Below are positions 1 to 64,000 of a stretch of DNA of 64,000 nucleotides, in pieces. The translations under genes and the position numbers were made by a program. This DNA is from a virus. Where the stretch lies: UHGV virus genome UHGV-0125682. One strand, given 5' to 3'. Position 1 is the stretch's first letter, and every line of letters starts with the position of its first letter. Below the pieces are notes generated by a model. It had not been told where the DNA came from. It ran no database searches and was given only the letters and a program-made list of their open reading frames with translations.

Positions 1-58
1 AGCGTTTAGTGACCAGCTGCGACATGTAAAACATAATCTTGCCATTGACGGAAAAACA

Positions 59-1063
59 GTGCTGGATAATGGCGCTGAAGTTAATTATATCACGTCCGGC
101 AGTGACAATTTCGTTACGATAGTAGCACCTGAAGGTAAATTCAGTATTGATGCCAGTGCTGTCAAAGGAGGCAGTTTGGCAGATGCTGCAACCAAATTAC
201 TTAAAGCCTACCGAGAGCATAACGCAGATAAATATAAAGTTGATGTGTTACCAGGCCAGCAGGAAGACCCCGAACCACCACAGACAGACCCCGAGACGAA
301 CCCAGTATCACAACCAGAGAGCCAGGATGTAGGTAAATACCACTATGCACTTCAATCTCGCCCGGCTGGTGTTGGTGCTGTGCCGGATGGAAATAAAGCC
401 GTGCTTGATCGTCCTGACCAGGCTGATCAGTATTACGAATATGCTCGTCACGGTATCATTACGTATGACCGTAAACTGACAGATGAAGAAGTCAGCCAGT
501 ACGAGTTGCTCTATCTTCCTGATGAAGATGAGCTGAAAGATTTTGCAGGCCAATTGGTTGTGTCCAGCATGTCGAAACATATTGATGGCTATGTAGACCT
601 GTTTGGCAGTGACCTGAAAACATTCAAGGCGCAAGTGAAAATTCTTTTCCGCAAAGCGTTTCCAAACGTGGCGTATCCACTTGGTGATGGGGAGAACCTT
701 TTCATTATGGACGTGTATAACGCCCTTCAAAATCATTCAAGCGAAGTAAAAACAGAGCATGTGGTTGAGCCGGAATCACAACCACAACCAGCACCAGAAC
801 AGGAGCCGGAGCCAGAAGAAGCTGGTGAATCAGCAAGTGAAGCTGATCAGGAGGCAGATAAAGCACTGGAGTACCTGAAATCCGTGCCGGAGCAGTTTAC
901 ATCCCGCGATCTGACGGTCATCAGTGCTGAACTTGATCATGTGCAGGAAGCAGCAAACGCTCTAATCAGCGCAGGTCGATACGACGAGAACGAAGCCACT
1001 GTTGGTGCAGCAGTTGACTACCTGATCAACATTCTGGCTGAAATTCAGCAGGGAGGTGCTTAA
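59..1063 (+). CDS. hypothetical protein, acidic Pro/Glu-rich linkers; may be 5'-truncated (frame open to position 2, GTG at 59)
   Basis: Long ORF, stop overlaps next start (TAATG at 1061..1065). Confidence 0.5.
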   Translation: MLDNGAEVNYITSGSDNFVTIVAPEGKFSIDASAVKGGSLADAATKLLKAYREHNADKYKVDVLPGQQEDPEPPQTDPETNPVSQPESQDVGKYHYALQSRPAGVGAVPDGNKAVLDRPDQADQYYEYARHGIITYDRKLTDEEVSQYELLYLPDEDELKDFAGQLVVSSMSKHIDGYVDLFGSDLKTFKAQVKILFRKAFPNVAYPLGDGENLFIMDVYNALQNHSSEVKTEHVVEPESQPQPAPEQEPEPEEAGESASEADQEADKALEYLKSVPEQFTSRDLTVISAELDHVQEAANALISAGRYDENEATVGAAVDYLINILAEIQQGGA

Positions 1064-1431
1064 TGACCATCTCTGTTTTAGACCGCCTGAAATTAGGTAA
1101 AGAGCTATCAGATCTAATGCAGGCGCAGAAAACGGCGCCAGTATTGCAACGCGTCACCATTGGTAAGCAGATTGTTGATGTGATGCTGAAATTGGGCTTG
1201 GGGACTGCCGCGCAACCGGCAGCGGAACCGCAACAACAGACTGATCCTGTTGTAGATGAAGTTCCTAAGATAGTGACTGACTTCCTGGGCGGTGTGTTCA
1301 CAAAGTCCACACAAATGGAATTTATTGATGCGCTGCGTGGGATCTCAAACTATGTTGGCGAGTTCCTTACGTTGGAACAGGCAAAAGAGCAGACCATAAG
1401 CTGGGTGAAAGCCAACGGTTATGCAGGGTAA
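1063..1431 (+). CDS. hypothetical protein (122 aa)
   Basis: ORF coupled to upstream gene; no recognised motif. Confidence 0.5.
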   Translation: MTISVLDRLKLGKELSDLMQAQKTAPVLQRVTIGKQIVDVMLKLGLGTAAQPAAEPQQQTDPVVDEVPKIVTDFLGGVFTKSTQMEFIDALRGISNYVGEFLTLEQAKEQTISWVKANGYAG

Positions 1432-1524
1432 TCAAAGGGGCTGAAATGCCCCTTTCACTTTCCTGTAAGTCCATAAATCACACACTTTTTACACTTCCTG
1501 CTTTCTATGTAAGGGGAGTGTATT

Positions 1525-4500
1525 TTGAACAAGTCAGTTACTTCCGCGCTATCCGAAGCAGCAGACATTAACAGTGTTATTGCGCTGGTTTCTTCATTAG
1601 AGAGGCGAGAAACACGCCAGGGGCGCAGTAGTTACGTAGTCACCAGTAAAGGGGCAGAGGTAAAGACGGCTTTTAAGGTCGTTGATGCCAGCAGTCTGAT
1701 CATTTCGAACAACCTTGACGGTACGATTAATCCGGCCTTCCCGGAAGAACTCCAGCCACGTGACCGTACACGGCTATCAAGCAAACTCCAGGTTAACCGT
1801 ATTGCCTCCAATTTACGCCCGGCACAATTAACGGATTCCGGCATGAGCAGCCACGGAGCGCCGATAGTTGGTCCGGACAACGTTGTTGAATCCGGCAACG
1901 GAAGGAGCATGGGTATCTGGCGTGCCTATGAGCAAGGGCAGGCGGATGAATATCGCCAGTACCTGATCGATCATGCAAAAGAGTTTGGTCTGAATCCTGA
2001 CGACATTTCACAAATGTCTATGCCCGTATTGGTGCGAGAAAGACTCACAGATGTAGACCGCGCACAATTTGCCCGCGATTCAAACATCAGCGATCTGCAA
2101 GAGATGGCTGCAAGTGAAAAAGCGTATGCGGATGCGCAATTTCTCACTGAGAGCGTCATGGCGCTATTTAATCCTTCAGATGATGGAAATCTACTGGCGC
2201 GGTCCAATGATGCGTTTATTCGTGCGTTTTTGCGCGAAATAGGTGATACGGCGACGGCAGGTTTGCTTACTGCCGATGGGCGTCCAACGAAACAACTTAT
2301 CGACCGCATCCAGAATGCAATTTTTGCCAAAGCGTACAAGGATGAAAGGCTTGTTCGGCTGGTGGCGGAAGAGCCAGATCCGGAAATGCGTAACATTCTT
2401 ACCGCATTAAATACGGCAGCCAGCGATTTTGCGCAAATGCAGTCGCTTTCAGGTGATGTTCACCATGACACGGTAACCGGACTGGTAGACGGTATAGAGC
2501 AATTGAATGGTCTGGATAAACAGGCTATTGCCGCGCTACAGGAAGCAATTAACCTTGTTCGTGAAGCAAAAGATAACGGTCAGGCAGTAGAAGAGGTGAT
2601 CGCACAGCGTGGATTGTTTGGAGATAGCACTCCGGAAGCAGAAGCGCTTGCTCTGTTTATTGTTGCCAACAACCGAAGCGCTAAGCGAATGGGGGCAGCT
2701 TTCAAGAAACTGGCGCAAAAAATTAACGATGAACTTATTCACCAGCAACAAGCGTTAGGCGATATGTTCGGCGGCGGAGATGTCGATCTGCGTAGCATTT
2801 TATCTGCCGTTTCTGATGAAATTGAGGCTGAGTATGGCGAAGGTAAAGGGCTTAATTTCGCCATGTTTGAATCGGTTTCAGGAGAGGTCGAACCATACAT
2901 TTCAAAGCTAATTGCTGATGCGACCAGCGTGGAGGACTTGATCCGAATCGTGAAGGTGTCAGAAAAAATTAAGGAGTCCGCAAAAAAAATAAAGCGCAAT
3001 GTATTTTTGGAACTTGGTTTTTATATTCGCAATGTCACCGTTAATGAGATTAAGGAGTGGGCTAAACGTTATGGATACAGCGACGCTGTGTTAACAACGA
3101 TGTTATTGTCTTATCAACGCAGCAATTTTTATGCTAACGCACTGCGTGACGCGATTGAAAAAGGAGATGAAGCTCCTTCGCTCGCAGATGAAAGAAATAT
3201 TGATTGTGATATTGAAACGTTTTGCAACATATCAGAAGAAGGCGTGCCCGCTGAACAATTTATACGTGTTTTACATAATGCAGCAAAACATATTCCTGAT
3301 GACTTTAGTATTGATGAATTGCGCAATGGTTGTCTTGTTTGGTTAGGTAACTATTTAAAATCTCCAGCGTCTATTGCAGAGAAAACAGCTTTAAGATTTA
3401 GAAAGGAAATGAATAAAGCTGGAAGCGCAGAAGAGATGGTGTGCATAATCCAAAATACTTTGAAGTTATTCAAAAAGAGCTTGCATAATATCGACGATAT
3501 TATGGCGGCTGGTAGGAAAATAACAGCCAGTGTCGGAGTTAGCTCTGAACTAACGGCAGAGGAGATCGCTGATGCGTATATTGAGACACTTGTCAGGCTT
3601 AAGGAGATAGTGGAATTAGCAGAGCATTCCTCATATTACGGAATCAAGGAGCGTGTTGACTTTACTATAGAACAAATCAATAAAGTTAGGTCAAATAAGG
3701 AAAAACTCACTGACTACCTTGCTGATGTTTTGCACCAGAATGATCATGGGATTGGATATGATCTGAAAAAAATGCTTGTTTTTAATCTGGACATACCGGA
3801 AGACTTGCAAGCAGAACTATATGAAATAGCTTCATTAACACGTGGACAAAAAGCCTATCCTAATGCGCTTGAAAATGTAGTACATAAAAAAGTCAGAGCC
3901 GCATTTGACATGATTCTTGAATCGTCAAATGTGTCACATGACCAGTCTAAGGAATGGAGTCGTGGGATTGCTATTTCTGATGAAGCAGAGCAGTTAAGTG
4001 GTCACGATAATGAAACTTTCTCCCGTAAAGCATACAGTATTCGCGAGACGATTGAAAAAGCCTATATTATTTCAGGAGGGACTTTATCTACATTAAAAAA
4101 TATTAACCACAAGAACAATGTTCGTGCTTTTGCAAGTCGAAATGGGAATATAACAATTGATGCTAATAGTGATCACGAGCGTGTATTATGGCATGAAATA
4201 GGTCACCATATAGAACATTCAAATCCCCATCTATTGGAGAGGGCCAAAGCCTTCATTAAATCAAAAACTAACGGTAAAGTTTCTTATCATAATATTGGTA
4301 GCCGTGGCAGTGCTGAGTATTTGGTGCGAACCGACCTAAGTCATGGATATATGTCTAAAATTTATATGGAAAATACGGTAAGTTCTGTCAGCGGCAGATT
4401 TATATCAAAGCCACCTGCATTAAGCAATTGCAGGGCGACTGAGATTTTTTCTATGGCCTTGCAGATGTATGCCGATCCGGAGCAGGCGACTAACTCTGTA

Positions 4501-4566
4501 TTAAACAATGACGGCGTGCTGGAATTTTTCTTGGGATGTATGAAGGAGTTGCAAAATGAAGTATAG
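1525..4566 (+). CDS. large polyvalent virion-type protein: ParB-like N-terminal motifs, HExxH metallopeptidase-like motif near C-terminus (P1 DdrB-sized)
   Basis: 1013-aa ORF; N-terminal NPAFPEELQPRDRTRL and GNGRSMGIWRA resemble ParB/Srx nuclease-domain motifs; WHEIGHH at about aa 885; C-terminal half markedly more AT-rich. Confidence 0.65.
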   Translation: MNKSVTSALSEAADINSVIALVSSLERRETRQGRSSYVVTSKGAEVKTAFKVVDASSLIISNNLDGTINPAFPEELQPRDRTRLSSKLQVNRIASNLRPAQLTDSGMSSHGAPIVGPDNVVESGNGRSMGIWRAYEQGQADEYRQYLIDHAKEFGLNPDDISQMSMPVLVRERLTDVDRAQFARDSNISDLQEMAASEKAYADAQFLTESVMALFNPSDDGNLLARSNDAFIRAFLREIGDTATAGLLTADGRPTKQLIDRIQNAIFAKAYKDERLVRLVAEEPDPEMRNILTALNTAASDFAQMQSLSGDVHHDTVTGLVDGIEQLNGLDKQAIAALQEAINLVREAKDNGQAVEEVIAQRGLFGDSTPEAEALALFIVANNRSAKRMGAAFKKLAQKINDELIHQQQALGDMFGGGDVDLRSILSAVSDEIEAEYGEGKGLNFAMFESVSGEVEPYISKLIADATSVEDLIRIVKVSEKIKESAKKIKRNVFLELGFYIRNVTVNEIKEWAKRYGYSDAVLTTMLLSYQRSNFYANALRDAIEKGDEAPSLADERNIDCDIETFCNISEEGVPAEQFIRVLHNAAKHIPDDFSIDELRNGCLVWLGNYLKSPASIAEKTALRFRKEMNKAGSAEEMVCIIQNTLKLFKKSLHNIDDIMAAGRKITASVGVSSELTAEEIADAYIETLVRLKEIVELAEHSSYYGIKERVDFTIEQINKVRSNKEKLTDYLADVLHQNDHGIGYDLKKMLVFNLDIPEDLQAELYEIASLTRGQKAYPNALENVVHKKVRAAFDMILESSNVSHDQSKEWSRGIAISDEAEQLSGHDNETFSRKAYSIRETIEKAYIISGGTLSTLKNINHKNNVRAFASRNGNITIDANSDHERVLWHEIGHHIEHSNPHLLERAKAFIKSKTNGKVSYHNIGSRGSAEYLVRTDLSHGYMSKIYMENTVSSVSGRFISKPPALSNCRATEIFSMALQMYADPEQATNSVLNNDGVLEFFLGCMKELQNEV

Positions 4567-4849
4567 CATTGTGAGTCCCGCTGGGATTAGAGGGATTGTT
4601 GAATGCTCTGATGACGGCACATTGCGTATATTTGAAGGCGATATTTCGGAAGAAAATATTGCGCAAGATTTACGCTTTATCAACACAAATTCCGCAATGG
4701 GGATCGTGAATACCATTCATGCCGATGGGGTGTTTGTTCTGCGGAGCCTGGAAACTGTTGGCTGGGAGGTTGAGTGGCCAGAGGTGGAAGGAGATCCTGA
4801 CGACGAAGACGATACTGGCGAATCATATCAAGACATTGATGTGAATTGA
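4556..4849 (+). CDS. small highly acidic protein (97 aa)
   Basis: ORF overlapping stop of the 1013-aa gene; C-terminus EVEGDPDDEDDTGESYQDIDVN; followed by intrinsic terminator. Confidence 0.5.
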   Translation: MKYSIVSPAGIRGIVECSDDGTLRIFEGDISEENIAQDLRFINTNSAMGIVNTIHADGVFVLRSLETVGWEVEWPEVEGDPDDEDDTGESYQDIDVN

Positions 4850-4862
4850 TATGATTGATAAT

Positions 4863-4885
4863 CCCGCCGTCAGGCGGGTTTTTTT
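4863..4885. terminator. intrinsic terminator between convergent genes
   Basis: cccgccgtcaggcggg hairpin plus T7 run. Confidence 0.7.
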
Positions 4886-5147
4886 AGCGTGGTGTAAGAA
4901 TAAATTCAGGATGCTCTCCAGCAAGCAATAACAGGTACTCAAATTCACCAGCCATAAGGCGTCTCGGTTTATTTCTATCTTCTTTGAATTGCCAAGCCCG
5001 GAGTTGATACCCCATTTTGTGGGCTAACTCCGTTTGCGTTAGCCCCATTCGCTGGCGGATTTCAATTATAGTTTCCGGGGTGTTTGGTGGGAGTTGTTTC
5101 ACAATATGCCCTTTGCCAATGCTGTGATTCGCAACGAAGTATATCAT
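4884..5147 (-). CDS. XRE-family HTH protein (antitoxin-like)
   Basis: MGLTQTELAHKMG helix-turn-helix signature; downstream partner of 5160..5462. Confidence 0.55.
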   Translation of the reverse strand: MIYFVANHSIGKGHIVKQLPPNTPETIIEIRQRMGLTQTELAHKMGYQLRAWQFKEDRNKPRRLMAGEFEYLLLLAGEHPEFILTPR

Positions 5148-5159
5148 CGTTGAATCGAT

Positions 5160-5462
5160 TCACAGAGCTGCGCCGAATAGACCGCAGCATGGCATCCCTT
5201 CATCACAGTACCTGGCCCATTCTTTTTGGCATTCTTCTGTTTGCGCGTATTGGCTTAACGCGTCATCCAGCATATCCCAGGCCTTATAGGAATCCTCTGC
5301 AACGCTAAACAAAGTCCTGCCTTCCCGGCTTAGAATTTGCAGATTGTAAATGTTTTCATTGCTCAGACATGCGCGGCTGATATGCATGTAAACCGACCAT
5401 GCAGGAACTCGATTTTTGATAGCAAGTTGGTGTAATTTGGAATTAATTAAAGAGCTTTTCAT
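5160..5462 (-). CDS. hypothetical protein, upstream partner of the HTH gene (start reassigned to MKSSLIN with GGAGA RBS)
   Basis: ORF with good RBS; toxin-then-HTH-antitoxin gene order. Confidence 0.45.
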   Translation of the reverse strand: MKSSLINSKLHQLAIKNRVPAWSVYMHISRACLSNENIYNLQILSREGRTLFSVAEDSYKAWDMLDDALSQYAQTEECQKEWARYCDEGMPCCGLFGAAL

Positions 5463-5645
5463 GGGATTTCTCCGCAGCAAAGTGGTCAACTTTTTCAATC
5501 TTAATGCGCACAATGTGCATATTCAAGTTTTATTCTTCACTTTGTTACGAGAGGGGCCAGCCAATATTTCTAGTTGAAAAGATCCATCATCAAAAATCAC
5601 ATACTGATTATGCTGCCGCAAACTGAAAACATTTCGCGGTGACTC

Positions 5646-7328
5646 ATGGCAACGAAAGACAAAAACAAAGGCTTTCTGTCGGCATTGAAGAAAGCCTTCA
5701 ACAGTGGCGATGTCACGCCTGCCGATCCGGTCGTTTTTACGAGCGGTCATAGTGTCGTTGCGCGTTCTGGTCTGTCCGCTTTACGTCCGGGGATACTGGG
5801 TGGCAATAGCGATGGCATGACAAGCGCGGCAGATACAGTATCAATTTCGGCAGAACTGCCCGGCGACCGCCTGCAAAAGTACAACATCCTGGAAACGATG
5901 GCTAAAAGCCCGACTATCTCGACGGCTTTAAATATTCACATTGCACATGCGCTTGCGCCTTCAAAAAAAACCGGACAAGCATTCATCCTTTCGCCAAAGG
6001 ATGGTTCCGATGCCGAGGCAGTAAGTAGATGTGAAGAGTTAACCGCTGATTTGGGGACGATGATTAATGACGGACTTCCTTCATGGGCCATGATTATGGC
6101 GATCTTTGGGGTGTCTTATGTCCGACCTTATGCTGAACAGGGCAGGGGGATAACAGGCATTGAGTCCAGTTATTACACTCTGCCACACTTCGTCCAGGAG
6201 TTTTATCGTGGTAGCCAGCTGGTAGGTTTCAGTGGTGATTACATTCTGGATACGCATAGTTTGCGCAGAGTAATAACCGAACCGTGGAATCTGGTTTCCA
6301 TGAAAAATCCCTATTGGACGCCACAGCATAAAGTTATTCCGGTTAGCTACGGCACAAAAGGGTACTCACTGTTAAGTGATCAGGCTGATAAGCCGTTAAT
6401 GGAGACGCAGAATTACGGAACTTCATTCCTGGAATACAGCTATGAACCTTACCTTAATTTATGTGCTTCGCTCGCCGCGCTGAAATCAACGCGAAATAAT
6501 GCAGCCAAAATTGACCGCCTGATTGCTCTTACGACGAACACACTGGACCCGGTTAATGCGGCGAACTATACGCGTGGCGTCAGCCAGGCATTGAAGCGTC
6601 ATAGTGACCTGGTGGCGCAAAGGTCGATTAATGCCAACGCTATTCCGACTGTGCTTAACCATCTGATACCTGTTATGGGAGACGGGAAGAACGGCATCAC
6701 CATTGATACGCAATCCATACCCGCAGATATCAGTGGTATCGAAGACGTTATGTTTCACCTCCGGCAGCTTGCTGCAAGCCTCGGCATTGACGCAACAATG
6801 CTTGGCTGGGCTGATCAGATGAGCGGAGGGCTTGGAGAAGGCGGCTGGCAGCAAACTGCTATCCAGGCTGCATTGCGTGCGAACTGGATCAGACAGGCCG
6901 CCCAGCGAACTATTTATCGGCTTCTGGACATTCACCTCGCTTATAAATACGGCAAGGTTTACACCGAAACAAACCGCCCTTATGACGTGCAATTCAACTC
7001 AATGAACACAGCTATCCAGGAAGAGGAAAACCGAGAACTGGATGCACGCGCCAACTTTGTTGCTGTCATCTCCCAAATTATGGACCAGATCCAGAACAAC
7101 CCGAAACTGGCTGGTAGTGACGCGTTTATGCGTTATCTGTTCACCGAGCAGTTGCACATCGACGATGACACTCTCAACACCATGATCAAAGAGTTTAAGG
7201 CGAATGAATCAGAGCAAAACAGCGAGCATGGTATGTACGAATCCGCGCCGTTGTCGTCCGGTGACGATCCGGAAAACTGGACGCCAGAACAGTTAATAAA
7301 CTTTGCAAAATTTGTGATGAGCAATTAA
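5646..7328 (+). CDS. putative head morphogenesis protein, portal-like by size and position
   Basis: 560-aa ORF followed by coiled-coil protein; assignment by synteny only. Confidence 0.35.
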   Translation: MATKDKNKGFLSALKKAFNSGDVTPADPVVFTSGHSVVARSGLSALRPGILGGNSDGMTSAADTVSISAELPGDRLQKYNILETMAKSPTISTALNIHIAHALAPSKKTGQAFILSPKDGSDAEAVSRCEELTADLGTMINDGLPSWAMIMAIFGVSYVRPYAEQGRGITGIESSYYTLPHFVQEFYRGSQLVGFSGDYILDTHSLRRVITEPWNLVSMKNPYWTPQHKVIPVSYGTKGYSLLSDQADKPLMETQNYGTSFLEYSYEPYLNLCASLAALKSTRNNAAKIDRLIALTTNTLDPVNAANYTRGVSQALKRHSDLVAQRSINANAIPTVLNHLIPVMGDGKNGITIDTQSIPADISGIEDVMFHLRQLAASLGIDATMLGWADQMSGGLGEGGWQQTAIQAALRANWIRQAAQRTIYRLLDIHLAYKYGKVYTETNRPYDVQFNSMNTAIQEEENRELDARANFVAVISQIMDQIQNNPKLAGSDAFMRYLFTEQLHIDDDTLNTMIKEFKANESEQNSEHGMYESAPLSSGDDPENWTPEQLINFAKFVMSN

Positions 7329-7341
7329 CCGGAGGGAAATA

Positions 7342-8340
7342 ATGCAATCACTGAATACTGTTACGGATCGCTTCTCCCTGGTAGAGAAAATCCGCAAACA
7401 CACACCGCAGAACAACCGAAATTACGTCATTCAGTCGGTACGAGACACATTCAACTCGCCAGAAACAAAAGAGCGTATCGCGCTGGGTGAGATGTATGGT
7501 TATTACGGTCATGGTCGCCGGGCGATGCACTATAACAAAACGAAAAGCCTGAACTTGCCGGAAGTCTCTGTTGTGATGGTAGATGGGAAGCCTGTTGTAT
7601 TGGAGAACGTGCCGTCAAACAGGACTATCGACATTTCGATTGACGACAACGGCATTGTTACTCATACGCAGGAAATACTGGATACAGACACCGGGCGTAT
7701 TGTTCAGGGCATGATTAATTCTGGTGCTGGTGGTTGGTCGTGGGCTACATCTGGTCCAGATTCATCGGTATCCCTGGTAAAGTCTTTCCACGGCTTTGAT
7801 TACGTAACTGTGCCTAACTATATCAGCCTCGACAAGAAAAGCCTGATGCTTGAATCAGCAGAAGAGCGCGATGCGGCTATTCATGCAGCACTTATCGAAC
7901 AAGGTTTTACCGATAACGCTGCTACGGATCTGGTTCACCACTTTTCAGCAATGAAAAATCAGCAAGCCATGCTCGAATCTGCACATCGTGAAGCCCTGGA
8001 ATCAGAATTGATGCTCCTTGAAGTGGAAAACATACAGCTTCGAGATAAGCTGCGCGCTCAAACAGCGATGATGGAAAGCCAGGGGGAAAATGCAAAGCAA
8101 TGCCGCCGGATTTTGCGTGACGCTATCCAGGAAATGCCTGTTTTTATCAGCGCAGAACAGCGCCGGGCGCTCTGCCGTATGCAGTCTGAAGATGATGCCC
8201 GCATAGTGGCTGCGATGCTTGAATCTCTTGGGGCAAATGCTACTTATGGCTTACCGGTATCAGGCAAGAAAGAACCAGAGTTATCACCGAAGGAGAACAA
8301 AAACACCACCCCGTTACTCTTCGTTTCCAGAAGGGGGTAA
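7342..8340 (+). CDS. hypothetical protein with C-terminal coiled coil (possible head protease/scaffold)
   Basis: GGAGGG RBS; coiled-coil-rich C-terminal half. Confidence 0.35.
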   Translation: MQSLNTVTDRFSLVEKIRKHTPQNNRNYVIQSVRDTFNSPETKERIALGEMYGYYGHGRRAMHYNKTKSLNLPEVSVVMVDGKPVVLENVPSNRTIDISIDDNGIVTHTQEILDTDTGRIVQGMINSGAGGWSWATSGPDSSVSLVKSFHGFDYVTVPNYISLDKKSLMLESAEERDAAIHAALIEQGFTDNAATDLVHHFSAMKNQQAMLESAHREALESELMLLEVENIQLRDKLRAQTAMMESQGENAKQCRRILRDAIQEMPVFISAEQRRALCRMQSEDDARIVAAMLESLGANATYGLPVSGKKEPELSPKENKNTTPLLFVSRRG

Positions 8341-8351
8341 TCGCCTTGTTA

Positions 8352-8369
8352 AGTTAAATTTCTAACATA
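8352..8369 (+). promoter_or_regulatory. operator-like 17-bp repeat (TTTCTAACA core)
   Basis: aaatttctaacatag upstream of repL-like gene. Confidence 0.55.
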
Positions 8370-8457
8370 GTGTATTTATATACACTGTTGATCCTGGTGG
8401 ATGGGATCGAGTAGGATCGCGGTCACTGCTCCGGTAGCGACTGCCAAAAAAGCAAAA

Positions 8458-8478
8458 GCCGCTGAGAAGCGGCTTTTT
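8458..8478 (+). terminator. intrinsic terminator
   Basis: gccgctgagaagcggc hairpin plus TTTTT. Confidence 0.65.
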
Positions 8479-8540
8479 GGGTGTATAAATCCACTGCCAT
8501 AGATTTATACGGTAGATAGATTTTTTCACGGAACTATCTG

Positions 8541-9503
8541 GTGAGTATTTTAAATTCAGTTTCAGTAACTTTCAACACTTCTGAGTATAAAAACAACACT
8601 GAATACCACAAAAAAATCAAAGGTCATCAGTTGAGTTTTTTTGCTCGTCATAGCGGTCTTCTTTCCCCTTCACATAGCGCCATTATTGCCGAGTTCGCCA
8701 ACCTGGCAGGGTCTACCGATGAATACATGATCCGTCGCTCATATGCTGATATGTCCGAGATTACAGGACGCAGTATTTCTACTGTGCGCCGGGCATTTGC
8801 TGAAGCGACGAAGTGCGGAATGCTTGTTAAGCAACATCAGGTAGCGAATAACAATGCCCAGGTGTGTAACGTATATCGGTTTACGACACAATTTCTCCAC
8901 TTCATTCATGTAGCAATGGAGATAGGGGGTAAGCAGGGCATCAAATTTGCCAACGCCACAAAACTGGTTAAGCAGTTGATTTCAAAGGTTCGTTATTTTT
9001 TTGAAACTGGGAACCCCCTGTTCAAATTGAACAAGTCCCCCCATGTTCAAAATGAACAGCCAATAGAAAATAAGAGTTACTCTATAGCCAAAAGAAGAGA
9101 AAGATCATGCGCGGTTCAGCCAAAGGCTTCACCAGCAGATAGTTCTCAAACGGATAACGGTGTACTGGATAAAAAACCAGTAATCAGGGAAGAACATACC
9201 AACCACTGCCTGGCGGCGGCAAAAGCGAGAGCTGCAAAGCGTCGTTCAGACGAGGGGCACGCAAAACGGCAGGCTCTGTATCGTACCGCTGAAAAGCTGG
9301 CAAAAAAATTTGCATGGATACGTAGTGCCGCTACCGCAGTGAATAAGCCTAAACAATCCAGTGCCCTGGATTTCTCAATGGATTATTCTGGCTCCCAGGG
9401 GTGTGCAACCATTGGTGAAGCCTTTGACCTGATGAAACAGCGTGGCTATCGGTCTGAATTTGACCGTGAGGATTGGTCAATCCCTGCGGGATTTAGGGGA
9501 TGA
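8541..9503 (+). CDS. repL: RepL-like replication initiator
   Basis: HTH-like segment MSEITGRSISTVRRAFAEATKCGML; operator upstream; adjacent to icd/ant module. Confidence 0.5.
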   Translation: MSILNSVSVTFNTSEYKNNTEYHKKIKGHQLSFFARHSGLLSPSHSAIIAEFANLAGSTDEYMIRRSYADMSEITGRSISTVRRAFAEATKCGMLVKQHQVANNNAQVCNVYRFTTQFLHFIHVAMEIGGKQGIKFANATKLVKQLISKVRYFFETGNPLFKLNKSPHVQNEQPIENKSYSIAKRRERSCAVQPKASPADSSQTDNGVLDKKPVIREEHTNHCLAAAKARAAKRRSDEGHAKRQALYRTAEKLAKKFAWIRSAATAVNKPKQSSALDFSMDYSGSQGCATIGEAFDLMKQRGYRSEFDREDWSIPAGFRG

Positions 9504-9556
9504 CCTGTGTGTCTACAAAACATCCCAATGATCGGAAAATGCTCGTTCGATGATTT

Positions 9557-9573
9557 GTGTTAGAAAATTAATT
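9557..9573 (-). promoter_or_regulatory. operator-like repeat
   Basis: tgtgttagaaaattaat, with a second partial copy gtttctaaa at 9578..9586. Confidence 0.55.
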
Positions 9574-9641
9574 TGCTGTTTCTAAATCGGAATGTATGAT
9601 CTGCATCATCGACTGAAGTCATCCATTGCTGAAATTTTTAG

Positions 9642-9670
9642 TTGATCTTCCATGTTTTCAGGCTTATATT
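9642..9670 (+). promoter_or_regulatory. sigma70-like promoter for immI-like module 1
   Basis: TTGATC, 17-nt spacer, TATATT, just downstream of operator. Confidence 0.45.
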
Positions 9671-9916
9671 CATGCCGTCGTAGCAAATTCTGCGACCGGG
9701 TTTGACAGCCTGAATACTTACGCGGACAACCGCACATTTCCGATATTGCGGTATTTTTGTGTCCGTAAAACCACGTTACGCCCGAATTATGGTGGGGCGT
9801 GATGGGGAGGCTTCGGCCTGCTGGTTTCGTAAGTGCCAGTCTGTCAACCCTGTCACGTCCTGCCACCTGTTTGACAGCGGGTCGCAGGTTGTTTATCAAC
9901 TTACGAGGCCGTAACT

Positions 9917-10141
9917 ATGGTTAATGCCAATCCTTGCTCACGCCCAGAATTCATCTGGCGTTTCCACTCCCTGCAAAAACACTGCGATCACTTCGCAATT
10001 GCCGCAACCGAAAAAGAAGCCCGTTCTCTGATCCCTGATCAGTATGGTGTTCTTACTGGTCGTTTCTCTACTTCCCCACAACCAAACACTAATCCCTGGT
10101 ATCGCAATATTACCAATCCCGGAATTGCGGAGGCACACTGA
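9917..10141 (+). CDS. Icd-like small protein (74 aa) preceding antirepressor
   Basis: Paralog of 50316..50531 (shared EFIWRF and CQKH motifs); stop/start overlap with ant-like gene. Confidence 0.5.
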   Translation: MVNANPCSRPEFIWRFHSLQKHCDHFAIAATEKEARSLIPDQYGVLTGRFSTSPQPNTNPWYRNITNPGIAEAH

Positions 10142-10848
10142 TGGAAATCTGCATTCTTGAAAAGCCATCAATGACCAGCATTGAGATCGCGGAGCTGGTG
10201 GGAAGTCGTCACTCTGATGTTAAACGCAGCATCGAAAGACTTGTTGCTAAAGGAGTTATCCAACATACGCCATTGGCTACAGTTGAGAATAATCAATCAC
10301 TTAGCCCTAATAAATACACAAAAGCCTATTTCTTCGAAGGCGAGCAAGGCAAGCGCGATAGTATTGTCGTCGTCGCGCAGCTCTCTCCCGAATTCACCGC
10401 CCGGCTGGTGGACCGCTGGCGCGAACTGGAAGAACAAGTACGCCAGCCGTTGACCGAAATAGAGATGATCGCCGCAATGGCTGCAAATGCAGTTCAGCAG
10501 CAAAAGCGGCTTCATGTTGTTGAGTCAAAGGTTAGTCAGGTGGTAGAAACCGTCGAGCAAATCAAGAAGGGCAACATGCCAGATGGTTACATTGGCTACC
10601 GCCAGCTGGCTGCGAAATGTGGACTGACCGAAGCCAAATGCCGCAACCTGGTTAATGCTTACCGGATTCCCACCGATACACATGAGTTTTTAACTCCAGA
10701 GGGGGTATTGTCGCGTCGTTCCATCGTGGCCTTATCTCCCTTCATGAATGCTTTTAACCGGATGATGTCGGAGGCTGAACACCGAGGAAAACGCTGGTAT
10801 CACCCCAAAATGGGGCAATTCCAGGTGATCGGTTGGGGAGGTGAGTGA
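10141..10848 (+). CDS. antirepressor-like protein (Rha/Ant-type)
   Basis: N-terminal MTSIEIAELVGSRHSDVKRSIERL signature; paralog of 50531..51472. Confidence 0.7.
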   Translation: MEICILEKPSMTSIEIAELVGSRHSDVKRSIERLVAKGVIQHTPLATVENNQSLSPNKYTKAYFFEGEQGKRDSIVVVAQLSPEFTARLVDRWRELEEQVRQPLTEIEMIAAMAANAVQQQKRLHVVESKVSQVVETVEQIKKGNMPDGYIGYRQLAAKCGLTEAKCRNLVNAYRIPTDTHEFLTPEGVLSRRSIVALSPFMNAFNRMMSEAEHRGKRWYHPKMGQFQVIGWGGE

Positions 10849-11045
10849 TGGACATCATGCAGGCGGTAAAAAAAATCAGGGAAGGACAGGCTGAAGTGTG
10901 CCGCCGTAAAGCATGGAGTGTTGGTGTATGGGCCTGGCCTGATAATTACTCTACTACCGGATGGTTTTGTATTAATGGACTCCAGATCCGGGAAGTTGAT
11001 TTATCGACGGCTGATATAGTCGGTAATGATTGGATCGTGACTTGA
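10845..11045 (+). CDS. small protein homologous to C-terminal domain of the second antirepressor
   Basis: VCRRKAWSVGVWAWP and DWIVT match the C-terminus of 50531..51472; ATGA overlap. Confidence 0.5.
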   Translation: MMDIMQAVKKIREGQAEVCRRKAWSVGVWAWPDNYSTTGWFCINGLQIREVDLSTADIVGNDWIVT

Positions 11046-11053
11046 AGCGTGAT

Positions 11054-11078
11054 GCCCCGGCCTGGCCGGGGCTTTTTT
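11054..11078 (+). terminator. intrinsic terminator
   Basis: gccccggcctggccggggc hairpin plus T6. Confidence 0.75.
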
Positions 11079-11563
11079 CATGCCTCATTAGTTGAGGTTG
11101 CTGCGTCTCCGACTGGTAACAGAGCGGTATTGCGTGGTTCGCCAGCAGGCCAGCGATAGCCAGACACTCTTGATGTTGGGAATGCACGAATATTAACCGC
11201 ATCCCCCTGGTTCCCACCCAGGACAAGCAGATCGCCATTGGCGCGGCGTCCGACAACGAAGCCTACGTGCCCACCGCCTACGCGGGTAAATACAACGATA
11301 CATCCGTATGCCGGTGTATCTAATTTCTCGCCCCAATCCAGATAGGATTTTGCCGACTCAAATCTTGTTGAGCGGATGCCTACACGTTCCAGCATTGCAC
11401 CGACAAATGCTGCGCACCACGGCGTTTCATCGTCTTTAATTCCGCCGCGCTTGATGTCGCGCCAGAACTGAACGATTTCAGGGTTGTGTTTAGCGCCTTT
11501 TATTTCAGTCAGGCCAATGTGCTTACGGGCTTCAATTAGCCAGCGAGGTTCAATGTTTGCCAT
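11078..11563 (-). CDS. NlpC/P60-CHAP-like peptidase family protein
   Basis: ETPWCAAFVG and GGHVGFVVG Cys/His segments typical of small phage cell-wall peptidases. Confidence 0.55.
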   Translation of the reverse strand: MANIEPRWLIEARKHIGLTEIKGAKHNPEIVQFWRDIKRGGIKDDETPWCAAFVGAMLERVGIRSTRFESAKSYLDWGEKLDTPAYGCIVVFTRVGGGHVGFVVGRRANGDLLVLGGNQGDAVNIRAFPTSRVSGYRWPAGEPRNTALLPVGDAATSTNEA

Positions 11564-11713
11564 ATTTTTCTCCCGGTCATGGGTTAATAAGTAGGCAAAC
11601 TATGGGGAGTATGTGATTTTGACGGTAGTATCGTCCCCCTGAAAATAACATTCTCCATACCCTCTCAACCGTACCGCATAGCGGAATTTTTACGGTTTAG
11701 AGGGGGAAATCCT

Positions 11714-14700
11714 TTGGACAAATTACTTCATTCAATCAGTGAAGCCTCCAGCTTAGGCGAACTGATTGAAATTGTTAGTCGGTTGCATAAATTACGTGCT
11801 GTTGCGACCTTTGGCGTCAGGAAAGCCGATGGCGTCAGTATTCAGAAAACACGCCGTGCAGCAAACAATGCCGCAGTAAATCTTCTTAATTCCCTTCCGC
11901 CCGGCTTCGATGGGGCGAAATTAACTGACGAACAACGTCAGATTCTTGCTGGGTATACCGGTGAAGGCGGCCTGACAGATGGTGAGGGCAGCCAATACGA
12001 ATACTACACGCCACAGTTTATGGCTGAAGGTATATGGGATCTGTTTGCTGACTACGGTATTGATGGCGGGCACGTACTGGAACCATCAGCGGGCACAGGT
12101 ATTTTCCAGGAGACAAAACGGCAGGGCATGATAATGACCAGCGCCGAACTGTCTCCGATTTCTGGTCGAATAAACCAGCTTTTGCACCCGGAAGACGATG
12201 TGAATATCGGGGCGTTTGAGGCGCTGGCGGCGAAAGATGCAATGTATGACCACGCTGTTGGTAACGTACCGTTTGGTGAAGGGCGTTCCGGCGTTGCCGG
12301 GCTTGATCCGGCATATGCAAACGAGAAGAACGTTGGCAATTACTTTGTGCTGCGCACGATCGACAAGGTTAAGCCAGGTGGGCTTATCGTATTGGTGGTG
12401 CCGAATGGCATGACCGATGGTACGAAATATAAAAAATTGCGCGATAAAGTCAGCCGTAAAGCGGAATTTTTGGGCGCACATCGTATGCCTTCCGGTACGT
12501 TCAGCGAATCTGGAACAGATACCGTGGTGGACGTATGGGTATTGCGTAAACACCCGGAAACCTTCCTGGAGATGATCCCCGACACGGATGATGCAACGCT
12601 CAAATCGGCAAACGTCCTTTGGGATACCTTCCTCAAAGGGAAATGGTTTACAACCGATGGGAAGCGATTTGTTTACGGCGACATGGAACGTACCAGCTTC
12701 CGCAATACCCTGGTGGTGAAAAAAGACGGTCGTGTATCCAATGAGTCGATGAAAACCGCGCTATCTCGTCGCTTTGATAGTCGCATCAATTGGGATTTGC
12801 TCGGCGTAACTACTCAGGCATGGCAGGGCGCGAAAGTGGGCGATAAACGCCTTGTAGGCGGTATCTGGCATGAGTTTGATGGTCTGAAATGGGTTAAGGA
12901 CACGACAACCAAATCCTCCGCGCTTGATGTAAGTCGATATGGTGTTTCGACGTTTGGCGATCTGCAGATCGCGTTCCAGTCAACAAACGGGATTCTGGCT
13001 TTGTCATGGGACCAGATATCGGCGATCGCGTCCGACTATCCATCGGTTGTCAGTGATGAAGTGGCAGCAATGATTCGCTTTGCTGGCAAACAGCGAGAAA
13101 AAGACAGGGAGCGCGTTATGCGCGGTGCGTTGATAGGGCAGTTGATCAACAAGGCACTTGATTTGCGTAACCTGGGGGTGAACGTTGATGACAAACTGGC
13201 AGATGCATCCCGCCTGGCGGCAGCAGAAGTTGCGAAGTATGGACCACCGCACGCGATTAAGCTGAATGGGCTTGCTGAAGCTGGCGCTAAAAACTGGATG
13301 ACGTTCACTGGCAATGTGAAACAGGATGGTTCCACTTCTGACCTTCTGGCAGGGCGACTTGATGTAACGGATGGTGCTGCCGGTATTGACTTTACGCGTC
13401 CTGAACAAGTGATAGCACATCTTTTTAGTGATGTAGCCCTTAATCCTATAACGCTGGGCGACTTTCGTGAGGCGTTTGCTGGTGAACTGCCAGAGGACGA
13501 CGACGCGGTCCTTGAATACCTGGCGAAATTTGATGATATCGCTATTGATGGGTATGGCTGTCTGCTGCCGATGGACCGCGCCACCAGCGGCGATGTTGCA
13601 ACCAAAACAGCACTGCTGGTGGGCTGGCGTGATGCGTCAACAGGTGAGCAGAAAGCGAACTTTGAGCGTCAGTTGGCGAAAATCGAAGAGAAACGCATTT
13701 TCACGCCACTAAATAAAGTCACCGTTAATCTGAATGCCCGCTGGCTGGATCGCCGCTTGATAAAAGAGTTCCTGGCAGAGCAGGGCTATGACGAGTTTAA
13801 GTACACTGAACCTGATCTGAAGGTCGTCGATGGCATTCTGGTATCTCCGGACGATTACGAAGGTAAGGACGGGGTATTTACCGGCTATCAGCTACGAACC
13901 GTAAACGGCAAAAACGGGAATGAGTTCAAGAAGGCCAACAATAAAGACGGCTTCCTGAACCAGTTAGAAAACTACCTGAACGGTGTTAAACCGCGTGGGC
14001 AGAACGCTAACGAGTACCTGGATAAAATTGCTCAACTGGAAGTTAGTTTTAACGACTGGTTACGCACTCACCCGCAGGCTGATCAGATAGCCCGCGAGTA
14101 TAACGACGCATTCAATGGTTTCATTCCGTTCACGCATTCTGACGCACCGCTTGGCCTGGAAGGGCTTAGTGGAAAGCGCATTCCTCTTACTTATCAGAAT
14201 GAAGAAGTTCGGCGCTTGTCAGAAGATGGGCGCGGCATCATGGGATTTGGTACCGGGCTGGGTAAAACCACGACCGCGCTTGCGCTTGAGGCGTATAACT
14301 TCGAAACAGGTCGCACTAAACGCACGTGTATTGTTGTTCCGAAGGCGGTTTATCAGAACTGGTATCACGAGGCACAGAGTTTCTACAGTGCTGATGCCTT
14401 CGCCAATATGATGTTTATCGGTTTGGATGAAGTTCGTGATGACAGCGGAAATATTCTGACCGCGCCGGTGCTTGATGAAAATGGCGAACCACGCCTCGAC
14501 AGTAACGGGCAGCCTCTTACCAGAAATGTTGTGAAAGAGTCCGCCAGCGCCGTTATCGTTCAGCGTATGAACATGATCCCGTCGTCAAATTGGCGAACGG
14601 TCATCATGACAAAAGAACAATTCGCGTCTATCCCGCTACGAGAAAAAACCATCGAGGAGAACTCACAGCAAGCTGTCTTTAATGCTGTGGAAATGGGGCG

Positions 14701-17700
14701 TCTTGACCTGGCGTCCGGTAAACACCGTGATGCGCAGAAGAAGAACAAGATTAAGGATCAGGCCGCGAATACCGGTACAACGAAGAAGCAGAATATCCCG
14801 TACTTTGAGGATATGAACTTCGATAGCGTGATTGCCGACGAGGGGCATAATTACCGCAACTCCTTTAATGCCGGGCGTGAAGCGGGACAACTGGCATATT
14901 TGCCTAACCCGGCAGTATCCAAGATGGCCCGCGACATGGCTGTAAAAGCTGCGTACATGATGAAACGCAACAACGGGCGTGGTGTAGTCATGCTGACGGC
15001 AACTCCGCTGGTGAACAGTCCGATTGATGCCTTCAACATGCTGTCTACTGTCATTCCGCAGGAAGAGTGGATGCGCATGGGTATTGTTACGCCGGATGAT
15101 TTCGTTCGCGTGTTCGGCAAAACAGCCACAGTTCAGGTTCAGAAAATTTCCGGTGAGGTGGAAGAGAAGCAGGGGCTGGTGGGCTTCCAGAACCTTGATG
15201 GTCTGCGTGGTATTTTCCACCGTTGGACCACTCTGAAGACTGCCGCAGATGTCGGAGCGACGGTTAAAATTCCCGATATCATCGAGAACACCTTGCAGAT
15301 CCCGATGACAGGGGAGCAGGAGGCTGCTTATGAAGAGCTTCGTAAGCGTGCTCAGGAGTTAAGTCGCAATGATGAGCTGACAGTCGATGAAAACGGGCAT
15401 ATCACTAACGACAAACCGGATGATTTCATCTTCTCCATCATCCGCGACATGGATAAGGTTGCTATAGATCCGGATCTGTATGCCAGTGCGATTACATTCC
15501 AGTTCCCCGTTGAGCTTGCAGACAAGGTAAAAGCTATTGCTGATGCCCTGCCAAAAGTCGCAGGCGGTAAAGTGGCAGATGATGCAGACGAGGCCGAAGA
15601 AGACGGCGCTGGTGGACTGGTCAGTACGCGTACCAGCAAGGTAGTGAAGACCACCTTTAGTGAACATCCGGCGCATGTTGAAATACGCGCCAGCATTGAA
15701 CTGGAAGCTGAAATACTGAAGGCCATTGCTGCCGCCGGGATTGATCTGCAGCAGGTATCACACCCCATCCCACCGAAGTATGCCGCGCTGATCGAAAACC
15801 TTCGTGAAGGTCTGAAGAACGGTAAACAAATTGTCTTCATTGATGAAAAAGCCCAGCACCAGAAGCTGCGCCGTATTATCGCCAGTGCACTGCAAATGCC
15901 GGAGCAGGAGATAGGCATTATCAATGCGACGACCGTTAGCCAAGCTGGCGGCATCAAGCTGAAGAAGGTGAATAAACCGACTGAACCTACTCCGAATAAA
16001 AACGGTGAATACAAAGAAGGGGCATGGGAAACCTACTACAGCAAACTTGCCCAATATGAGGATTATCTCTCAGCTAAAAATGATGCTGGCCTTGAGGGCA
16101 TGGAAGGTATTGCCGCCGACTATAACGAAGGTCGCACGCGCATCATAATCTGTAACAAGAAGGCTGAAGTAGGTATTAACCTGCACATCGGGACAACCGA
16201 TATCCACCACCTGACACTACCCTGGACACCAGCCAGTATCGACCAACGAAATGGGCGCGGTGCGCGCGTAGGGTCACCGCAAGAGAAGGTCAATGTTCAC
16301 TACTATTGTGGCAAAGGCACATTCGATGACTTCCGTCTGGATACGCTTAAACGTAAGAAAGACTGGATCAAGATGGTGATGACCTCCGACATGTCAGAGA
16401 TCGCCAATGGTGATGCGGATGATGCTGATGAACGCGCCATTATGCTGGCGGCAAACCCGGAAGAACGCCGCGCAATCATGGCTCGCCAGGCGCAAGAGCG
16501 TGAAGAACGTCTGAAACTGAAAGCACAGCGCGAGGCCAACAATGCTCTCGATATCTACCTGAAAGCGGCAAACGCCGCCGGAAAAGATATCGGCATGATG
16601 GAGACAGAACTGAAAAGCGCGATGGAACAGATAGAGTATTACCAGCGAAATCTTGACGACCTGATAAAAGCGGGTACGAACAGGAATGGGCAAAAATACG
16701 CGCTTGAGCAGTTGAGTAGCTACAGAAAACGTGCGCGGGTGCTGCGGTTTGCGATCACCAGGGCAAAAGACGCGGATACCATAATGAAACGCTCTCGTGG
16801 TGATGTGGAGCGCGCTATTAAGTCTGGTGTGCTGGATATCAGTATCGATGTTATTCAGAACCCACAGGAATATATGCGCACTGACAAGAATATCCTGTTG
16901 CATAAAGGTAGTTATTACCGTGCAGTCATTGATGATCGCGAAACAACAGCGATTGTCCGGGTGGAAAAAATTGACGGTGAAAAAGCACAATACCTCTGCC
17001 GTATCGCCTGGCTGGATAGAGCAAGTCGTTACGCTCGAGCACCGGGGTCAATCGTTACATTGCCGTTTGACTCTGTGATTGAAGCGGTAACTTTTGAAGA
17101 GGGGGTAGCTGAATCGCGCGCAACGGCTGCGCGAGGTGTTCAGTGCCACCAGCTATCAACAATACTTACTCGCGATCAGTTCTATGATGCTATTCGCAAT
17201 GGGGTAATGAATGTTATTGCTGGTAAACCTGGTAATGCATGGGGCGGTGGGTCAGCTATTAAATACTGGGCATATCGCACAGATGATGGTCAGATCGCGC
17301 TGTCATCGGCCTATGATGGCGTGATAGGCCAAAAAATCGGGCGAGCATCGGATATAGCACCTGAGCGATGGATATATCCTGATGGCAACGACGAGGCGCT
17401 GAAGCGTGAAGTGGCAAAAATACAAGCCAGTGATAACCCGCTGAATATCGTGGACGGCGAGGGATTCCTCCAGGCATTGTATGGGTATGATTACACCCAG
17501 GGAATGCAGGCATGGGGCGCACAGGCAACGATGGATGATGTTGCCCATGAGTTCGAAAACTGGATGGCTGGGCGTGGTCTGTCAGGTCGTTCGCTTAATA
17601 AAGTCACTTCTGAAGATATTCTTAGCTTGTTCCGCAAACCGTCCGGAGAAGGTCTGGAATCATTCTGGAGGACCGTGCTGGCATACCGTTTATTCCAGGG

Positions 17701-18550
17701 CAGGATGAAAGCCTTTAGCAATATCGATGATATTGAACGGATGTTTAATCAGGTCAAGATCGCGAAAATTAAGGCGAAGATCGAAAAAACACGTTCTGCG
17801 CTGGTGGCCTGGCGCGATGCATTGTTTGAGCAATATAAATCACTCAGTGATGCAGATGGATGGGCGGCATTGGAACAGCTGGCGAATAATGGGGTAGATG
17901 GAGCGAAACTCGCCATTGTTCAGGCTGATAACCCCCTGGAATCACCGGCAGCACAGTGGATTAAGGTGGGGGCTGTCATCAATGCATTTGATGAAAAACA
18001 CATTAGTAAGGACGATTTTGCTGATGCTGTTTCTGTTAATCGCCTGGTAGAAATGGCTACCCGCCGCGCCCGTGAGTTGAAAGACGGCGACTATGTGAAT
18101 GAGTTGCCGGATACGCTCAAATCGGCAACGTGGCAGGACTATGTATCGCTGAAAAACGGCGGGGCCACTGAATCAGAGATCGCGGAAAGGCTTGAGCAGG
18201 CTGAAAGCAAAAGAGAAGAGCAGGCGGCAGTGGCTGAAGCCAGAGCTGATGAAGCGGCGAATGATGACTATATCATTGTGGTTAATGATAAGCCGATTCG
18301 CGCTAAGGCGCGTGTTCGCGGGCGCTGGTGGAGCGTCAGCGAGGACGTTGGCGCGGTTTATCTCATTGCCGACCAACCAGGTTCCTCGACAATACGGAAC
18401 GCCAAAGACGCGATTAAGAAGATTGGCGGACGTTTCTGGAATTTTGAAGCAAACCCGGTTGCTGATGTGAACTTTGACCGTCCTGCATGGATGGTATCTA
18501 CGCGTTACTCGGTAGATGAACTGCGTAAAATAATCGCCGATGCGGCCTAA
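11714..18550 (+). CDS. darB: DarB-like antirestriction protein: N6-adenine methyltransferase fused to DExH helicase
   Basis: 2278 aa; AdoMet motif EPSAGTGIF, NVPF catalytic motif, Walker A GFGTGLGKTT around aa 842, DEGH motif around aa 1040. Confidence 0.8.
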   Translation: MDKLLHSISEASSLGELIEIVSRLHKLRAVATFGVRKADGVSIQKTRRAANNAAVNLLNSLPPGFDGAKLTDEQRQILAGYTGEGGLTDGEGSQYEYYTPQFMAEGIWDLFADYGIDGGHVLEPSAGTGIFQETKRQGMIMTSAELSPISGRINQLLHPEDDVNIGAFEALAAKDAMYDHAVGNVPFGEGRSGVAGLDPAYANEKNVGNYFVLRTIDKVKPGGLIVLVVPNGMTDGTKYKKLRDKVSRKAEFLGAHRMPSGTFSESGTDTVVDVWVLRKHPETFLEMIPDTDDATLKSANVLWDTFLKGKWFTTDGKRFVYGDMERTSFRNTLVVKKDGRVSNESMKTALSRRFDSRINWDLLGVTTQAWQGAKVGDKRLVGGIWHEFDGLKWVKDTTTKSSALDVSRYGVSTFGDLQIAFQSTNGILALSWDQISAIASDYPSVVSDEVAAMIRFAGKQREKDRERVMRGALIGQLINKALDLRNLGVNVDDKLADASRLAAAEVAKYGPPHAIKLNGLAEAGAKNWMTFTGNVKQDGSTSDLLAGRLDVTDGAAGIDFTRPEQVIAHLFSDVALNPITLGDFREAFAGELPEDDDAVLEYLAKFDDIAIDGYGCLLPMDRATSGDVATKTALLVGWRDASTGEQKANFERQLAKIEEKRIFTPLNKVTVNLNARWLDRRLIKEFLAEQGYDEFKYTEPDLKVVDGILVSPDDYEGKDGVFTGYQLRTVNGKNGNEFKKANNKDGFLNQLENYLNGVKPRGQNANEYLDKIAQLEVSFNDWLRTHPQADQIAREYNDAFNGFIPFTHSDAPLGLEGLSGKRIPLTYQNEEVRRLSEDGRGIMGFGTGLGKTTTALALEAYNFETGRTKRTCIVVPKAVYQNWYHEAQSFYSADAFANMMFIGLDEVRDDSGNILTAPVLDENGEPRLDSNGQPLTRNVVKESASAVIVQRMNMIPSSNWRTVIMTKEQFASIPLREKTIEENSQQAVFNAVEMGRLDLASGKHRDAQKKNKIKDQAANTGTTKKQNIPYFEDMNFDSVIADEGHNYRNSFNAGREAGQLAYLPNPAVSKMARDMAVKAAYMMKRNNGRGVVMLTATPLVNSPIDAFNMLSTVIPQEEWMRMGIVTPDDFVRVFGKTATVQVQKISGEVEEKQGLVGFQNLDGLRGIFHRWTTLKTAADVGATVKIPDIIENTLQIPMTGEQEAAYEELRKRAQELSRNDELTVDENGHITNDKPDDFIFSIIRDMDKVAIDPDLYASAITFQFPVELADKVKAIADALPKVAGGKVADDADEAEEDGAGGLVSTRTSKVVKTTFSEHPAHVEIRASIELEAEILKAIAAAGIDLQQVSHPIPPKYAALIENLREGLKNGKQIVFIDEKAQHQKLRRIIASALQMPEQEIGIINATTVSQAGGIKLKKVNKPTEPTPNKNGEYKEGAWETYYSKLAQYEDYLSAKNDAGLEGMEGIAADYNEGRTRIIICNKKAEVGINLHIGTTDIHHLTLPWTPASIDQRNGRGARVGSPQEKVNVHYYCGKGTFDDFRLDTLKRKKDWIKMVMTSDMSEIANGDADDADERAIMLAANPEERRAIMARQAQEREERLKLKAQREANNALDIYLKAANAAGKDIGMMETELKSAMEQIEYYQRNLDDLIKAGTNRNGQKYALEQLSSYRKRARVLRFAITRAKDADTIMKRSRGDVERAIKSGVLDISIDVIQNPQEYMRTDKNILLHKGSYYRAVIDDRETTAIVRVEKIDGEKAQYLCRIAWLDRASRYARAPGSIVTLPFDSVIEAVTFEEGVAESRATAARGVQCHQLSTILTRDQFYDAIRNGVMNVIAGKPGNAWGGGSAIKYWAYRTDDGQIALSSAYDGVIGQKIGRASDIAPERWIYPDGNDEALKREVAKIQASDNPLNIVDGEGFLQALYGYDYTQGMQAWGAQATMDDVAHEFENWMAGRGLSGRSLNKVTSEDILSLFRKPSGEGLESFWRTVLAYRLFQGRMKAFSNIDDIERMFNQVKIAKIKAKIEKTRSALVAWRDALFEQYKSLSDADGWAALEQLANNGVDGAKLAIVQADNPLESPAAQWIKVGAVINAFDEKHISKDDFADAVSVNRLVEMATRRARELKDGDYVNELPDTLKSATWQDYVSLKNGGATESEIAERLEQAESKREEQAAVAEARADEAANDDYIIVVNDKPIRAKARVRGRWWSVSEDVGAVYLIADQPGSSTIRNAKDAIKKIGGRFWNFEANPVADVNFDRPAWMVSTRYSVDELRKIIADAA

Positions 18551-18586
18551 CAGATAAGGAGCGGCCCCAACTGGGGCCGAATTTGA

Positions 18587-19021
18587 ATGACGACATTAAT
18601 TGACACTGTAAAACCGACGGAATCCTACCTTGAGGACATTTTGCCGCAGGCGCTCAATGGCAGGAGTGAAGAGGCGTTTCTGGATGCATATCTGAATGGC
18701 ATGGTGGAAAGGCTGAAACGAGATCCACAGCTTTATCACCTTTATGGGCCGTGGTGGCCTGCGCTTAAAACGTTATTGCTGGAGCGCGGCGACATATCAT
18801 TTGGACAAGTTGTAGATAGTGATGTGGCAGAGATCTACAAAATGAGTCGCCCGGCGCTTACGGTTTTGGCTGGGCATCTGTATTCGAGCGATCGCCTGGA
18901 AAATGACGCGGTATACAATCCTGTTCATGCTCTGGAAGTCGCACCTTATGCCGATGATACAGAGCCATACGTGTACACAAGTTACGACGAGTCTATAGAG
19001 AAATATCGAATTATGGGGTAG
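18587..19021 (+). CDS. hypothetical protein
   Basis: ORF following darB-like gene. Confidence 0.5.
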   Translation: MTTLIDTVKPTESYLEDILPQALNGRSEEAFLDAYLNGMVERLKRDPQLYHLYGPWWPALKTLLLERGDISFGQVVDSDVAEIYKMSRPALTVLAGHLYSSDRLENDAVYNPVHALEVAPYADDTEPYVYTSYDESIEKYRIMG

Positions 19022-19023
19022 CC

Positions 19024-19284
19024 ATGCGAAAGAATCGTAGGTTTACGGTCGAAGACCTAAAGGAATATTCCATATCGAAGGGGTATATCCTTGAGTTCCA
19101 CCGATACAAGAAGGTTTTTACGCTGCGAAAAGCAGAAAACCCTGCGAACTGGAGCTGGATATACTTTCCTCACACCGATGATAAGTTGGTAGAACTTGTT
19201 GATGATTTAACCTATGAAGGTTGGTTGATCGCAATCGACAAGACAATCAAAGAATTATCCGAACAGGATAAAATAACCCTTTAA
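19024..19284 (+). CDS. hypothetical protein
   Basis: ORF, 2-nt gap from upstream gene. Confidence 0.5.
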   Translation: MRKNRRFTVEDLKEYSISKGYILEFHRYKKVFTLRKAENPANWSWIYFPHTDDKLVELVDDLTYEGWLIAIDKTIKELSEQDKITL

Positions 19285-19420
19285 AAATAACAGGTTGGGT
19301 AAATGCCATGCGATTTACCCTCCTTGTTGATTAAGGTCACTCTTTACTCTAAAAGCAAATCCGACCTGTTGCATATAGACCATCCTTGAGTAGTATCTCT
19401 CTTGTTTTACAAATCTAACG

Positions 19421-19915
19421 TTGTTGTTATTATTTCGCATATTTACTATCAATGGGTGTGTTAGAAAAATAGCGCGAAAGAGAAGGCGTCGCAGTGAATA
19501 TTCTGAAACATCCCCACATGCCGCAGCTCTTAGAGAACTGGAGAAAAACCCAGATCTAATCAAAAGGAACCATGAGCATTACGAGCAGGTTCGCGTCCTG
19601 GACTGGATGTATCGCAATATGCGTTATGTGTATGAGCATACTCACGCCACTCCAAACGGTGGCCTGCGAGGCATAAGGACGGCAATAAAAATGGTGGCAG
19701 AGGGCCAAAAGAAGGGATATCCCGATCTTTCTATAGACCTTGCTTGTGGGGGATACCACGGAATGCGCATTGAGATGAAACATGGGAGAAATCGCCTGAC
19801 TCCCGAACAACTCGTCTGGATGACTCGCCTCACAGAAGCCGGTTACTACTGCTTTGAGGCGCGCAGTGCCGCTGAAGCCATAAAAGCTATCACGGAGTAT
19901 GTTTGTCTTGATTAA
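19421..19915 (+). CDS. VRR-NUC domain nuclease (start uncertain)
   Basis: PNGG, GYPDL and GGYHGMRIEMK segments characteristic of VRR-NUC. Confidence 0.6.
   Translation: MLLLFRIFTINGCVRKIARKRRRRSEYSETSPHAAALRELEKNPDLIKRNHEHYEQVRVLDWMYRNMRYVYEHTHATPNGGLRGIRTAIKMVAEGQKKGYPDLSIDLACGGYHGMRIEMKHGRNRLTPEQLVWMTRLTEAGYYCFEARSAAEAIKAITEYVCLD
19456..19470 (-). promoter_or_regulatory. operator-like repeat
   Basis: gtgtgttagaaaaat. Confidence 0.5.
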
Positions 19916-19929
19916 ACGGAGAAATCGTT

Positions 19930-20130
19930 TTGCGGTTACTTAACGTGGCAGAACTTATCCCTGCAGGAACTAATGCTATCGCTCGTCGTCGCTCATGGCA
20001 GCAGGCTCTATGTATTGAGATCTCGAAACGTATCAATGGAAGTTTTGAAGCTCGCAATATTGTTACTGGCGATAAGGTTCACATAACCCCGGAAAGTGCA
20101 AGCGCTGATGATTGGGAGTTTGTACATTGA
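19930..20130 (+). CDS. hypothetical protein
   Basis: ORF. Confidence 0.4.
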   Translation: MRLLNVAELIPAGTNAIARRRSWQQALCIEISKRINGSFEARNIVTGDKVHITPESASADDWEFVH

Positions 20131-20426
20131 GCAAAAAATATTATGTGAGTCTGGCGTTCGCTGACGATGCGGGGAGGACGCGGAGTATCACGTTGAGCAC
20201 ACCGGTTAAGGCTGTGACAGCGCCGTTAATCCGTGAAGCTCTCAGAGAGCTGGAATTGGGTGAAAACTCGGCACTGTTGTCGGTTAGTTGGTTAGGGAAA
20301 ATGTCAGAGAAACAATACGTGGATGGAGTTACCCCAATAACAGTAATGAGGCTACTTTCATTGCTGCAATGGGCCATCGTACCTGTATTTATCGCGTATC
20401 TTATTTATCAGGCTGCAACACAGTAA
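20112..20426 (+). CDS. hypothetical protein with C-terminal hydrophobic helix
   Basis: ORF; followed by terminator. Confidence 0.45.
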   Translation: MGVCTLSKKYYVSLAFADDAGRTRSITLSTPVKAVTAPLIREALRELELGENSALLSVSWLGKMSEKQYVDGVTPITVMRLLSLLQWAIVPVFIAYLIYQAATQ

Positions 20427-20434
20427 TTGCATAA

Positions 20435-20460
20435 AAACCCGCCAATTAGCGGGTTTTTTG
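20435..20460. terminator. intrinsic terminator
   Basis: acccgccaattagcgggt hairpin flanked by A and T runs. Confidence 0.7.
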
Positions 20461-20500
20461 TTTATTGCATCTTCCGATACCGTCATCAAACTAATAAAAT

Positions 20501-20518
20501 ATGTTAGAAAACTAATTT
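20501..20518 (-). promoter_or_regulatory. operator-like repeat
   Basis: atgttagaaaactaattt upstream of 20540 gene. Confidence 0.55.
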
Positions 20519-20539
20519 AACAAAGTAACGGGAACAGCA

Positions 20540-21748
20540 ATGAGTCAACACACTGATACTTCTAATCTGGAAATTATCTCGACAGCAATTGAAACGCTGC
20601 GCACACAAATCGCTCTTATACAGAAACGGAATCCGGGTGATGACCTGTCAAAGCGACTGCACGAGAGTGTCATTGCCACTACAGATAACCTGGTGGCGGA
20701 AATCAACAAGCTGCTTGATGATGGGGCAGTTGATTACAATAAGCTGGTGGATCAGTTTGAGGAATACCAACAAGCCGTTAATGATGGCTTGATCCGTTTT
20801 TCACAAGTCACAGGCGTATCAGCGACAGTTGAAAGCCTGGGTGATGCAGTTAATCAATTTGCCGCGAATATGCGTAATGAGATCGGCAATCTGGAAGCGC
20901 GTCTTGAACAGGCAAATACACTGCGTAAATCTGCCGAAGCCGATTTGAACCGTTACAAAAAAGACTATCCGCCCAGCCTGACAAAGCGGCTGGATGTTGC
21001 GGAGAAGGATAACCGCACGCTGAAAAGAGAGCGCCGGGAACTAAAAGAGCGTTTAACCAAGCTCAATCAGCAATGCATTGATTATCAAGGCGAAGGCGTC
21101 ACACTGCGTAAAAAGTTGGCTACAGCGCAGAGCATTATCGAAACATTAAAGCGAGAGTGCTCACAGCTTGGTCACGATCTGAACCGTGCTTGTGGCATGG
21201 GACAAAGACCAGAGACATTTCCACTTATGTATGACGGAAGGGATGCCATTGCCTACATCCATGAGTATCCGCACGGCCTGGTTGCGGAAACTGGGCAGCG
21301 TGGCGAAGCACTGCTGACGGCTAATTACCATCAACAAATCAGAACCAATCGCCTGTTAACGATGGATGTGATCCCATCGGTATGGGGAACGCCGCTTTAC
21401 TATCGCCTGCCGGGCTTCGAAAAGGACTGGAATACCGACATAGACGAATGTCTCGCAGATAAAATTATGGCGTACCTGGAGACGGATTTTCCGTGCTTAT
21501 ATCGCCGGATTATGGACTCTAAGGATGCGCCAATCGATGAATTAAAAATGCGTCCGGAGACGCTGGAGGCAATCAAGCAGACGGAGTTTGATACTGTATT
21601 CAGTGTGGCCTGCATTCCAAGCTGTTTCCATGAAAGCATTCCGTTCATGCAAGGAGATCGTCGTCAGGAAATCATTGACGCTTGCCGGGTATGGGCGAAC
21701 GAATGGGATAAGAATAATGGGGGTGTAGAAGATCTTTACGGGAAATAA
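20540..21748 (+). CDS. hypothetical protein, N-terminal coiled coil (402 aa)
   Basis: ORF with AGCAATG start context; operator upstream. Confidence 0.55.
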   Translation: MSQHTDTSNLEIISTAIETLRTQIALIQKRNPGDDLSKRLHESVIATTDNLVAEINKLLDDGAVDYNKLVDQFEEYQQAVNDGLIRFSQVTGVSATVESLGDAVNQFAANMRNEIGNLEARLEQANTLRKSAEADLNRYKKDYPPSLTKRLDVAEKDNRTLKRERRELKERLTKLNQQCIDYQGEGVTLRKKLATAQSIIETLKRECSQLGHDLNRACGMGQRPETFPLMYDGRDAIAYIHEYPHGLVAETGQRGEALLTANYHQQIRTNRLLTMDVIPSVWGTPLYYRLPGFEKDWNTDIDECLADKIMAYLETDFPCLYRRIMDSKDAPIDELKMRPETLEAIKQTEFDTVFSVACIPSCFHESIPFMQGDRRQEIIDACRVWANEWDKNNGGVEDLYGK

Positions 21749-21767
21749 TGTGTTAGAAATCTAAAAT
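21748..21767 (-). promoter_or_regulatory. operator-like repeat
   Basis: atgtgttagaaatctaaaat. Confidence 0.5.
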
Positions 21768-21904
21768 CACAATTCGAATGTATTGATTGTGAAGGTAACT
21801 TAACATAGAATTTTCCTTGCTGGTGGGCGGTACCCACGTTTCGCTTGCTGGGCTTGATAGTCACTTATTGGTTATTGTTCGCCCACCAGCATTTAACAAA
21901 TTAA

Positions 21905-21922
21905 AGTGTTAGAAAAGTATAG
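21905..21922 (-). promoter_or_regulatory. operator-like repeat
   Basis: agtgttagaaaagtatag. Confidence 0.5.
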
Positions 21923-22498
21923 TAACGCAAGAGCACGCTTTGGCACCGTGCAGGCCAAAGTTCAGCAGGTTTAGTGCGGAAAGTGGTTTCAGAGAGAGCA
22001 CTTTGCGGAGTAAACGACAATACATGTTGAGCCAAGGAAGGTCTTTTTAAGGTGTTTATTGATGATGGTCCGGCAGAGAGTAACGGTACATGCTGCATCT
22101 AATCATCAATGCACATCTTCAACATTAAGGAGGCATAGGGATTTTTGTGGCGGTTACCTTTTGCCCTGAGTCTCCTTAATGTTGCGGTAATGCACCTATG
22201 CGGATGTGGCCTTGCATTGTGTCTTGAAAGAATGGGGTAAGGCCGGGGATATCCCCAGGGGGAGGCACCCCCGCTGCAACGAACAGCCACAGACGGCAGT
22301 CGAGTGATGGAAACGTGCAAAGACTTTAAACCTCGTTACGGCTGGCGTGGCAAACGCGACAACCGAGACAGAGCGGTGACGGGCGGAGAGAGTGCCGCAT
22401 CAAGAAAGAAGCCGACTTGTGATCCCTTTCAGCGGGCATTTGAAAGTGAATCCAGCTCAGGCAGTCGGCTTCTTTCTTGTGTGAGATGTAGCGTATTT

Positions 22499-22522
22499 GC
22501 CCATCTTCGGGTGGGCTTTTTT
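22499..22522 (+). terminator. intrinsic terminator inside ORF-poor region
   Basis: gcccatcttcgggtgggc hairpin plus T6. Confidence 0.6.
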
Positions 22523-22982
22523 AGGGTTTTCGTCATGGTTAGCGACTTTGCGGCGGTTTATAAACTGACCATTAAAGTAAATGCAAACGATGATCTGATG
22601 ATGGTAGCGGCCTAAGAAGCCAGACGCCACGGGGTATGAGTCGTCCCCCGTCAAAAAATCGACCGCAGAGTGTCCCCGTCTGTGTATTAGGGAACGGGGA
22701 GGCATAACAGGCAAGGGCGCTGGTGTGATTAACCAGATGAATGAGAAGGGTCAGGTCTTTCTGGTCAGCGCCCTTACCTGTTACGTCCCTCCCGCGTAAC
22801 AGCCATTGATTAATGGCTTTCTGGGATAACATCCTACTACGGGTATATCCCGTCATGCTGAAGGCGCTAATCACGCTGGAAGCCAGGGTTGTGCATCCCC
22901 TGTTACCGAATTGCAGCCAGGGCGCGGTGCGCCGAAAAGCATACGGAGGTGGAAGCCCTCGCCGGAGACGTACCCGGCAAGT

Positions 22983-23059
22983 GATGGTGTAGCTCAGTAG
23001 GATAGAGCAGCAGCCTTCTAAGCTGTCGGTCGGTGGTTCGAATCCACCCACCATCGCCA
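22983..23059 (+). tRNA. tRNA-Arg (anticodon UCU)
   Basis: Manual cloverleaf fold: 7-bp acceptor GATGGTG/CACCATC, TTCGAAT T-loop, anticodon loop CTTCTAA, encoded CCA. Confidence 0.85.
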
Positions 23060-23061
23060 AT

Positions 23062-23137
23062 GCCGGTTTAGCTCAGTTGGTAGAGCGCCTGCCTTGTAAG
23101 CAGGATGTCAGCGGTTCGAGTCCGTTAACCGGCACCA
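23062..23137 (+). tRNA. tRNA-Thr (anticodon UGU)
   Basis: Manual fold: acceptor GCCGGTT/AACCGGC, anticodon loop CTTGTAA, T-arm AGCGG-TTCGAGT-CCGTT, CCA. Confidence 0.85.
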
Positions 23138-23146
23138 ACACAACAG

Positions 23147-23220
23147 GTAAGGGTATTTTGCGACGTCGGAGATCGCCGTGCTTGGCAGAGGGTTCGAATC
23201 CCTACGAAGTACCCTTACCG
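23147..23220 (+). ncRNA. tRNA-like element or tRNA pseudogene
   Basis: 10-bp terminal stem GGTAAGGGTA/TACCCTTACC enclosing AGGG-TTCGAAT-CCCT T-arm-like hairpin, but spacing is non-canonical. Confidence 0.3.
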
Positions 23221-23775
23221 TTGTGATGAAGTGCAGCTCTTTGAAGCAACCAGAAGATAAGCATCTGGCTTCACAACATAAACCGCAGGAACGACCAATA
23301 AACGGTAGTCCGTATGGAGAACACCCCGTTGAGGAAGAGGCCTGGCCGGAACCGTAACCGGCACTACAACGTTGAGAACACTGGCGTAACGGGGTCATAT
23401 CCCAATCTATGAATAAATGTTGCGTTGCAGCGTGACAACCAGTGTTCTCAACATTGTGGTGAATGCGCAGGCTGATGCGCGAAAGACATTGCAGCTATTG
23501 CGGAAAAGAGCTGTTCGGCGGGGCAATTAAACGCCCGTGAGAGTCTGAAATAACCGCAAGCCGGAGATCAGCACCGGTCGCCACAATAACGGGAGAGTAG
23601 GGAGCATGGTGCTCAAGCAGTCTTGAAAACCGTCCCATTGCGCACGCGGAACAGTTAAAACAATCCTCCTTAGTGGTTAAGTCAAACATCCCGGCGTTAA
23701 TTGTTAACTGGTTAACGTCACCTGGAGGCACCAGGCACCGCAGCTTTTTTATTCGTTAAATAATGGAGTGAGAGG

Positions 23776-24012
23776 ATGCAGAACAATCCGAACAAATGTC
23801 GAACGCTATGGGTGCGGTTATATATTTATGTCGTCCTCTGTTTGATTGTGTCACTGGTTCTGTATGTTTGGCTTTTGCCAAATATGATCTCATCTGACAG
23901 CACAATACTTGTATTGTTGGGAGTCCTTCTCGCGCTCATTTACCCGGCTTTTGCAGTAGTCTTTTTTCGTGAAAAAACCAGGAAATTGATTAATGAAAAA
24001 AACGTTGATTAG
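23776..24012 (+). CDS. small membrane protein (78 aa)
   Basis: GAGAGG RBS; two hydrophobic helices. Confidence 0.5.
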   Translation: MQNNPNKCRTLWVRLYIYVVLCLIVSLVLYVWLLPNMISSDSTILVLLGVLLALIYPAFAVVFFREKTRKLINEKNVD

Positions 24013-24820
24013 TGCAGCGATTATTTTTGGTTCTTTATGTCTGACCGGATGCGACCGGGTAGAACCAGGCAATGTAGGGATCAAAGTAAATAAGCTGGGG
24101 GATGATAAAGGTGTCGGCGAAGTAGTTGGCGTTGGTCGCTACTGGACAGGCTGGAACACAGAAGTTTATATCTTCCCGACCTTTAAGCAAATGAAGACCT
24201 ATGATGATCCGTTCAGCTTCCAAATGAGCGACGGGACAACAATTGGTTACCACATTGGTGTAGCTTACAAGGTTGATCCGGCAAAAGTCACAACTGTATT
24301 TCAGACCTACCGCAAAGGCGTGGATGACATTACCGACACCGACCTGCGCCAGAAGATTGCCGACGCACTTAACCGACTGGCCAGCAAAATGACCACCGAC
24401 AAATTTATCGACGGTGGCAAGTCTGAACTACTGGATGCAGCTCTTAAAGACATCCAGGAAGAAATGACGCCCATCGGTATTCAGGTAATGAGCCTCTCAT
24501 ATGTGGGCAAGCCGGAGTACCCGCCAACCGTTATCGACAGCATTAATGCCAAAGTCACGGCGAACCAGAAAACTCTGCAACGCGAGCAGGAAGTCAAGCA
24601 ACGCGAAGCAGAAGCCAACATGCTGCGCGCAGAAGCTGCCGGACAGGCCGATGCCATTCGCACAAAAGCCCAGGCTGAAGCTGATGCCATTCGTTTACGC
24701 GGTGAGGCTCTGCGCCAGAACCCCGGCGTTATGGAGTTGGAAGCGATCAACAAATGGAACGGAACGCGACCGCAGTATATGACCAGTAATACCGCTGTTC
24801 CGTTTGTTCCGGTGAAATAA
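23993..24820 (+). CDS. plp: SPFH/band-7 domain lipoprotein (Plp-like)
   Basis: Signal peptide with lipobox LCLTGC; coiled-coil Ala/Glu-rich C-terminus typical of SPFH proteins. Confidence 0.65.
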   Translation: MKKTLISAAIIFGSLCLTGCDRVEPGNVGIKVNKLGDDKGVGEVVGVGRYWTGWNTEVYIFPTFKQMKTYDDPFSFQMSDGTTIGYHIGVAYKVDPAKVTTVFQTYRKGVDDITDTDLRQKIADALNRLASKMTTDKFIDGGKSELLDAALKDIQEEMTPIGIQVMSLSYVGKPEYPPTVIDSINAKVTANQKTLQREQEVKQREAEANMLRAEAAGQADAIRTKAQAEADAIRLRGEALRQNPGVMELEAINKWNGTRPQYMTSNTAVPFVPVK

Positions 24821-24833
24821 CCAAATAGAGAAC

Positions 24834-24965
24834 ATGATGGAATTTTGGACGTTTGCCGACAAGAACCCTTGGTGGACATTTTTATTTCTGCTGGTGGTTG
24901 CATATGGGGTCGAGCAAGCAGCAAAAGCCTTACGCGGTCCTGGCAAAAAGCGTAAGCGGAATTAA
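24834..24965 (+). CDS. small membrane protein (43 aa), not in ORF track
   Basis: ATG ORF with one hydrophobic helix and basic tail. Confidence 0.35.
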   Translation: MMEFWTFADKNPWWTFLFLLVVAYGVEQAAKALRGPGKKRKRN

Positions 24966-24974
24966 CAGTAATCT

Positions 24975-25050
24975 GGCCCTTTAGCTCAGTGGTTAGAGCT
25001 GGCGACTCATAATCGCACGGTCACCGGTTCAAGTCCGGTAGGGGCCACCA
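24975..25050 (+). tRNA. tRNA-Met or tRNA-Ile2 (anticodon CAU)
   Basis: Manual fold: acceptor GGCCCTT/AGGGGCC, anticodon loop CTCATAA, T-arm ACCGG-TTCAAGT-CCGGT, CCA. Confidence 0.8.
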
Positions 25051-25503
25051 TATTTGGTTGTAACACGGCGTATGGCACATGCGTCGTTAGCGGTCTGGTG
25101 ACGTTAAAGGGGTTACCTTTTCCCCAAGCTCAGGCAACAAACCAGGTAGCCGGAATGTGCAAGCCCCGTACATAGCGTCGGACCGAGGACTCACCACCCT
25201 GGCGATTCGGTGTGACAGCCGGAAGAGTACGGCGCACAACAGGAAAAGGCGTTTAATTAACGCGAGCGCCGTTTCCGTTGTGGTAATTGCGGCTATGCGC
25301 TCGTGACGAAGCCATTTTCATTCACTACGTTCTGATAAGTGACGTCGCCAGGAGTGGCTAACCTGGCAGGTGGAGGCACCACCGCCACAACTCCTTTCAA
25401 TTCATCATATAGCCGCTCAGGCTGTACCCCTTAATTAATACGAAGTTTCGACATCTCTATCGGTTTAACCGAGGGATGGTCGCGCGTGTAAAAAGGAGAC
25501 GTT

Positions 25504-26079
25504 ATGTTAACGGCGAACGATAACGCGTATGCAGAAGCAGATCTCATATTGAGTGACTTCATCGGTCAGCGGGAACGCTGGACACAAAAGCGAGAGGAAC
25601 TTTATGCCTCGTTAGTTCGCAAAGGTGTCAACATTGAAACCGCTCAAAGCGGCGATATGACGGTAGTCAGTGTTGGATTACATGGTGTGAGCGTGTCCGC
25701 AGCCAATCATGAGCCATACGTAGCGTTATCAGAGTCGATGGCAAGGCTAATTAAGTTTCTGAAGCAAACAGAAGCCAATAATGTTTTCATCGCCAAAAAG
25801 AACATCAATTTTTCTGCCGCCGTGTTCTGGATGATGAAGGGGCTTGACGCCCGCCGGGCATCATGGCCTAAAGGGAGCTATATGTCGATGTTCCGTGGCA
25901 GTATAGGCAGCAAAGAAAAGCTCGTCGAATTCCTGCCGGAAGAAGCATTCGATATTGTGGAAGGGTGCGATGTGATGATTATGCCTCGGCTGGTAATGAT
26001 GAATGGAGACTTACAGGCACAGACAGACTGGTTCGCCACTGGCGTGGATATTATCGCGACTGACTGGGAGGCATTCTGA
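25504..26079 (+). CDS. hypothetical protein (191 aa)
   Basis: GGAGA RBS; ORF. Confidence 0.5.
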   Translation: MLTANDNAYAEADLILSDFIGQRERWTQKREELYASLVRKGVNIETAQSGDMTVVSVGLHGVSVSAANHEPYVALSESMARLIKFLKQTEANNVFIAKKNINFSAAVFWMMKGLDARRASWPKGSYMSMFRGSIGSKEKLVEFLPEEAFDIVEGCDVMIMPRLVMMNGDLQAQTDWFATGVDIIATDWEAF

Positions 26080-26471
26080 TGTACGAGACCACAAAATTAA
26101 GCATTCACGAAGTATCCAATGTGGAGTGGAATATCGTCACCTGTAAGATTGTATCGTGTAATGCTGCGCGTACTGATGCAGGCCATAAGAGCACGATAAC
26201 AGGCTACATGGTAATGGCTTATAGGGGATTGAGAGTTCGCTTTATCTGGAAAGCTCGGCAATTGACACCATTCAGAGAGCCGTCAATGCCATTAGAGGTA
26301 GAACAGGATTATTTAAGCCTGCCGGAAATAGACGGTGCAACGCTGGTGGATTCTGATGGTCGTAAGGCTGATTTTGAAGTCAGCTTAAAGGTGGCGCAGG
26401 CCGTAATTAATAACTCACGTGGTAAGTGGATCGCTAAGGTAAAACACGGCGTTCGCTTATCTCGCTGGTAG
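26079..26471 (+). CDS. hypothetical protein (130 aa)
   Basis: ATGA start/stop overlap with upstream gene. Confidence 0.5.
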   Translation: MYETTKLSIHEVSNVEWNIVTCKIVSCNAARTDAGHKSTITGYMVMAYRGLRVRFIWKARQLTPFREPSMPLEVEQDYLSLPEIDGATLVDSDGRKADFEVSLKVAQAVINNSRGKWIAKVKHGVRLSRW

Positions 26472-26485
26472 TGTTAGATGAATGG

Positions 26486-26505
26486 AATTAATTTTCTAAT
26501 ATAAC
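26486..26505 (+). promoter_or_regulatory. operator-like repeat (variant TTTTCTAAT) with inverted half-copy at 26471..26480
   Basis: gtgttagatg ... aattaattttctaatataac. Confidence 0.45.
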
Positions 26506-26579
26506 CAACTTTTTGCCAGTCTATACAGAAATAACATTCTCATTATCATCCCCTCGGTCATTTCCTGCCTGGGGGATTA

Positions 26580-26972
26580 ATGGAGCATATCAGCAGCGCA
26601 GAAATTGCGGATATCATGATTAGGGCTGACTGCTATCTGACAGTCACCGAAATCACCACTCTAGCTAAAGAAAAATATCCTCACCTTCATGTTTCACGCG
26701 TAAGTGTAACCAACATCATTCGGCATTTTGTGCGGTCAAGCCGAGCTATTTGTGAGCTTGATGATCGTGTTTACCCACGGAAATACTGGTTGCATGGCCT
26801 GAACGGATATCAGTTCAAGGTGCGCGGGCGCACGCCTGAATACGGTAGCTTACTGGTTAAAAACTGTAGCAGGAAATCAGTCGAACAGGCGCGAAAAGAG
26901 CAACGAGAGCTGGTGGACATGGCGAATAAGCTGTGGAATGCCGCCGTTAAAAAGCGTGGTGTTGCTTTATGA
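26580..26972 (+). CDS. hypothetical protein, possible late-gene activator (Lpa position upstream of pacA)
   Basis: Position only; stop overlaps pacA start. Confidence 0.35.
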   Translation: MEHISSAEIADIMIRADCYLTVTEITTLAKEKYPHLHVSRVSVTNIIRHFVRSSRAICELDDRVYPRKYWLHGLNGYQFKVRGRTPEYGSLLVKNCSRKSVEQARKEQRELVDMANKLWNAAVKKRGVAL

Positions 26973-28333
26973 GTCTGGTTAATTGGGAGGAGCACCGCGC
27001 CCGCTTTATAGCGTTGCGTGAAGAAAAAGGGATCACTGTAAAGGAATACTGTGAGGAGCATGGCCTTAGCTTCAATACAGCCAGAAAGCATCTCAATATG
27101 AAAAAAAATGAGGTGCGGTCGCAGGTAAAGACAACAAAAAAAAGCACCAAATCACCTGAAAAAAAACGGGCGGGAAGAGCAACAAAAAAGCTGGAAGAGG
27201 GTGCAGAAAAAACAAAATTTACAGAAATTGACAATTCGCAGGGCGCAGGTTCTTTCCGAAGTATGCCGAGAAAGAAAACTTCGGATCATGAAAATAATGC
27301 AAATAATAACAATGAGATAAAAGAATCTGTCAGGAGATCATTGCGCGAAAAAATGGCGAAAATGATCCCCGAAGAAGATAAAAGCGCCCCAAAAATTGAG
27401 GGATCTTCAGCAATGATCCCTGGCGGTGCTGTGCAGCGTGCCACATTGCCCACTACGAATGTGGCTCGCGATATGATGAAGAACGGCGCAGAAGAACACC
27501 TGCGGTTAGCAATTCAAATGGCGCAAGAGCGCGCACTTCAGTATCAAAGCATTGTTGATCAGGAGGCCGAACGTCTACAGGCGGAAATAGACGCCTTGGG
27601 CGATAAAGAGCCAGAAGGAATGCACCCTGGGCAGCGCCTTCTCGGTCTAATCAGTGACGCTGCCTACTACATGAATGATTTTATCAGTAGGTTGGCAGCT
27701 ATATATCAGTCCGAACAAAAGCTGCGACAGGGGGATGAAAAGCTTCGTCAGAGCGCTCGCCAGCAAGCATTCAAAGAGGCTGAGGCCAGAGAAAAACTCG
27801 AATTAGCACGCCTACAGGCCGAACAGCGTGGCAAAGAGATTGAATATCGCATTGGCGCTGACGCACGCGCAGCCAGAGTTATCGCCGCCGCTATACGTAT
27901 GCGTGAGCGCGAGGAACTGGATGATATCAGTGTTGCTGAATACATCGAGCGCCAGGGGGTCAGCGTCCCGGCTATCCTCGCGGCGCGCGCGGCGAAAGCT
28001 ATCACTCTTCTCGAACCACCTGTTTCTGACGTCAATGATGTTGATGATGAACAGCTGGACAAAGAGGCAAGGGAGTTTGCAACGCTTCAGGCTAACCATC
28101 CGCAATGGCTGGCAGAGCGCCGGGCGGATGTGGCAACCATTGTTGAAGAATTGGGGTGCGGAGATTACGACCGCAATGGCGAGCGTAAAGCTGGAGAATT
28201 CGAGGCCAACGACGAAGAGCTGGATATTGACCCTTCGGCAACGGCTGAAATTTACGGTGATTATGATGCATCTGATGCAGGGTATGACGCCGGAGATGAT
28301 GATATCGCGATAGAACCGCCGGAGGATGATTAA
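26969..28333 (+). CDS. pacA: terminase small subunit PacA-like
   Basis: Immediately upstream of and overlapping terminase large subunit; N-terminal HTH-like segment; contains GATC cluster. Confidence 0.65.
   Translation: MSLVNWEEHRARFIALREEKGITVKEYCEEHGLSFNTARKHLNMKKNEVRSQVKTTKKSTKSPEKKRAGRATKKLEEGAEKTKFTEIDNSQGAGSFRSMPRKKTSDHENNANNNNEIKESVRRSLREKMAKMIPEEDKSAPKIEGSSAMIPGGAVQRATLPTTNVARDMMKNGAEEHLRLAIQMAQERALQYQSIVDQEAERLQAEIDALGDKEPEGMHPGQRLLGLISDAAYYMNDFISRLAAIYQSEQKLRQGDEKLRQSARQQAFKEAEAREKLELARLQAEQRGKEIEYRIGADARAARVIAAAIRMREREELDDISVAEYIERQGVSVPAILAARAAKAITLLEPPVSDVNDVDDEQLDKEAREFATLQANHPQWLAERRADVATIVEELGCGDYDRNGERKAGEFEANDEELDIDPSATAEIYGDYDASDAGYDAGDDDIAIEPPEDD
27280..27420 (+). promoter_or_regulatory. 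candidate pac site (GATC cluster)
   Basis: Five GATC in 135 bp (27284, 27336, 27364, 27402, 27415), two as TGATCC, inside pacA. Confidence 0.45.
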
Positions 28334-29841
28334 TGGCTGGCGGGCGCAAGATTAAATGCGTCACCAGCGATCCACGCTGGCGCGATATGGTAATCAAATA
28401 CCGCTACAACTTTACCCAAGCTGTTGTCGATATTTTTGGGATGTTCCCCTCCCACCAGCAGCAGCAGATCATTCAGTCAGTGCAGGAAACGGGGAGTAGG
28501 ACTACCGTCACGTCCGGACACGGAACGGGGAAGTCGTCCCTTACCGCGATGTTGCTGTTGATTTTTATGATCCTGTTCCCCGATGCCCGTGTCATCATTG
28601 TTGCTAACAAGATAGGCCAGGTAAAAACAGGCGTATTCAAATACGTTAAACAGTATTGGGCGAATGCAGTTAAGCGTCATGGGTGGTTGCAGACCTATTT
28701 TGTCCTCTCTGACACCATGTTTTATGAGCGCTCCCGTAAGGGGATTTGGGAAGTTCTCTGCAAAGGTTATCGACTCGGCAACGAAGAAGCGCTGGCGGGG
28801 GAACATGCGGCACATTTGCTTCTAATTCTGGATGAAGCATCTGGTATATCTGATAAGGCGATCGGCGTAATGACCGGTGCTCTTACTGAAGAAGATAACC
28901 GGATGTTGATGCTATCCCAGCCAACAAGGCCAAGTGGTTATTTCTACGATTCGCACCATTCTCAAGCAAAAACCCCAGACAACCCGAAAGGGATCTGGAC
29001 AGCAATTGTTCTTAACTCGGAAGAATCACCGTTCGTCACACCACAATTCATCAAGCAGAAGCTTCTGGAATATGGCGGGCGCGATTCTATTGAGTACATG
29101 GTCAAGGTGCTTGGTCAGTTCCCACGAGAAATTAACGGCTATTTGCTTGGTCGTGATGAATGCGATCGCGCAGCTCGCCGCAAGGTGTTGTTGGAGAAAA
29201 ACTGGGGATGGGTGGCAACGGCTGACGTTGGTAATGGGCGAGATAAGTCGGTCCTCAACATCTGCAAGGTATCTGGTCACAGGGATAAGCGGCGCGTTGT
29301 TAACTTTAAGGTAATGGAGATGCCTGGCACTATGGACCCATTGGCCTTTGCTGACTTCATATATAACGAATGTACGCCGGAAAAATACCCGAATATAACA
29401 ATCGCGGTTGATGCCGATGGTTTTGGTTCTGATACGTGTGCGCAGTTGGTGCGTCGTGGTGCGAACCCGGTACGTATTCGGTGGGGAAAACCCATGTTTG
29501 CAAACAAAGACAGGGAGCGATTTGTTAATCAGCGTGCCTACGCAAATATTATCGCGCGAGATGCCATAAAGTCAGGGCGTATGCGGATAGACAGTGACCC
29601 TAAAACGGCAGAGCAAGCGTCAAAAATCCCCTTTTTACTGAATGAAGAAGGGAAAATGGCGATGATGCGCAAAGAGCACATGCGGCAAAAGCTAAACATC
29701 AAATCGCCTGACCGATGGGATACCTACTGCTTCACTATGCTGGTGGACTATGTGCCTGCTAATGAAGATATTGGTGCCGAAATGGCAACTTTTCGGGATC
29801 AGGTTCTGGCGGATATCGAAATGCCGGATCTGGATATATAA
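28333..29841 (+). CDS. pacB: terminase large subunit PacB-like
   Basis: Walker A SGHGTGKSS, Walker B LLLILDEASG, C-terminal acidic nuclease-type residues (AVDADGFGSD). Confidence 0.85.
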   Translation: MAGGRKIKCVTSDPRWRDMVIKYRYNFTQAVVDIFGMFPSHQQQQIIQSVQETGSRTTVTSGHGTGKSSLTAMLLLIFMILFPDARVIIVANKIGQVKTGVFKYVKQYWANAVKRHGWLQTYFVLSDTMFYERSRKGIWEVLCKGYRLGNEEALAGEHAAHLLLILDEASGISDKAIGVMTGALTEEDNRMLMLSQPTRPSGYFYDSHHSQAKTPDNPKGIWTAIVLNSEESPFVTPQFIKQKLLEYGGRDSIEYMVKVLGQFPREINGYLLGRDECDRAARRKVLLEKNWGWVATADVGNGRDKSVLNICKVSGHRDKRRVVNFKVMEMPGTMDPLAFADFIYNECTPEKYPNITIAVDADGFGSDTCAQLVRRGANPVRIRWGKPMFANKDRERFVNQRAYANIIARDAIKSGRMRIDSDPKTAEQASKIPFLLNEEGKMAMMRKEHMRQKLNIKSPDRWDTYCFTMLVDYVPANEDIGAEMATFRDQVLADIEMPDLDI

Positions 29842-29843
29842 AA

Positions 29844-29862
29844 GCCCCGCGATGCGGGGCCG
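29844..29862. terminator. hairpin terminator between convergent genes
   Basis: gccccgcgatgcggggc hairpin; weak T tracts. Confidence 0.5.
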
Positions 29863-29869
29863 GTTGTGA

Positions 29870-30907
29870 TTACCAGAGCTTCGCGGCGTACTGCGTTTGG
29901 GGGAATGTGTATCCGTAACGTTCTTCGATTGCTTTGCCGTATTTTTTACGAGCTTCATTCAGTTTAATGCCGGTCAGGTCGTCTCCAGAGGCCATCATTA
30001 CGTCTAACAATTCCAGATCCATTTTATCCAACCTTGCCATTGCTTCACGTGATGTACGTATCTTACGCTCAATGATATGGCGAATAGCCGGATCGGCATC
30101 CTCCAGCATCTTAGCGGATTTCTGCTTAAGGCTTTCATTGCGAATATCGATGTTCCTTAAGATGTACGACTTCGCAACGTAGCTTGGCTGGTGTTTTTCC
30201 AGGTCACGAACACGATATAAGTTAAAATCGCCGAGAAGGCTGCATGGTACCGATTCGACGCCAGAATAAATTGTAATGCTCCGGCGTTCACCAACATTAT
30301 TGACAACGGGGATCGTTGTCTTCGGTAGTCTTGCGAAAACCAATGCGCCATGTGCGCCAACTCTAAAGCGAGAAAGGGCATTGCTGCCTTCGATGTTTGT
30401 TGTCAGCACAACATCTGTATATGCCTCTTTACGCGCCCGGTAGATCTCGCCTTCAGGCTCAGCTTCAAAGAAGCGCTGTTCTTCTTCAAGAGCACCTACG
30501 ATTTGAGAAAAAACCCTATTTTTCAGGCTTTTCTTTATGATTTTGTCGTATTTTTTTAGCAATTGTTCACGTGTAAATGTACGTGTTGTTGTAGCGCTTT
30601 GCACAACGACATGCGTGCTTTGATTGGTGTCCTCAATGATGAATGGGATCGGAGAATATACAGACTCAACAATGTTCGACGCTTTGCCGTCGGCATCGCG
30701 GCACATGTCAACGAAGGCTTTCCATTCAGCAAGACATTTTTCAGCTTCTTCTAATATGTTTTGGTCATGCGTTAATGCAACATGGCGGAATTCCTCGCCA
30801 GCATAACTGGTATCATGGAAAACAGAGTTTGCGACCACCAGCTCTTTCCACCGTTCAGCGGTTTGCAGGAACCGTTTGTACTCTTTCTCGATCGACTTCT
30901 TACTCAT
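29870..30907 (-). CDS. hypothetical protein in the P1 c1-equivalent position (candidate immunity repressor)
   Basis: Only gene between pacB and the rox-like site; operator copy 14 bp upstream of its start. Confidence 0.4.
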   Translation of the reverse strand: MSKKSIEKEYKRFLQTAERWKELVVANSVFHDTSYAGEEFRHVALTHDQNILEEAEKCLAEWKAFVDMCRDADGKASNIVESVYSPIPFIIEDTNQSTHVVVQSATTTRTFTREQLLKKYDKIIKKSLKNRVFSQIVGALEEEQRFFEAEPEGEIYRARKEAYTDVVLTTNIEGSNALSRFRVGAHGALVFARLPKTTIPVVNNVGERRSITIYSGVESVPCSLLGDFNLYRVRDLEKHQPSYVAKSYILRNIDIRNESLKQKSAKMLEDADPAIRHIIERKIRTSREAMARLDKMDLELLDVMMASGDDLTGIKLNEARKKYGKAIEERYGYTFPQTQYAAKLW

Positions 30908-30920
30908 TATTCCTACTCGA

Positions 30921-30940
30921 TTTAGTTTTCTAACATAAAA
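30921..30940 (+). promoter_or_regulatory. operator-like repeat
   Basis: tttagttttctaacataaaa. Confidence 0.55.
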
Positions 30941-31106
30941 TTACTATGACAAATTTATGTCGAATAACAGGGTGAGTAAAGGATCGAACTGTGATTTTTT
31001 GTCATCAATTTTAGAAAACCAACCGTAGAAACCACACTTCGCAAATTAAAGACCATGAAGGCAACGTGTTACTGGTCATCATCAATCTATGATGGATTAA
31101 AAAAAA

Positions 31107-31138
31107 TCGGCATTTTATAACTTTAAATAATTGGCATT
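31107..31138. other. rox: rox/lox-type recombination site (14-bp arms, 4-bp spacer)
   Basis: TAACTTTAAATAAT-TGGC-ATTATTTAAAGTTA, perfect inverted arms, 164 bp upstream of cre-like gene. Confidence 0.8.
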
Positions 31139-31153
31139 ATTTAAAGTTAGGCT

Positions 31154-31159
31154 ATAATC
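31154..31159 (+). promoter_or_regulatory. possible -10 element for recombinase gene
   Basis: TATAAT directly downstream of the recombination site. Confidence 0.3.
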
Positions 31160-31301
31160 ATGTGTAGATGAACAGTGTTGACATCACTGAAAATACGTGC
31201 CTCGAATCAAAGGCTTGTATTTTGAAAATTAACTTATAGCTACCCTGTCATTTTTATATTTTTCGCGTAGCGTCATCTGTATATAGAGGTCAAATAGTTT
31301 C

Positions 31302-32330
31302 ATGGGCGAATTAATTATCTCTGGCAGTTCCGGTGGTTTTCTGCGCAACATTGGCAAAGAGTACCAGGAAGCCGCAGAAAACTTTATGCGGTTCATGAAT
31401 GACCAGGGAGCTTATGCGCCGAATACTCTGCGCGACCTCCGTTTGGTGTTTCATTCCTGGGCGCGCTGGTGTCACGCTCGCCAGCTTGCCTGGTTTCCGA
31501 TCTCACCAGAAATGGCCCGCGAGTATTTTCTTCAGCTGCATGATGCCGATCTGGCTTCGACCACCATTGATAAGCACTACGCCATGCTGAACATGCTGCT
31601 TTCGCATTGTGGCCTTCCACCACTTTCGGATGATAAAAGTGTTTCTCTGGCTATGCGGCGCATCCGGCGCGAAGCGGCAACTGAAAAAGGCGAACGAACA
31701 GGCCAGGCTATACCGCTGCGGTGGGACGATCTGAAACTGCTCGACGTCCTGTTGTCCAGGTCTGAACGGCTGGTGGCCCTGCGCAACCGGGCTTTTCTCT
31801 TTGTTGCATACAATACGCTGATGCGTATGTCGGAAATCTCGCGTATTCGTGTAGGAGATCTGGACCAAACAGGTGACACTGTCACGCTACATATTTCACA
31901 CACGAAGACAATAACGACCGCCGCCGGGCTTGATAAGGTGCTTTCCCGTCGCACTACCGCTGTGCTGAATGACTGGCTGGATGTTTCCGGGCTTCGCGAA
32001 CATCCTGACGCAGTGCTGTTCCCGCCGATACACCGTAGCAATAAGGCCAGGATCACGATAACGCCCCTTACTGCACCTGCAATGGAGAAAATATTCAGCG
32101 ACGCCTGGGTGTTGCTGAATAAAGGAGATGCTACGCCAAACAAAGGAAGATACCGGACGTGGACCGGGCATAGTGCACGCGTCGGGGCCGCTATCGATAT
32201 GGCTGAAAAGCAGGTCTCTATGGTGGAGATTATGCAGGAAGGAACCTGGAAGAAACCGGAAACACTTATGCGGTATCTGCGCCGTGGCGGCGTGTCTGTG
32301 GGGGCTAATAGCCGCCTGATGGATTTATAA
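31302..32330 (+). CDS. Cre/Dre-like tyrosine site-specific recombinase
   Basis: Alignable with Cre along its length (WFPxxPE, MRRIRRE, AFLxxAYNTLxRxxEIxRIRVxD, SGHSARVGAAxDMA, catalytic Tyr region MRYLR). Confidence 0.9.
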   Translation: MGELIISGSSGGFLRNIGKEYQEAAENFMRFMNDQGAYAPNTLRDLRLVFHSWARWCHARQLAWFPISPEMAREYFLQLHDADLASTTIDKHYAMLNMLLSHCGLPPLSDDKSVSLAMRRIRREAATEKGERTGQAIPLRWDDLKLLDVLLSRSERLVALRNRAFLFVAYNTLMRMSEISRIRVGDLDQTGDTVTLHISHTKTITTAAGLDKVLSRRTTAVLNDWLDVSGLREHPDAVLFPPIHRSNKARITITPLTAPAMEKIFSDAWVLLNKGDATPNKGRYRTWTGHSARVGAAIDMAEKQVSMVEIMQEGTWKKPETLMRYLRRGGVSVGANSRLMDL

Positions 32331-32349
32331 ATTAAATTTCTAACACATC
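32331..32349 (+). promoter_or_regulatory. operator-like repeat
   Basis: attaaatttctaacacatc upstream of 32404 operon. Confidence 0.55.
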
Positions 32350-32403
32350 TTTTTAGATTAACATCTTTGCTGTAAAGTACCCTCGCCTATTTAGGAGGGT
32401 GCT

Positions 32404-32748
32404 TTGCAGAGTCAAATCACGGAATCAAGACGCTTCAAGGTGGATGGTTACACCGTAACCTTCGCCGCTGGTGTTAAGAACAGTCATGCTGTCGTTGTGT
32501 TCGGCATCATGACCGGGCTTGAGGCCGTCCCTGTGTTTACCCTCGAAAAAAACTGGCGAAATCTGGAGGAAGCAGAAAGCTACGTCCGGAAAGTAACCAT
32601 CATTGCCGCCGAAAAACTCCTGGCCCACTATCAGGAAAATTATCGCACTATGGTCGAGAAGATTAATCTCGCTTTCACTCGCCCCACTACCGGCTTTATT
32701 GCACCGGATACTAATGCAGGTCGATATCCTGCAAGGGGGCGTCGGTGA
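32404..32748 (+). CDS. hypothetical protein (114 aa)
   Basis: ORF, first gene of operon. Confidence 0.5.
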   Translation: MQSQITESRRFKVDGYTVTFAAGVKNSHAVVVFGIMTGLEAVPVFTLEKNWRNLEEAESYVRKVTIIAAEKLLAHYQENYRTMVEKINLAFTRPTTGFIAPDTNAGRYPARGRR

Positions 32749-33221
32749 AAACTTATTACCCATCTCTGAATTGTTACCCGTCTTCCTATCCAGAATTATC
32801 CGGGAAGCTGTTAGCTCTATTAGCTAAAGCACCTACGGAATGGTTTAAGCCAGTCGTTATCAATCCACACTTCCTGGATTACGGATCTGTTCGCACTCGT
32901 AACGAACTCAAAAACCTACTGGCGCATGGATTCATTCGACACCGTGCCGGGAAAGGCTATCAGTTAGCGATTGCGCCAGAAGAGGCCGTGCGGCTATTCG
33001 CATATCGTGACAGCCAGACAAAAGCTCGGGTAATAGCTCAAATACTTCTTAACGGCAGCACCTATGCCCGCCAGTTTGGCGGCGACACGTCGCAGTTCTT
33101 GCGGGCGGTGCGATCGCTGGAGGAGCAAGGGGTTATTGAAAGTTCCTGTCTTCCTGTTCCTACCGTTCCACATATCAAACGTCGGGTTTACACCTTCACG
33201 CAGAGAGCTAAAAAACAATGA
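32745..33221 (+). CDS. hypothetical protein (158 aa)
   Basis: Overlapping stop/start. Confidence 0.5.
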   Translation: MKTYYPSLNCYPSSYPELSGKLLALLAKAPTEWFKPVVINPHFLDYGSVRTRNELKNLLAHGFIRHRAGKGYQLAIAPEEAVRLFAYRDSQTKARVIAQILLNGSTYARQFGGDTSQFLRAVRSLEEQGVIESSCLPVPTVPHIKRRVYTFTQRAKKQ

Positions 33222-33712
33222 TTTACGTAAAAGTGAAACGCCTACATCCGGCAGCAAAACTTCCAGCTTATGCCACCTCCGGATCGGCGGCGATGGATTT
33301 TGAGGCTGTTGAAATAAAACCATGCGTCGATAGCAATGGTGCAATTTCCTCAAGCTGGTGGGTGTACACCGGACTGGCTATGGAGATCCCGCCCGGCTGG
33401 TGTCTGAAACTCTATCCGCGCTCCGGATTGGGCTGCAAAAAACATACTCGCTTGGCTAACTGCGTAGGAATTATCGACTCCGATTATCGCGGTGAAATCA
33501 TGGCAAAACTGATTACTGATCCAGGCGGGGAAGTCGTTCGTCTCAAGCCTGGAATGGCTGTCATGCAAGGCATTTTTGAGCGTGTTGAACAAGTCTCACT
33601 AGTCGAGGTTGAGGAACTCAACGAAACGGAGCGTGGTGCTGGTGGCTTTGGTAGCACATCGGAAGGCCACTTTGAAATAAAGCGTTCACCGCTTCAGTAC
33701 GAAAAGTTATAA
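33218..33712 (+). CDS. dut: dUTPase (trimeric dUTP diphosphatase)
   Basis: dUTPase motifs GSAAMD, GIIDSDYRGE, ERGAGGFGSTS. Confidence 0.85.
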   Translation: MIYVKVKRLHPAAKLPAYATSGSAAMDFEAVEIKPCVDSNGAISSSWWVYTGLAMEIPPGWCLKLYPRSGLGCKKHTRLANCVGIIDSDYRGEIMAKLITDPGGEVVRLKPGMAVMQGIFERVEQVSLVEVEELNETERGAGGFGSTSEGHFEIKRSPLQYEKL

Positions 33713-33726
33713 GCAGAGAAAAGACC

Positions 33727-34494
33727 ATGAATAACATGAAAACAATTCAATACCGCTTGCGTAATGGCCTGCTGGTGGCTGTTAACGCCGACATGTCACT
33801 GCCGTTTGACACGATTGAACGCACTATCATGACGTATCTCGGCTTTAATGAAGAGCTGAATGAAGAGCATGGCGTAGCTATATGGAGTGATGCAGAAAGC
33901 GGCGTTCATCGTTACATCACCGCCAGGGGCAAAGACTACTCTCTTGAAGAACTGTTTACCCTTGCACAGTCTTTCGAATGTGTAGCATTAGACCTGTTTA
34001 ATGATCCTGCTATAGCGCAACGACTTATACGCGAGTTTGGGCTATCCGTTACACCAATTATCTTTAAAAATGGCAGCCTGACTGGCACATGGCGCGTAGA
34101 ACGCATCTCAAACTACCTTCCATATAACCGACAGTTAAATGGAGTAATCTCCGGCGTTAATCAGCCCGTAGCGTGTGAAAATGTAAACCTGGTTGTCGCT
34201 GTTTTGGCAACCGCATGTCGTGTTATCGGTTTGGCTAAACAGGCATTTATTCATTTCCCAAATGGTGCAGAAGGTAGCGCAGAGATTATCGCGTGTGATT
34301 TCGAATTTACCTGGATGCTACGCGAATATCTGGACCAAACAGTATTCCGTGCCGAAGAACTGGATATGTATATCACGTCAACGATTCCAGACGATGTGCG
34401 AGCTGAAGCAATCGCTACAGCCAGGGCGAAATGCCGTGCGGCGATTGCAGAACAGGCCAAAGAAGAAGTTAAGGAAGTGGCAGATGGCGACTAA
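33727..34494 (+). CDS. hypothetical protein (255 aa), coupled to terminase paralog
   Basis: Stop overlaps start of downstream gene by 11 nt. Confidence 0.5.
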   Translation: MNNMKTIQYRLRNGLLVAVNADMSLPFDTIERTIMTYLGFNEELNEEHGVAIWSDAESGVHRYITARGKDYSLEELFTLAQSFECVALDLFNDPAIAQRLIREFGLSVTPIIFKNGSLTGTWRVERISNYLPYNRQLNGVISGVNQPVACENVNLVVAVLATACRVIGLAKQAFIHFPNGAEGSAEIIACDFEFTWMLREYLDQTVFRAEELDMYITSTIPDDVRAEAIATARAKCRAAIAEQAKEEVKEVADGD

Positions 34495-35578
34495 GAGCAA
34501 TATTTATAAAGATCCGCGCTGGCTGTCGCTGGTGGAGAAATATAAAGACAATTGGGTACTGGCAGCAAAAGAATTGTTTGATATTGATTTAAGCCACCAG
34601 CAACAACAAATTGTTGAAGCTATACAGCCCAATAATGCAAAAGCTACTGTCACCACTCCGTATGGGATCGGACGACCGCAAGTGCTTGCTGTTATTAGTA
34701 CCCTTTATACGATTATGTATCCTGATTCCCGGACAGTAATTGTTTATCCAAAATCAAATGTTTGCAAAAGAGGAATTGTTGCATATGTGTGGCAATGTTG
34801 GGAGGCATTGCTGAAAAAACAACCTTTTATCATTGAGTATTTTAAGGTCGGTGATAGCGGTCTGATGTTCAATGAATTTTGGGGAATGTGCTTTTGTAAC
34901 TACCGCCTTAACTATGAAGATAGCATTGCAGGTCACTACGCCGACCATCTTTTATTCATTATTGTGGATTCCGCACATATCAGCGATCGGGCATACAGCA
35001 TTGTGTGGGCAAGCATGACTAGTGGTGATTCACGCATATTGCTCACTTCAATTCCGTCACCAGAGGAAATAGGCTTTTTTTATGATTCACATCATGGACG
35101 TGCTTTAGCTGAAGATAATCCGAGTGGTGTATATAAAGCCATTAAGCTGAGTGCGGAGGATTCACCATTTATTACCCAAGAATATCTTGATCATTTTGCC
35201 GAAAGGTATGGCGGGCGAAATAGTGATGACTATCGTCGTATGATTCTTGGTGAGTTCCCTGGTATTAGGGAGGCTGTTCTTGAATCAGATATGCCGAAGA
35301 CAATGCGCTTTTCGATGCCTGATGGTAGTGAATGGACAATGCCATTACGAGTGATAGCCCGGCATCATGCGCAGCACCACGCCAAAAAACATGGCGTCAC
35401 AACATTAGAATGGTTGAAATCGCACACTATTCCACTCTTCACTGCAGATCACAATGCTATCGTTGAGTGGGCAAAAACAATTCCGTGGGAGCATGTCGCT
35501 GAATATGCTCACATGCTAAAACCGCCGAAAGACAGGCACGAAATTAGCTGGCTGACAGCCGAAAAAATCATTGAATGA
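34484..35578 (+). CDS. terminase-large-subunit ATPase-domain paralog with degenerate Walker motifs, no nuclease domain
   Basis: Aligns to PacB residues about 20-260 (SHQQQQI, DSHH, EDNPxG, SPFxT, YGGR) but Walker A reads YGIGRPQ and Walker B reads IIVDSAH; start reassigned to ATG 34484 with AAGGAAG RBS. Confidence 0.7.
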   Translation: MATKSNIYKDPRWLSLVEKYKDNWVLAAKELFDIDLSHQQQQIVEAIQPNNAKATVTTPYGIGRPQVLAVISTLYTIMYPDSRTVIVYPKSNVCKRGIVAYVWQCWEALLKKQPFIIEYFKVGDSGLMFNEFWGMCFCNYRLNYEDSIAGHYADHLLFIIVDSAHISDRAYSIVWASMTSGDSRILLTSIPSPEEIGFFYDSHHGRALAEDNPSGVYKAIKLSAEDSPFITQEYLDHFAERYGGRNSDDYRRMILGEFPGIREAVLESDMPKTMRFSMPDGSEWTMPLRVIARHHAQHHAKKHGVTTLEWLKSHTIPLFTADHNAIVEWAKTIPWEHVAEYAHMLKPPKDRHEISWLTAEKIIE

Positions 35579-35582
35579 TAGT

Positions 35583-35614
35583 AAGAAGCCCGCCTGGTTG
35601 AGCGGGCTTCTTTT
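35583..35614. terminator. intrinsic terminator between convergent genes
   Basis: gaagcccgcctggttgagcgggcttc hairpin plus TTTTC. Confidence 0.7.
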
Positions 35615-35994
35615 CAAATATTGGAACCATATAGTTCACGTAGTTTTTTCGCTACTGAAGATACGGGGATTTCACCAGTTGCAGCCCCCACTGCAAGCTC
35701 CACCAGCACGGGATCATCATATACCTGTATACCGTTACGGCGTAGAAATAGCAGCGCACTGTTTAGCGCGGTACGCTTATTGGCATCATTGAATATATGC
35801 CCTCTCGCCGTAGCCACCAGGTAGGTGGCGGAGACTTCGAAAAGGTCGGTGATCTCTTCGTAGGCAACTCTGGCCTGAACTCTCCCGATAATGGCCTCTG
35901 CCCTACCCGGATCTGACATTCCCGGCAGGCCGCCGTAGCGGCTTATATTCGCATCATGAAGCGCAATAAGTTCTTCCGGTGATATATGCCTCAT
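35614..35994 (-). CDS. doc: Doc toxin (Fic-fold)
   Basis: Near-identical in my recollection to P1 Doc ([22 protein letters not shown]...). Confidence 0.9.
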
Positions 35995-36215
35995 TATCGG
36001 TTAACCAGTTCCTTGTTGGTGGAGTCCAGGGTGTCAAACAGGGATGCAAATTCGGCATCCAGCGCCGCTTTTTTGTAGGCTTCAAAAGTAGCCTTGCTAA
36101 CAATTACTGCTGGCTCACGGCCTCTGCGGGTGATTTCAACCTCTTCCCCGGCTTCAACATTGTTGAGCACTTCAGAAAGGTTGCCGCGCGCGGTACGGAA
36201 GTTAATGGATTGCAT
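35994..36215 (-). CDS. phd: Phd antitoxin
   Basis: [17 protein letters not shown]..., stop/start overlap with doc. Confidence 0.9.
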
Positions 36216-36323
36216 AAACACCTCGTGTGCTCGTTATGTGTACGCAATTATAGGTTTTAATGATGCTGAATACCACTTCTTGGTGCCTTAAATCCTCGAG
36301 ATGCAGTCTTGCAATTGCTGGGA

Positions 36324-36746
36324 TTAAGCAGAATAAGTGGTTGGAATTCTGAGCAGTAATCCAATCTTGGCTATGTGCTCATATGGCAGCTCTCCGGTTT
36401 TACCATCATGTATCGAGGCTATCAGATTCAATTCTTGCGCCGCTTTACGAATTTCAGTTTCTGATGGAACAAGGCGAAAACCGATGTGTAACATTTTGAT
36501 ATAGAAAGGTAATAGTTCGTACTTCACCCGTAACTGTGCTGCCGCATCTTTCAAATCATGGATGATTTCTTGTTTTAAGTCAGAGCGGGGATTCGATAGC
36601 TTTGCTTGGTTAGACAATAACAGATGCGATATTTCCCCCAACTGTTCCTTGAATGAAATGTAAGACTCAACCCCCTTGATGATGAGTCGACCTAGGACAA
36701 AAACGCTTACTCCAGTGACAACAGTGACAAAAGCAGACGAACTCAT
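36324..36746 (-). CDS. hypothetical membrane protein
   Basis: N-terminal transmembrane helix. Confidence 0.45.
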   Translation of the reverse strand: MSSSAFVTVVTGVSVFVLGRLIIKGVESYISFKEQLGEISHLLLSNQAKLSNPRSDLKQEIIHDLKDAAAQLRVKYELLPFYIKMLHIGFRLVPSETEIRKAAQELNLIASIHDGKTGELPYEHIAKIGLLLRIPTTYSA

Positions 36747-36880
36747 TCGCGTACCTAAAAAGAGAATTATAACCTCATCTTATCTTCAAGTGAGTAACCG
36801 CGTCTAATGGGAGGAATCATTTAAATGGCCAGGGCGATATAGATCCAGTCATGCCTCTCTATGGTTTCTCTGAAAACAAA

Positions 36881-37270
36881 TCATATAGCAGGACTATCAT
36901 CAAATTCACCGCCCCTGGCGTCATTGATAATGTGGGTGATCACACCAAAAACAGCATTACTACCCGTGTAACCATCGTCATCTACTGGTAACGCCTCTTT
37001 CTTCCCGGTGCTTAAATCCTCCAGGTGCTGGCGCGGATACTTCCGGTATCTTTTTACGCGATATTCTCCCTCCATAGCGCATATAAGCAGTGAGCCATCA
37101 ACCGGAGTAAGTGAGGAATCAACCACCAGCAAAGCACCTTGCAATATTCCCTCACGGTGATGGCTGTCTGCCGCCCGCATGAAGTAGGTCGCTGAAGGAT
37201 GTCTGATTAGTTGCTGATCAAGAGAAATACGGCTTTCAACATAATCCGCCGCAGGAGAAGGGAAGCCCAT
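36881..37270 (-). CDS. humD: UmuD-like S24 peptidase (HumD-like)
   Basis: LexA/UmuD C-terminal-domain-like sequence; LexA box upstream. Confidence 0.75.
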   Translation of the reverse strand: MGFPSPAADYVESRISLDQQLIRHPSATYFMRAADSHHREGILQGALLVVDSSLTPVDGSLLICAMEGEYRVKRYRKYPRQHLEDLSTGKKEALPVDDDGYTGSNAVFGVITHIINDARGGEFDDSPAI

Positions 37271-37288
37271 AGCGTTTTACCTTAATGA

Positions 37289-37308
37289 TACTGTTTATTC
37301 ATACAGTA
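37289..37308. promoter_or_regulatory. LexA (SOS) box
   Basis: TACTGTTTATTCATACAGTA, CTGT-N8-ACAG, 19 bp upstream of humD start. Confidence 0.8.
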
Positions 37309-37460
37309 TACATTGAAAAGGCATAGTTTGTGAAAGCGGGGTTTGTAAGCAACGCCGCTGGCGGCAAGGTCTACGTTCACCTTGTCTCGCTCTTCCTGGC
37401 TTTTAGCTGCTATATTTCGATCTGACACAAGAAACCTCCAGGAGTTAGTGGATCAGGCAC

Positions 37461-37811
37461 ATGCACAATAACGTTCTCAATGTTAGCCGTTCAATTCAGA
37501 CAATCAGAGACTGCACCAGTGTGGTGGCATCAATCCCATTGCGAAACAGCATAGACGAACTGCAAATTCGTGTATTGAATCCGAATCAGGCTAATAAGCA
37601 ATTGCGCTTTATTTTGACGCTGAAAAGTGAAACAGAGGGGATAAAGCACAGCGTAAAAGTGTTTTCTGAGGCCATTCTGCTTAATGGGAAGCTCCGGCAT
37701 CTGGTAAGGCCAGAACGTCAATATCCTGACGTCCTGGCGCGTGAAAAAGACCTTCTTTCTGAAGTTCAGGATAGGGTGATCGATTTCGTCAAATGCTATC
37801 CCCTGCATTGA
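37461..37811 (+). CDS. hypothetical protein (116 aa), divergent from humD
   Basis: ORF. Confidence 0.45.
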   Translation: MHNNVLNVSRSIQTIRDCTSVVASIPLRNSIDELQIRVLNPNQANKQLRFILTLKSETEGIKHSVKVFSEAILLNGKLRHLVRPERQYPDVLAREKDLLSEVQDRVIDFVKCYPLH

Positions 37812-38080
37812 GGGCAGGTGTTCCCTTCCGCAAAGTAGGGAAAACTGCTATCAAGTTCATCACACCATCTGCGATGGTCGTAGCACCAAAACGCCTCCCA
37901 CGGTGCACGGAAATACTTCATCCACCAGGACACTCGATCAGGTATATCTGCTGGTGGCAGTTCTTCTGGCAATAATTTGCCTGATAATTCCCTTTCCGCC
38001 CGCGACAGCATTTTTTTGAGGCTCGCGTTCTCTTTTTCAAGCTCATCTACGCGCACCTGTAATTCAGCTTTCGTTGGCAT
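37796..38080 (-). CDS. hypothetical protein with C-terminal CxxC
   Basis: Start reassigned to MPTKAEL. Confidence 0.4.
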   Translation of the reverse strand: MPTKAELQVRVDELEKENASLKKMLSRAERELSGKLLPEELPPADIPDRVSWWMKYFRAPWEAFWCYDHRRWCDELDSSFPYFAEGNTCPQCRG

Positions 38081-39569
38081 GGTCCGCCTCATGCTTTTCA
38101 GCCACCAGCGGCAATAAAGCCCTGGCCATCTTATGAACCAATAGTGCATCAATAATGCCAAGCGTATGCCCCGGCTTAATGTTTAATGCCGCCTCAAGGT
38201 GACACCTTTCCAGGCCACTTTTCTCGGCTTGTTTATGATGATCTGGTGTAATAACGTCGCCCAAAACACGGCTAATTCTTTCTCGTAATTGCTGGGTGCC
38301 AGCACACTTGATCGCTGTATCGTGGAGACGGTTAACCAGTTCGCGATAAACATGCGGCTTAATTCGGATACGTTCACCGGTGACGCCCTTTCCTGGTGCT
38401 GGCACCGAACTATCCGGAATATCCGGATAGTTGCCTGCCAGTCTACGCAAAACGGCCTTAACAGCCTCAATACGGTCATCATCGCAATTTTCCAGCGTAT
38501 CTATGCGATCGAGCATGATGATGGCGTTATCAATATCAGGATTGCCGGTCCACTCATTACCGCGATTGGATTCGGCAGCCTGGTTGCCGCGTACTGGTTG
38601 ATTATCGGCTTTACCCAGTCTGTCGTTGCTGCATGAATGCCCTTCCAGCAAGGCCAATGCTTGTCGCATGAAATACGCAATATGTTTGCCGTGGTAATCG
38701 TCTTCATCGATGTGAAAAGCGATACTGCGGATGTATTCAATTGCGTTTTCAATGGCCTCCGGCGTTATCGGCGCTGACATATTTTGATTTTGGAGTGCCA
38801 AGACGCGACTGGCATCCTCAACGTTCTTCACTGCATCTGCGCAGTAGTTATAGCGATTGCATTCCACTAACTTCTGCTTGAGATTTTCAATTGCTTGCGC
38901 GACATCAGCCTGTATTTCCGGAACTGGCGGAACGGCTGTCTGCTGCTCTCGAACGTCATTAGTCGCTATCGGTTCTGCTGCCAGCTGACTGGCATATTTG
39001 TTAATGGTAACGATAAGCTCTTGCTCGGCCTCATCCAGACAATCACCGATACCTCGCCTGTCACCGTCAAAATCATCGAAATCGGCACGAATCTTGGCAA
39101 CCTTCTGGATTGCGGACAACACCTCACTAGGAATTACCGGATAGTTGGTTGACGTTTCCGCGATTTCCCGAAAATTATTGGTTGACGAATTCTTGTTTTC
39201 CCGAAAGTTTCCGGACTGAAGCATGGCTTCGCGGCAATCGTTCCAGCCTGTAGCGTATGCAGCCGCTTTGCTGCTGCCTTCAACTGGCGCATCCTGCCAA
39301 TACATTTCTTCCGGCACTACCTGCACCTGAGGGGTGGCGTAGAGTGGAATTCCTCCCCCTCCACCAGAAAATTCATTGCGAGCGTTATACTCACGACCAT
39401 CTGCGTCATCACGCATCCACGCCACCGGTTCTGCTTCCAGCGATGCCAGCGCGATACGAAACACATTGGCAAGCAGGCTGTCTGAAGATTGGTTATCGTG
39501 CGCCGGGTCGCTCAGGAAGCCTGTGATGAATGATTTAATCTCCGCACGTTCTTTGGTAATAGTGGTCAT
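38064..39569 (-). CDS. hypothetical protein (501 aa)
   Basis: Shares a YRELVNxLxD...GTxQLRER segment with 48042..48656. Confidence 0.5.
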   Translation of the reverse strand: MTTITKERAEIKSFITGFLSDPAHDNQSSDSLLANVFRIALASLEAEPVAWMRDDADGREYNARNEFSGGGGGIPLYATPQVQVVPEEMYWQDAPVEGSSKAAAYATGWNDCREAMLQSGNFRENKNSSTNNFREIAETSTNYPVIPSEVLSAIQKVAKIRADFDDFDGDRRGIGDCLDEAEQELIVTINKYASQLAAEPIATNDVREQQTAVPPVPEIQADVAQAIENLKQKLVECNRYNYCADAVKNVEDASRVLALQNQNMSAPITPEAIENAIEYIRSIAFHIDEDDYHGKHIAYFMRQALALLEGHSCSNDRLGKADNQPVRGNQAAESNRGNEWTGNPDIDNAIIMLDRIDTLENCDDDRIEAVKAVLRRLAGNYPDIPDSSVPAPGKGVTGERIRIKPHVYRELVNRLHDTAIKCAGTQQLRERISRVLGDVITPDHHKQAEKSGLERCHLEAALNIKPGHTLGIIDALLVHKMARALLPLVAEKHEADHANES

Positions 39570-39579
39570 GTGTTACTCC

Positions 39580-39843
39580 TTAACCCGCAGTGCTTTCAAC
39601 TGATGAGGGGAACAAAATCTTTTCATCAAACCCTGCATTCATATCATGAACAGCAACACACCAATCCATCGACGAACGATTATCAAGAGCCTCCATGATT
39701 TCATCCATGCGGCGCAGGTCATACAGGTAAATGCTTTTATCGCCAATGGTGTAAAAGCCAATTTTTTTCGGTGATGGACAGCGATCAAGAACGTCCTGTA
39801 ATTCGTTCAACCATGCCCGTTCTTTTTTTGTTAAAGTTGCCAT
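39580..39843 (-). CDS. hypothetical protein
   Basis: Start reassigned to MATLTKK with AGGAGAG RBS. Confidence 0.45.
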   Translation of the reverse strand: MATLTKKERAWLNELQDVLDRCPSPKKIGFYTIGDKSIYLYDLRRMDEIMEALDNRSSMDWCVAVHDMNAGFDEKILFPSSVESTAG

Positions 39844-40205
39844 ATCACTCTCCTTTAGTGCGCAAATGGTTTTTCCAGCGGTTTTGCGCCGCGCTGGGCT
39901 TTTTGCAAAAACCACAATCCATCATCCCGTAATATTTCATCAACCCCATCCGTCGGTTGCTGAGTCTCACCCACTGCCAGACGCCAGGAGCGTTTCTACG
40001 AACTAACAGAATCTTTGCTTTACGGTTTTTCATCGCTTTGCTCTCCTGCGTCTCTTTGCTGCTCGTCGTGCCGCTGCAATACCGGTATGGCGGCGCTTTG
40101 GTGCCGGGATGATGTTGTCAGCCATCAGGACATACGGCTTTGCAATTAGCGCAGAAGCCCAAAAACGAGTCGGGTACGGTAACAAGCCGATACATGCCAC
40201 ACGCA

Positions 40206-40967
40206 TTACTCACCTCCTTTGATGCGAATGCCTGCAGCGCGGATTGCAGCGATGACTTCAGAAACTTTGTATGCCATTACCGTTTGGTAATCATCGTGAA
40301 AATCTGTTCGATGAAGCATGCTGCTACGTTCCGGGAGCGATATTTCCCGAGCATCCAGTTCCTTAACGCGTTCCTCCAGTTCGTAGACCCTGCATTGTTC
40401 TCTATCATCAATCAGATATAACCCAAGACATTCGCTTTCTACCCAACCGCCAAAATCATGATCGTAACGCTCACATGAAAACTCACCGTCACCGTCCTTT
40501 GTTGGAATGGTGTAACTATCTAATGGGCCACCATATGTCGGCACATTTCCCAATGTTGGATGCTCAATCCACATGAAAAATGCACGTCCGGTTATTGGGC
40601 AAATATCTGGCCGCCATTGGTTACGAACAGCCTTGGTTTCGGATAATTCTTCAGCGTGTTGTTTTACTTCCTCAAGCTCAACTCTCAGCTTCCCTACCGT
40701 TAGCGCAATATCCTCGTTCTCCTGATCGCGGCGTTTTATGTATTGCTGGTTTCTTTCCCGTTCATCCAGAAGCGCCAAGACGGTAGCCGGATTGGCTGCG
40801 GCGATGAATTCAGCATCACGAGATTCGTTTTCACTGAACACCATAGCTATTTGCTCATGGTTTATGCCGTCAGTGGAGTAAATCTCATCGTCGAATTCAA
40901 CAGCCCACTTACCTTTCGTAGCCTTCTCTGCCGCCTCACGCAGTGCCTGATAGTCAATCTTGCTCAC
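40206..40967 (-). CDS. Ead/Ea22-like protein
   Basis: N-terminal MSKIDYQALREAAEKAT signature. Confidence 0.55.
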   Translation of the reverse strand: MSKIDYQALREAAEKATKGKWAVEFDDEIYSTDGINHEQIAMVFSENESRDAEFIAAANPATVLALLDERERNQQYIKRRDQENEDIALTVGKLRVELEEVKQHAEELSETKAVRNQWRPDICPITGRAFFMWIEHPTLGNVPTYGGPLDSYTIPTKDGDGEFSCERYDHDFGGWVESECLGLYLIDDREQCRVYELEERVKELDAREISLPERSSMLHRTDFHDDYQTVMAYKVSEVIAAIRAAGIRIKGGE

Positions 40968-41268
40968 TGGCAGCCTCCTTTGCCGGGATTTCTAACTTTT
41001 GAGTGGTTGTATCAAATTCAAACAACTTAACCACGTCATCAAACAGGACATAATCACCATCAGGATCTTCAGTCATATCTGCGCCACAATCCTGACCGCA
41101 CGAGTCGCAACCATCCATATCAAGCTCGTATCGCTTCAGGTTTGCGATATTTGATAAATTCAGCGCCAGTACAGCCAGGTCATAAACCTCTTCGGCAGTG
41201 ACATCGCTGTTCAGTCCCATTTCATGGCGATATATGATTTTTTCTACCCGTTGTTTTGTGATTGTCAT
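40954..41268 (-). CDS. hypothetical acidic protein
   Basis: ORF. Confidence 0.45.
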   Translation of the reverse strand: MTITKQRVEKIIYRHEMGLNSDVTAEEVYDLAVLALNLSNIANLKRYELDMDGCDSCGQDCGADMTEDPDGDYVLFDDVVKLFEFDTTTQKLEIPAKEAASEQD

Positions 41269-41765
41269 TTTTGCTCACCTCCCTGTTCTTCCAGAAAAAT
41301 ACGCATAGCCTCAAGCATCTCTTCGGTGTCATACGGTGACAACTTGTCACGCAGGATGTGTTCAATGCTGTTAATGAACTTGCGGATTGCTTTGCGTTCA
41401 ATTTCAGCCAGGAAAGCGTCGGTGGCTGACATATTTCCTGTTGCCTTCATGGCCTTCAAAATAACCAGAACGCCATCTCGCCCAACCACCTCAGCGATAA
41501 CCTCAGTGTTGTCGCCAACAACATCGCAGAATGCCTGAACTGCCTTACGAGCCAGCTCATTCTCCACTGCCAGCGCCGCGCACTTGGCCTCAAGAGCGGC
41601 AACCACTTCCTGATGGTCTTTGTACTTAACGTATGAGCCGGAGATGTCATCACCTTCGGTGTTTAGCCATGCGTCATTGCAATTCACTGCGTAGGTTCTG
41701 ATGCTCATGTTGATGCTCTCCCGCCCCTGACAGACGCCAGGCCAGTCAATAAAGTATCCGCACAA
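41265..41765 (-). CDS. hypothetical protein (Ea22-like C-terminal region), start uncertain
   Basis: Overlaps an Ea22-like N-terminal fragment ORF (41705..41890) in another frame. Confidence 0.4.
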   Translation of the reverse strand: MCGYFIDWPGVCQGRESINMSIRTYAVNCNDAWLNTEGDDISGSYVKYKDHQEVVAALEAKCAALAVENELARKAVQAFCDVVGDNTEVIAEVVGRDGVLVILKAMKATGNMSATDAFLAEIERKAIRKFINSIEHILRDKLSPYDTEEMLEAMRIFLEEQGGEQK

Positions 41766-41876
41766 TGCCTACCCTCAGACGTGCGCGCAGGATAAATGCC
41801 GTTATGACCCGGCAAAATATATGCTACCCATTCATCTTGCGTTGCCTGTTCCGCCGCCTCGCGCAGTTCTTGATAG

Positions 41877-42578
41877 TTAATTTTGCTCACTGGTTGCCCC
41901 CTGAATACGCTTAAACTCGATTACCCACACCCAAGGATTAGCGTTCCAACTATCTTCGCCATAAATTGATTTCCATAGGCTACGGAAACATGGGTAATGC
42001 TTATCGCCAATGAGGGTCGATTCTGTTGGTGCGCCCTCAGCCCTTGCATCGCATTCGCTGATATCGTTCAACCGCTCAACGCGCACGTTGGTAATTTCCA
42101 GAAGAATGCGCGATGCCCAGCGCGGCATGTGAATTGATGGACACCACCCGCCATCAAATTTTTCATTCACAGTGTGAGGTTTCCAGTCGGCATCATCGGG
42201 TATCGACCACAAGCCGTAATCACCCGGCTTTTGCTCACAACTGGCCCGATAAATCCTTGCTGCGTTCTTCTCATCGCCACGACAAAGGTTGTCGTTCCAG
42301 TCCACACTGCAACCATCCTCATTGCCTAATATCGCCCACGCCTCACGGACCCATATGCGATCACCAACGTTACCGAACGGGCATAAACCATGTTCAGGTG
42401 CATCCATAACGTGGGTATAGACACCATTGCGTTTCTTTGTCGGTTTACGGATAACCAGGCAGTTATCGGCCCTGACATTTTTTACAGGTCGGCGAGTCTG
42501 CGTCTTCCTTCCTTCGAGGATGGCCCTGACCATCTCATCGTTAAAAATCATCCCGCGTTCTTTCATTTTTTGATCCAC
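41877..42578 (-). CDS. hypothetical prophage protein
   Basis: ORF. Confidence 0.5.
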   Translation of the reverse strand: MDQKMKERGMIFNDEMVRAILEGRKTQTRRPVKNVRADNCLVIRKPTKKRNGVYTHVMDAPEHGLCPFGNVGDRIWVREAWAILGNEDGCSVDWNDNLCRGDEKNAARIYRASCEQKPGDYGLWSIPDDADWKPHTVNEKFDGGWCPSIHMPRWASRILLEITNVRVERLNDISECDARAEGAPTESTLIGDKHYPCFRSLWKSIYGEDSWNANPWVWVIEFKRIQGATSEQN

Positions 42579-42582
42579 CTCA

Positions 42583-43578
42583 TCAGTTATTGAAAGTGAT
42601 CACTCCGCGCTCGATGGCGAAGTCAAAAAGCTGGTTAGCGGCTACGTAAAGGCGTATGCCATGTGCTTTTTCCCATGCCCGGACATCGTTTTCTGCGCTT
42701 CTGGCGCAGTCATCGCAAAGAGGAACAGCCCAGCGGTCGTGTTCGTTTAACGAGCGGGCGCGGTACATGAACGGGTGGTTAACTTTGCCACCGCATCCGA
42801 TGCACGGACGAGAAACCACAAACCGGAGATAAGCCGGGCTTTTACCGAGGACCGCTTTTGGTCGGCGCATATAAAGCAGGCCGGAATCCTCATCTACAGA
42901 CAGGTTGACGATCTGCTCTGCGGTTATGTCCACCAGCTCGCGGGTACTGTGCTCCCAGGTGATATCTGATTCTTTCAGCGTACCGGTAGGGATTTCAGTT
43001 TTTGGCTGACAAAATGCAATGCGACCGGCTTCATCTGGCAGCTCATCTTTCAGATTCCGGCGAATGGCCCAAAAAGTGAGTTCAACCATGCTCAGATCGC
43101 GTTCTGGCGGTAGTTTTAACTCGCTCGCAGCCCAGTTCATAACCCAGTTGGCACGATTCAGGGATAACTGGTCGTCCAGCTTGCTGTACCCCTTCATCAT
43201 GTATTCCGCATCATGCTTCCAGCACAGGCGAACGGCAGAGCCGTTATAGAAATGAGTGGTTAGCTGGTGGCTGCAATCGCGCTTATCGTGCGCCTGGCAA
43301 TCGTGGATATTGGAACTTACCCAATGAACAAGCGAATCTTCACCGCCCAACGCGTTAAATACGCGCTCGCTTTGAAAAAACGGTTTCAGAGACTGGTTGG
43401 CAACCAGCGAATAATTCAGATCCACTACGCCATCTGGCGTGTTTTCAGCCTGTTCACGCGGAAGTGGGGAGATAATGAAACGGCGACCTACGCCAATGTA
43501 GTTACTGGTGGGCTTGTCTACCGGAAAGACAGCCACACCAGCTCCGTTTACGAAATGAGGTGTGATTATTGCACTCAT
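42583..43578 (-). CDS. hypothetical protein with Cys-rich C-terminal domain (DUF968-like)
   Basis: C-terminal CIGCGG...CDDC cysteine cluster. Confidence 0.5.
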   Translation of the reverse strand: MSAIITPHFVNGAGVAVFPVDKPTSNYIGVGRRFIISPLPREQAENTPDGVVDLNYSLVANQSLKPFFQSERVFNALGGEDSLVHWVSSNIHDCQAHDKRDCSHQLTTHFYNGSAVRLCWKHDAEYMMKGYSKLDDQLSLNRANWVMNWAASELKLPPERDLSMVELTFWAIRRNLKDELPDEAGRIAFCQPKTEIPTGTLKESDITWEHSTRELVDITAEQIVNLSVDEDSGLLYMRRPKAVLGKSPAYLRFVVSRPCIGCGGKVNHPFMYRARSLNEHDRWAVPLCDDCARSAENDVRAWEKAHGIRLYVAANQLFDFAIERGVITFNN

Positions 43579-43618
43579 AATGTATACCGACTCTGTTTTG
43601 TTCCGAGCGGTAAAATAA

Positions 43619-43656
43619 TATGTTAGAAAACTAAAATCAATGTTCTAACACATTTT
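43619..43656. promoter_or_regulatory. tandem divergent operator-like repeats
   Basis: atgttagaaaactaaaat and aatgttctaacacatttt, upstream of the leftward operon starting at 43578. Confidence 0.55.
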
Positions 43657-43675
43657 GAGTGCGTAAATGATTTGA

Positions 43676-44368
43676 TCAGACTTTAAGCTGCCCTCCCTTC
43701 ACCTGCATTAGCGTCAGATTTCCGCAAAAAACCGCGCCCGTGTCTATGTAGTGCTGATTCCAGTATGCTTTTGGTCTTCGTACCGGTGTGTGCCCAAAGA
43801 TAAAGCGATCTGCGCCTGTGATTTCTCCACCAATGCCATCTATCGAATCACCGACGCGACTGCGCGACCAGACAACATCAAAAAGCGACACATCCTTACC
43901 GAACTGGTACTCTCCACCTGGATAGTCGGCATGGGCTATAACGATAGTTTCATGCCCGGTGTTCAGCTCAATGATATAGGGAAGACGTCTTACCAGCTCC
44001 ACCAGCGCCCTGGCTAATATTTCCCGATCAGCGTCCAGCATGAAGAACCATTGACCGCCATTCATTAGCCAGTTATTCACATTGCCTGCGGGACTTAACG
44101 CATCGATCATTAATCGCTCGTGGTTTCCCATAACCGACCGAAACCAGGGCATCTGCAATAGCTCCAGGCATTCAACATTTTCGGTGCCGCGATCGATAAG
44201 GTCGCCAACCGATATCAGTAAATCCTGCGCCGGGTCAAAATCCACACGATGGAGTTCATTCATAAGTAGGGTGTAGCAACCGTGCAAATCACCAACAACC
44301 CATATGTTTCTGTAGCCTGAACCATCAATACGGCTATATAAATTCACTTCATGCAGCGCCTGGTTCAT
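43676..44368 (-). CDS. Ser/Thr protein phosphatase (PPP family)
   Basis: Metallophosphatase motifs GDLHG, GDLIDRG, GNHE. Confidence 0.8.
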
Positions 44369-44676
44369 GCGGCAACCTTCTCCCGCAGCCAGATACAAAC
44401 CGGGCCATCTTCAGTGTCATGAATAGAGCCAACAAACCATCCTTCGCCCGCTGGTCGCTCTGGTTCCCAGGCGGCAATATCGGGACCATCTGCGTCCAGA
44501 TTAAAATCATCTTCATCCATACTGCGAATAGTCCACTGAAGATTATTTTCCTTCATCCAGGCGTCAAATTCCTCAGTGGATATATATTCACGACCTGCGC
44601 AAAACTTTTCATACTCCGGATGTGTCCAGCAGCCATATTCATCACGTTCTACCGGCATTTCTTTAATTGTGCTCAC
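44365..44676 (-). CDS. hypothetical protein
   Basis: ORF. Confidence 0.45.
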
Positions 44677-44897
44677 TCTTCATCCTCCAAGTCGGCAACG
44701 GCATCCATCACATCAGAACCGCGAATAAACTCAAAAGCACGGCAAGCCATTTCAAACACCTGTTGTTCTTGCGGATGCGGTGACTCCCAATACTTAAAAC
44801 CAGGTCGATGCTCGTAACCCATCATGGAATAAAAATCGCCAGCAAGTTCAATCGCGGCATCAACAAGTTCGCGATTTGTCATCGTCTGTTCTGTCAT
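44673..44897 (-). CDS. hypothetical protein
   Basis: ORF. Confidence 0.45.
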   Translation of the reverse strand: MTEQTMTNRELVDAAIELAGDFYSMMGYEHRPGFKYWESPHPQEQQVFEMACRAFEFIRGSDVMDAVADLEDEE

Positions 44898-45169
44898 TTT
44901 GTTTTCTCCTGTCTGAACATCACTATCATCAGGTCGCCTTTTGTCGCTATCCTCGCTGTTGTGCCTGGTTCAATGCTGCCAAGTTCAAATGCGTCATAGA
45001 ACGCTTCTAATGCCTTCAGGCGTAGTTCCTGTTTGCGCCGTTTTTTCCACTGTTTCAGGAAAATGGAACCCAGCCATCGCCATGTACGGGACATGATGTA
45101 AAGCCAACCGAGAAGTGCCAGACCGGTATTTAGGGCCGTATCGAGCGTTATCGTGGTGTCGATATTCAC
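44894..45169 (-). CDS. hypothetical membrane protein
   Basis: ORF with hydrophobic helix. Confidence 0.45.
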   Translation of the reverse strand: MNIDTTITLDTALNTGLALLGWLYIMSRTWRWLGSIFLKQWKKRRKQELRLKALEAFYDAFELGSIEPGTTARIATKGDLMIVMFRQEKTK

Positions 45170-45414
45170 TGTGGTGGCTCCTGCTTTTCTGCCTTTAATA
45201 CCATGCGAGAACCATCATCCAGCTCCCAATTAATTTCACCGCCTTCAGCCATGACTAGATGCCAAACGAGTTGTGCGGCCTCGTTGGTTACATCACGACC
45301 GCGATCATTGCCGACACGACGTTTTGTTCCATCCCCTAAGTCACGCATTTTTGCCAACACGATGGTTTTTGATAGCGGTGAAAAACCAAGCTGTAGTCGT
45401 GCGGTATTACTCAC
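45166..45414 (-). CDS. hypothetical protein
   Basis: ORF. Confidence 0.45.
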   Translation of the reverse strand: MSNTARLQLGFSPLSKTIVLAKMRDLGDGTKRRVGNDRGRDVTNEAAQLVWHLVMAEGGEINWELDDGSRMVLKAEKQEPPQ

Positions 45415-46052
45415 TGTTTGCCTCCTTTTCGAAGCTGGTCAGCGAACCTATCAGCTGCATCCGCGCAAGCAGAAGCAACGGAATCAAAAAATGGATCATC
45501 TCCGGTATCGCGCATCGTCAAAGCGAATGCCTCCACCCCTTGTGCCTGTATTTCTACAAGGTATGCCTTAGATGTAGTGCTTTTCGCCTCGCCTAATTCG
45601 TTATGAGCGATGTTCGCTATACATGCGATGTCTATATCTGGATGATTAATTGGGCAATGGCTAAGAATTGCCTCAAGTGCTGCTTTTTTGCTTTGGCATT
45701 CCGCCACCATCGCCCCGCAATTGCTTTCATATTCGGCAATACGCTGTTTAGCAGCCTCCAGCTCAACACGCAGCTTCTCAAGCGTTAGAGCCATCTCCAT
45801 GTTCTCGTCCAGCAGTTCAATCACATCAGGATCGCTATCATCAACTACTGTTATGCGCGATTTTTTGTAATGCTCGTCAGCATAAGTTCGTCCAGTTTTG
45901 AAGCATCCGTCGTCCTCCATGCCGGAACAGGCATAAACAACATGTGATCCAGATATGCGCTGCATTGACATTTCCTCGCCACAAACAGAGCATTTAGGCG
46001 CTGGTTTCGGTGAAAAACGTTCACGTAACGTATGATAGTAAAGCTCGCTCAC
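45411..46052 (-). CDS. Ea22-like protein
   Basis: Shared C-terminal ...ADQLRKGGKQ module and coiled coil. Confidence 0.5.
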   Translation of the reverse strand: MSELYYHTLRERFSPKPAPKCSVCGEEMSMQRISGSHVVYACSGMEDDGCFKTGRTYADEHYKKSRITVVDDSDPDVIELLDENMEMALTLEKLRVELEAAKQRIAEYESNCGAMVAECQSKKAALEAILSHCPINHPDIDIACIANIAHNELGEAKSTTSKAYLVEIQAQGVEAFALTMRDTGDDPFFDSVASACADAADRFADQLRKGGKQ

Positions 46053-46846
46053 TGGCTGCCTCCTTTGCGAAGCTGTTCAGCGATATCTTCGAGAACGCCA
46101 TCAGAGAATGAGCGGTCAAAATCGCCTTCCCGCGCATTAGCCATAAACTCAGTAGAGGTAAGAATCATCCGGGCAATATCCGCGGCGTTCTTCGCAGTAT
46201 CATCAATAAAACCAGCTTCCCAAGCAGCCAGCATTCTGTTCGCCACAAAGTAAGCGCCCTCCTTGCGTGCTTCAGTCTTCACTTCATCCAGGAAAGTGTC
46301 GGTCGCAGGAGTGGTTTTTTGTGGTGATAGGGCGATACGAATTGTTTCAAGAGCTGGATCTATTTCCACTGTTGGCACTTTGATAAAACCAAGCTGCACG
46401 CCATTCATAATGAACGTGCGGCGATCCTCACATATCGCCTTCAGTCTCGCATTCTCCGCAGCCAGCGCCGCGCGATTACCCTCCAGCTCTGCAATGCGCT
46501 GTTTTGCGGTATCAAGTTCAATCGATAATTTTTCCAACTGCTCTTTATGCTTCTTATATTCCTGATATGCGTGCCAGGACTGACCTTTGCGCACACTATC
46601 AGTAATATCAGTAATCTGTTCTGGTGTTAGCGTAGTCAGTGGCTGTGCTGGGAAAATCAGCACTTTCCCGGAATCCCAATCAAAACCAGCGTGAATTGAC
46701 TGAACCTCAACTGAGGGTGTTGAACCAATGCTGCCAGGCGAATGAACAACGATCGTTACATCCATATCGCGACGATGGCTGTGGTTGTTGGACAAAATAC
46801 GATTCACCAACTCAGAAAATTTGGAGAATTTCATGCGGAGCCTCAA
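46049..46846 (-). CDS. Ea22-like protein
   Basis: C-terminal ...AEQLRKGGSQ module. Confidence 0.5.
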   Translation of the reverse strand: MRLRMKFSKFSELVNRILSNNHSHRRDMDVTIVVHSPGSIGSTPSVEVQSIHAGFDWDSGKVLIFPAQPLTTLTPEQITDITDSVRKGQSWHAYQEYKKHKEQLEKLSIELDTAKQRIAELEGNRAALAAENARLKAICEDRRTFIMNGVQLGFIKVPTVEIDPALETIRIALSPQKTTPATDTFLDEVKTEARKEGAYFVANRMLAAWEAGFIDDTAKNAADIARMILTSTEFMANAREGDFDRSFSDGVLEDIAEQLRKGGSQ

Positions 46847-47253
46847 TATGCAAAATAGACCGTTGCCACGCCGTTATAGTGATCAAACGATACGGCGTTT
46901 ACTTCATAGCTGGCAGGGAGCTTCGATCCGAGAACATATCCGGGCCACGTTTTCCATGGAATTTCTCTACTCTCACTATCCCCATATACCGTACATCCAA
47001 GTGAACCTACAGCTTCATTAGAACGCGTGCCGCACGTTATGAATCCCAGATTTTGCTTACTGCTCTTAATGGTGATTGAGTGAACGCTGGCTGATGCATT
47101 AGCAGCACGCTGTGCCTGTTGGTTTGCGATATTCGCAGAGTTCGCAGCAGCTACAGCAGCCGTAGTCGCGGCGGTAGAGGCTACAATAGCTGCTGAAGCA
47201 TGCACTTGTTGGATATTCACCAACAATGCCGCGACAAAAATCATCTTCTTCAC
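46843..47253 (-). CDS. secreted protein with signal peptide
   Basis: N-terminal signal sequence MKKMIFVAALLVNIQQVHA. Confidence 0.5.
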   Translation of the reverse strand: MKKMIFVAALLVNIQQVHASAAIVASTAATTAAVAAANSANIANQQAQRAANASASVHSITIKSSKQNLGFITCGTRSNEAVGSLGCTVYGDSESREIPWKTWPGYVLGSKLPASYEVNAVSFDHYNGVATVYFAY

Positions 47254-47738
47254 TTGTCAGCTCCTTTGCGAATCTGTTCCGCCCATTCTTCAAGGGATTT
47301 CTCCGCATATTCACCGGACAGGCCATCAATCGGGTGCGGTTCATTAGCCAACTCTTCTTTCGCTGACAGAATCATGCGTGTAACGTCGAAAACTTCACGT
47401 AAAGACTTATTGATAAATCCGTGGTTGAAAGCAGCAGCAAGACGGCTTGCGGTATAGTTAATCCCCTCGTTGCGAGCCTCCGCACGAATTTCAGCCAGAA
47501 AAGCATCGGTGGCTGGAGTTTCGCTGTGGTGCAGGGCATCGTTGATAATCATTGCAGCAACTCCGGCCTGCCCTGCATCCGTGACCGACACATGCTCAAG
47601 AGTTACAGCCATTGCATGTTTCAGCCCAGCATTCTCCGCCGCCAGCGCCGAGCGTTCTTTCTCAAGTCGGGAAATTTCCGTTACATACTCAGCGTTACGC
47701 TCTGCCAGTTGTGCTGGCGTTAAACCTTCAGACTTCAT
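47250..47738 (-). CDS. Ea22-like protein
   Basis: C-terminal ...AEQIRKGADK module. Confidence 0.5.
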   Translation of the reverse strand: MKSEGLTPAQLAERNAEYVTEISRLEKERSALAAENAGLKHAMAVTLEHVSVTDAGQAGVAAMIINDALHHSETPATDAFLAEIRAEARNEGINYTASRLAAAFNHGFINKSLREVFDVTRMILSAKEELANEPHPIDGLSGEYAEKSLEEWAEQIRKGADK

Positions 47739-48045
47739 GTACTCTCCTTTCGAAATAAACGTACTGATTAATCATGCTCAAGGGCATTTCGAGTTTTTCT
47801 GCGATCTCACGGCGGGGAACACCACACCGATGAAGCTGCCGTGCCAGTTCTATATCGCCCTGCCGGTATTTGGCTGACGGGTGAAAGTCTCCTTTCAGAA
47901 TCATGCAGATCCGCAGTTGCCGCGCTTTGGTTCTGACAGCACTACCGGTACGCCCGATCAGCCTCCCAATACTCTCGACTGTCATAGTCCCGGCGCACTG
48001 GCGGAGTATCATGATTTCTGCCCTTCCCCATCCCCGCCAGCTCAC
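47728..48045 (-). CDS. hypothetical protein, possible HTH
   Basis: ORF. Confidence 0.4.
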   Translation of the reverse strand: MSWRGWGRAEIMILRQCAGTMTVESIGRLIGRTGSAVRTKARQLRICMILKGDFHPSAKYRQGDIELARQLHRCGVPRREIAEKLEMPLSMINQYVYFERRVHEV

Positions 48046-48656
48046 GCAGAACTCCTTCTAACCAAAAGAACGCCATCTTCAGAAACAACGTTGCAGGACT
48101 TCAGGTAATTCATTGCCTCTTTCGGTAATGGATTCTTTGGATCGGCGTTTGCCAGGGATTTCGATAACCTCATGATAAATTTGATCATTACCTTCTGGCG
48201 GAGCTTGTGCTCATGAGATAAAGACAGGTAATAGGAAATGGTATGGGCTAAACGCTCACGAAGCTGTTCTGTGCCGTGATATACAGCAGCGATATCACGC
48301 AGTGCATTGACCAGTTCCCGGTAAATATGCGGAGCAACCTGGCATTCAATGTTGGTTGGTGACTCATAAATTACAGTCAGCCCCAGCTTTTCAGCCAGCG
48401 CGTGCTCTGCACGAGCACCAATCGATTCCTCCCATCGATTGAGCAAGTAGATCGCATCAGCAGAACGCACCATTGCCAGGCAAATATCCATGTATTCACT
48501 CTGACAAAGGCCACCAGGTAACACAGCTGGATTCAGAACGATATGCCCTTCAGCCATCAGCTCGCTCGCTTTCGCATTAAACGCCGCACGGTTGTAGTCT
48601 GGATAACCAGTCATCGGCCCCGCGATGTAAATTTTCAAAACACGTCTCACCATCAA
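48042..48656 (-). CDS. nucleoside 2-deoxyribosyltransferase-like (DUF1937/DUF4406-type) protein
   Basis: N-terminal KIYIAGPMTGYPDYNRAAF signature. Confidence 0.5.
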   Translation of the reverse strand: MMVRRVLKIYIAGPMTGYPDYNRAAFNAKASELMAEGHIVLNPAVLPGGLCQSEYMDICLAMVRSADAIYLLNRWEESIGARAEHALAEKLGLTVIYESPTNIECQVAPHIYRELVNALRDIAAVYHGTEQLRERLAHTISYYLSLSHEHKLRQKVMIKFIMRLSKSLANADPKNPLPKEAMNYLKSCNVVSEDGVLLVRRSSA

Positions 48657-48845
48657 AATTTCCCCAGCATCGTGACGAAAAACATCAGCACGGCAAAAAG
48701 CTCAATACCTAATTCAAGTAGCGCCAACGCCCCGAAAAAAAACACATAGAACAGGCCAATCTCATTCACAGATGGCTGGTGGATCGCACTTAAAGCTATA
48801 AGCATCATGTCCTCCAAACATTTATCAGTGATGATATTAATGTTT

Positions 48846-48865
48846 TGTGTTAGAAAATCAATTTT
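48846..48865 (-). promoter_or_regulatory. operator-like repeat
   Basis: tgtgttagaaaatcaatttt upstream of ref-like gene. Confidence 0.55.
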
Positions 48866-48925
48866 GAATATCTAACTGCTTTGATCAATCATAGAAAAAT
48901 CGCTGAAAAGTAAGAGGCAGCCATC

Positions 48926-49504
48926 ATGCAGAAACAGAGCTATTGGGAGAAACAGAGACAAAAAGCCATGCAAAAATTGGCTGACCCAGCCTGGCGAGAG
49001 GAACAAAGGGCAAAGCGCCTTCAACAAGCTCAACGCCAGCAGCAGCGAGCGAGAGAAAAAGCCGCATCGCCTGAATATCGGCAAAAGAAAATTGAAAAAG
49101 CAAAGCAATATGAACAGCGGAGAAAAGATAAAGCTGTATCCGCTCCGTCCAAAAAAACACGCACGTCACGCGGCCTGAAAGGCAGATCACTCACAGCCGA
49201 TGAACGCCGGATACAGACCGCTATCGGTGCTCTCCCCTGCATTGCCTGCCATATTCACGGGCAACATAGCCCAGTGGTATCCCTGCACCATATCTTCGGG
49301 AGAACGGCAGAGAACGCGCATAAATATGTCCTCCCTTTGTGTAAATGGCACCACCAGTACGCAGCGCCAGCCGAGGTCAGAGAACAATATCCCTGGCTGG
49401 TCCCTGTTCATGCTGACGGAAAAATAGGCGGAAAAGCAGATTTCATGCGGCACAATGCCGATGAAATGACGTTGTATCAGATGGCGATTGAGTTGATAAA
49501 TTAG
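48926..49504 (+). CDS. ref: Ref-like HNH endonuclease
   Basis: Basic Lys/Arg/Gln-rich N-terminal 80 aa then His/Cys cluster (CIACHIHGQHS, HHIFGR, CKWHH); operator upstream. Confidence 0.6.
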   Translation: MQKQSYWEKQRQKAMQKLADPAWREEQRAKRLQQAQRQQQRAREKAASPEYRQKKIEKAKQYEQRRKDKAVSAPSKKTRTSRGLKGRSLTADERRIQTAIGALPCIACHIHGQHSPVVSLHHIFGRTAENAHKYVLPLCKWHHQYAAPAEVREQYPWLVPVHADGKIGGKADFMRHNADEMTLYQMAIELIN

Positions 49505-49518
49505 TTTTCTAACATTTT
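49499..49518 (+). promoter_or_regulatory. operator-like repeat
   Basis: attagttttctaacatttt. Confidence 0.5.
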
Positions 49519-49835
49519 AAGTTGAATTGAAAAACTCTCCGATGTACATTCACTACCGATTGGCACACCGGTCAACTTTTTGAGACAAACTGTTTAGTTT
49601 TTCGTATTATTGCCTCCGCCATACCTATGGCGGTGCAATATAGGTGGCTGAAAAGCCCCCGTTGACTCACGGTGTTCCAGCCTTTATTGCGCCGCCACCA
49701 GACCGTGGAACAGTCGATGGCGGCTCCGAAAGCAAGGAGTCACAACACTATGAACAACTACAGTCTTTTCCCATCACTCGTCTTCCACCACTCACGCGAT
49801 AATCTGCATTCTTTGCTCGCGCCGGGGGTGTCAAA

Positions 49836-50003
49836 ATGACTGTTCGCTACCTCAACTTTCAAATCAAGAACATTACTGGCGGTTGCTATGACTGGTTTGT
49901 CACTCTCGGAAAAGAAGTGATCACCGGGAAGCTGGATGAAGTGAAAGCTAAAGCAATGGCCTACGCCTGCAAGCAAGTCAGGAAGAAATCCGCCAAAGCA
50001 TAA
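49836..50003 (+). CDS. small hypothetical protein (55 aa), not in ORF track
   Basis: ATG ORF followed by terminator-like hairpin plus T run at about 50112..50132. Confidence 0.35.
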   Translation: MTVRYLNFQIKNITGGCYDWFVTLGKEVITGKLDEVKAKAMAYACKQVRKKSAKA

Positions 50004-50315
50004 AACACTGACTGTTGCGCCCTGGCATTATCGTGGGGTATATTTCTACGGCACCTTAGAAAAACGGGTGCCGGGATTGGAACCCCGGATAATGCAAAAG
50101 GCGACACAGACGCCGAAAGCGTCTTTTTTTGTGTCATGCCATCGCACAGCCATACGTAGCGTTTAGCTCAGAGATCAATGGTAGTGCTGGCTGGGCTGCC
50201 GAAAGGCAGGCCGGTTCCCTTTTGCGCCGGTAGTTCCAACCCAGTCAGTGCTACCGCCATTGAGATTGGAACCTCACGCGGTAGCTCCTTAAATTAGCAA
50301 AAGGAGGCTGCCAAT

Positions 50316-50531
50316 ATGGCTACTATCCCTACCCCAACTCATTCTGAATTTATCTGGCGTTTCTATTCCTGCCAAAAACACCTGTATATCTGCGTCATGG
50401 CTGCTACCGAAGCAGAAGCTCGTTCATACCTTCCTGAAGAACCCTGCATTTTTGCCGCACGCTTCACTCTTGATGCGATGGAGATCCTAAATTACTGGAA
50501 TCTGCCAATGAACTGCGTGGAGGTGCACTGA
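50316..50531 (+). CDS. Icd-like small protein, copy 2
   Basis: Paralog of 9917..10141; AAAGGAGG RBS. Confidence 0.5.
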   Translation: MATIPTPTHSEFIWRFYSCQKHLYICVMAATEAEARSYLPEEPCIFAARFTLDAMEILNYWNLPMNCVEVH

Positions 50532-51472
50532 TGAATCTGTCCATCTCTCAAAAAGCGACAATGACCAGTATTGAGATCGCGGAACTGGTAGGTAAGCGTC
50601 ATGATAATGTGAAGCGTACCATTGAAGTATTAACTAAAGGTGGTGTCATTCAATTTCCTCAAATTGAGGAAATTGAAAATAAACAATCAGTTGGCCCTCG
50701 TCGATTTTCCAAGGCTTACATATTTGAAGGCGAACAAGGAAAACGAGACAGCATCATTGTCGTCGCGCAGCTCTCTCCGGAATTCACCGCCCGGCTGGTG
50801 GACCGCTGGCGCGAACTGGAGAATGCCCGGGTACAGTTAAAATCAAAAGCCGAAATTCTGGCTGAAATGGCGCAAATGCATCTTGAGCATGAACGCCGGA
50901 TCAACGCCGTAAATGCCCAGGTAGCCGAGGTATCAGCACAAGTATCGATGGTCGCTGAAACACTCGAGCAAATAAAGAAAGGCAATATTCCGGAAGGCTA
51001 CATTGGCTACCGCCAGCTGGCGGCGAAATGTGGCCTGACTGAAGCCAAATGTCGCAACCTGGTTAACGCTTTCCGGATTCCCACCGATACGCATGAGTTT
51101 TTAACTCCAGATGGTTTGCTTGCGCGACGCTCCATTGTGGCCCTGGTCCCCTTCCGGAAAGCCTTTAAGCAGGTGATGTCGGAGGCAGAACCACGCAATA
51201 AACGCTGGTATCATCCAAAGATGGGGATGTTTCAGGCAATCCACCATCCTGTGCCTGAAAGCCCAAAGGATAATCTGTCACTACATACCGTCAGAGAGAA
51301 GATCAGGACTGGATACGCAACAGTGTGTCGTCGTTCTTCCTGGCCTGAAGGTATATGGGTGTGGCCCGAAGGTGGATCACGAAAGCACTGTCGCACCATC
51401 CGTGACGGGAAAATCCATGCTATTGATTTAGCTCCAGAGGATGTTATTGCTATGGACTGGATTGTTAGTTAA
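50531..51472 (+). CDS. antirepressor-like protein (Rha/Ant-type) with fused C-terminal domain
   Basis: Paralog of 10141..10848 plus C-terminal region matching 10845..11045. Confidence 0.7.
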   Translation: MNLSISQKATMTSIEIAELVGKRHDNVKRTIEVLTKGGVIQFPQIEEIENKQSVGPRRFSKAYIFEGEQGKRDSIIVVAQLSPEFTARLVDRWRELENARVQLKSKAEILAEMAQMHLEHERRINAVNAQVAEVSAQVSMVAETLEQIKKGNIPEGYIGYRQLAAKCGLTEAKCRNLVNAFRIPTDTHEFLTPDGLLARRSIVALVPFRKAFKQVMSEAEPRNKRWYHPKMGMFQAIHHPVPESPKDNLSLHTVREKIRTGYATVCRRSSWPEGIWVWPEGGSRKHCRTIRDGKIHAIDLAPEDVIAMDWIVS

Positions 51473-51478
51473 ATGCTG

Positions 51479-51499
51479 CATCCCCGGCGACGCCGGGGA
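51479..51499 (+). terminator. hairpin terminator
   Basis: atccccggcgacgccggggat hairpin; weak T tract. Confidence 0.5.
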
Positions 51500-51531
51500 T
51501 TTAACTGCCAAATAATCGGATTATCCGCACG

Positions 51532-51843
51532 ATGAAAAAAATAGATTTCACTTATTCTGCCGCCACACTTGAGCGGCGCTTCACCCTCATTAGAGAGTTG
51601 GAACTGTCAAAAGTCTGGTATCAAATCCTACTGGATGAAGAGTTTTCACTGATGGTTATAGCAGAAAAATTGGCTATGCCTAATGATCGGCACAAGGTCA
51701 TAGCCAGCCTCGATCTGGTGACAAACAGATACTGGGAAACAGAGGAACTACATGAGGCGGGAGTAATTCGTGACCTGATGGAGAATTCCGTTCCCCGCCG
51801 CTATCGTGCAGGGAACGGCATCTCCGTGGTTAAAGGTGTTTAA
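51532..51843 (+). CDS. hypothetical protein
   Basis: ORF. Confidence 0.45.
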   Translation: MKKIDFTYSAATLERRFTLIRELELSKVWYQILLDEEFSLMVIAEKLAMPNDRHKVIASLDLVTNRYWETEELHEAGVIRDLMENSVPRRYRAGNGISVVKGV

Positions 51844-52232
51844 AGCTCACCTGCGCGCTGTTTTTCAAGCACAGATTTAACATTTGGCGCTTTCCCTTTA
51901 AAAGAATGGAAAGTGCCACATTTTTCTGTTTTAACCTCGCGCAGAGCTTCGCCATCGGCGTTCTGCCATTGATGGGATAATGTCATATCACCGCGAGAAG
52001 GAACATCCAGCGAGTACAGCGTGTAAGTTCCCCCCATCTCCGCATACTCCTGGAACACATAGCTCATTACGTCAGATTCAGTTTTTCGGTGTGCGTTATC
52101 AACCTTATTCCCATTCAGAAATATGGCATCTGGATAGATTTTTATATCAAACCTACCGCACTTAACTTGTAAATTTCCGGCGCTCGCGATCAAAGGGAAA
52201 GACGCCAGTAAAGCAATAGCCAATCTTTTCAA
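51840..52232 (-). CDS. secreted protein (signal peptide, ASA cleavage site)
   Basis: MKRLAIALLASFPLIASA signal. Confidence 0.5.
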   Translation of the reverse strand: MKRLAIALLASFPLIASAGNLQVKCGRFDIKIYPDAIFLNGNKVDNAHRKTESDVMSYVFQEYAEMGGTYTLYSLDVPSRGDMTLSHQWQNADGEALREVKTEKCGTFHSFKGKAPNVKSVLEKQRAGEL

Positions 52233-52252
52233 TTCTGCCTCCGCTGCGTAAC

Positions 52253-52876
52253 TTATTGCCCGTATTTTTTACACCATTGCTCTGCCATTTGTTTGGCTAA
52301 AGGCCCGGCTACTGCACTGTATTCTGCTGTTTTACTTTGCACACATGAAGCAGATGTTTTTTTATTTCGCTGCTCGGTTAGTTTGCGCTCATAAGCCATC
52401 ATGCTATCGAACCCGGCAATATCACTTTGGCGAAGCATTCCCTTTTTAACCAAAAATTGCTGCCCCTCGGGCACCAGCGCAAGCATAAAAAGTGGTTGTA
52501 ATAACTCACCTAATCCTTGCTGGCGATACACTTCGAATTGCTGCCATCCCTGACTTAATCTGGAAAGAGTATCTTTGGTTGAATAACCTGTTTTTGTTAT
52601 AGCTTTGTCCGTCAGATATGCTGTATATGCAAAAACGCAAAAGTCAGTTTTACCAATAAACTGAGTTCCAACAGGCCGTAATGGAATGCCCTCTCTCTTG
52701 CAAAAGTCCATAATTGCCGCTTGTGAATGATCCCCACCAGCGTTATTCATAACCTGCTGCCCTGCCCTGAATTGTGCAGGTAACGCAGTTGCATTGGCTG
52801 TATTAACAGATACGCATCCCAACATAGCCGCGAGCGCGGTCCCTAAAACCCTTAACTTCACTACACCGTCCTTCAT
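52253..52876 (-). CDS. secreted protein or lipoprotein
   Basis: Signal peptide with MLGC lipobox-like site. Confidence 0.5.
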   Translation of the reverse strand: MKDGVVKLRVLGTALAAMLGCVSVNTANATALPAQFRAGQQVMNNAGGDHSQAAIMDFCKREGIPLRPVGTQFIGKTDFCVFAYTAYLTDKAITKTGYSTKDTLSRLSQGWQQFEVYRQQGLGELLQPLFMLALVPEGQQFLVKKGMLRQSDIAGFDSMMAYERKLTEQRNKKTSASCVQSKTAEYSAVAGPLAKQMAEQWCKKYGQ

Positions 52877-53092
52877 GTAAACAAAATGAAGTTTTATGTT
52901 ACAAAAACAATCAACTACATCAACATGATTTAGGCCAAATTTCGGTCAAAAAATAAAATCCACAAAAAGTGGTTGACACTATTTTGGAAATCACAAACTG
53001 CACATAATCCATCGCGCTAACGGCTCCCGTTGAAGGTTCTTTTGACGATTAACTTTCAGCCGAAGCGCGGTAGGGAGTCATAACGCCAAAGC

Positions 53093-53117
53093 AGGCCGCC
53101 ATGTGCGGCCTTTTTTT
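53093..53117 (+). terminator. intrinsic terminator with no upstream plus-strand CDS
   Basis: aggccgccatgtgcggcct hairpin plus T7. Confidence 0.6.
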
Positions 53118-53144
53118 GTATCCGTCATCCGTGGAGGAAGGACA

Positions 53145-53798
53145 ATGGAAAAGATCGCAATATTCAGCCTGACCACCAGCAAGCCTCAAATGCTCACTGC
53201 AATACTGAAAGACGGTGCTCTCATTATTAACGAAGTAAAACCCCTTCCCGCGTCAGCATTGGAGCAAAAGCAAAAAATTCCTCCAGCCATAGCAGCCCTG
53301 CGGAAAAGCAAATTTAAGGTACTGGTAGACGAAATTACGCCAACGATCTCCGCTGGCACCGGAGCAAGCCAGGTGACTCTCAAGACCCGTCATGCCGATG
53401 GCAGAGCAGCAATCATCGTCGGGATGGAAAGATACAGAGAGTTAAAACTCCAGAAGCTATTATCCCTGCCGCAAAATAACAAAGGTGCTTTCGAAATCCC
53501 CGACTCTATCGTTGATACCGAATACAACGGTAACGGAGAAGAAGTCTACAGGGTGAACTGGCAGGATATCAGGCCGGAGCATATTCTGATGATCCTGTGT
53601 TGCTACGCGACCGTATACCACAACGTTGCCAGTGCGGATTACGTAGAGCAGATGACCGGTACAGTCGATAAAGAGCAAAAAACAGGCATACTCGCTTCGT
53701 TCCTTTCCATTATTGGGCATGAAAAAGTTAAAGCAGGCACCTCCCAGCCAAAGTCACTGGCTGGGAAAGAAGTTGATGAAGATACCGTGATACTTTGA
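53145..53798 (+). CDS. hypothetical protein (start reassigned to MEKIAIF with GGAGGAAGG RBS)
   Basis: ORF; track start 53103 overlaps the terminator. Confidence 0.55.
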   Translation: MEKIAIFSLTTSKPQMLTAILKDGALIINEVKPLPASALEQKQKIPPAIAALRKSKFKVLVDEITPTISAGTGASQVTLKTRHADGRAAIIVGMERYRELKLQKLLSLPQNNKGAFEIPDSIVDTEYNGNGEEVYRVNWQDIRPEHILMILCCYATVYHNVASADYVEQMTGTVDKEQKTGILASFLSIIGHEKVKAGTSQPKSLAGKEVDEDTVIL

Positions 53799-54126
53799 TC
53801 ACATTAGTAGCTTTGTTAACTCCCTCAATACCAGGTAGAAGAGTAACAAAAATATTGACGCCAGTATTTGAGTGGACAATGAAGCGTTCATAAACAGATC
53901 AATTAGCATTAATAATTCGAAGATAACATCCATGTCATGCACTCCGTTTAATTTTTAATCTAATGCCAGCAAATGAAGCTGGCCCCCGCATAAAGATTAA
54001 TGAAAGTCACTTGTCACCAGTGAGGGGATTTATGAACCACATCCCCCTGAACTGGTGGCCTGTCTGTTTCTCGCATTTCACACCCTGCATACAGTTTCCC
54101 CCAGGTTATGACTGAGGGGCTTTGTT

Positions 54127-54456
54127 ATGGGCTATAGCAGACTCGACGATAGGTACATTGAAGACGATATTTTTCGTGCGCTGTTTCACCAGGAAATGAT
54201 TAAGCGGGTATCGGAGTATCACTCTGATAATTTCCAGTACACGATAAAGATTGATGAAGTATATCGTTCAGACCTTGCAGCCTACAGGGCGTATGGCAAT
54301 GCAGATTTGCGCTGGGTATTCCGGGTGCTGGTGGGCCATGAGTCAGAAATGGAAGAAATGCCCGCCGGGACCACGTTAACTCTTCCTGATGTGGCATGGC
54401 TGAGGAACAAGATCCGTGATTACGCGAGCGCGGAACCGGAGATAGAAAATGCCTGA
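54127..54456 (+). CDS. hypothetical protein
   Basis: ORF, overlaps next gene. Confidence 0.5.
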   Translation: MGYSRLDDRYIEDDIFRALFHQEMIKRVSEYHSDNFQYTIKIDEVYRSDLAAYRAYGNADLRWVFRVLVGHESEMEEMPAGTTLTLPDVAWLRNKIRDYASAEPEIENA

Positions 54457-55639
54457 TTTCCTGAAAAACCAGGACGGGCGCTATATCACTGACGGTCTGT
54501 CCTCTAAGGACTTCACGCGTTTATTCGACCTTATCAGGAAAGAACAAACCCGTAAGCGCCGACAAGCTCACCGGACGCTGACGCCAGGCAGACTTAGGAA
54601 CAAATCCGCCGAAGATATTCTCAAGTTAGGGAAGAAAAAAGGCGGCACGTTCTTTACGCGAGACGATCTGAAAGGCTTCGAAAAGCTACGGAGTAAAACG
54701 CGCGAAAAATATGACAGCAAGACGGCTGGCATCACATACGCCCAGCTGGTGGCATCCAGCCAGGCTATCGATATTAAGCGTGCAAATAACGCCGTGGATG
54801 ACGGATCTGGTATCAAAAGAGCTACACCCGTATCTCTTCGCCACAATGTGATTAATATCCGCGTAGAAGCATCGGATATATCCGTCCACCAGCACCATAT
54901 CGTCCGGATACGCTTTGAAGAATGGGATCAGATGGTTGATGATATCGCAGAAGACGATAAATCAGCTCTCAAAATCACTAAATCACTGTGCGCCGGGCGA
55001 GTGTCTTTCGATTGTGACTGTGGTCGTCATCAATACTGGTATCGTTACATCGCCACTGCGGGTAACTTTGCCCTGGCACCGCCAAAAGAATACGCCTATC
55101 CAAAAGTTCGCAACCCGAAGCTGCAAGGCGTCGCCTGTAAACACGTGATCCACTCAATGACGCGGTTACAGTCCGCCAGTTGGCAAATGAGTATTGCTCG
55201 TGCGCTACAAAAGGCTGCAACGCAAATTGCATTTGGTGACGATCGCCGCCGTACAACCAAACACTTCTCAAAAGAAGACGAGAAGGAGTTTAATCGCAAT
55301 CGTAGCAGTAAAACGAACGTTGACGCTGCCAAGCGAGAATGGAGGCTCTATCAGAAGCGCCAGGCCGCTTTAAGCACAAAACTGGCAAAGGACAACGGCA
55401 AGATTGACAAGCTACGTGACCAACTGACCAAGGCCAGAAAGTTGTCAGACGCACAGAAAAAACGGGCGGCAGCAAAAGAAGCGGCGTTGCAACGTGAGAA
55501 ACAGAAAAACAAGGAGCTTCAGCAACGCCTGGCCGATCAGTTCGCACTGAAGAAGCAGGCGTTCATTGATGCGCTTGTCATGGCTGGAACACCACCAGCA
55601 CAAGCTGAAAAAATGTTCATGGAGTACATAAAAAATTAA
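54449..55639 (+). CDS. hypothetical protein with CxC...CxH (SWIM-like) zinc-finger motif and basic coiled-coil tail
   Basis: FDCDCGRHQYW...GVACKHV. Confidence 0.5.
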   Translation: MPDFLKNQDGRYITDGLSSKDFTRLFDLIRKEQTRKRRQAHRTLTPGRLRNKSAEDILKLGKKKGGTFFTRDDLKGFEKLRSKTREKYDSKTAGITYAQLVASSQAIDIKRANNAVDDGSGIKRATPVSLRHNVINIRVEASDISVHQHHIVRIRFEEWDQMVDDIAEDDKSALKITKSLCAGRVSFDCDCGRHQYWYRYIATAGNFALAPPKEYAYPKVRNPKLQGVACKHVIHSMTRLQSASWQMSIARALQKAATQIAFGDDRRRTTKHFSKEDEKEFNRNRSSKTNVDAAKREWRLYQKRQAALSTKLAKDNGKIDKLRDQLTKARKLSDAQKKRAAAKEAALQREKQKNKELQQRLADQFALKKQAFIDALVMAGTPPAQAEKMFMEYIKN

Positions 55640-55641
55640 CA

Positions 55642-55666
55642 AAGGTGGGTTTATCCCACCTTTTTA
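55642..55666. terminator. bidirectional intrinsic terminator
   Basis: aggtgggtttatcccacct hairpin flanked by A and T runs. Confidence 0.65.
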
Positions 55667-56382
55667 TTAGCATCGCATTTAATTTTTTCAAGTGAATCAG
55701 AAAGCTTTGAGAGAAGCTCCTCAAGTGTTTCCCTGTCATTTGTATCACCCGAACGAAAAGATGAGTTTTTCACGGCGGTAAAAAATTCATAAAAATCATC
55801 CACCGAATTTAAGCTCTCACCTTTCTCTCTATATAATTTAATAATATGAATGATATCGCTATCCACACATTCAATCTGTTTCCTAATTTCTTTAAGCCGT
55901 TTTTCTAATGATTCAAGTTCTTCTTCTTGTTCAATATACTTTTTAACGTCTCTCTGCTTCTTAATGGCTTTCTTAATATCACTGTTAATTGTCCTTATTT
56001 GTTCTTTTTTATTTGCAATTTCATCTATTTTTCTTAATTTAGCATATAATGTGCTTGTCACCAAAGAAATTAACAGGGTTAACAGTGGCGCTAATATTGA
56101 TGCCACAACACCATAAATAAAAGGCAAAACAAAATGAGCTACGAACGATGGTAAAAAAAGATTCCCCAATAATGGGATCTTTTCCCCGACAAACACTATA
56201 GATAATGTATACATAACATCATCTTTTGACTTCAGTAATATAAATATGTCTCGCCAATTAGAAATTAAAAACGAAATAAAAATGTAGGCAAAAACCTTAT
56301 TAAACAACTTATCTTTTACAGCATCTTCTAACAGATTTTGGGTAGAGGAGTTTTCCTTTTCTATTGATGAATCAGCGCTCAT
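55651..56382 (-). CDS. AT-rich membrane-anchored coiled-coil protein
   Basis: About 32 percent GC by eye versus roughly 50 percent for the phage; two transmembrane helices then Lys/Glu-rich coiled coil. Confidence 0.55.
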   Translation of the reverse strand: MSADSSIEKENSSTQNLLEDAVKDKLFNKVFAYIFISFLISNWRDIFILLKSKDDVMYTLSIVFVGEKIPLLGNLFLPSFVAHFVLPFIYGVVASILAPLLTLLISLVTSTLYAKLRKIDEIANKKEQIRTINSDIKKAIKKQRDVKKYIEQEEELESLEKRLKEIRKQIECVDSDIIHIIKLYREKGESLNSVDDFYEFFTAVKNSSFRSGDTNDRETLEELLSKLSDSLEKIKCDANKKVG

Positions 56383-56442
56383 ATAATTACCAAATATTTA
56401 AACATTGATTTTATGTAAAAGCGGTCATCCAGACCGCAAAAC

Positions 56443-56802
56443 TTAAACACCAACCAGACTTTCCAGTGGAATACCAAACTGGGCATGTAAACGACGAATC
56501 ATAGGTAACGTCAAATTTCGTGTCCCATTAAGCACTTCGTAAACACGGTTTGACTTACCAATTGCCGGTTCCAGATCCTTCACGGTCAGCCCTTGCTGTT
56601 CCATACGGAATTTAATGGCCTCAATAGGTGATGGTGGCTCAATTGGGTAATGTTTTTTCTCGTACTCCTCAATGAGAAGACACATGACCTCAAAGAAATC
56701 ACCTTCCGGGGTGTTCATTTCCGGTTCGTTATCGAACATCGGTTCGACCGCACGCAGTGCGGCCTCATAATCTTGTTCTGTACGGATAGGTTTAATGTTC
56801 AT
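56443..56802 (-). CDS. higA: HigA-like antitoxin (HTH)
   Basis: C-terminal HTH (GLTVKDLEPAIGKSNRVYEVLNG); downstream of HigB-like toxin. Confidence 0.75.
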   Translation of the reverse strand: MNIKPIRTEQDYEAALRAVEPMFDNEPEMNTPEGDFFEVMCLLIEEYEKKHYPIEPPSPIEAIKFRMEQQGLTVKDLEPAIGKSNRVYEVLNGTRNLTLPMIRRLHAQFGIPLESLVGV

Positions 56803-56805
56803 GAT

Positions 56806-57108
56806 TTACTCCAGTTCTATTGTATCCGCTTCAATGGCATCGTATTCCTTATGTGTTCCAATAAACTTAACGAACATCCATCCTCGCTGATAAGCAATTG
56901 CGACAATTAACCTGTAATCATTTCCCTTAATATTGAACACCACGCGCCTGTTTTTAAGGATGCTGGCTGTCCGGTACTGTTCTTTGATCTCAGCCGGATT
57001 TTTCCAGTCAGCCTTTGTTGCTTCATCAACCCATGCCTTTAATGGCTGTTCTGCATCGGGATTCTTCGCCCAGAAATCCCTTAGTGTTTTTACCGAAATT
57101 ATTTTCAT
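56806..57108 (-). CDS. higB: HigB-like toxin (RelE/ParE superfamily)
   Basis: FNIKGNDYRLIVAIAY...IGTHKEYD matches HigB family; start reassigned to MKIIS with AAGGAA RBS. Confidence 0.75.
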   Translation of the reverse strand: MKIISVKTLRDFWAKNPDAEQPLKAWVDEATKADWKNPAEIKEQYRTASILKNRRVVFNIKGNDYRLIVAIAYQRGWMFVKFIGTHKEYDAIEADTIELE

Positions 57109-57253
57109 CACAGATTCCTTCTCTCTGAAAGCAGAGTAGTCCCAATATGGGACAATGTAAAGCACTTTAGTCCCATGCTGGGATATGAATTGAAATCACA
57201 ATCTCCAGACAATGCACCCTCGATACCTGATAAATCGACCTTTGAGGATGCTT

Positions 57254-58045
57254 ATGGGCCGTTTTGACGAATGGTTTTCTGACGATGCAAACCTGGCAAG
57301 TAAGGAGTCAGAACATGACAGCACGCAGAGAGAAACGCCAGCGCCGATTGAAGCGAATGCAGGAGGCGCGCCGGAACATGGCAATACCAGTTCGGATTCA
57401 TTCAGCATTCTGGAAGAGCAACCCGCCGCCAAAGCTGATAGCCATGATAATTTTGCTGATAGCAACGGTGGCCTTACTCCAGATGCTGGCGAATCAGATA
57501 TAGCCATACTTCCACCTTCCCTGGCTGGCAGAGAACCAACTCCACAGCTAAAAGCACGCTATAACGGGCATAAAGCCTTTAACGACCAAATCCGCGCAGA
57601 CTGGATGCTGATTATTGAATCCAGCCCAGACGCGTTTCAGGCTCTCTTATATCGACCAGATGTTGGCACATATGGGGTAGTCAGCGACGAAACAGGAGAA
57701 GAGTCATTCACTGAACTGGATAACAACCAGCGCGAACTGACTTACCAGGAACCTGAAATCGTTTATGTGCTGGATAACCCGGACGGGCGTGACTCTTTCC
57801 ATGCGATTGACGCAGACGGTGAGCAGGATGGCTTAACCGATGATGTTCTGATTCTGCGTATTGCAGCAAATAACGTCCCCGTCGGCTCAATTCTTGAATG
57901 GAATGAAGAGATGGTAAACGGCGTAGCCCGCCGCTGGTGGTACGTGCACCGTATTTTTAGCTACGGCACACAGCATGTTGGTTCGCTTTACTACTGCATA
58001 CCAGCCAGGAATTTTGATACGACTCAAAACGGAGTGATCGAATGA
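57254..58045 (+). CDS. hypothetical acidic protein (possible tail/baseplate module)
   Basis: Start reassigned to MGRFDEWF with GAGGA RBS. Confidence 0.45.
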   Translation: MGRFDEWFSDDANLASKESEHDSTQRETPAPIEANAGGAPEHGNTSSDSFSILEEQPAAKADSHDNFADSNGGLTPDAGESDIAILPPSLAGREPTPQLKARYNGHKAFNDQIRADWMLIIESSPDAFQALLYRPDVGTYGVVSDETGEESFTELDNNQRELTYQEPEIVYVLDNPDGRDSFHAIDADGEQDGLTDDVLILRIAANNVPVGSILEWNEEMVNGVARRWWYVHRIFSYGTQHVGSLYYCIPARNFDTTQNGVIE

Positions 58046-58809
58046 CTTCAAATAAAACCCTCCTGGCGCGAACAGGTGAATGGCAAACCTCACGCACAGG
58101 AAAATTCCAGACCACGGGCTTTGAAAACGTGGATAACGCGTTTGCGACGCTAATCAGCAACATTTTTTCTGATATCTTACTGGTGGCCCCCGCGCCGGAA
58201 GAAAAACGCTTTGCGTCATTCTTGAATCGTCCACCAGCAGAGCGTGTCTATGTGGCCCGTTTCGACAATGCGATCGAGTTTCTTAAAGCGGTTCGTCGCG
58301 CAAATGCCGGGCAAGGGAGAAAACCTGAAAACCAGAACATTAACCGGGATGCTCTCCCCCTGGTCAATATCTCACGCACTATGGATATCAATTATATCAA
58401 CGATGATCAGCAGATTGACCGCAAAAAAGTAGCCAGTTTTTGCGAACCGGATACCGGAATGCCTTTAGCAGAACTGGAATACACCCAGGCCATTCTGACG
58501 TATGACGTTACGTTAATGGCAACTGATAAAGCGACCATGAGTCTGATGTGTAATTCGCTGGGCGCACGGCTTCGCCTGATGACAGGTACACAATTTGAAG
58601 CAACCACTCACCTTGTTCGTGTTCCGGTCCCGCTGATTTGCTCGATACAGGATGCCAAAGAAGTCGGCTTTACGGATGTTTCAGCACCAATTGGAGAAGA
58701 GCGTATTTATGCCACACAAGCGCCGATAAGTGTGATTGCAGACGTGATCACAGCATGGGAGTTGGACGCAAAACGTATTATTACCGAAACCTCGATATCT
58801 ATGGGGTGA
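58042..58809 (+). CDS. hypothetical protein (possible baseplate)
   Basis: Overlapping operon. Confidence 0.45.
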   Translation: MTSNKTLLARTGEWQTSRTGKFQTTGFENVDNAFATLISNIFSDILLVAPAPEEKRFASFLNRPPAERVYVARFDNAIEFLKAVRRANAGQGRKPENQNINRDALPLVNISRTMDINYINDDQQIDRKKVASFCEPDTGMPLAELEYTQAILTYDVTLMATDKATMSLMCNSLGARLRLMTGTQFEATTHLVRVPVPLICSIQDAKEVGFTDVSAPIGEERIYATQAPISVIADVITAWELDAKRIITETSISMG

Positions 58810-58812
58810 TAA

Positions 58813-59793
58813 GTGGCCCAGGAGTTACAACAATATTTTCTACAGTCAGTGCTCATTAACGATAACAAAGTGCCACGAGACTGGATTTTTACCGCAGTAT
58901 ATGTAGAAAAAACCAGCCTCAAAGCCCCTTTGCTAAAACTGGAAATTCATGACGCTACCGGCACCGTAATTGATGACTGGAAAGCCAAATACGGTGCATC
59001 GCTGGTGGCTGAAATGGGCGATCCAAACGGTAATGCAGGCACTTTTAAAACAGATTTCTTTGTTACGTCTGCAATGCTGGCTGGTGATGTTGTTACCGTT
59101 ATTGCTGTCAGTGAAGACGTGCGCAGGTTTAAGCTCCCCTCCCCGCGCACAAATTTACATACCAACAAAACACCAGACGCTATATTCAAGGCATATTCCG
59201 GCAAGCTTAAAATTACCAGCAGCGTGCTAAAACGCGCAGTTACATATCATCTGAATGCCGGTGACAAACCGTCAAAAATGCTTTCGGAGATAGCGCGAGA
59301 CAAAGGTGCATTATGTTGGGTATGCCGGGGGGAATTTAACTTTTACACCCTGGATGATCTGATGAAGCAAACGCCATCATTTACCTACGAGGGGAATAAC
59401 CCTAAAGCAGAATACACTTTGTCCAAAATGCGCCTACTCCAACAGGAACATGCGACAACAGCAAAGAATCAATATCGTTTTGTTGGGTATTCCATGACCG
59501 ATGGCTACGTCGAATATGGCGATAGCTCACTCCCAGTGCGTTATATATCCGACTCTGATATGGAAACTCTTCGCAATATGCAGCTGTCTCTCGTCCCCAA
59601 AATGGATATAGAAGTCGCAGGCAATCCTGATATAAAACCGGGGATGGTGATAGAGATTATCGTATACCGCTATGACCAGGAAAACCGCATTGATGAATCA
59701 ATGCCCCGTAAGCTGATAGTAAAAAATGTTGCGCACTTTGAAGACCGCGTAGGCTACACAACACGAATGATATTGGGAGTGCCGAACAAATGA
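58813..59793 (+). CDS. hypothetical protein (possible baseplate hub)
   Basis: Precedes spike-like gene. Confidence 0.45.
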   Translation: MAQELQQYFLQSVLINDNKVPRDWIFTAVYVEKTSLKAPLLKLEIHDATGTVIDDWKAKYGASLVAEMGDPNGNAGTFKTDFFVTSAMLAGDVVTVIAVSEDVRRFKLPSPRTNLHTNKTPDAIFKAYSGKLKITSSVLKRAVTYHLNAGDKPSKMLSEIARDKGALCWVCRGEFNFYTLDDLMKQTPSFTYEGNNPKAEYTLSKMRLLQQEHATTAKNQYRFVGYSMTDGYVEYGDSSLPVRYISDSDMETLRNMQLSLVPKMDIEVAGNPDIKPGMVIEIIVYRYDQENRIDESMPRKLIVKNVAHFEDRVGYTTRMILGVPNK

Positions 59794-60443
59794 AGCGTAG
59801 AGCGCAAATTGTTGGAACTGTGCACCCGGCAGGGCTTATGCGTGCTCAAGTCCGTGTTTTACCTGACTGGAATGGCGTTCCTGATGACGATCTACCCTGG
59901 GCGGAATACCTGTTACCCATCGGAAACGCTTTTGTACCCACAGTCAAAGGTGACCTGGTCTGGGTAGAGTTTCCTTATTTAGATGTTAACGGTCGAATAG
60001 ACACCAGACGCCCAATGATAGTTGGTGCCGCTCAGGATGCACCGGGAGGAATTCCAAACGTTGCACCAGAAGCATCTGGCAAAGGCAACGGCTGGACGCC
60101 GCCGGAAGTAGATGGAGCACCTCCCCGCCCCCAAATCTCAGCAACGAAAGACTTCGTTATTCACCGCAACAATATTCTTGAAGTACGAACTGCTGGTGGC
60201 GGCTATGAAATTGCCAATACGGCAGCAGGCTCAAGGATTGGCATGAATGAGTCCGGGCAGATATATATCATTGGTCCGGCTGATGTAATCGTGAATGCAG
60301 GAGGGAGTGTTAACGTCAAATCAGCCAACAACATCAATGTTAATGGGGAAAATATAGCTGTCACCGCTAACGGGGACATAGCTTTCAAGGCTGGGGGAAC
60401 CTTTCAGGCCACTGCTGGCAACTTCGATTTCAAGAAAGGATAG
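59790..60443 (+). CDS. baseplate central spike-like protein
   Basis: N-terminal OB-fold-like segment (VRVLPDWNG...GDLVWVEF) then Gly/Asn-rich beta-helix repeats. Confidence 0.5.
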   Translation: MKRRAQIVGTVHPAGLMRAQVRVLPDWNGVPDDDLPWAEYLLPIGNAFVPTVKGDLVWVEFPYLDVNGRIDTRRPMIVGAAQDAPGGIPNVAPEASGKGNGWTPPEVDGAPPRPQISATKDFVIHRNNILEVRTAGGGYEIANTAAGSRIGMNESGQIYIIGPADVIVNAGGSVNVKSANNINVNGENIAVTANGDIAFKAGGTFQATAGNFDFKKG

Positions 60444-60457
60444 AAAATGCACCCATT

Positions 60458-60495
60458 TGTGTTAGATAATTAATATGTATTTTCTAACATAAATG
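60458..60495. promoter_or_regulatory. pair of operator-like repeats
   Basis: tgtgttagataattaat and gtattttctaacataaatg upstream of rdgC-dmt. Confidence 0.55.
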
Positions 60496-60502
60496 GTGAG
60501 AC

Positions 60503-61408
60503 ATGAGATCAGTCGCTTTCAAAAATATCTTCATCTATCGTCTTTCACGCGAAGTTAGCTGGGATACTGCAGAAGTAAATGCAGCCCTTAGCAAGTTTGT
60601 GTTTACCCCATGCGGTTCTCAGGATATGACTAAAGCTGGTTGGACCCCCGTTCTTGGTGACAACCTCACCCATGAATACCAGGGTTTTCTTCTGATACAG
60701 CATAAACGAGAGGAAAAAATCCTACCTTCTCAAGTGCTCAAAGAAGAGTTACAGAAAAAAATCCTGACACTTGAAGAAGAGCAAGACAGAAAGCTGAAGA
60801 AGACCGAAAAAGATTCGCTGAAGGATGAAGTGCTTCACTCTCTTCTTCCTCGTGCTTTCACGAGAAAATCAGTCGCTAAAATCCTGATAGACCGAAGCAA
60901 TCATCTGGTTTTTGTCGAGGCCAGCAGTGCTAAAAAAGCAGAGGATCAGCTGGCTTTGTTACGGAAATCGCTTGGCAGCTTGCCAGTGGTCCCCTTCTCT
61001 CCGAAAGACCCATTAGAACTGACCATCACTGGCTGGATTAAAAATGGCTTCCCGAACGGTTTCCGTGCCGGTGAGGAAGCGACTTTAAAAGCATTGCTTG
61101 ATGATGGCGGCGCGGTCCGCTGCAAAAAAGTGGACCTGCTATCCGACGAGATAATGAGTCATATAGAAGCTGGTAAGGTTGCAACCACAGTTGCGGTCAA
61201 CTGGCAAGACCGTGCATTTTTCAGACTGAATGACGATATGAGTATCAAGGCTTTGTCGTTCAGCGACGAATTGTACGACCAGAACGACGGTATTGATCGA
61301 GAGGATGTTGCGCAACGATTTGACGCTGACTTTATCCTATTTACTGCTGAATTATCAGCGATGTTCACCTCGCTAGTGGAGGCCGTTGGTGGTGAAGCAG
61401 AACGTTAA
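60503..61408 (+). CDS. rdgC: RdgC-like recombination-associated protein
   Basis: Closely resembles bacterial RdgC as I recall it ([70 protein letters not shown]). Confidence 0.85.
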
Positions 61409-63680
61409 CCTTCGATATGGTTCAGTTTGCAGTGGAATTGAAGCCGCGAGCATTGCCTGGGAACCGTTGGGTATGCGTCCGGCGTGGTTTGCTGAAATTG
61501 AGCCTTTTCCATCTGCCGTTCTTGCGCACCGCTGGCCTCATGTCGCCAACCTTGGCGATATGACAAAACTTGCCAAAAAAGTCCTGGCTGGGGAAATCGA
61601 ATCCCCTGATGTGCTCGTCGGGGGAACACCTTGTCAGGCATTCAGTATCGCGGGATTACGTGGTGGGCTTGATGATGAGCGCGGCGCGCTAACTTTGAAG
61701 TATGTGGAGCTTGCAAATGCAATTGACGACAAACGGTCTGAGTCCTTCCTCAAACCGACAGTTATCGTCTGGGAAAATGTCCCAGGAGTCCTGTCATCGG
61801 CAGATAACGCCTTCGGATGTTTCCTTGCCGGATTGGCTGGAGAAGATGCACCATTTGAACCAGGTGATCGACCTGAATCAGGAAAAAGTAACGCGTTCTG
61901 GCGGTGGGATGGCAAAACCGGTTGCCATGCTCCAAAGTGGCCGCAGTGTGGTTGTATTTATGGACCGCAGCGAAAGGTGGCCTGGAGAATACTTGATGCC
62001 CAATACTTCGGAGTGGCACAACGACGCCGACGCGTGTTTGTTGTCGCAAGTGCTCGAACAGACCTCGATCCCGCAACGGTACTTTTTGAGTTCGAAGGCG
62101 TGCGCCGGGATATTGCGCCGAGCCGAAAAAAGAAGGAAATCGCTTCCGCCATTATTGCAAATGGCGCTGCAATCAGTGGCGAAAGCCTAAATCCATGCCT
62201 ACACGCTGACATTCCACCCGGTATGAAATCGACGAAAGCCGTAAACGCTTTCAGGATGGCAGCATTTGGGGAATATATTGACGATGAAACCGCATCGACA
62301 GTAAAGGCAAGAGATTTTAAAGATGCCACTGACCTTGCCGTTTTTAGCAGCACAGGAGCAGGTTTTTGGTCAGAAGGGCATGGTACATTGCGGGCACGTG
62401 AGCAAGAAAGCCATGAGCATCTTGTTACATTGGCTTTTCCTGAGCGTATGAGCGGTACACAACATGCTGCAACTAAGAATACTTCACCATCTCTAATGGC
62501 TAAAAATCCAACAGCTGTTTGCTATGAAGTAAGAAACGCAGAAGTAGCTGTCCGCCGTCTTACCCCTGTCGAATGTGAAAGGCTGCAAGGTTTTCCTGAT
62601 GGGCATACGTTGATCCCGACGGAAAAGCGTAAAAAAGTTAATTCAGATGAACTGGCATATCTTCGCAATCACTATCCAGATTTAAGCGAAGAAGAGGCCG
62701 CGATGCTTGCAGCTGACGGACCGCGTTACAAAGCGATCGGCAACAGCATGGCAGTTCCTGTTATGCAATGGATAGGGTGTCGCATTCTTGCGACCGTAGC
62801 GGATAAACAGCAAAAAACAATAAATACCATTACCTACACAAGAAAACTCCGGACTCCGGATGAATATGAACGCCCAATATTCAAATGGGTAGGCGGTAAA
62901 TTCTCAGAGTTGCCTACAGTGCTTGAGCATCTACCACACGGCAAGCGGTTAATAGAACCATTCGTTGGTGGCGGTTCCGTATTTACGAATGCAGGATTTC
63001 GCCACAACCTGCTTAATGATATTAACGGTGACCTGATTAACTTCTATCAGACATTGCAGCGAGAAGGACATTCGCTCGTCACGCTGTCATATAGTTTTTT
63101 CCAAAATTACAACAACGCTGACGCTTACCTCGAAGTGCGTGAGGCATTTAACAGAGGAAAGTATGACCAGCTACATCATGCTGCCGCCTTTTTGTACCTT
63201 AATCGGCACTGTTTTAATGGCGTAACGCGGTACAACCAAAATGGCGAGTTCAACGTGGGGTATGGCAAATACAAAGCGCCCTACTTCCCACATGCAGAGA
63301 TGGAGGCATTTTTGGCTGATGACGTACTCAAAAACACGTCCTTTGTATCAGGTGACTTTGCTGGCGTCATCGAGGCGGCTGGTGAAGGCGATGTGATTTT
63401 TTGCGATCCGCCGTATGAACCGCTGCCGGATACAGAAGGGTTTACCAGTTATTCAGGAAATAGCTTCCGTTTCGACGAACAGAAACGGCTGGTATCTCTA
63501 TTGGTGGAAGCCCACCAGCGCGGCGCTAAGGTAGTGATAACAAATAGTGGTGCGCCAAACATCCGTGAACTATATGAAGGAAACGGGTTTAAAGTACATC
63601 ATATGGCAGCCAGACGGTCGGTGTCCTGCAAGGCGTCAACACGTGTAGTTGCTAACGATATAATTGCAATAATGAAGTAA
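61389..63680 (+). CDS. dmt: Dmt-like bifunctional DNA methyltransferase (C5-cytosine N-terminal, Dam-like N6-adenine C-terminal)
   Basis: PCQ motif GGTPCQAFS and ENV motif; C-terminal KWVGGK and DPPY; GTG start after GGAGG RBS, overlapping rdgC end. Confidence 0.85.
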
Positions 63681-63682
63681 AA

Positions 63683-63712
63683 AACGCCGCAGTAGCGGCG
63701 TTTACTTTTTTA
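63683..63712. terminator. bidirectional intrinsic terminator at phage/host junction
   Basis: acgccgcagtagcggcgt hairpin plus T-rich run. Confidence 0.7.
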
Positions 63713-63728
63713 TGTGGCGAAATACCTA

Positions 63729-64000
63729 TTAACCTAACTTCGCCCAGGTATCACGCAGCCCAACGGTGCGGTTAAATACCGGTTTTTCCGCCGTAGAATG
63801 GCGGCTGTCGAGGCAGAAATAACCTTCACGCTCAAACTGGAATGCTTTACCCGCTACCGCTTCTTTCAGCGACGGTTCAGCAAAACCCTGTTTGATCACC
63901 AGCGATTCCGGGTTAATCACCGACAGGAAATCATCCGCAGCACCTGGGTTCGGCACGCTGAACAGACGATCGTACAGGCGGATTTCAACCGGCAGCGCAT
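63729..64000 (-). CDS. glnS: glutaminyl-tRNA synthetase 3' end (partial, continues past window)
   Basis: C-terminal translation ...[35 protein letters not shown] matches GlnRS as I recall it; frame open to window end. Confidence 0.7.

Follow-up and report, generated by a model that had tools for sequence, protein, structure and literature searches.

The interval from 50015 to 51472 of UHGV-0125682, a virus genome analysed here as a single 64,000-nt window, very probably represents a complete C4-type antirepressor operon resembling immI of P1. The window is a D6-like phage-plasmid, i.e., a plasmid-prophage of E. coli, and this operon (module 2) is well supported as its second C4 antisense-RNA antirepressor switch with recognition sequences of its own. 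The system is of an ordinary and known type, and a second c4/icd region has already been published for D6-like phage-plasmids (PMC6799933). Sequence and comparison gave the order, on the + strand, as a promoter-like site, an IsrK-type RNA with its terminator, the C4 RNA, site a2, site b2 at the Shine–Dalgarno sequence, an icd-like ORF and an overlapping Rha-type antirepressor gene; at the sequence level, this layout is that of P1 immI. The initial annotation had proposed a second immI-like module with a functional RNA from the sequence alone. This proposal was borne out, as the Rfam C4 model scored above its gathering score in both modules and the stem partners were kept and covaried in 38 distinct related leaders.

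Leader RNA, C4 RNA and their complementary sites

A putative sigma-70 promoter was placed at 50015–50044 (−35 TTGCGC, 50015–50020; 18-nt spacer; −10 TATATT, 50039–50044) by alignment to module 1 and P1 only. Its columns aligned one-to-one with the module-1 promoter (TTGATC-17-TATATT, 9642–9670) and also with the annotated −10 of P1 P1c4/P51b. The consensus promoter scan made no call on the + strand near module 2, because the −35 fits the consensus at only three of six positions. Transcription would start near G50051.

The first RNA encoded is an IsrK-type leader (50051–50129) of three hairpins, which carries the target mimics a1 and b1. The Rfam isrK model (RF01394) matched it over the full model with 62.5 bits against a gathering score of 50, whereas c4-a1b1 (RF03163) remained below its gathering score (22.4 vs. 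46.7 bits). The leader hairpins were kept in 98.7% of cells among the 38 distinct relatives. An intrinsic terminator detected by the terminator scan at 50108–50130 (AGACGC-CGAAA-GCGTCT followed by seven T) had an invariant stem in the same relatives and coincided with the 3′ end of the isrK match. Since this strong terminator lies between the promoter and C4, expression of C4, icd and ant needs read-through or a further promoter; inspection by eye of the interval between the terminator and C4 yielded no convincing second promoter.

Site a1 (TTGGAAC, 50077–50083) lies in the 8-nt loop AUUGGAAC enclosed by CCGGG (50071–50075) and CCCGG (50084–50088). It forms the core of the upstream copy of a decamer, GATTGGAACC, whose sole two occurrences in the 64 kb window are at 50075–50084 and 50264–50273. 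The decamer repeat and its placement in this hairpin loop had been recognised in the initial annotation, and both stand, although the upstream copy had been assigned to 50074–50083. Site b1 (GCAAAAGG, 50094–50101) pairs with b′ in the C4 RNA.

RNAs of the C4 class are processed to a stable form of ca. 77 nt and repress in trans. The C4 gene of module 2 occupies 50174–50261 and matched Rfam C4 (RF01695) over the full model (1–87) with 76.7 bits, against a gathering score of 45. Its fold, a long closing stem with two hairpins, is held by compensatory changes: 13 of 27 internal pairs change on both sides, with 99.7%–100% of cells paired in 38 distinct sequences. Minimum-energy folding of the complete leader (z = −4.6) gave this fold as well. 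Site b′ (CCTTTTGC, 50218–50225) is exposed in the 12-nt loop of the second C4 hairpin, and a′ (GTTCCAA, 50233–50239) lies in the unpaired junction. Downstream, target a2 (TTGGAAC, 50266–50272) occupies the loop of a 4-bp hairpin (50261–50276), and target b2 (GCAAAAGG, 50297–50304) overlaps the Shine–Dalgarno sequence AAGGAGG (50301–50307) of the icd-like ORF. Both a and b thus comprise three exact site copies, and the window contains no further occurrence of the target words. The second triplet, b1/b′/b2 (GCAAAAGG/CCTTTTGC/GCAAAAGG), had escaped the initial annotation; GCAAAAGG has its sole two copies at 50094 and 50297 and its complement CCTTTTGC at 50218, and this triplet is the one over the ribosome-binding site of the icd-like gene.

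These assignments change the meaning of the 7-bp stem on which the initial annotation was built. Its coordinates were correct (GTTCCAA at 50233–50239 with TTGGAAC at 50266–50272, 44 nt before the ATG at 50316), but it is not a leader hairpin: the 5′ arm sits in the unpaired C4 junction as a′ and the 3′ arm is a2, so that the stem is the a′–a2 antisense–target contact in P1 nomenclature. A purely cis-acting GTTCCAA/TTGGAAC hairpin, attenuating transcription or translation with no RNA acting in trans, is physically conceivable, since one primary transcript carries both arms at a distance of only 26 nt. However, its 5′ arm is embedded in the 76.7-bit C4 fold with 13 compensatory pairs, and pairing of the arms in cis would create a pseudoknot, which the minimum-energy fold does not contain. 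Moreover, the third copy, a1, and the whole b triplet would be left unexplained, and we regard such a hairpin as highly improbable.

Covariation within families and predicted independence of the two modules

The sample for covariation comprised 38 distinct module-2-type leaders from related genomes. For a′–a2 and b′–b2 together, 100% of cells were paired and seven of 15 pairs changed on both sides (four of seven in a′–a2 and three of eight in b′–b2, each with 100% pairing). When the partners were slid by 1–3 columns as a control, pairing dropped to 26%–50%. The upstream sites behaved similarly, with a1–a′ paired in 99.6% of cells (4/7 pairs changing on both sides) and b1–b′ in 100% (3/8). The a1 of one relative (L034) has lost its complementarity to a′, so that pairing by a1 is perhaps not essential. 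On one backbone, the two alleles of a and the two of b were found in all four combinations. In 20,000 dinucleotide-preserving shuffles of the flanks, none gave all four complementarities, while the a pair alone arose in one and the b pair alone in six.

Module 1 has the same elements. Its a1/b1 leader (9664–9758) carries a1 (TTGACAG, 9702–9708) and b1 (ACTTACG, 9716–9722), followed by a terminator-like hairpin. The C4 RNA (9785–9870; Rfam C4, 69.6 bits) contains b′ (CGTAAGT, 9828–9834) and a′ (CTGTCAA, 9841–9847), and a2 (9871–9877), b2 (9899–9905), icd (9917–10141) and ant (10141–10848) lie downstream of it, all on the + strand. The module is 88.9% identical to the P1 c4–icd region. Its family showed the same pairing pattern as that of module 2, and the changes cluster in the six sites, where 24 of 42 columns vary vs. 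18 of 199 outside them (p = 3.6e-11). The module-1 leader reached the gathering score of c4-a1b1 (RF03163, 55.9 bits) and matched isrK with 46.5 bits, under the gathering score yet spanning the whole model; in the Gifsy-1 leader, c4-a1b1 (48.1 bits) likewise overlapped the isrK match. Given this overlap in both loci, the two models describe one element. IsrK and the P1 a1/b1 leader appear to be the same element.

The initial annotation had read the contrast between the two modules, i.e., completely different stems with preserved spacing, as covariation-type support. The stems do differ, but TTGGAAC and TTGACAG share four of seven positions with a TTG core, and the spacing is similar rather than identical (the arms are separated by 26 nt in module 2 and 23 nt in module 1, and the 3′ arm ends 44 and 40 nt before the ATG, respectively). 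A joint alignment of both module families was misregistered around b′ and a2, and pair counts were therefore made per family. The comparison between modules is weak evidence, and it is the allele switching within each module family that provides the strong evidence for covariation.

The further suggestion of two independent specificities in one phage was supported by duplex predictions. Calculated on unpaired segments only (RNAduplex with stem nucleotides included was uninformative), cognate duplexes were predicted at −7.9 to −13.1 kcal/mol and non-cognate duplexes at −5.1 kcal/mol or weaker. Among 18 genomes with both modules, no allele was common to module 1 and module 2. As both the a and b alleles differ between the modules, the two C4 RNAs should act independently.

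The regulated genes and the closest known systems

The icd-like ORF (50316–50531, 71 aa; D6 orf83) matched NCBIfam NF033153 (phage_ICD_like) with 49.4 bits against a cut-off of 25, and its product is 63% identical to P1 Icd. The ATG of the 313-aa Rha-type antirepressor gene (50531–51472; D6 orf82) overlaps the icd stop codon (TGATG). This antirepressor matched Pfam Phage_pRha at its N-terminus (37.3 bits) and PHROG 63 'anti-repressor Ant' (E = 1.8e-60), and is 65% identical to the module-1 Ant. In BLASTP comparisons, it proved unrelated to P1 Ant1 (E = 0.21), placing it outside the Ant1/Ant2 family, and had no similarity to Gifsy-1 AnrP or JL22 Roi; thus, the genes regulated in these systems are not homologous. 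A hairpin at 51481–51502 (TCCCCGG-CGACG-CCGGGGA with only three T) weakly suggests a possible operon end, and the terminator scan made no call there. In P1-type immI, a C1 operator (Op51/Oc4) overlaps a promoter upstream of the operon. No match to the P1 C1 operator consensus was found within three mismatches in the whole window, although this consensus may not be that of the D6-type repressor.

A 39-aa ORF (50178–50297; orf45/'Ash') starts at an AUG at the 5′ end of C4. It matched Pfam Phage_ASH (33 bits vs. a cut-off of 26) and nothing in an NCBIfam search. As a universal feature of C4 genes, an internal ORF was rejected: it is open in module-2 types and Gifsy-1 and closed in the P1 allele. 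The Pfam 'Ash' family is in part a translation of the C4 gene. PGAP names this ORF 'ash family protein' and, in the closest plasmid, flags the antirepressor as partial, which could indicate that 50178–50297 merely encodes a small protein of this family or that module 2 is a duplicate, silent or in decay, that has no function at present. Nevertheless, the icd-like and antirepressor ORFs are intact in the window and in D6, the fused form of Ant fits PHROG 63 up to its end, and the six sites remain complementary across several allele switches. Of 5426 complete E. coli genomes, 310 had the leader, which is also carried by P1-like phages, and 456 plasmids in PLSDB matched the region. Decay or a merely protein-coding role is therefore very unlikely.

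Module 2 shares with immI of P1 and P7 (c4–icd–ant1/ant2) the order of parts (promoter, a1, b1, C4, a2, b2 at the icd ribosome-binding site, icd and an overlapping antirepressor gene), the C4 fold, the similar Icd and the use of short complementary sites that set specificity and differ between heteroimmune relatives. It differs in having a Rha-type antirepressor and a leader that scores as isrK rather than c4-a1b1, and in giving no match to the P1 C1 operator consensus. The ortholog of P1 immI in the window is module 1, not module 2; megablast of the module-2 region matched D6, JL22, RCS47 and vB_EcoM-673R5 and gave no P1 match. Its direct homolog is the orf83/orf82 region of D6 and of the D6-like pYU39_89 (91.5% identity over the whole feature). 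D6 also has both modules and carries the same b allele, whereas its a allele is TTGAGAC/GTCTCAA/TTGAGAC instead of TTGGAAC/GTTCCAA/TTGGAAC.

Two further loci share parts of this arrangement. The second antirepressor insertion of the P1-like phage-plasmids JL22, RCS47 and pTZ20_1P has a leader 88%–96% identical over 50050–50452 of the window, a stretch spanning the IsrK-like RNA, C4 and part of the 5′ region of icd, and the same a and b alleles occur in it. Unlike module 2, it lies between pacB and c1.100 and precedes a Roi-type gene unrelated to Ant; its sole description in the literature is as 'two short hypothetical orfs and an antirepressor' (PMC6906374). In Gifsy-1 of Salmonella (isrK–STnc1160/orf45–anrP), a terminated IsrK-type leader (isrK, 79.3 bits) is likewise followed directly by a C4-family RNA (69 bits) and then an antirepressor gene, and C4 is flanked on either side by complementary a and b sites. 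There is no icd in this locus, where the antirepressor gene directly follows b2; AnrP is unrelated to the module-2 Ant, and Gifsy-1 is an integrated lambdoid prophage. The Gifsy-1 C4 region was taken as an ORF plus STnc1160 and compared with P4 rather than P1 (PMC4825925).

Proposed regulation and its implications

Genetic work on P1 defined c4 as a repressor acting in trans, and the P1 GenBank record annotates a1, b1, c4, a2 and b2 in order, with b2 at the icd ribosome-binding site. The C4 processing and repression steps reportedly go back to Citron and Schuster (1990 and 1992) on P1 and P7. A comparable arrangement exists in P4, where the CI RNA, a processed antisense RNA between complementary upstream and downstream sites (seqA/seqC), acts via premature transcription termination. 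By analogy with P1 and P7, the C4 RNA of module 2 would be cut from read-through transcripts, probably by RNase P, and would bind a2 and b2, blocking the icd ribosome-binding site. Translational coupling and polarity would extend this block to antirepressor synthesis, and the prophage would stay repressed because C4 blocks synthesis of Icd and the antirepressor. In an incoming phage with the same alleles, antirepressor expression would be prevented as well. The short terminated leader with copies of both target sites could titrate C4 and switch the antirepressor on, as suggested by IsrK of Gifsy-1 (PMC4825925).

Gifsy-1 provides the sole experimental evidence for a leader RNA activating an antirepressor in trans: IsrK binds Hfq and, when provided in trans, increased translation of the antirepressor over 100-fold (PMC4825925). 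In the same study, a cis mutation of a1 increased basal expression rather than decreasing it, a result that a simple decoy role of the leader does not predict. Applied to module 2, the published model for this homologous locus (PMC4825925) is a positive switch in which read-through RNA with a1–a′ paired in cis is inactive, the leader opens it in trans, and ribosomes translating the ORF at 50178–50297 reach icd/ant, so that C4 would not mainly be a trans-acting repressor. In all module-2-type variants and in Gifsy-1, this ORF remains open across C4, and its match to Phage_ASH also favours this model. In the P1 allele, however, the ORF closes after 14 codons, and every allele switch alters the peptide while RNA pairing is kept. 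Furthermore, a2 and b2 would be superfluous under this model, yet they covary strictly with a′ and b′, and the genetic definition of P1 c4 as a repressor also speaks against it. We consider it unlikely as the main mode of action, although it and repression by C4 are not mutually exclusive.

A link between IsrK and P1 a1/b1 would give the P1 sites, whose role the P1 record labels 'putative', a testable function. A broader and tentative interpretation, to which we assign a rather low probability, is that the two C4 cassettes form a double lock with independently switching sites, and that the a1/b1 leader is an IsrK small RNA, an anti-antisense trigger that acts in trans, titrates C4 and starts induction. 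Each module could then answer to a different signal. The four short recognition sites may switch alleles independently, through diversifying selection or frequent exchange. Were this the case, D6-like and P1-like phage-plasmids would diversify into many heteroimmune types, and shared alleles could create cross-immunity between both phage families.

Regardless of these interpretations, module 2 belongs to a familiar class of systems and lies where such a system is already known. Its leaders should be annotated as IsrK-type RNA and C4 RNA instead of 'hypothetical' or 'ash family' ORFs, and the allele tables constitute a natural set of compensatory mutants for antisense specificity. P1-like and D6-like plasmid-prophages often carry resistance genes in E. 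coli and Salmonella, and our results suggest that their immunity types could be read from four short sequences.

RNA elements and pairing sites of the second module

An Rfam search at gathering thresholds returned four relevant matches in the two modules of the window (module 1, ca. 9664–10848; module 2, ca. 50015–51472): a C4 antisense RNA in each (module 2: 50174–50261, 76.7 bits; module 1: 9785–9870, 69.6 bits), an isrK RNA in module 2 (50051–50129, 62.5 bits) and a c4-a1b1 element in module 1 (9664–9716, 55.9 bits). The GenBank record of P1 lists promoters, a1, b1, a 77-nt C4, a2, b2 at the icd ribosome-binding site, icd and ant, and the parts of module 2 follow exactly this order. The initial annotation had described a 7-bp stem formed by GTTCCAA (50233–50239) and TTGGAAC (50266–50272), with its 3′ arm ending 44 nt upstream of the start codon (ATG, 50316). 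Both arms lie exactly there, and in P1 nomenclature this stem is the a′–a2 contact. The upstream decamer GATTGGAACC, described as a repeat of the 3′ arm, is a1; it is indeed repeated (second copy at 50264–50273, none other in the 64 kb), at 50075–50084, one position further right than reported. The hairpin reported around it is present, with CCGGG (50071–50075) and CCCGG (50084–50088) enclosing the 8-nt loop AUUGGAAC. An overlooked triplet, consisting of GCAAAAGG at 50094 and 50297 only and its complement CCTTTTGC at 50218, is b1/b′/b2, and b2 overlaps the Shine-Dalgarno sequence AAGGAGG (50301–50307). In the C4 fold, the second hairpin presents CCTTTTGC in its 12-nt loop, and GTTCCAA lies in the unpaired junction ahead of the closing stem. 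None of 20,000 dinucleotide-preserving shuffles of the flanks reproduced all four complementarities. The stem could also be read as a purely cis-acting leader hairpin, but this is unlikely, as one arm falls within the well-supported C4 fold and such a hairpin accounts for neither a1 nor the entire b triplet.

A terminator scan identified a strong intrinsic terminator of the leader RNA (50108–50124 plus seven T) between C4 and a putative promoter, which was placed solely by alignment. No P1-type C1 operator was found in the window. In the minimum-energy leader fold, the icd Shine-Dalgarno sequence also forms a cis hairpin (50281–50312) with a UCCUU that lies upstream of it (GGUAGCUCCUU ... AAGGAGGCUGCC); this hairpin puts part of b2 in its loop and is not obviously conserved in P1-like variants.

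Maintenance of the pairings through allele switches

A search of IMG/VR via Icd yielded 80 module-2-type and 24 module-1-type loci, and the module-2 pairings were counted on 38 distinct leaders. The a′–a2 (7 pairs) and b′–b2 (8 pairs) helices were paired in 100% of cells, with four and three pairs, respectively, changing on both sides, and the internal helices of C4 contained 13 further pairs of this kind. When the partners were slid by 1–3 columns, pairing was only 26%–50%. The upstream contacts behaved alike (a1–a′, 99.6% paired; b1–b′, 100%). The changes are whole allele switches occurring in three places simultaneously: two a alleles (TTGGAAC, TTGAGAC) and two b alleles (GCAAAAGG, GTCAAAGG) appear in all four combinations on a single backbone, and P1-like contexts carry additional alleles. 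D6 itself has TTGAGAC where the window has TTGGAAC. The module-1 family has two a and four b alleles with 100% pairing in a leader that is elsewhere nearly invariant (variable columns: 24 of 42 in the sites vs. 18 of 199 elsewhere; p = 3.6e-11). We regard the anatomy of the module and the evolutionary maintenance of every pairing as established. The idea that module 2 is a dead duplicate is contradicted by its intact ORFs, its maintained pairings and its wide distribution, the leader being present in 310 of 5426 complete E. coli genomes and almost always plasmid-borne.

One locus (L034, 1201–1512) is a natural hybrid that combines TTGAGAC at a1 with TTGGAAC at a′ and a2. As the sole non-concordant triplet among ca. 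100 loci, it is either a recent recombinant or a sign that the a1 pairing is dispensable.

Two modules in a D6-like element

The module-2 region shared 91.5% identity with Escherichia phage D6 (74006–75658) and 99.5% with a 97-kb E. coli plasmid, and the window thus belongs to a D6-like plasmid-prophage. The D6 record annotates orf83 as ‘inhibition of cell division’ and orf82 as ‘putative anti-repressor’, with no RNA at the locus; its orf84 (3126–3425 of the D6 locus L001, opposite strand) spans the IsrK-like and C4 genes in antisense orientation and is probably a spurious call. The window also holds three tRNA genes (at 22983–23134 and 24975–25047) and a 2278-aa ORF (11714–18550) directly downstream of module 1.

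Module 1, which is 88.9% identical to P1 48210–48581 and contains P1's own a allele TTGACAG, is orthologous to the classical immI leader of P1; module 2 is a separate lineage of the same design. The earlier statement that the stems of the two modules differ completely is too strong, as TTGGAAC and TTGACAG are identical at 4 of 7 positions. The proposal of two independent C4 specificities in one phage is supported, because the exposed C4 segments are predicted to form stronger duplexes with their own sites (−7.9 to −13.1 kcal/mol) than with those of the other module (−5.1 kcal/mol or weaker), and because, among 18 genomes or contigs in which both modules occur, no allele is common to the two and the allele sets combine freely. 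In several D6-like contigs (L090, L092 to L098 and others), the module-1 leader matches that of P1 nearly base for base over the stretch that begins with the hairpins of the a1/b1 leader and extends to the start of icd, P1's own a and b alleles included. Judging from this sequence, D6-like prophages with such a leader should produce a C4 RNA of P1 specificity.

The first ORF of module 2 is Icd-like (NF033153, 49.4 bits; 63% identity to P1 Icd). The second, which begins at the icd stop codon (TGATG), has a Phage_pRha N-terminus, matches the PHROG ‘anti-repressor Ant’ and is unrelated to P1 Ant1. This 313-aa antirepressor corresponds to that of module 1 (235 aa; 65% identity) extended at its C-terminus by a domain of ca. 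60 aa, and in the closest plasmid the fused gene carries the PGAP label ‘partial’. The domain (51278–51472) is a separate 66-aa ORF in module 1 (10845–11045; 41% identical; phrog_7385), for which a weak, below-threshold match spans the whole Tad2-like (Thoeris anti-defence) profile PF11195 (E = 0.034).

Relation to isrK, portability and proposed mechanism

Knowledge of the C4 system dates back to 1990, and Rfam recognises both RNAs. Some Stx-phage records annotate ‘C4 antisense RNA’ and ‘isrK’ as adjacent, and the cassette has been described from P1-like plasmids as an inserted antirepressor located between pacB and c1 (PMC6906374). The initial annotation therefore read the module correctly, and the arrangement was already known.

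Rfam isrK (RF01394) belongs to no clan and c4-a1b1 (RF03163) to the C4 clan, and a 2025 review gives IsrK and c4 as unrelated sRNAs. Applied to the isrK gene of Gifsy-1 (L108, 14241–14330), both models nonetheless score above their gathering thresholds; there, an isrK match of 79.3 bits is overlapped by a c4-a1b1 match of 48.1 bits, and the isrK model aligns end to end, just below threshold, with the leaders of P1 (L106, 708–802; 35.1 bits) and module 1 (9664–9758; 46.5 bits). The two families represent a single element. The Gifsy-1 locus has the same RNA pair as module 2, with isrK, C4 (69 bits) and an antirepressor gene in succession and matching a and b sites; the ‘orf45/STnc1160’ of the IsrK paper coincides with this C4 match. 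In Gifsy-1, short IsrK in trans increased antirepressor translation > 100-fold and induced the prophage, and point mutations in the site read here as a1 abolished the effect (PMC4825925). The published IsrK model depends on translating an ORF that begins at the C4 5′ end. Such an ORF (50178–50297, 39 aa) is open in all module-2 variants, but it is closed after 14 codons in the P1 allele, and every allele switch alters its peptide. Translation is thus at most an addition to the antisense mechanism.

This plus-strand ORF starts at a conserved AUG, scores 33 bits against Pfam Phage_ASH (cut-off 26) and is an ‘ash family protein’ in the PGAP annotation of the closest plasmid; its Gifsy-1 version (orf45) is likewise open. 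Possible readings are an RNA gene that has been translated conceptually and a region with a dual function. Because an ORF within C4 matches Phage_ASH, we regard this family, at least in part, as a translated RNA gene.

The RNA cassette is portable. When D6-like and P1-like versions of module 2 are compared (50050–50452; 2501–2830 of the JL22 locus L107), the similarity covers the leader and ca. the first 45 icd codons, and homology ends there, inside icd. The downstream regulators are wholly different (Rha-type in the window vs. Roi-type in JL22, which has both a canonical immI and the second cassette, likewise between pacB and c1), and the controlled genes are unrelated among D6-like elements, JL22, Gifsy-1 and P1.

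Citron and Schuster reportedly found in 1990 and 1992 that C4 of P1 and P7 is cut from the operon transcript and binds a2 and b2, occluding the icd ribosome-binding site and thereby blocking antirepressor synthesis. By analogy, C4 of module 2 would be processed from the operon transcript and bind a2 and b2, so that the icd ribosome-binding site would be occluded and the antirepressor would not be made. Because the leader RNA carries both target mimics, its terminated form could plausibly titrate C4, as Gifsy-1 suggests. Silencing of the antirepressor would maintain lysogeny and confer allele-specific immunity.

Follow-up and report, generated by a model that had tools for sequence, protein, structure and literature searches.

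Two adjacent genes on the minus strand, W207 and W130, occupy positions 51840-52876 of the window, the 64,000-nt stretch of viral DNA that was analysed. Both open reading frames lie exactly where the initial annotation had placed a pair of leftward genes. The longest open reading frame of W207 spans 52253-52876 on the minus strand and encodes 207 aa from the first ATG. W130 (51840-52232, minus strand) encodes 130 aa from a TTG start, with a predicted mature protein of 112 aa, 12.6 kDa and 2 Cys. The intercistronic gap is 20 nt and contains the Shine-Dalgarno sequence of W130, GGAGG (52238-52242, minus strand), 5 nt before the TTG. The two genes make up a tight operon, carried by a D6-like phage-plasmid of E. 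coli.

The pair is bordered by a pmgF-like gene (51532-51843, plus strand), convergent with W130, and by a homologue of the maturation control gene mat (53145-53798, plus strand), divergent from W207. The stop codons of W130 and the pmgF-like gene overlap by 4 nt (51840-51843), so that no space is left for a terminator between them. Transcripts converging here would collide or form an antisense overlap. At 53093-53111 (plus strand), just upstream of the mat start codon at 53145, a GC-rich hairpin with a T-run after it was seen in the intergenic region that mat shares with W207.

About 1.7 kb around the pair was 96-99.9% identical to non-mobilizable plasmids of approximately 90 kb from Escherichia, Salmonella and Shigella (131 PLSDB records). 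The flanks of the pair match phage D6, and the neighbouring genes are annotated as ref, icd, Rha/Ant antirepressor, pmgF-like, mat, and baseplate and tail genes. Because of these matching flanks and annotated neighbours, the window was read as part of a D6-like phage-plasmid. It also carries three tRNA genes, Arg-TCT, Thr-TGT and Met-CAT, at 22983-23137 and 24975-25050.

Two C4 antisense RNA genes were identified with Rfam at 9785-9870 and 50174-50261, giving two immI-like modules. The first includes a c4-a1b1 target element at 9664-9716 and spans 9664-9870 as a whole. The second, upon which the initial annotation had relied as a landmark for the pair, proved to be real: the C4 RNA at 50174-50261 (RF01695, 76.7 bits) is followed by an icd-like gene (50316-50531) and a Rha/Ant antirepressor gene, ant (50531-51472), both on the plus strand and both recognised from their open reading frames, PHROG and Pfam matches and the D6 annotation. 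The module thus runs from 50174 to 51472 on the plus strand. An isrK-like RNA at 50051-50129 precedes this C4, and the two RNAs together span 50051-50261. A C4/immI module was located 1.5-4.5 kb from the cassette in the window, in D6 and in three of the loci fetched from related elements (L045, L030 and L009). In P1, simABC abuts c4 directly, whereas in the window ant and the pmgF-like gene lie between C4 and the cassette.

Start codons and export signals

The first ATG of W207, at 52876, was missing from one allele, L026, which has TTT at this position. A GTG at 52861 and the sequence AAGG(A/G) 7 nt upstream of it were present in all alleles. In the window this Shine-Dalgarno sequence is AAGGA (52869-52873, minus strand), and it was kept even where the ATG was lost. 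Because the ATG is absent in L026 while the GTG and its Shine-Dalgarno sequence are conserved throughout, GTG 52861 is most likely the true start. The product would be a 202-aa precursor beginning MKLRVLG and a 178-aa mature protein of 19.8 kDa with a pI of 9.3 and 4 Cys. RefSeq often gives W207 as a 165-aa form beginning at Met43, which has no signal peptide (WP_001436217.1; L002 6754-7251, L004 20754-21251). Among the W207 homologues, L32, P33, G39 and V42, all upstream of Met43, were invariant, and Met43 itself was not conserved; the RefSeq start is unlikely to be right for this reason.

Signal peptides were called with simple heuristic rules together with comparative evidence. The N-terminus of W207 has a positively charged start, a hydrophobic core (13-15 residues across the pair) and an AxA site, ...NTANA followed by TALPA. 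Its signal-peptide codons cover 52790-52861 (minus strand), encode MKLRVLGTALAAMLGCVSVNTANA before the predicted cleavage, and include a non-conserved lipobox-like LGC. The signal-peptide codons of W130 cover 52179-52232 (minus strand) and encode M/LKRLAIALLASFPLIASA, then cleavage, then GNLQV. By the same rules this N-terminus has two positively charged residues, a hydrophobic core of 15 residues and cleavage after ASA, with a predicted junction of ...LIASA and GNLQV. Signal-like N-termini of differing sequence were found in homologues at 30-66% identity and in others down to 23-30%. Where the two proteins are naturally fused, the first residue of the W130 domain coincides with the predicted W130 cleavage site. 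Together with a dN/dS of 0.07-0.14 for both genes, this makes a chance resemblance to signal peptides unlikely. The rule-based N-termini, their conservation in divergent homologues and this fusion junction all bear out the earlier assignment of a signal peptide to each protein, and they support Sec export of both W207 and W130 by predicted classical signal peptides.

The initial annotation had also given one of the proteins a lipobox-like site. This was true of the window allele, in which AMLGC of W207 fits the PROSITE lipobox pattern, as it does in several close alleles, but it was not a feature of the family. Gly takes the place of the lipobox Cys in L022, L025 and L045, and neither distant homologues nor the fusion proteins have this Cys. 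W207 alleles, distant homologues and fusions alike did keep an AxA site with (A/I)LP after it. Since the Cys is not conserved while this junction is, W207 is probably a soluble periplasmic protein cut between ANA and T, and not a lipoprotein. The lipobox match would suit an outer-membrane lipoprotein acting like Cor or Llp in lysogenic conversion, by masking or modifying a receptor, with W130 as a helper. We consider this very unlikely: the Cys at +1 that is invariant in bacterial lipoproteins, including exclusion lipoproteins of the Cor/Llp type, was Gly or absent in other alleles and distant homologues, all of which keep the AxA junction, and the mature W207 is modelled as a globular helical domain with four Cys.

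Protein families, predicted folds and allelic variation

No Pfam or NCBIfam match was obtained for W207 or W130, and no PADLOC-DB model of a known anti-phage defence system matched at E values up to 0.1. The two proteins matched only PHROGs 12786 and 13864, both families of unknown function, and neither their accessions nor these PHROG identifiers were found in the published literature. Each family is very small: 21 relatives of W207 were returned when 1.84 billion representative proteins were searched with a profile, and 18 of W130 in a word-indexed profile search. Among 50,697 INPHARED phage records, tblastn found none encoding W207 or W130, and a scan of genome contigs with the W130 profile found nothing. 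In PLSDB, relatives of W207 were present in 67 plasmids and relatives of W130 in 86, nearly all of them 80-100 kb in size and non-mobilizable. Some match to the cassette was found in 105 of 5426 complete E. coli genomes (about 2%), and the entire cassette in 38 of the 5426. It is plausible that the pair is a novel phage cassette, periplasmic and serving an accessory or exclusion role, that is made of uncharacterised protein families.

Structure models were built on shallow alignments of 10-11 sequences. The W207 model was confident and all-helical, and had no neighbour in the PDB or BFVD. The W130 model was a generic small beta-barrel. This fold class is common to periplasmic inhibitors such as PliC and MliC, with avidins and DUF proteins scoring equally well or better, so that the resemblance to PliC/MliC and to small periplasmic beta-barrel binders holds at the level of fold class only. 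Both proteins contain conserved Cys pairs. The MliC/PliC lysozyme inhibitors (PF09864) gave no profile match. A spanin identity (Rz/Rz1, an i-spanin with a TM anchor and coiled coil plus a small o-spanin lipoprotein) was rejected because W207 is globular and helical with a cleavable signal peptide and a non-conserved lipobox Cys, W130 is a beta-barrel, and the pair lies outside any lysis cassette.

The dN/dS values, about 0.1 (range 0.07-0.14), show purifying selection on W207 and W130 alike. W207 alleles shared only 53-65% amino acid identity, with saturated dS, while W130 proteins of the same elements were 88-97% identical, and most of the W130 changes among alleles fell in the signal peptide. 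W207 alleles were mosaic; L043, for example, joins a signal peptide of the window type to a different body. The dN/dS values gave no sign of positive selection for the variable W207 alleles. A variable W207 beside a constant W130 looks like a specificity subunit paired with a constant subunit.

Cassette variants in related phage-plasmids

An HMM scan of all fetched loci showed several gene arrangements. W207 followed by W130 was found in the window and in most D6-like elements. L043, L045 and L046 carry W207 with a SimB domain joined to the C-terminal domain of D6 orf79, and L013 and L030 carry W207, a SimB-like protein of 105 aa and W130. A SimB-like gene together with a W207::W130 fusion was present in L029, the fusion alone in L028 and L053, and a W130-like gene alone in L008, L048-L051 and L054. 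Cassette remnants were seen in L005, L009 and L052. Among close relatives the cassette has been swapped, fused or cut down to remnants.

The fusions comprise P0031 (277 aa), P0034 (281 aa) and the open reading frames of L028, L029 and L053. Each consists of a signal peptide, the W207 core, a linker rich in Ala, Gly and Ser, and a W130 domain that has no signal peptide of its own. Roughly the last 45 residues of W207, which has a C-terminal hairpin at about residues 150-205, give way to the linker. The fusions fall in two divergent lineages with different linkers, and that of L053 sits in the same slot, divergent from mat, in a D6-like plasmid of Enterobacter hormaechei. Because the two domains are naturally fused elsewhere, we infer that W207 and W130 act as one unit.

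Phage D6, a sequenced phage genome whose host is E. coli C600, has neither W207 nor W130. Its slot contains orf80 and the simB-like orf79, annotated as a putative superimmunity accessory function; orf79 occupies the same position as W207/W130, between the pmgF-like gene and mat. The upstream region, the operator-like site and the first 17 or so codons of orf79 are common to W207, and what is left of the W207 signal peptide forms the first 20 annotated residues of orf79 (VKLMVLGTALAAK...). DNA identity between D6 and the window resumes at window position 52825, which places the replacement breakpoint inside the signal-peptide codons. The real start of orf79 (L001 5141-6037) is probably Met22, which would give a proper signal peptide, MFFIKNGKRFSSTILATVVALFVPTLTFA, followed by YDF. 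The body of orf79 differs from the pair: it consists of a SimB domain and an unrelated C-terminal domain, and BLASTP and hhalign found no homology of either domain to W207 or W130. In L043, L045 and L046 the orf79-like gene follows the W207 gene.

No SimB homologue was found by the HMM scan in the cassette operon of the window; SimB homologues were present in sister alleles (L013, L030, L029, L043, L045 and L046) and in D6. Plasmid pSL26_91 (CP032492) carries the W207/W130 pair at about 98% identity, and its simB has been described as replaced by hypothetical genes (PMC6799933).

The neighbourhood of the slot receives other cargo. Compared with the window and L002, the close relative L004 has an insertion (22636-23207) of a RelE/HigA toxin-antitoxin pair between mat and the baseplate gene. 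D6 and its relatives have other toxin-antitoxin pairs on the flanks of the region, which marks the neighbourhood as a cargo hot spot. P1-like phage-plasmids also bear T6SS cargo. In L008, a contig of a P1-like phage-plasmid, the W130-like gene lies 3 nt upstream of a module (6001-7711) made up of an effector with a Tlde1 domain (Pfam, 109 bits), a membrane protein of about 90 aa that is likely the immunity protein, and Hcp. The same three-gene Tlde1 module was found on a Pantoea megaplasmid, L056. Hcp genes also adjoin W130-like singletons in Enterobacter and Serratia plasmids (L048 4186-4668, L049 4983-5468). The identity of W130 as a Tldi-like immunity protein against Tlde1 was rejected on the evidence of gene neighbourhoods. 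Adjacency to Tlde1 was seen only in L008, and the conserved neighbour of Tlde1 is the membrane protein of about 90 aa; Pantoea has the Tlde1-TM-Hcp module without a W130-like gene, and L048-L051 and all D6-like elements have W130-like genes without Tlde1.

These neighbours bear on a broader explanation, in which W207 and W130, as an orphan module for inhibition or immunity, would protect the envelope against foreign toxins acting in the periplasm (lysozymes or transglycosylases, T6SS peptidoglycan effectors, colicins) and would raise host fitness instead of excluding phages. Of five P1-like plasmids, three have the W130-like singleton beside Hcp and one has it beside a Tlde1 effector, and such a role would suit two periplasmic proteins with conserved Cys pairs. 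The conserved partner of Tlde1, however, is the small membrane protein, and Tlde1 modules and W130-like genes each occur without the other. W130 and W207 gave no Pfam match to MliC/PliC, and the family is confined to phage-plasmids, where it is linked to SimB and immI. We regard the toxin-protection explanation as unlikely.

Regulation and possible role in superinfection exclusion

An operator-like site, ATTGTTTTTGTAACATAAA, was found upstream of W207 at 52893-52911 (minus strand), with 2 mismatches to the 19-bp motif ATTRATTTTCTAACAYAAA. It overlaps a candidate -10 element, TAACAT (52896-52901). The motif occurs at nine sites in the window compared to 0.11 expected by chance; six of these served to derive it, and the other three turned up independently. 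Every one of the nine is intergenic, just upstream of a gene or close to a promoter. They include 30921-30939, upstream of a C1 repressor homologue (ORF 29870-30907); 26487-26505, upstream of an Lpa homologue (26580-26972); 48844-48862, upstream of ref; and 9554-9572, upstream of C4 module 1. An inverted pair is found at rdgC/dmt (60456-60474 and 60475-60493), and 20498-20516 and 32331-32349 lie upstream of two further genes. The P1 C1 operator consensus, from which the motif differs, was absent from the window, and the P1 late-promoter pattern was neither present nor enriched in it. Since the site locations parallel the P1 C1 regulon, the most likely identity of the motif is the operator to which C1 of D6-like phages would bind.

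The cassette site was also kept in front of D6 orf79 and other alleles, and it has G or A at a position where every other site has C. Since it overlaps the candidate -10 and belongs to a motif common to c1, lpa, ref and c4, the cassette operon is probably under C1 control, perhaps weakly. A scan for the sigma-70 consensus detected no promoter in 51400-53300; a weak TTGATG-16-TAACAT was found by eye only.

The initial annotation had linked the pair to the exported superimmunity (sim) function that P1 carries next to immI. This link stood as far as position and gene content are concerned, given the slot shared with the simB-like gene of D6, the sharing of operons with SimB and the proximity of immI, but it did not extend to homology. 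W207 and W130 were rejected as homologues of SimA, SimB or SimC, as BLASTP and profile comparison with hhalign were all negative. For SimC, BLASTP gave no significant match, and hhalign returned probabilities of 0.1% (W207 family) and 0.3% (W130 family).

The likeness to P1 simA-simB-simC is therefore one of organization. In both cases a small operon of proteins with signal peptides lies by a c4-icd-ant immI module, and a C1 operator lies by the promoter region (Oc4/PsimA in P1; the motif at 52893-52911 in the window). Both are non-essential accessory genes, as the cassette is absent from D6 and P1 simABC is non-essential (PMC10695390). In sister elements SimB homologues are interleaved with W207/W130 domains or swapped for them. 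The window differs from P1 in lacking SimB and any sequence or profile similarity to SimA, SimB and SimC, and in its orientation and the intervening ant and pmgF-like genes. Sim/SimC of P1 blocks superinfection at a stage after adsorption. P1 Sim is reported, as cited in PMC8546580, to block the entry of superinfecting DNA.

Slot, SimB linkage, predicted periplasmic location, dispensability and allele diversity together suggest that the pair provides a sim-type block of superinfection, most likely at the step of DNA entry; we hold this reading tentatively, at somewhat under an even chance. The pair would be one allele of a modular, dispensable accessory cassette that P1/D6-like phage-plasmids carry beside immI and mat, other alleles of which contain SimB homologues. 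The prophage repressor would probably control the single operon encoding both proteins. The two products, Sec-exported, soluble and disulfide-containing, would act together in the periplasm, presumably as a complex, with W207 as the variable all-helical subunit supplying specificity and W130 as the conserved small beta-barrel subunit, a binder or inhibitor module. The complex would bind a component that an incoming phage makes accessible in the periplasm as it injects its DNA.

Several observations temper the exclusion reading. The slot is a general cargo hot spot, with toxin-antitoxin, Hcp and Tlde1 modules inserted nearby, so that position alone is not specific. The P1 annotation describes the role of SimB only as "putative accessory", which makes association with SimB weak functional evidence. 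SimC is, to our knowledge, the sole P1 protein with demonstrated exclusion activity, and it has no counterpart in the window. We know of no work since the 1980s description that established the mechanism of the DNA-entry block by P1 Sim, or that assigned a role to SimA or SimB. Moreover, if C1 represses the operon tightly, the cassette would be silent in stable lysogens.

A further explanation is a function in the lytic cycle of the phage itself, such as periplasmic lysis control or assistance in injecting or releasing DNA, with early expression once C1 has been lifted. The operator-like site that overlaps the candidate -10 is common to early genes (lpa, ref and c4), and the cassette neighbours mat and the tail and baseplate genes. 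However, phage D6 lacks both genes, and the cassette is swapped, fused or remnant among close relatives. It lies outside any lysis cassette and shows no spanin features (an N-terminal TM anchor with a coiled coil, or a conserved lipobox), and Sec-exported proteins are unlikely virion components. A lytic-cycle role has little probability in our view.

Under the preferred sim-type reading, a phage-encoded precedent is offered by T4 Spackle (Sp), a small Sec-exported helical periplasmic protein that inhibits the incoming tail lysozyme. Its likeness to the pair is conceptual, that of an exported phage protein acting in the periplasm against superinfection.

At least four unrelated periplasmic domains, namely W207, W130, SimB and the orf79 C-terminal domain, are found shuffled in the sim slot of P1/D6-like phage-plasmids. 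A more speculative proposal, which is possible and to our minds rather doubtful, is that these domains make up a combinatorial "sim toolkit" of the periplasm, in which one part can stand in for another. W207 would be the rapidly diversifying specificity subunit recognising the injection proteins of rival P1/D6-like phages, and W130 the constant effector or binder. If this is true, alleles would define exclusion groups among co-circulating phage-plasmids. The natural fusions show which parts work together, and they provide constructs to test as well as a comparative handle on exclusion specificity. D6-like and P1-like phage-plasmids are frequent in E. coli, Salmonella and Shigella, and related P1-like phage-plasmids bear resistance genes such as mcr-1 and blaCTX-M. 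If the pair has no exclusion activity, it is simply another uncharacterised accessory gene pair.

A W207 homologue, P0007 (57% identity), was also found alone on the conjugative IncF plasmid NZ_OZ039654.1 (L055 3950-4555). Its neighbours are a fragment of a baseplate gene, a transposase fragment and sslE, and the region looks like a phage-plasmid fragment left stranded there.

Follow-up and report, generated by a model that had tools for sequence, protein, structure and literature searches.

A conserved late leader RNA of the mat gene in D6-type phage-plasmids, ended by a terminator and predicted to pair with the major capsid mRNA

Phage P1 is among the best-studied phages, and phage-plasmids of the P1/D6 type are widespread carriers of resistance genes in Enterobacterales. 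To our knowledge, late gene control in the P1/D6 group has been described solely in terms of the Lpa activator. Among base-pairing RNAs of other systems, IS10 RNA-OUT, an antisense RNA encoded in cis, occludes the ribosome-binding site (RBS) of RNA-IN, and the countertranscripts of pT181, pIP501 and pAMbeta1, also cis-encoded, induce termination. The anti-antisense activators DsrA, RprA and ArcZ (rpoS), RNAIII (hla) and GlmZ (glmS) are host-encoded small RNAs, all of which, with the exception of Staphylococcus aureus RNAIII, are Hfq-dependent. The P1 family itself encodes the C4 antisense RNA (RF01695, immI operon), a structured RNA whose loops pair with phage mRNA and which is processed from the transcript that it represses.

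Here we describe a conserved RNA in the 5' leader of the phage gene mat that may be compared with each of these. According to its published account (PMC7547250), lambda 6S RNA/StxS (PR'-tR') is likewise a short RNA from a late promoter, ended by a strong terminator upstream of late genes, and likewise a terminated by-product that acts as a regulatory small RNA. In lambda, however, a Q antiterminator acting at the promoter drives read-through, whereas no Q-like factor is known for the mat leader. The lambda RNA precedes the whole late operon and the mat leader a single gene; the two are unrelated in fold and sequence, and the predicted partner here is the phage capsid message. C4 differs in locus, sequence and structure (the C4 model has no match to 52980-53150), and controls antirepressor synthesis rather than a late structural gene. 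As in IS10 RNA-OUT/RNA-IN, a loop is predicted to meet the extreme 5' end of its target and to extend into a stem, but mat and the capsid gene are unlinked, being ~18-20 kb apart in the D6-type genomes measured. Moreover, the paired segment lies upstream of the RBS and next to an inhibitory stem, which suggests activation. The anti-antisense activators offer a similar arrangement, in that an upstream part of the leader sequesters the initiation region and the small RNA pairs with that part. Unlike them, the RNA described here is phage-encoded, and it is not predicted to open the Shine-Dalgarno (SD) stem.

The window (the whole stretch of DNA that was analysed, 64,000 nucleotides in length) represents a D6-like member of the P1 family of phage-plasmids. 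Positions 52850-53200 are 96.8% identical to Escherichia phage D6 and are present in 121 PLSDB plasmids from Escherichia, Salmonella, Shigella and Enterobacter. Some 27 kb of a D6-type genome is absent from the 64-kb window, and this part was taken from D6. The window carries a copy of C4 RNA (Rfam RF01695) at 50174-50261, and contains no occurrence of the P1 C1 operator (ATTGCTCTAATAAATTT).

The starting point was an original prediction of an orphan intrinsic terminator, preceded by no plus-strand gene and taken as the sign of a small RNA. A terminator scan confirmed a strong plus-strand terminator, with a 7-bp stem (six G-C pairs), a 5-nt loop and a T7 tract, in a 268-nt intergenic region between two divergent genes (Table 1). 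Its core hairpin has an energy of -10.9 kcal/mol. It is the best site in the 3-kb neighbourhood, and when both strands of the 64-kb window are scanned for compact GC hairpins followed by 6 T or more, it ranks in a top group of about seven. The gene arrangement was also described correctly: no plus-strand ORF is found upstream of the terminator, the nearest genes are on the minus strand, and the mat start codon lies past the terminator behind an RBS. The word orphan has to be dropped, since the terminator sits inside the mat 5' leader; the 27 nt from the T tract to the mat ATG are filled by the RBS.

Table 1. Features of the mat leader and its surroundings (positions refer to the window)
Feature	Position	Strand	Description
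Minus-strand gene	51840-52232	minus	Next nearest gene upstream of the leader
simB-like gene	52253-52876	minus	Left flank of the 268-nt intergenic region
TTGACA	52973..52978	+	-35-like hexamer, conserved upstream of the late-promoter box
Late-promoter box AAATCACAAAC	52988..52998	+	Counterpart of the P1 '-22 region'
-10 hexamer CATAAT	53003..53008	+	4-nt spacer after the box
Late-promoter recurrences in the window	1475, 5594, 11619, 44286	+, +, -, +	Box, 4-nt spacer, -10
Three-way-junction RNA domain	53014..53086	+	Helices P1, P2 and P3
Closing helix P1	53022-53028/53073-53079	+	Imperfect extension 53014-16/53084-86 and 53018-19/53081-82
Hairpin P2	53031..53058	+	Stem 53031-38/53051-58; loop CUUUUGACGAUU at 53039-53050
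Segment X (TGAAGGTTCTTTTGACG)	53031..53047	+	P2 5' arm plus 9 loop bases; complements the capsid mRNA 5' end
Small hairpin P3	53059..53071	+	GCCG-AAGCG-CGGU; 53059-62 pairs with 53068-71
Rho-independent terminator	53093..53117	+	AGGCCGC-CATGT-GCGGCCT, then T7
Shine-Dalgarno GGAGGAAGG of mat	53133..53141	+	RBS before the mat ATG
mat ('maturation control protein')	53145..53798	+	ATG at 53145; 217 aa; reached only by terminator read-through

The order promoter, terminator, RBS and mat is the same in all lineages, with the terminator between promoter and start codon and no space for a second promoter, as in a transcription attenuator or leader. Given that the terminator lies inside the mat 5' leader, mat would be expressible only by read-through, and the terminator would also attenuate mat. 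It is retained 5' of mat homologues with as little as 35% protein identity, and its stem sequence is almost invariant across lineages; the Enterobacter hormaechei lineage shows a compensatory stem change (AGGCCGC/GCGGCCT to AAGCCGC/GCGGCTT). In lineage L174 the gene upstream runs in the same direction and is closed by a separate terminator of its own ahead of the mat promoter; the leader terminator is thus not a gene-end signal. An A/U-rich spacer precedes the terminator with its U tail, which is suggestive, at most, of dependence on an RNA chaperone (Hfq or ProQ).

The TTGACA hexamer that had been proposed as a -35 element is present, but it cannot be read as part of a sigma-70 promoter. No -10 element lies at the required 16-18 nt, and TTGACA lacks a canonical -35/-10 pairing because CATAAT is 24 nt away; a consensus scan gave no sigma-70 promoter here. 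TTGAC(T) also occurs just upstream of the capsid late promoter and is absent at other late promoters. Based on eight sites in the window and the D6 segment, the D6-type late promoter has the consensus AAATCACAnAC-N4-YATnnT. In addition to the four recurrences in the window, the combination of box, 4-nt spacer and -10 precedes the capsid, tail-fibre R and pmgB genes in D6, and several of the seven other sites lie directly upstream of late genes. In P1 the late promoter consists of a '-22 region' followed after 4 nt by the -10, and the P1 and P7 records annotate the late promoters LPmat and LP23 at homologous positions. The locus thus has what marks a P1-family (Lpa-type) late promoter, i.e. a box near -22, 4 nt and a -10, recurrent upstream of late operons. 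By its sequence, the leader promoter belongs to the D6-type late promoters, which correspond in the D6 lineage to the late promoter of P1. The recurring box, together with the LPmat and LP23 annotations and the promoter spacing, puts the probable transcription start near 53015, from which a terminated RNA of ~100 nt would follow. A second candidate for a P1-type late promoter, AAGTGGTTG-ACAC-TATTTT (52967-52985), was rejected, as its box is not conserved and the real box is AAATCACAAAC.

In a first alignment of the region with D6 and three plasmids (78-86% identical), conservation of the core 53019-53117 far exceeded that of the flanks and of the mat coding sequence. Searches of GTDB genomes, IMG/VR and metagenomes with the Mat protein and a protein alignment then supplied mat loci, whose 150-nt upstream regions comprised 44 distinct sequences, with Mat proteins that are 100% to 33% identical to that of the window. 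Apart from one chimeric contig, all share one layout: a promoter-like block, the P2 loop motif YUUUUGRCRAYU, GCGCGG, the GGCCGC...GCGGCC terminator with its T tract, an RBS and the start codon. The element is kept upstream of mat homologues down to 35-50% protein identity. The fold is present in every D6-lineage genome examined, in one copy per genome and always directly 5' of mat. All genuine instances in a motif scan of IMG/VR adjoin a mat homologue; the remaining matches of that scan fell by chance in GC-rich coding DNA and had no terminator.

A covariance model built from close relatives of the window recovered distant lineages at E-values of 1e-5 to 1e-9, with one hit per locus and a single hit in the 64-kb window. 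Weaker hits elsewhere in the searched genomes were terminators or noise; one that was examined, in L174, is the terminator of the upstream gene. The predicted RNA domain is a three-way junction in which the conserved P2 loop has 12 nt. Minimum free energy (MFE) folds of 16 single representatives gave the same three-way architecture in most lineages and deviated in four, including L093-type, L122 and L068. In the alignment A6, 90.5% of cells are standard-paired (32-51% when partners are slid by 1-3 columns), 17 of 31 pairs are changed on both sides (2-5 in slid controls) and the covariation score is 0.358 (at most 0.068 when slid); these counts lean towards the model, because the alignment was fitted to it, and the independent MFE folds serve as the check. 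The junction is more elaborate than a simple seed-presenting hairpin requires.

The stem formerly proposed between CGCGCT and AGCGCG does exist as sequence (53013-53018 and 53064-53069), and one compensatory change speaks for it, T53018A with A53064T in Escherichia marmotae-type sequences. It crosses helices P1 and P3, however, and is not the fold that comparison supports. The small RNA itself fared better. Comparison strongly supports a discrete short RNA from a promoter near 52973-53008 to the terminator end at 53117, with a conserved, covarying structure and a covarying partner in another late mRNA; what the small RNA idea had missed is that the same RNA is also the mat leader. On this reading, the short terminated RNA would accumulate in the cell.

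Several other readings of the leader were considered and rejected. A leader peptide is contradicted by the absence of a conserved small ORF, the only ATG sitting in the variable terminator loop. A boxA/nut site is contradicted by the absence of the GCUC/GCUCUU core in all lineages; the resemblance of the P2 loop to rrn boxA is limited to UUU-R-ACAAU. An RfaH ops element (GGCGGTAGnnTG) would depend on GCGGTAG, which occurs only in the group of the window itself, other lineages having GCGGTTG, GCGGACG or GCGGAAG at this position.

The layout downstream of LPmat is shared by phages P1, P7 and SJ46 and by Cronobacter phage JK004. In this lineage the closing helix has 9-10 bp (GCCCGGUAC/GUACCGGGC in P1, a covarying version in JK004), the hairpin loop contains CUUUUCAAA, and a small hairpin and the terminator follow. 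Next come GGGGG and an ATG, which lines up with residue 1-2 in every D6-lineage Mat protein. In the P1 and P7 records mat begins 114 nt before this ATG, within the leader; this extension is not conserved, and the upstream start is probably an annotation artefact. The P1 motif sequences differ from those of the D6 lineage, the layout being kept, and the covariance model did not detect the P1-lineage leaders. For this reason the homology between the two groups is architectural rather than sequence-demonstrated: they are linked by architecture, position and target logic.

The 17-nt segment X has one perfect complement, at the 5' end of the D6 major-capsid leader, beyond the limits of the window. 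Even when up to 3 mismatches are allowed, the D6-like genome (window plus D6 segment) contains only one other copy of segment X, where 0.08-0.18 would be expected. Within the 64-kb window, a search for a complement of the P2 loop or for a trans target gave nothing above chance. The capsid copy is on the coding strand and follows the -10 of the capsid late promoter at a distance of 5 nt, and the capsid late mRNA should therefore begin with CGUCAAAAGAACCUUCA; the gene is the homologue of P1 gene 23. Plasmid NZ_CP021537.1 carries both a leader identical to that of the window and the same capsid leader with the complementary site.

Capsid loci of other lineages were taken from the same contigs or plasmids as their mat loci. 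Complementarity within the genome is kept in 14 lineages, over 12-18 bp, despite differing sequences. In D6 and the window, the mat leader UGAAGGUUCUUUUGACG faces the capsid mRNA CGUCAAAAGAACCUUCA with 17/17 pairs, and in the Enterobacter lineage UGAGGGUUCUUUUGACG faces UGUCAAAAGAACUUUCA, again with 17/17 pairs, of which 3 are G.U. The corresponding sequences are GAGGUUUUUUGGCG and CGCCAAAAAACCUC in L067 and GGAAUUUUUGAC and GUCAAAAAUUCC in the soil lineage. In L068 (AGCUUUUUCGACG and CGUCGAAAAGCU) an inserted C in one RNA is matched by an inserted G in the other. P1 uses another sequence pair at the same positions, UGGAUCCCUUUUC in the mat leader and GAAAAGGGAUUCA in the capsid mRNA. Between lineages there is a compensatory change from UUGACG/CGUCAA to UUGGCG/CGCCAA, and all one-sided changes noted are G.U-compatible while breaking DNA identity. 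An IMG/VR scan for the soil-lineage complement with an exact 15-mer lacked specificity.

The cognate duplexes have energies of -17.5 to -27.8 kcal/mol, with z-scores of -2.4 to -6.7 against 1000 dinucleotide shuffles of the capsid segment. The observed energy is reached by 0-3 of 1000 shuffles, except in L066 (30/1000), where the duplex is only modestly better than shuffles. Non-cognate duplexes are weaker on average (-14.5 vs -21.8 kcal/mol for cognate ones), and the P1 leader gives only -3.7 to -8.6 kcal/mol with non-P1 capsid leaders. The 17 intermolecular pairs were also scored in a concatenated alignment, A8. Although P1 and, in part, L068 are misregistered there and so weigh against the helix, 85.3% of cells are standard-paired (38-55% with partners slid), and none of 500 shuffles reaches this paired fraction. 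Double-sided changes affect 9 pairs (2-6 when slid) and 26 cells (4-13), with a covariation score of 0.357 (at most 0.171). In these respects the leader looks as a trans-acting, base-pairing small RNA should: its accessible segment is conserved, complements the target mRNA and covaries with it.

The same 17-mer might instead be conserved as DNA, as an operator for a late-gene regulator that is present at two promoters in opposite orientation, the terminator being a leaky insulator. Both copies do lie within ~35 bp downstream of late promoters, and TTGAC(A/T) is found upstream of these two late promoters only. Against an operator, the substitutions tolerated are just those that keep G.U pairs and break DNA identity, at 3 in 17 positions in the Enterobacter lineage. 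The distance from the start also differs, ~+17 to +33 at mat and +1 to +17 at the capsid gene, and the mat copy is embedded in helices with RNA covariation of their own. Finally, mat and gene 23 are on the same DNA strand in D6 and on opposite strands in P1, so that the relative DNA orientation differs, yet the transcripts are complementary in both. Substitutions that keep G.U pairs and the strand difference between D6 and P1 thus favour RNA-RNA pairing over a shared DNA operator, which we consider highly improbable.

A further alternative is that the leader acts purely in cis, as a protein- or ligand-responsive attenuator of mat (riboswitch-like or nut/put-like), and that the capsid match is a shared binding site of one RNA-binding factor. 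A three-way junction with conserved loop and junction nucleotides, followed by a terminator and a gene, is the classical riboswitch/attenuator layout, and GCGCGG (53065-53070, in P3) is invariant in all lineages tested except L068, the most distant D6-type lineage, which has GCGCGA; the helices do not explain this conservation. A common factor, however, would need the same sequence at both sites, and the sites are complementary rather than identical, with covariation that preserves complementarity, G.U pairs included. The junction-then-terminator architecture is compatible with a riboswitch, for which no ligand, known class or switching helix was identified in the leader. The boxA core GCUCUU is absent, GCGGTAG is not conserved, and Rfam has no riboswitch or leader match. 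Over 52980-53150, Rfam 15 has no family at or above the gathering threshold, C4 RF01695, isrK RF01394, riboswitches and leaders included; the best scores are Hrs13 with 15.6 bits (gathering 52) and isrK RF01394 with 14.7 (gathering 50), both due to the terminator only. Nor did Rfam 15 give a match to the element at five homologous loci or in a 6-kb scan of the window. An exclusively cis-acting leader therefore seems quite unlikely.

The capsid 5' leader was folded separately for 15 lineages. The first ~13 nt, i.e. the complementary tail, are unpaired in 10 of the 15 folds, and in the other five the 3' part of the tail takes up no more than four weak long-range pairs. A stem sequesters the start codon in 14 folds. 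This outer stem holds the GUG start (UUCACG/CGUGAA in D6, CUCGCA/UGUGAG or CUCACA/UGUGAG elsewhere) and covaries, from U-A to C-G and from G-C to A-U, including at the second codon. An inner stem, GCCC/GGGC, covers an SD-like GGG that precedes the start by 7 nt. At its 3' end the complementary segment reaches ~3-4 nt into the 5' arm of the outer stem; in some lineages it just abuts this stem or overlaps it by about 3 nt. RNAcofold favours the leader-capsid heteroduplex by -13.8 kcal/mol. In the predicted heteroduplex, P1 and P2 of the leader and the outer stem of the capsid leader dissolve and the GUG becomes free, while the terminator hairpin and the inner SD stem are unchanged.

The explanation that we favour, with moderate confidence, is that a conserved late leader, which is at the same time a small RNA, pairs with the capsid mRNA and probably activates its translation, and that the terminator attenuates mat. 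The region ~53015-53117 would form a structured, late-expressed RNA of ~100 nt that serves both as the mat 5' leader and as a base-pairing small RNA. Transcription would start at the D6-type late promoter, presumably in an Lpa-dependent manner by homology with P1 LPmat, and most transcripts would probably end at the terminator 27 nt before the mat start, keeping Mat low. The terminated RNA would present the 12-nt P2 loop, and this loop together with the adjoining stem arm (53031-53047) would pair with the 5' tail of the capsid mRNA. The loop might first capture the unstructured tail, and strand invasion would then open the start-codon stem. Since the predicted duplex invades the outer stem, activation of capsid translation by an 'anti-antisense' mechanism is the most likely outcome. 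Both the direction and the sign of regulation are model predictions.

Control might also run in the reverse direction, with the abundant capsid late mRNA, or a 5' fragment of it, pairing with the nascent mat leader, remodelling its three-way junction and altering termination at 53093-53117. Synthesis of Mat would then have to wait for a good supply of capsid mRNA, a case of attenuation controlled by RNA in trans. The pT181, pIP501 and pAMbeta1 systems, in which a leader with a terminator likewise precedes an essential gene and meets a complementary RNA, are the model for this reading. The covarying complementarity supports it equally. In every lineage the mat RBS is separated from the only promoter by the terminator, so that read-through is required, and the element is never found away from mat. 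In contrast to those plasmids, the partner here is trans-encoded and there is no conserved alternative antiterminator fold. Short alternative pairings with the terminator do exist, GCGG with CCGC in its 5' arm or the P1-helix 5' arm with its 5' flank in several lineages, but these candidates comprise 4-7 bp and have no conserved register. A search across lineages and by cofolding found no conserved, mutually exclusive antiterminator, and when the leader or nascent leader is cofolded with the capsid tail the terminator remains intact. Co-transcriptional action within ~60 nt would also be kinetically demanding. We regard reversed control as rather unlikely.

The gene behind the terminator is listed as essential in P1 (PMC10695390), and mat goes unmentioned in the P1 transcriptome papers. 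The Mat protein lacks any Pfam domain. Its AlphaFold model (pLDDT 79) is most like the nuclease domains of large terminases and RuvC, a weak structural match (Foldseek E ~1e-3, TM 0.42-0.50), and Mat is predicted from this model to be nuclease-like. A strong terminator between a late promoter and a nuclease-like gene would plausibly keep mat expression low, and low expression of a nuclease-like Mat is therefore a plausible candidate reason for the fusion of leader and mat. The leader reading would thus explain why an essential gene stands behind a strong terminator.

Base-pairing phage RNAs are a known category, to which this one belongs in kind; what appears to be new is the family, and the link that it makes between the expression of mat and that of the capsid gene. 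The leader RNA was not found in the literature searched and has no family in Rfam 15; the literature search likewise found no RNA-seq or Northern data on it. If the favoured explanation is true, a post-transcriptional layer is added to head-protein synthesis, and a new RNA family is gained together with a well-defined pair of small RNA and target with natural compensatory variants. The annotated mat start in the P1 and P7 reference records would also be corrected.

It is possible, and we suggest it tentatively, that the mat leader and the capsid leader form an RNA-RNA checkpoint of late development, in which the terminated leader licenses capsid translation and the duplex feeds back on the expression of Mat. 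Base pairing would in that case tie head-protein synthesis stoichiometrically to DNA 'maturation', and the classical 'maturation control' locus would in part be an RNA gene. Simple pairing leaves the three-way junction, the near-invariant GCGCGG and terminator stem, and the constant fusion to mat unaccounted for.

A conserved CCGCGC in the capsid 5' UTR, next to the anti-SD, is complementary to the leader GCGCGG. L068 and P1 have different, yet again complementary, pairs at these sites. The order of the two sites is incompatible with one continuous duplex, and on sequence GCGCGG/CCGCGC might possibly be a second contact between the leader and the capsid mRNA.

The leader motif GCGCGG (window 53065-53070) is invariant except in lineage L068, and its complement is the conserved CCGCGC next to the anti-SD in the 5' UTR of the capsid mRNA (capsid leaders L338-L394). 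The counterpart pairs in L068 (GCGCGAA/UUCGC) and in P1 (GGCAC/GUGCC) are of other sequence, with complementarity kept in each. GCGCGG/CCGCGC may form a second contact between the leader and the capsid mRNA. The stem put forward in the original prediction, 53013-53018 with 53064-53069, displays a compensatory double change (T53018A and A53064T) in the E. marmotae-type plasmids (L081, L032). This stem cuts across the three-way-junction helices, and may represent an alternative conformer or a pseudoknot.

In the soil/rhizosphere lineage (L093-type loci, e.g., L048 at about 1460-1480) the T tract of the terminator is interrupted (GCGGCCTTTCGCCTTTT), and this suggests that termination would be weaker, with more read-through into mat. 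A further variant is seen on a metagenome contig (OGPE01003191.1, L098 1348-1500), where an unrelated gene's 3' end stands in place of all sequence 5' of the terminator. The junction is located inside the GGCCGC...GCGGCC hairpin, and the arrangement is due either to recombination at a shared terminator or to chimerism of the assembled contig.

The reference records of P1 (NC_005856, upstream part 2716-2829) and P7 start mat at an ATG within the structured leader. Homology to all Mat proteins of the D6 lineage starts at the ATG at P1 position 2830, which is preceded by the terminator and then by a GGGGG ribosome binding site. From the sequence comparison, the N-terminal 38 residues annotated for Mat in the P1 and P7 records are probably spurious. 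In SJ46, JK004 and Ro157c2YLVW, the annotated start is already at most 6 nucleotides from the equivalent ATG.

No Pfam domain was found in Mat. Its AlphaFold model (pLDDT 79, pTM 0.70) has as best Foldseek matches the nuclease domains of large terminases and RuvC resolvases (E about 1e-3, TM 0.42-0.50). The acidic residues D62, E63, D85 and D165 are invariant.

Late promoters of the D6 lineage follow the consensus AAATCACAnAC-N4-YATnnT, which is distinct from the P1 box AAGTGACTT. Among the eight sites listed, TTGAC(A/T) is found directly upstream of the mat and capsid promoters only. Between mat and gene 26, the minus strand also carries a P1-type late box that matches perfectly and has a -10 element (AAGTGACTT-TCAT-TAATCT); it faces a small hydrophobic ORF and is directed antisense, toward the 3' end of mat.

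Features of the window and of the fetched D6 segment (L197)
Feature	Location	Strand	Bits
D6-type late-promoter box	window 1475-1485	+	
D6-type late-promoter box	window 5594-5604	+	
D6-type late-promoter box	window 11609-11619	-	
D6-type late-promoter box	window 44286-44296	+	
D6-type late-promoter box (mat)	window 52988-52998	+	
D6-type late-promoter box	L197 4226-4236	-	
D6-type late-promoter box	L197 11602-11612	-	
D6-type late-promoter box	L197 20235-20245	-	
P1-type late box with -10	window 54012..53994	-	
Hydrophobic ORF (47 aa)	window 53942..53799		
mat	window 53145-53798	+	
isrK-like RNA	window 50051-50129	+	62.5
C4 antisense RNA	window 50174-50261	+	76.7
tRNA-Arg(tct), tRNA-Thr(tgt), tRNA-Met(cat) genes	window 22983-25050	+	
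Glutaminyl-tRNA synthetase homologue	L197 26026-27301		

Downstream of the isrK-like RNA and the C4 RNA the window carries icd/ant, and together these constitute a P1-type immI immunity module. The window also has the three tRNA genes listed, and D6 has in addition a glutaminyl-tRNA synthetase homologue.

Follow-up and report, generated by a model that had tools for sequence, protein, structure and literature searches.

The 328-bp gap between the maturation control gene mat (stop at 53798) and tail gene 26 (start at 54127) carries on its minus strand a 44-codon open reading frame, orf77, which is very likely a real protein-coding gene. On balance, we favor the reading that orf77 is a moron gene encoding a 44-residue inner-membrane protein, that it is placed under an activator-dependent promoter of the kind used for late genes in phage P1, and that its product acts on the membrane in a holin-like manner. 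The stretch of DNA analyzed here, 64 kb in full and hereafter referred to as the window, belongs to the P1 group of phage-plasmids and is of the D6-like kind. Between positions 53000 and 54600, it shares 98.8% identity with Escherichia phage D6; over this interval, plasmids from 100 of 5,426 complete E. coli genomes match it at 95-99.5%, and every match is plasmid-borne. The genes of this region and the ribosome binding site of orf77 are as follows.

53145-53798, plus strand: mat (maturation control), from the annotation, convergent with orf77
53799-53933, minus strand: orf77, a 44-codon open reading frame equivalent to orf77 of D6, predicted to encode a small membrane protein
53942-53945, minus strand: Shine-Dalgarno sequence GGAG, 8 nt before the orf77 ATG
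54127-54456, plus strand: tail gene 26, followed by gene 25

The stop codons of mat and orf77 abut (TGATCA). An earlier note on this DNA had described the gap as an AT-rich stretch of 330 bp, and its size is close to that, but the AT-richness is confined to the left half (GC content of 34% at 53799-53960 versus 49% at 53961-54126). Two other reading frames in the gap, a plus-strand frame of 50 aa at 53963-54115 and the minus-strand 'orf76' of D6 at 54007-54090, were rejected as spurious, as they overlap the hairpin and promoters described below and are lost in the A2 or type-B forms of the region.

The reading frame itself is present as the earlier note had described it, running from an ATG at 53933 to a TGA stop (the complement of 53799-53801) and encoding MDVIFELLMLIDLFMNASLSTQILASIFLLLFYLVLRELTKLLM. 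An in-frame GTG at 53942 would lengthen the product to 47 aa. The proposed GGAG ribosome binding site is also there, although its spacing from the ATG is 8 nt rather than 9 (TGCATGAC). Most type-A copies of the region keep GGAG at this site, but it is weakened to AGTG in the lineage of CP085065 and to TGAG in one further sequence (L030); type-B copies have GGA or GGGA at a similar spacing. The description of the frame as unannotated holds for most plasmids, where the NCBI pipeline leaves it uncalled, but not for phage D6, whose GenBank record lists it as orf77 (YP_009914754), a hypothetical protein. The type-B allelic form is annotated in one RefSeq plasmid (WP_032323274.1) and is named 'membrane protein' in one source. 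If orf77 is real, current annotation misses a conserved small membrane protein in about 2% of complete E. coli genomes (the 100 of 5,426 mentioned above), as well as in plasmids of Salmonella and Shigella, adding to the under-counted micro-proteins of phages.

The length of the frame was dropped as coding evidence. When the 361-nt region is shuffled with its dinucleotides preserved, an ATG-initiated frame of at least 44 codons arises in 45% of cases, and length is therefore uninformative; the case for a coding gene comes from the pattern of substitutions and from the protein similarity between alleles. For this comparison, the region was gathered from 24 viral contigs, one Escherichia sp. genome and several plasmids, leaving out plasmid pSa1423-160k (L036), an error-ridden assembly in which every gene is frameshifted. 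The orf77 frame is open in 21 of 21 distinct sequences without IS disruption and is intact in three type-A lineages and in type B. Loss of the frame in relatives, which the earlier note had named as grounds for giving up the gene, is thus not what we find across the sub-lineages that escaped IS elements. Type-A sequences show 24 distinct substitutions, of which 12 are synonymous and 12 non-synonymous, whereas random placement of the same base changes predicts 6.9 synonymous changes (p = 0.019). The orf77 frame is the best of the six for this synonymous excess, the other five having stops or mostly non-synonymous changes.

Comparison of the two allelic forms points the same way and is the strongest argument for a coding gene. 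The type-B allele (L004, L037-L039), MNIFNKLIDLLNKFISASLTQQVSTSVFLLLFYLVLRELTKLLM, is found in about 16 plasmids. Over the C-terminal 17 codons, the DNA of types A and B is almost identical, whereas the N-terminal 27 codons share 48% nucleotide identity while keeping the same frame and length. Within these N-terminal halves, six identical residues use different codons, and the differences are distributed 18/6/18 over the three codon positions, with only 6 of the 42 at second positions (p = 0.00025). The ungapped BLOSUM62 score of the two N-terminal sequences is 43, a value reached by 0 of 20,000 shuffles. Type B also keeps the polar/hydrophobic periodicity of the N-terminal helix, although the net charge changes.

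We considered the possibility that orf77 is not a gene at all, being instead a chance open frame in a regulatory spacer whose conservation reflects constraint on the DNA or RNA. Besides the frequency of equally long frames in shuffles and the usual lack of a call by the NCBI pipeline, this reading can draw on the adjoining 140 bp, which are 100% conserved for non-coding reasons, and on the Shine-Dalgarno sequence, which is not kept everywhere. It is also consistent with the synonymous sites of orf77, which are less diverged than those of the flanking genes: against the 85%-identical CP085065 lineage, dS is 0.32 for orf77 versus 0.58-2.2 for the neighbor genes, and omega is 0.27 for orf77 compared to about 0.04 for mat, 26 and 25. 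The low dS implies either an additional constraint at the nucleotide level or a separate, perhaps younger, recombination history. However, a synonymous excess specific to one frame and the sparing of second codon positions are hard to obtain without translation, the remaining frames behave as non-coding frames would, with stops or mostly non-synonymous changes, and the two alleles retain protein similarity despite near-random DNA identity. We therefore regard a chance frame as very improbable and treat orf77 as a protein-coding gene in what follows.

The AlphaFold2 model of the product, computed from the family alignment (mean pLDDT 94.8), consists of a helix at residues 2-16, a break at A17-S18 and a second helix at residues 19-43. 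The peptide has a GRAVY of 1.5, its most hydrophobic 19-residue window begins at residue 18, and residues 1-18 have a hydrophobic moment of 0.28-0.56. In the predicted architecture, an amphipathic helix leads into a single transmembrane helix, and the peptide ends in a short charged tail (RELTKLLM). The proposal of the earlier note that the frame encodes a small hydrophobic membrane peptide is borne out by the intact frame, the synonymous excess and the two predicted helices.

Relatives were sought in two word-indexed searches of 5.8 billion proteins, by tblastn against 72,556 plasmids and with an HMMER profile run exhaustively against 1.84 billion representatives, and none of these approaches returned a relative of orf77 beyond the D6-like plasmids of Escherichia, Shigella and Salmonella. 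The evolutionary sample is accordingly shallow, with the family confined to one plasmid group. PHROG 38362 matches orf77 end to end (E = 9e-30 for type A and 2e-15 for type B), but this is a family without assigned function, and membership provides a name only. Pfam, NCBIfam, PADLOC and the PDB yielded either the D6-like family or nothing; there was no match to a defense family in PADLOC and none to a holin family in PHROG, Pfam or NCBIfam. Holins have one or more transmembrane domains and end in a charged C-terminal tail, which is usually basic; their genes belong to a lysis cassette. The orf77 product has one predicted transmembrane helix and a tail with a net charge of 0 or +1; orf77 does not lie beside the lysis genes, as lydA/lydB and the lysozyme gene are located elsewhere.

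Upstream of orf77, we identified a candidate promoter of the type that serves the late genes of P1.

53990-54018, minus strand: predicted P1-type late (Lpa-dependent) promoter, pointing at orf77

Its parts are GGTGAC (54018-54013), the -22 box AAGTGACTT (54012-54004), TCAT (54003-54000) and the -10 element TAATCT (53999-53994), giving a core of GGTGACAAGTGACTT-TCAT-TAATCT with a predicted start near 53987. The sites annotated as late promoters in P1 (AF234172) follow the pattern gAC-AAGTGACTT-N4-TAnnAT, and a position weight matrix (PWM) built from them gives the orf77 site 19.6 bits, within the 13-26 bits that genuine P1 sites receive in leave-one-out scoring. No other site in the window reaches 10 bits, and none elsewhere in the complete D6 genome reaches 12; among 20 shuffled windows, the best scores lie at 10-17 bits, and 0 of 20 reach 19.6. 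The box is perfect and is preceded by GAC, as in 5 of 9 P1 promoters. No -35 element is present, as the hexamer in that position, CACTGG, agrees with TTGACA at no more than 1 of 6 positions. These features are shared with the P1 late promoters LPs, LP23 and LPmat, namely the 9-bp palindromic box, the preceding GAC, the 4-nt spacer, a -10 of the form TAnnnT and the lack of a -35. The upstream half of LPs is identical to the orf77 promoter at 14 of 15 positions, and LP23 is identical to the type-B orf77 promoter over 18 nt.

Conservation sets this site apart from its surroundings. In types A, A2, A3 and B, it stands as a conserved island of 22 nt between diverging flanks, and the island is kept even in type B, where a relE/higA cassette begins 2 nt upstream of the promoter box. 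In types B2 and B3, the -10 reads TAAACT, with the T, A and T positions preserved. The same box was also considered as a plus-strand promoter for gene 26 and rejected, since there is no -10 in that direction (CCAGTG). Transcription from P1-type late promoters takes place late in infection and depends on Lpa and on the host protein SspA. A late promoter of the D6 type, defined below, was not found for orf77 on the minus strand. The best-supported reading of the sequence is that orf77 is driven by a P1-type, activator-dependent late promoter and not by a D6-type promoter.

The late operons of D6 carry a different motif. From the regions upstream of these operons, we derived AAATCACA-N7-TAnnnT, which precedes 23, sit/pmgB, R, prt, the lysozyme gene, darB, ddrB and lydA, and also 7, 26, lpa and mat. 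Both neighbors of orf77 are thus preceded by the D6-type motif.

52986-53012, upstream of mat: D6-type late promoter of mat
54073-54099, plus strand: D6-type late promoter of the 26/25 operon, with ATTTCACA at 54075-54082, a 7-nt spacer and TACAGT at 54090-54095

The gene 26 site scores 23.5 bits with the D6-type PWM. The P1 and D6 late motifs differ in the sequence of the box and in the spacing from box to -10 (13 versus 15 nt). D6 and the window each have a single Lpa homolog, with 31% identity to P1 Lpa, and a search for another Lpa gene gave none in either. In this respect, the orf77 site differs from the late promoters of P1. We infer promoter activity at orf77 from the motif and its conservation; given the low identity of the two activators and the different motif at the other D6 operons, D6 Lpa may not act on the orf77 promoter at all.

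The right half of the gap contains two stem-loop elements.

53965-53983, minus strand: stem-loop GCCAGC-N7-GCTGGC at the 5' end of the predicted orf77 mRNA
54013-54079, plus strand: imperfect inverted repeat, with an outer stem of 54013-54021 and 54051-54059 and a U-rich tract at 54060-54079

The GGGGAT/ATCCCC hairpin reported by the earlier note is real (54024-54029 and 54041-54046) and forms the inner part of the larger imperfect repeat at 54013-54059. The plus-strand fold of 53940-54085 has a free energy of -42.4 kcal/mol (z = -3.3), and the 140-bp segment containing the repeat shows 100% identity between lineages with 15-22% divergence in the flanking genes. In type B, a canonical terminator (GCGTCACCAGG/CCTGGTGACGC followed by TGCTTTCT) replaces the inverted repeat. 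These features suggest that the repeat at 54013-54079 is probably a terminator or insulator that separates the gene 26 promoter from the mat-orf77 region. A scan for intrinsic terminators returned none in the gap, including 53799-54012; the scan skips loops of more than 8 nt, and the large hairpin escapes it for that reason. The smaller stem-loop at 53965-53983 is predicted in folds of both strands, and type B has at the same place a hairpin, CCAGCTC-N6-GAGCTGG, with a different loop and flanks. It is possible that this stem-loop stabilizes the 5' end of the orf77 mRNA.

With no terminator between the mat stop codon and 54013, transcripts of mat are likely to run antisense through orf77, and we consider that read-through from mat probably crosses the whole frame. 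As a possible terminator for orf77, we examined a hairpin within the 3' end of mat (CCCAGCCA/TGGCTGGG) and set it aside, since the CP085065 lineage does not conserve it. As for the direction in which the hairpins of the gap may act, we note that three stem substitutions in L030 and L033 keep G-U pairs on the plus strand only, and that one substitution in the type-B hairpin keeps G-U pairing on the minus strand only.

Small size, hydrophobicity and probable antisense transcription raise the question of whether orf77 is a type I toxin, a resemblance that the earlier note had pointed out. Under this explanation, orf77 would be a membrane toxin serving plasmid maintenance, and an antisense RNA, either dedicated or derived from the 3' end of mat, would curb its translation. 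As in hok/sok, tisB/istR, ibs/sib and ldr/rdl, the product is a plasmid-encoded peptide of fewer than 60 aa with a single hydrophobic helix, predicted here to span the membrane. Overlapping antisense transcription is likewise probable, as the convergent mat gene without a terminator before 54013 would likely give rise to RNA complementary to the whole frame. A source for a dedicated antisense RNA could be sought in one weak site.

53887-53916, plus strand: weak sigma-70-like site TTCATA-N18-AATAAT, inside orf77 on the opposite strand

An RNA starting here would run across the start codon and the Shine-Dalgarno sequence of orf77, and the site is the only candidate promoter for such an RNA, if a weak one. 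It matches the consensus at 9 of 12 positions, a level at which 1 site was found versus 1.9 expected in shuffles, and its -10 varies among lineages. The search for an overlapping antisense RNA that the earlier note had recommended therefore gave no discrete gene, its lone promoter-like site being no better than those of shuffled sequence and lacking an associated sRNA terminator. Rfam likewise revealed no sRNA or antitoxin family in the gap, either at the gathering thresholds or at E <= 10, where only chance snoRNA and ctRNA matches appeared, and orf77 matched no toxin family in Pfam, NCBIfam or PADLOC.

The remaining features also differ from those of known type I systems. Instead of a long structured leader, orf77 has a predicted leader of about 54 nt, and the fold of 53988-53799 is not unusually stable (z = -0.3 versus shuffles). 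Its promoter is of the activator type without a -35 rather than constitutive. The relE/higA cassette lies in the gap of all type-B plasmids examined, showing that in relatives the gap also takes a type II toxin-antitoxin cassette, which may be seen as favoring a role in maintenance; on the other hand, these plasmids already have phd/doc and RelE/HigA systems. The likeness noted at first thus extends to the size, hydrophobicity and predicted helices of the peptide, but not to its family, an antisense gene, the leader or the type of promoter. A type I toxin label is not supported for orf77, and we consider such a system quite unlikely here; antisense control of orf77 by mat read-through is possible, and the peptide may yet be toxic.

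Its arrangement within the genome is more readily described as that of a moron. The Citrobacter plasmid pCF5125-2 has no gap between mat and gene 26, which instead overlap by 4 nt, and this identifies the 328 bp as an insert specific to the D6 lineage. Morons, as defined for lambdoid phages, are autonomous inserts of promoter, gene and terminator between conserved phage genes. The orf77 unit resembles them in being short, AT-rich and opposite in orientation, in having its own predicted promoter and a flanking terminator-like hairpin, and in being inserted between genes that are contiguous in a relative. The best reading of the gap is that it is a moron, a self-contained insert between mat and gene 26. 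Classic morons are expressed from a repressed prophage by ordinary promoters, whereas the promoter predicted for orf77 is of the late-activator type.

For orf77 as a moron with a membrane-acting product, we propose the following mechanism. The terminator-like inverted repeat would shield the orf77 unit from upstream transcription, and the gene would remain silent until a late activator of the Lpa type is present. Transcription of mat from its D6-type late promoter would run antisense and damp the expression of orf77. Once expressed, the peptide would insert into the inner membrane, where it would most plausibly act as a membrane-perturbing or lysis-timing (holin-like) factor. We infer membrane insertion from the hydrophobicity and the model, and the physiological effect proposed here is likewise a deduction from predicted properties.

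The P1-type motif in D6 has a counterpart in P1. Applied to the P1 genome, the D6-type PWM gives one strong match (24.1 bits, compared to a maximum of 19.3 over 15 shuffles), located at 31593-31567 on the minus strand, 35 nt upstream of lydC. SJ46 and vB_EcoM-813R1 retain this motif ahead of sequence that has diverged, and it recurs in P7 as AAATAACA-N7-TAGGTT amid very different flanks. lydC is a monocistronic holin gene that is accessory in P1 lysis and lies outside the P1 late regulon, and it has been assigned only a 'predicted early promoter' (PMC9025707). Like orf77, it is a stand-alone gene for a small membrane protein placed behind the single late-promoter motif of the other lineage, and in both cases the arrangement is conserved among relatives. 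[quoted passage not shown] The reciprocal motifs could reflect cross-activation between the two lineages (in exclusion or piggy-back lysis), a relaxed specificity of Lpa that is used for timing, or a relic of module exchange.

The first of these readings can be put in concrete terms. A resident D6 element would have its orf77 switched on by the Lpa of a rival P1, and the ensuing premature membrane damage or lysis would abort P1 or exploit it; conversely, P1 lydC, behind a D6-type promoter, would answer the late activator of D6. It would account for the occurrence of one P1-type late promoter in D6, at orf77, and one strong D6-type promoter in P1, at lydC, for the preservation of both sites as islands within diverged flanks, and for the accessory role of lydC together with its lack of any assigned promoter beyond the early one predicted (PMC9025707). 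The divergence of the single D6 Lpa from that of P1 and the differences between the motifs in box and spacing would allow the two activators to be told apart, the upstream terminator and the antisense transcription from mat would keep orf77 off during growth of D6 itself, and P1-like and D6-like elements share host species (bioRxiv 10.1101/2025.09.12.675607). However, this reading is inferential throughout: the two boxes share 5-6 of 8 positions, so that each Lpa may recognize both, the reciprocity may be what remains of an exchange of modules between mosaic genomes, and orf77 matches no defense family. We consider such a sentinel role of orf77 against P1 unlikely. The more general idea, that decoy late promoters coupled to small membrane-damaging genes act as holin-like switches for suicide or early lysis and make up an inter-phage defense or piggy-back lysis system that senses the activator of a rival, is in our view equally doubtful.

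The reciprocal motifs of D6 and P1 lead to a testable hypothesis of cross-talk, exclusion or lysis timing between co-circulating phage-plasmids, and they offer a simple reporter system for the specificity of Lpa.

Natural disruptions of orf77 bear on several of these readings. Further insertions recur in the gap, which, with its relE/higA cassette in type B and IS elements in other copies, qualifies as an insertion hot spot. IS elements interrupt the gene in several independent plasmids and contigs, and the frame is shifted in two variants, indicating that orf77 is dispensable for plasmid maintenance. Recurrent disruption of this kind is typical of toxic genes and would fit a type I toxin, while the tolerated loss of orf77 argues against a role in sensing a rival phage. 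The disruptions may reflect toxicity of the product or merely an AT-rich target. The insertions lie at codon 30 (L005, P0026 and P0027), codon 37 (P0022) and codon 2 (L027), and the element at codon 2 is, from its end sequence, presumably IS2.

The motif AAATCACA-N7-TAnnnT was found repeatedly in the window, 5′ of ddrB, prt, the lysozyme gene, darB, lpa/pacA, mat, 26 and 7, and appears to be the late promoter of the D6 family. It differs from the P1 late-promoter pattern, which is AAGTGACTT-N4-TAnnAT. P1 contains one strong D6-type motif, GGAAATCACAAAGTACATACCGT, which scores 24.1 bits and sits about 35 nt 5′ of the holin gene lydC.

Window 1473, 5592, 11621 (minus strand), 11641, 26527, 52986, 54073 and 57191: sites of the D6-type motif
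P1 (locus L040, AF234172) 31567-31593, minus strand: D6-type motif before lydC

The motif upstream of lydC is kept in the P1 relatives SJ46 and 813R1 (loci L041, L042 and L043 are listed with L040), and its P7 version reads AAATAACA-N7-TAGGTT. In the literature, the lydC promoter figures only as a "predicted early promoter" (PMC9025707).

The D6-type promoter of mat is followed by a leader with two terminator-like hairpins shortly ahead of the mat start codon; the second has a run of seven T residues behind it.

Window 52986-53145: mat upstream region, D6-type late promoter and leader of ~130 nt
Window 53018-53032: first hairpin
Window 53093-53111: second hairpin

This leader architecture suggests that mat may be under attenuation or antitermination control. 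A comparable hairpin lies 5′ of mat in the Citrobacter relative L044, at ~940-965.

In the region of orf77, the 44-codon small membrane-protein ORF, every type-B plasmid examined has a relE/higA cassette inserted upstream of the P1-type box, at a distance of 2 nt (L004 2017-2745; also L037-L039). The cassette takes the place of the large inverted repeat, and its end is marked by a canonical terminator immediately before the gene 26 promoter. Two ORFs overlapping the hairpin and promoter region are lost in A2 and type-B variants: a 50-aa ORF (53963-54115, plus strand) and the 27-aa "orf76" annotated in D6 (54007-54090, minus strand). Because of this absence, they are probably not genes.

In natural plasmids, IS elements have entered the 135-bp orf77 independently, at codon 2, codon 30 and codon 37, and two frameshift variants disrupt it as well (interrupted copies: L005 ~1200-2610; L027; proteins P0022, P0026, P0027, P0024 and P0025). 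These interruptions have one of two explanations: the site is a hot spot for insertion, or an intact gene is selected against.

The tail operon is broken up by a second insert, located between genes 25 and 7; in P1 these two genes sit side by side.

Window 55651-57165: second insert, also containing an HTH protein and a HigA/RelE-like pair
Window 55651..56382, minus strand: 243-aa ORF within the insert, very AT-rich (~30% GC), with hydrophobic segments

Two C4 antisense RNA loci (Rfam RF01695) lie apart from each other in the window, at 9664-9870 and 50051-50261 (69.6 and 76.7 bits), one with a c4-a1b1 target element and the other with an isrK-like RNA. Since each lies upstream of an icd/ant-like pair, the element carries two immI-type immunity regions.

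A P1-like box that has a single mismatch and a good −10, AGGTAACTT-AACA-TAGAAT, is present at 21793-21817 (plus strand), with the tRNA genes (22983-23134) ~1.2 kb downstream of it; against the full P1 PWM this box scores <10 bits.
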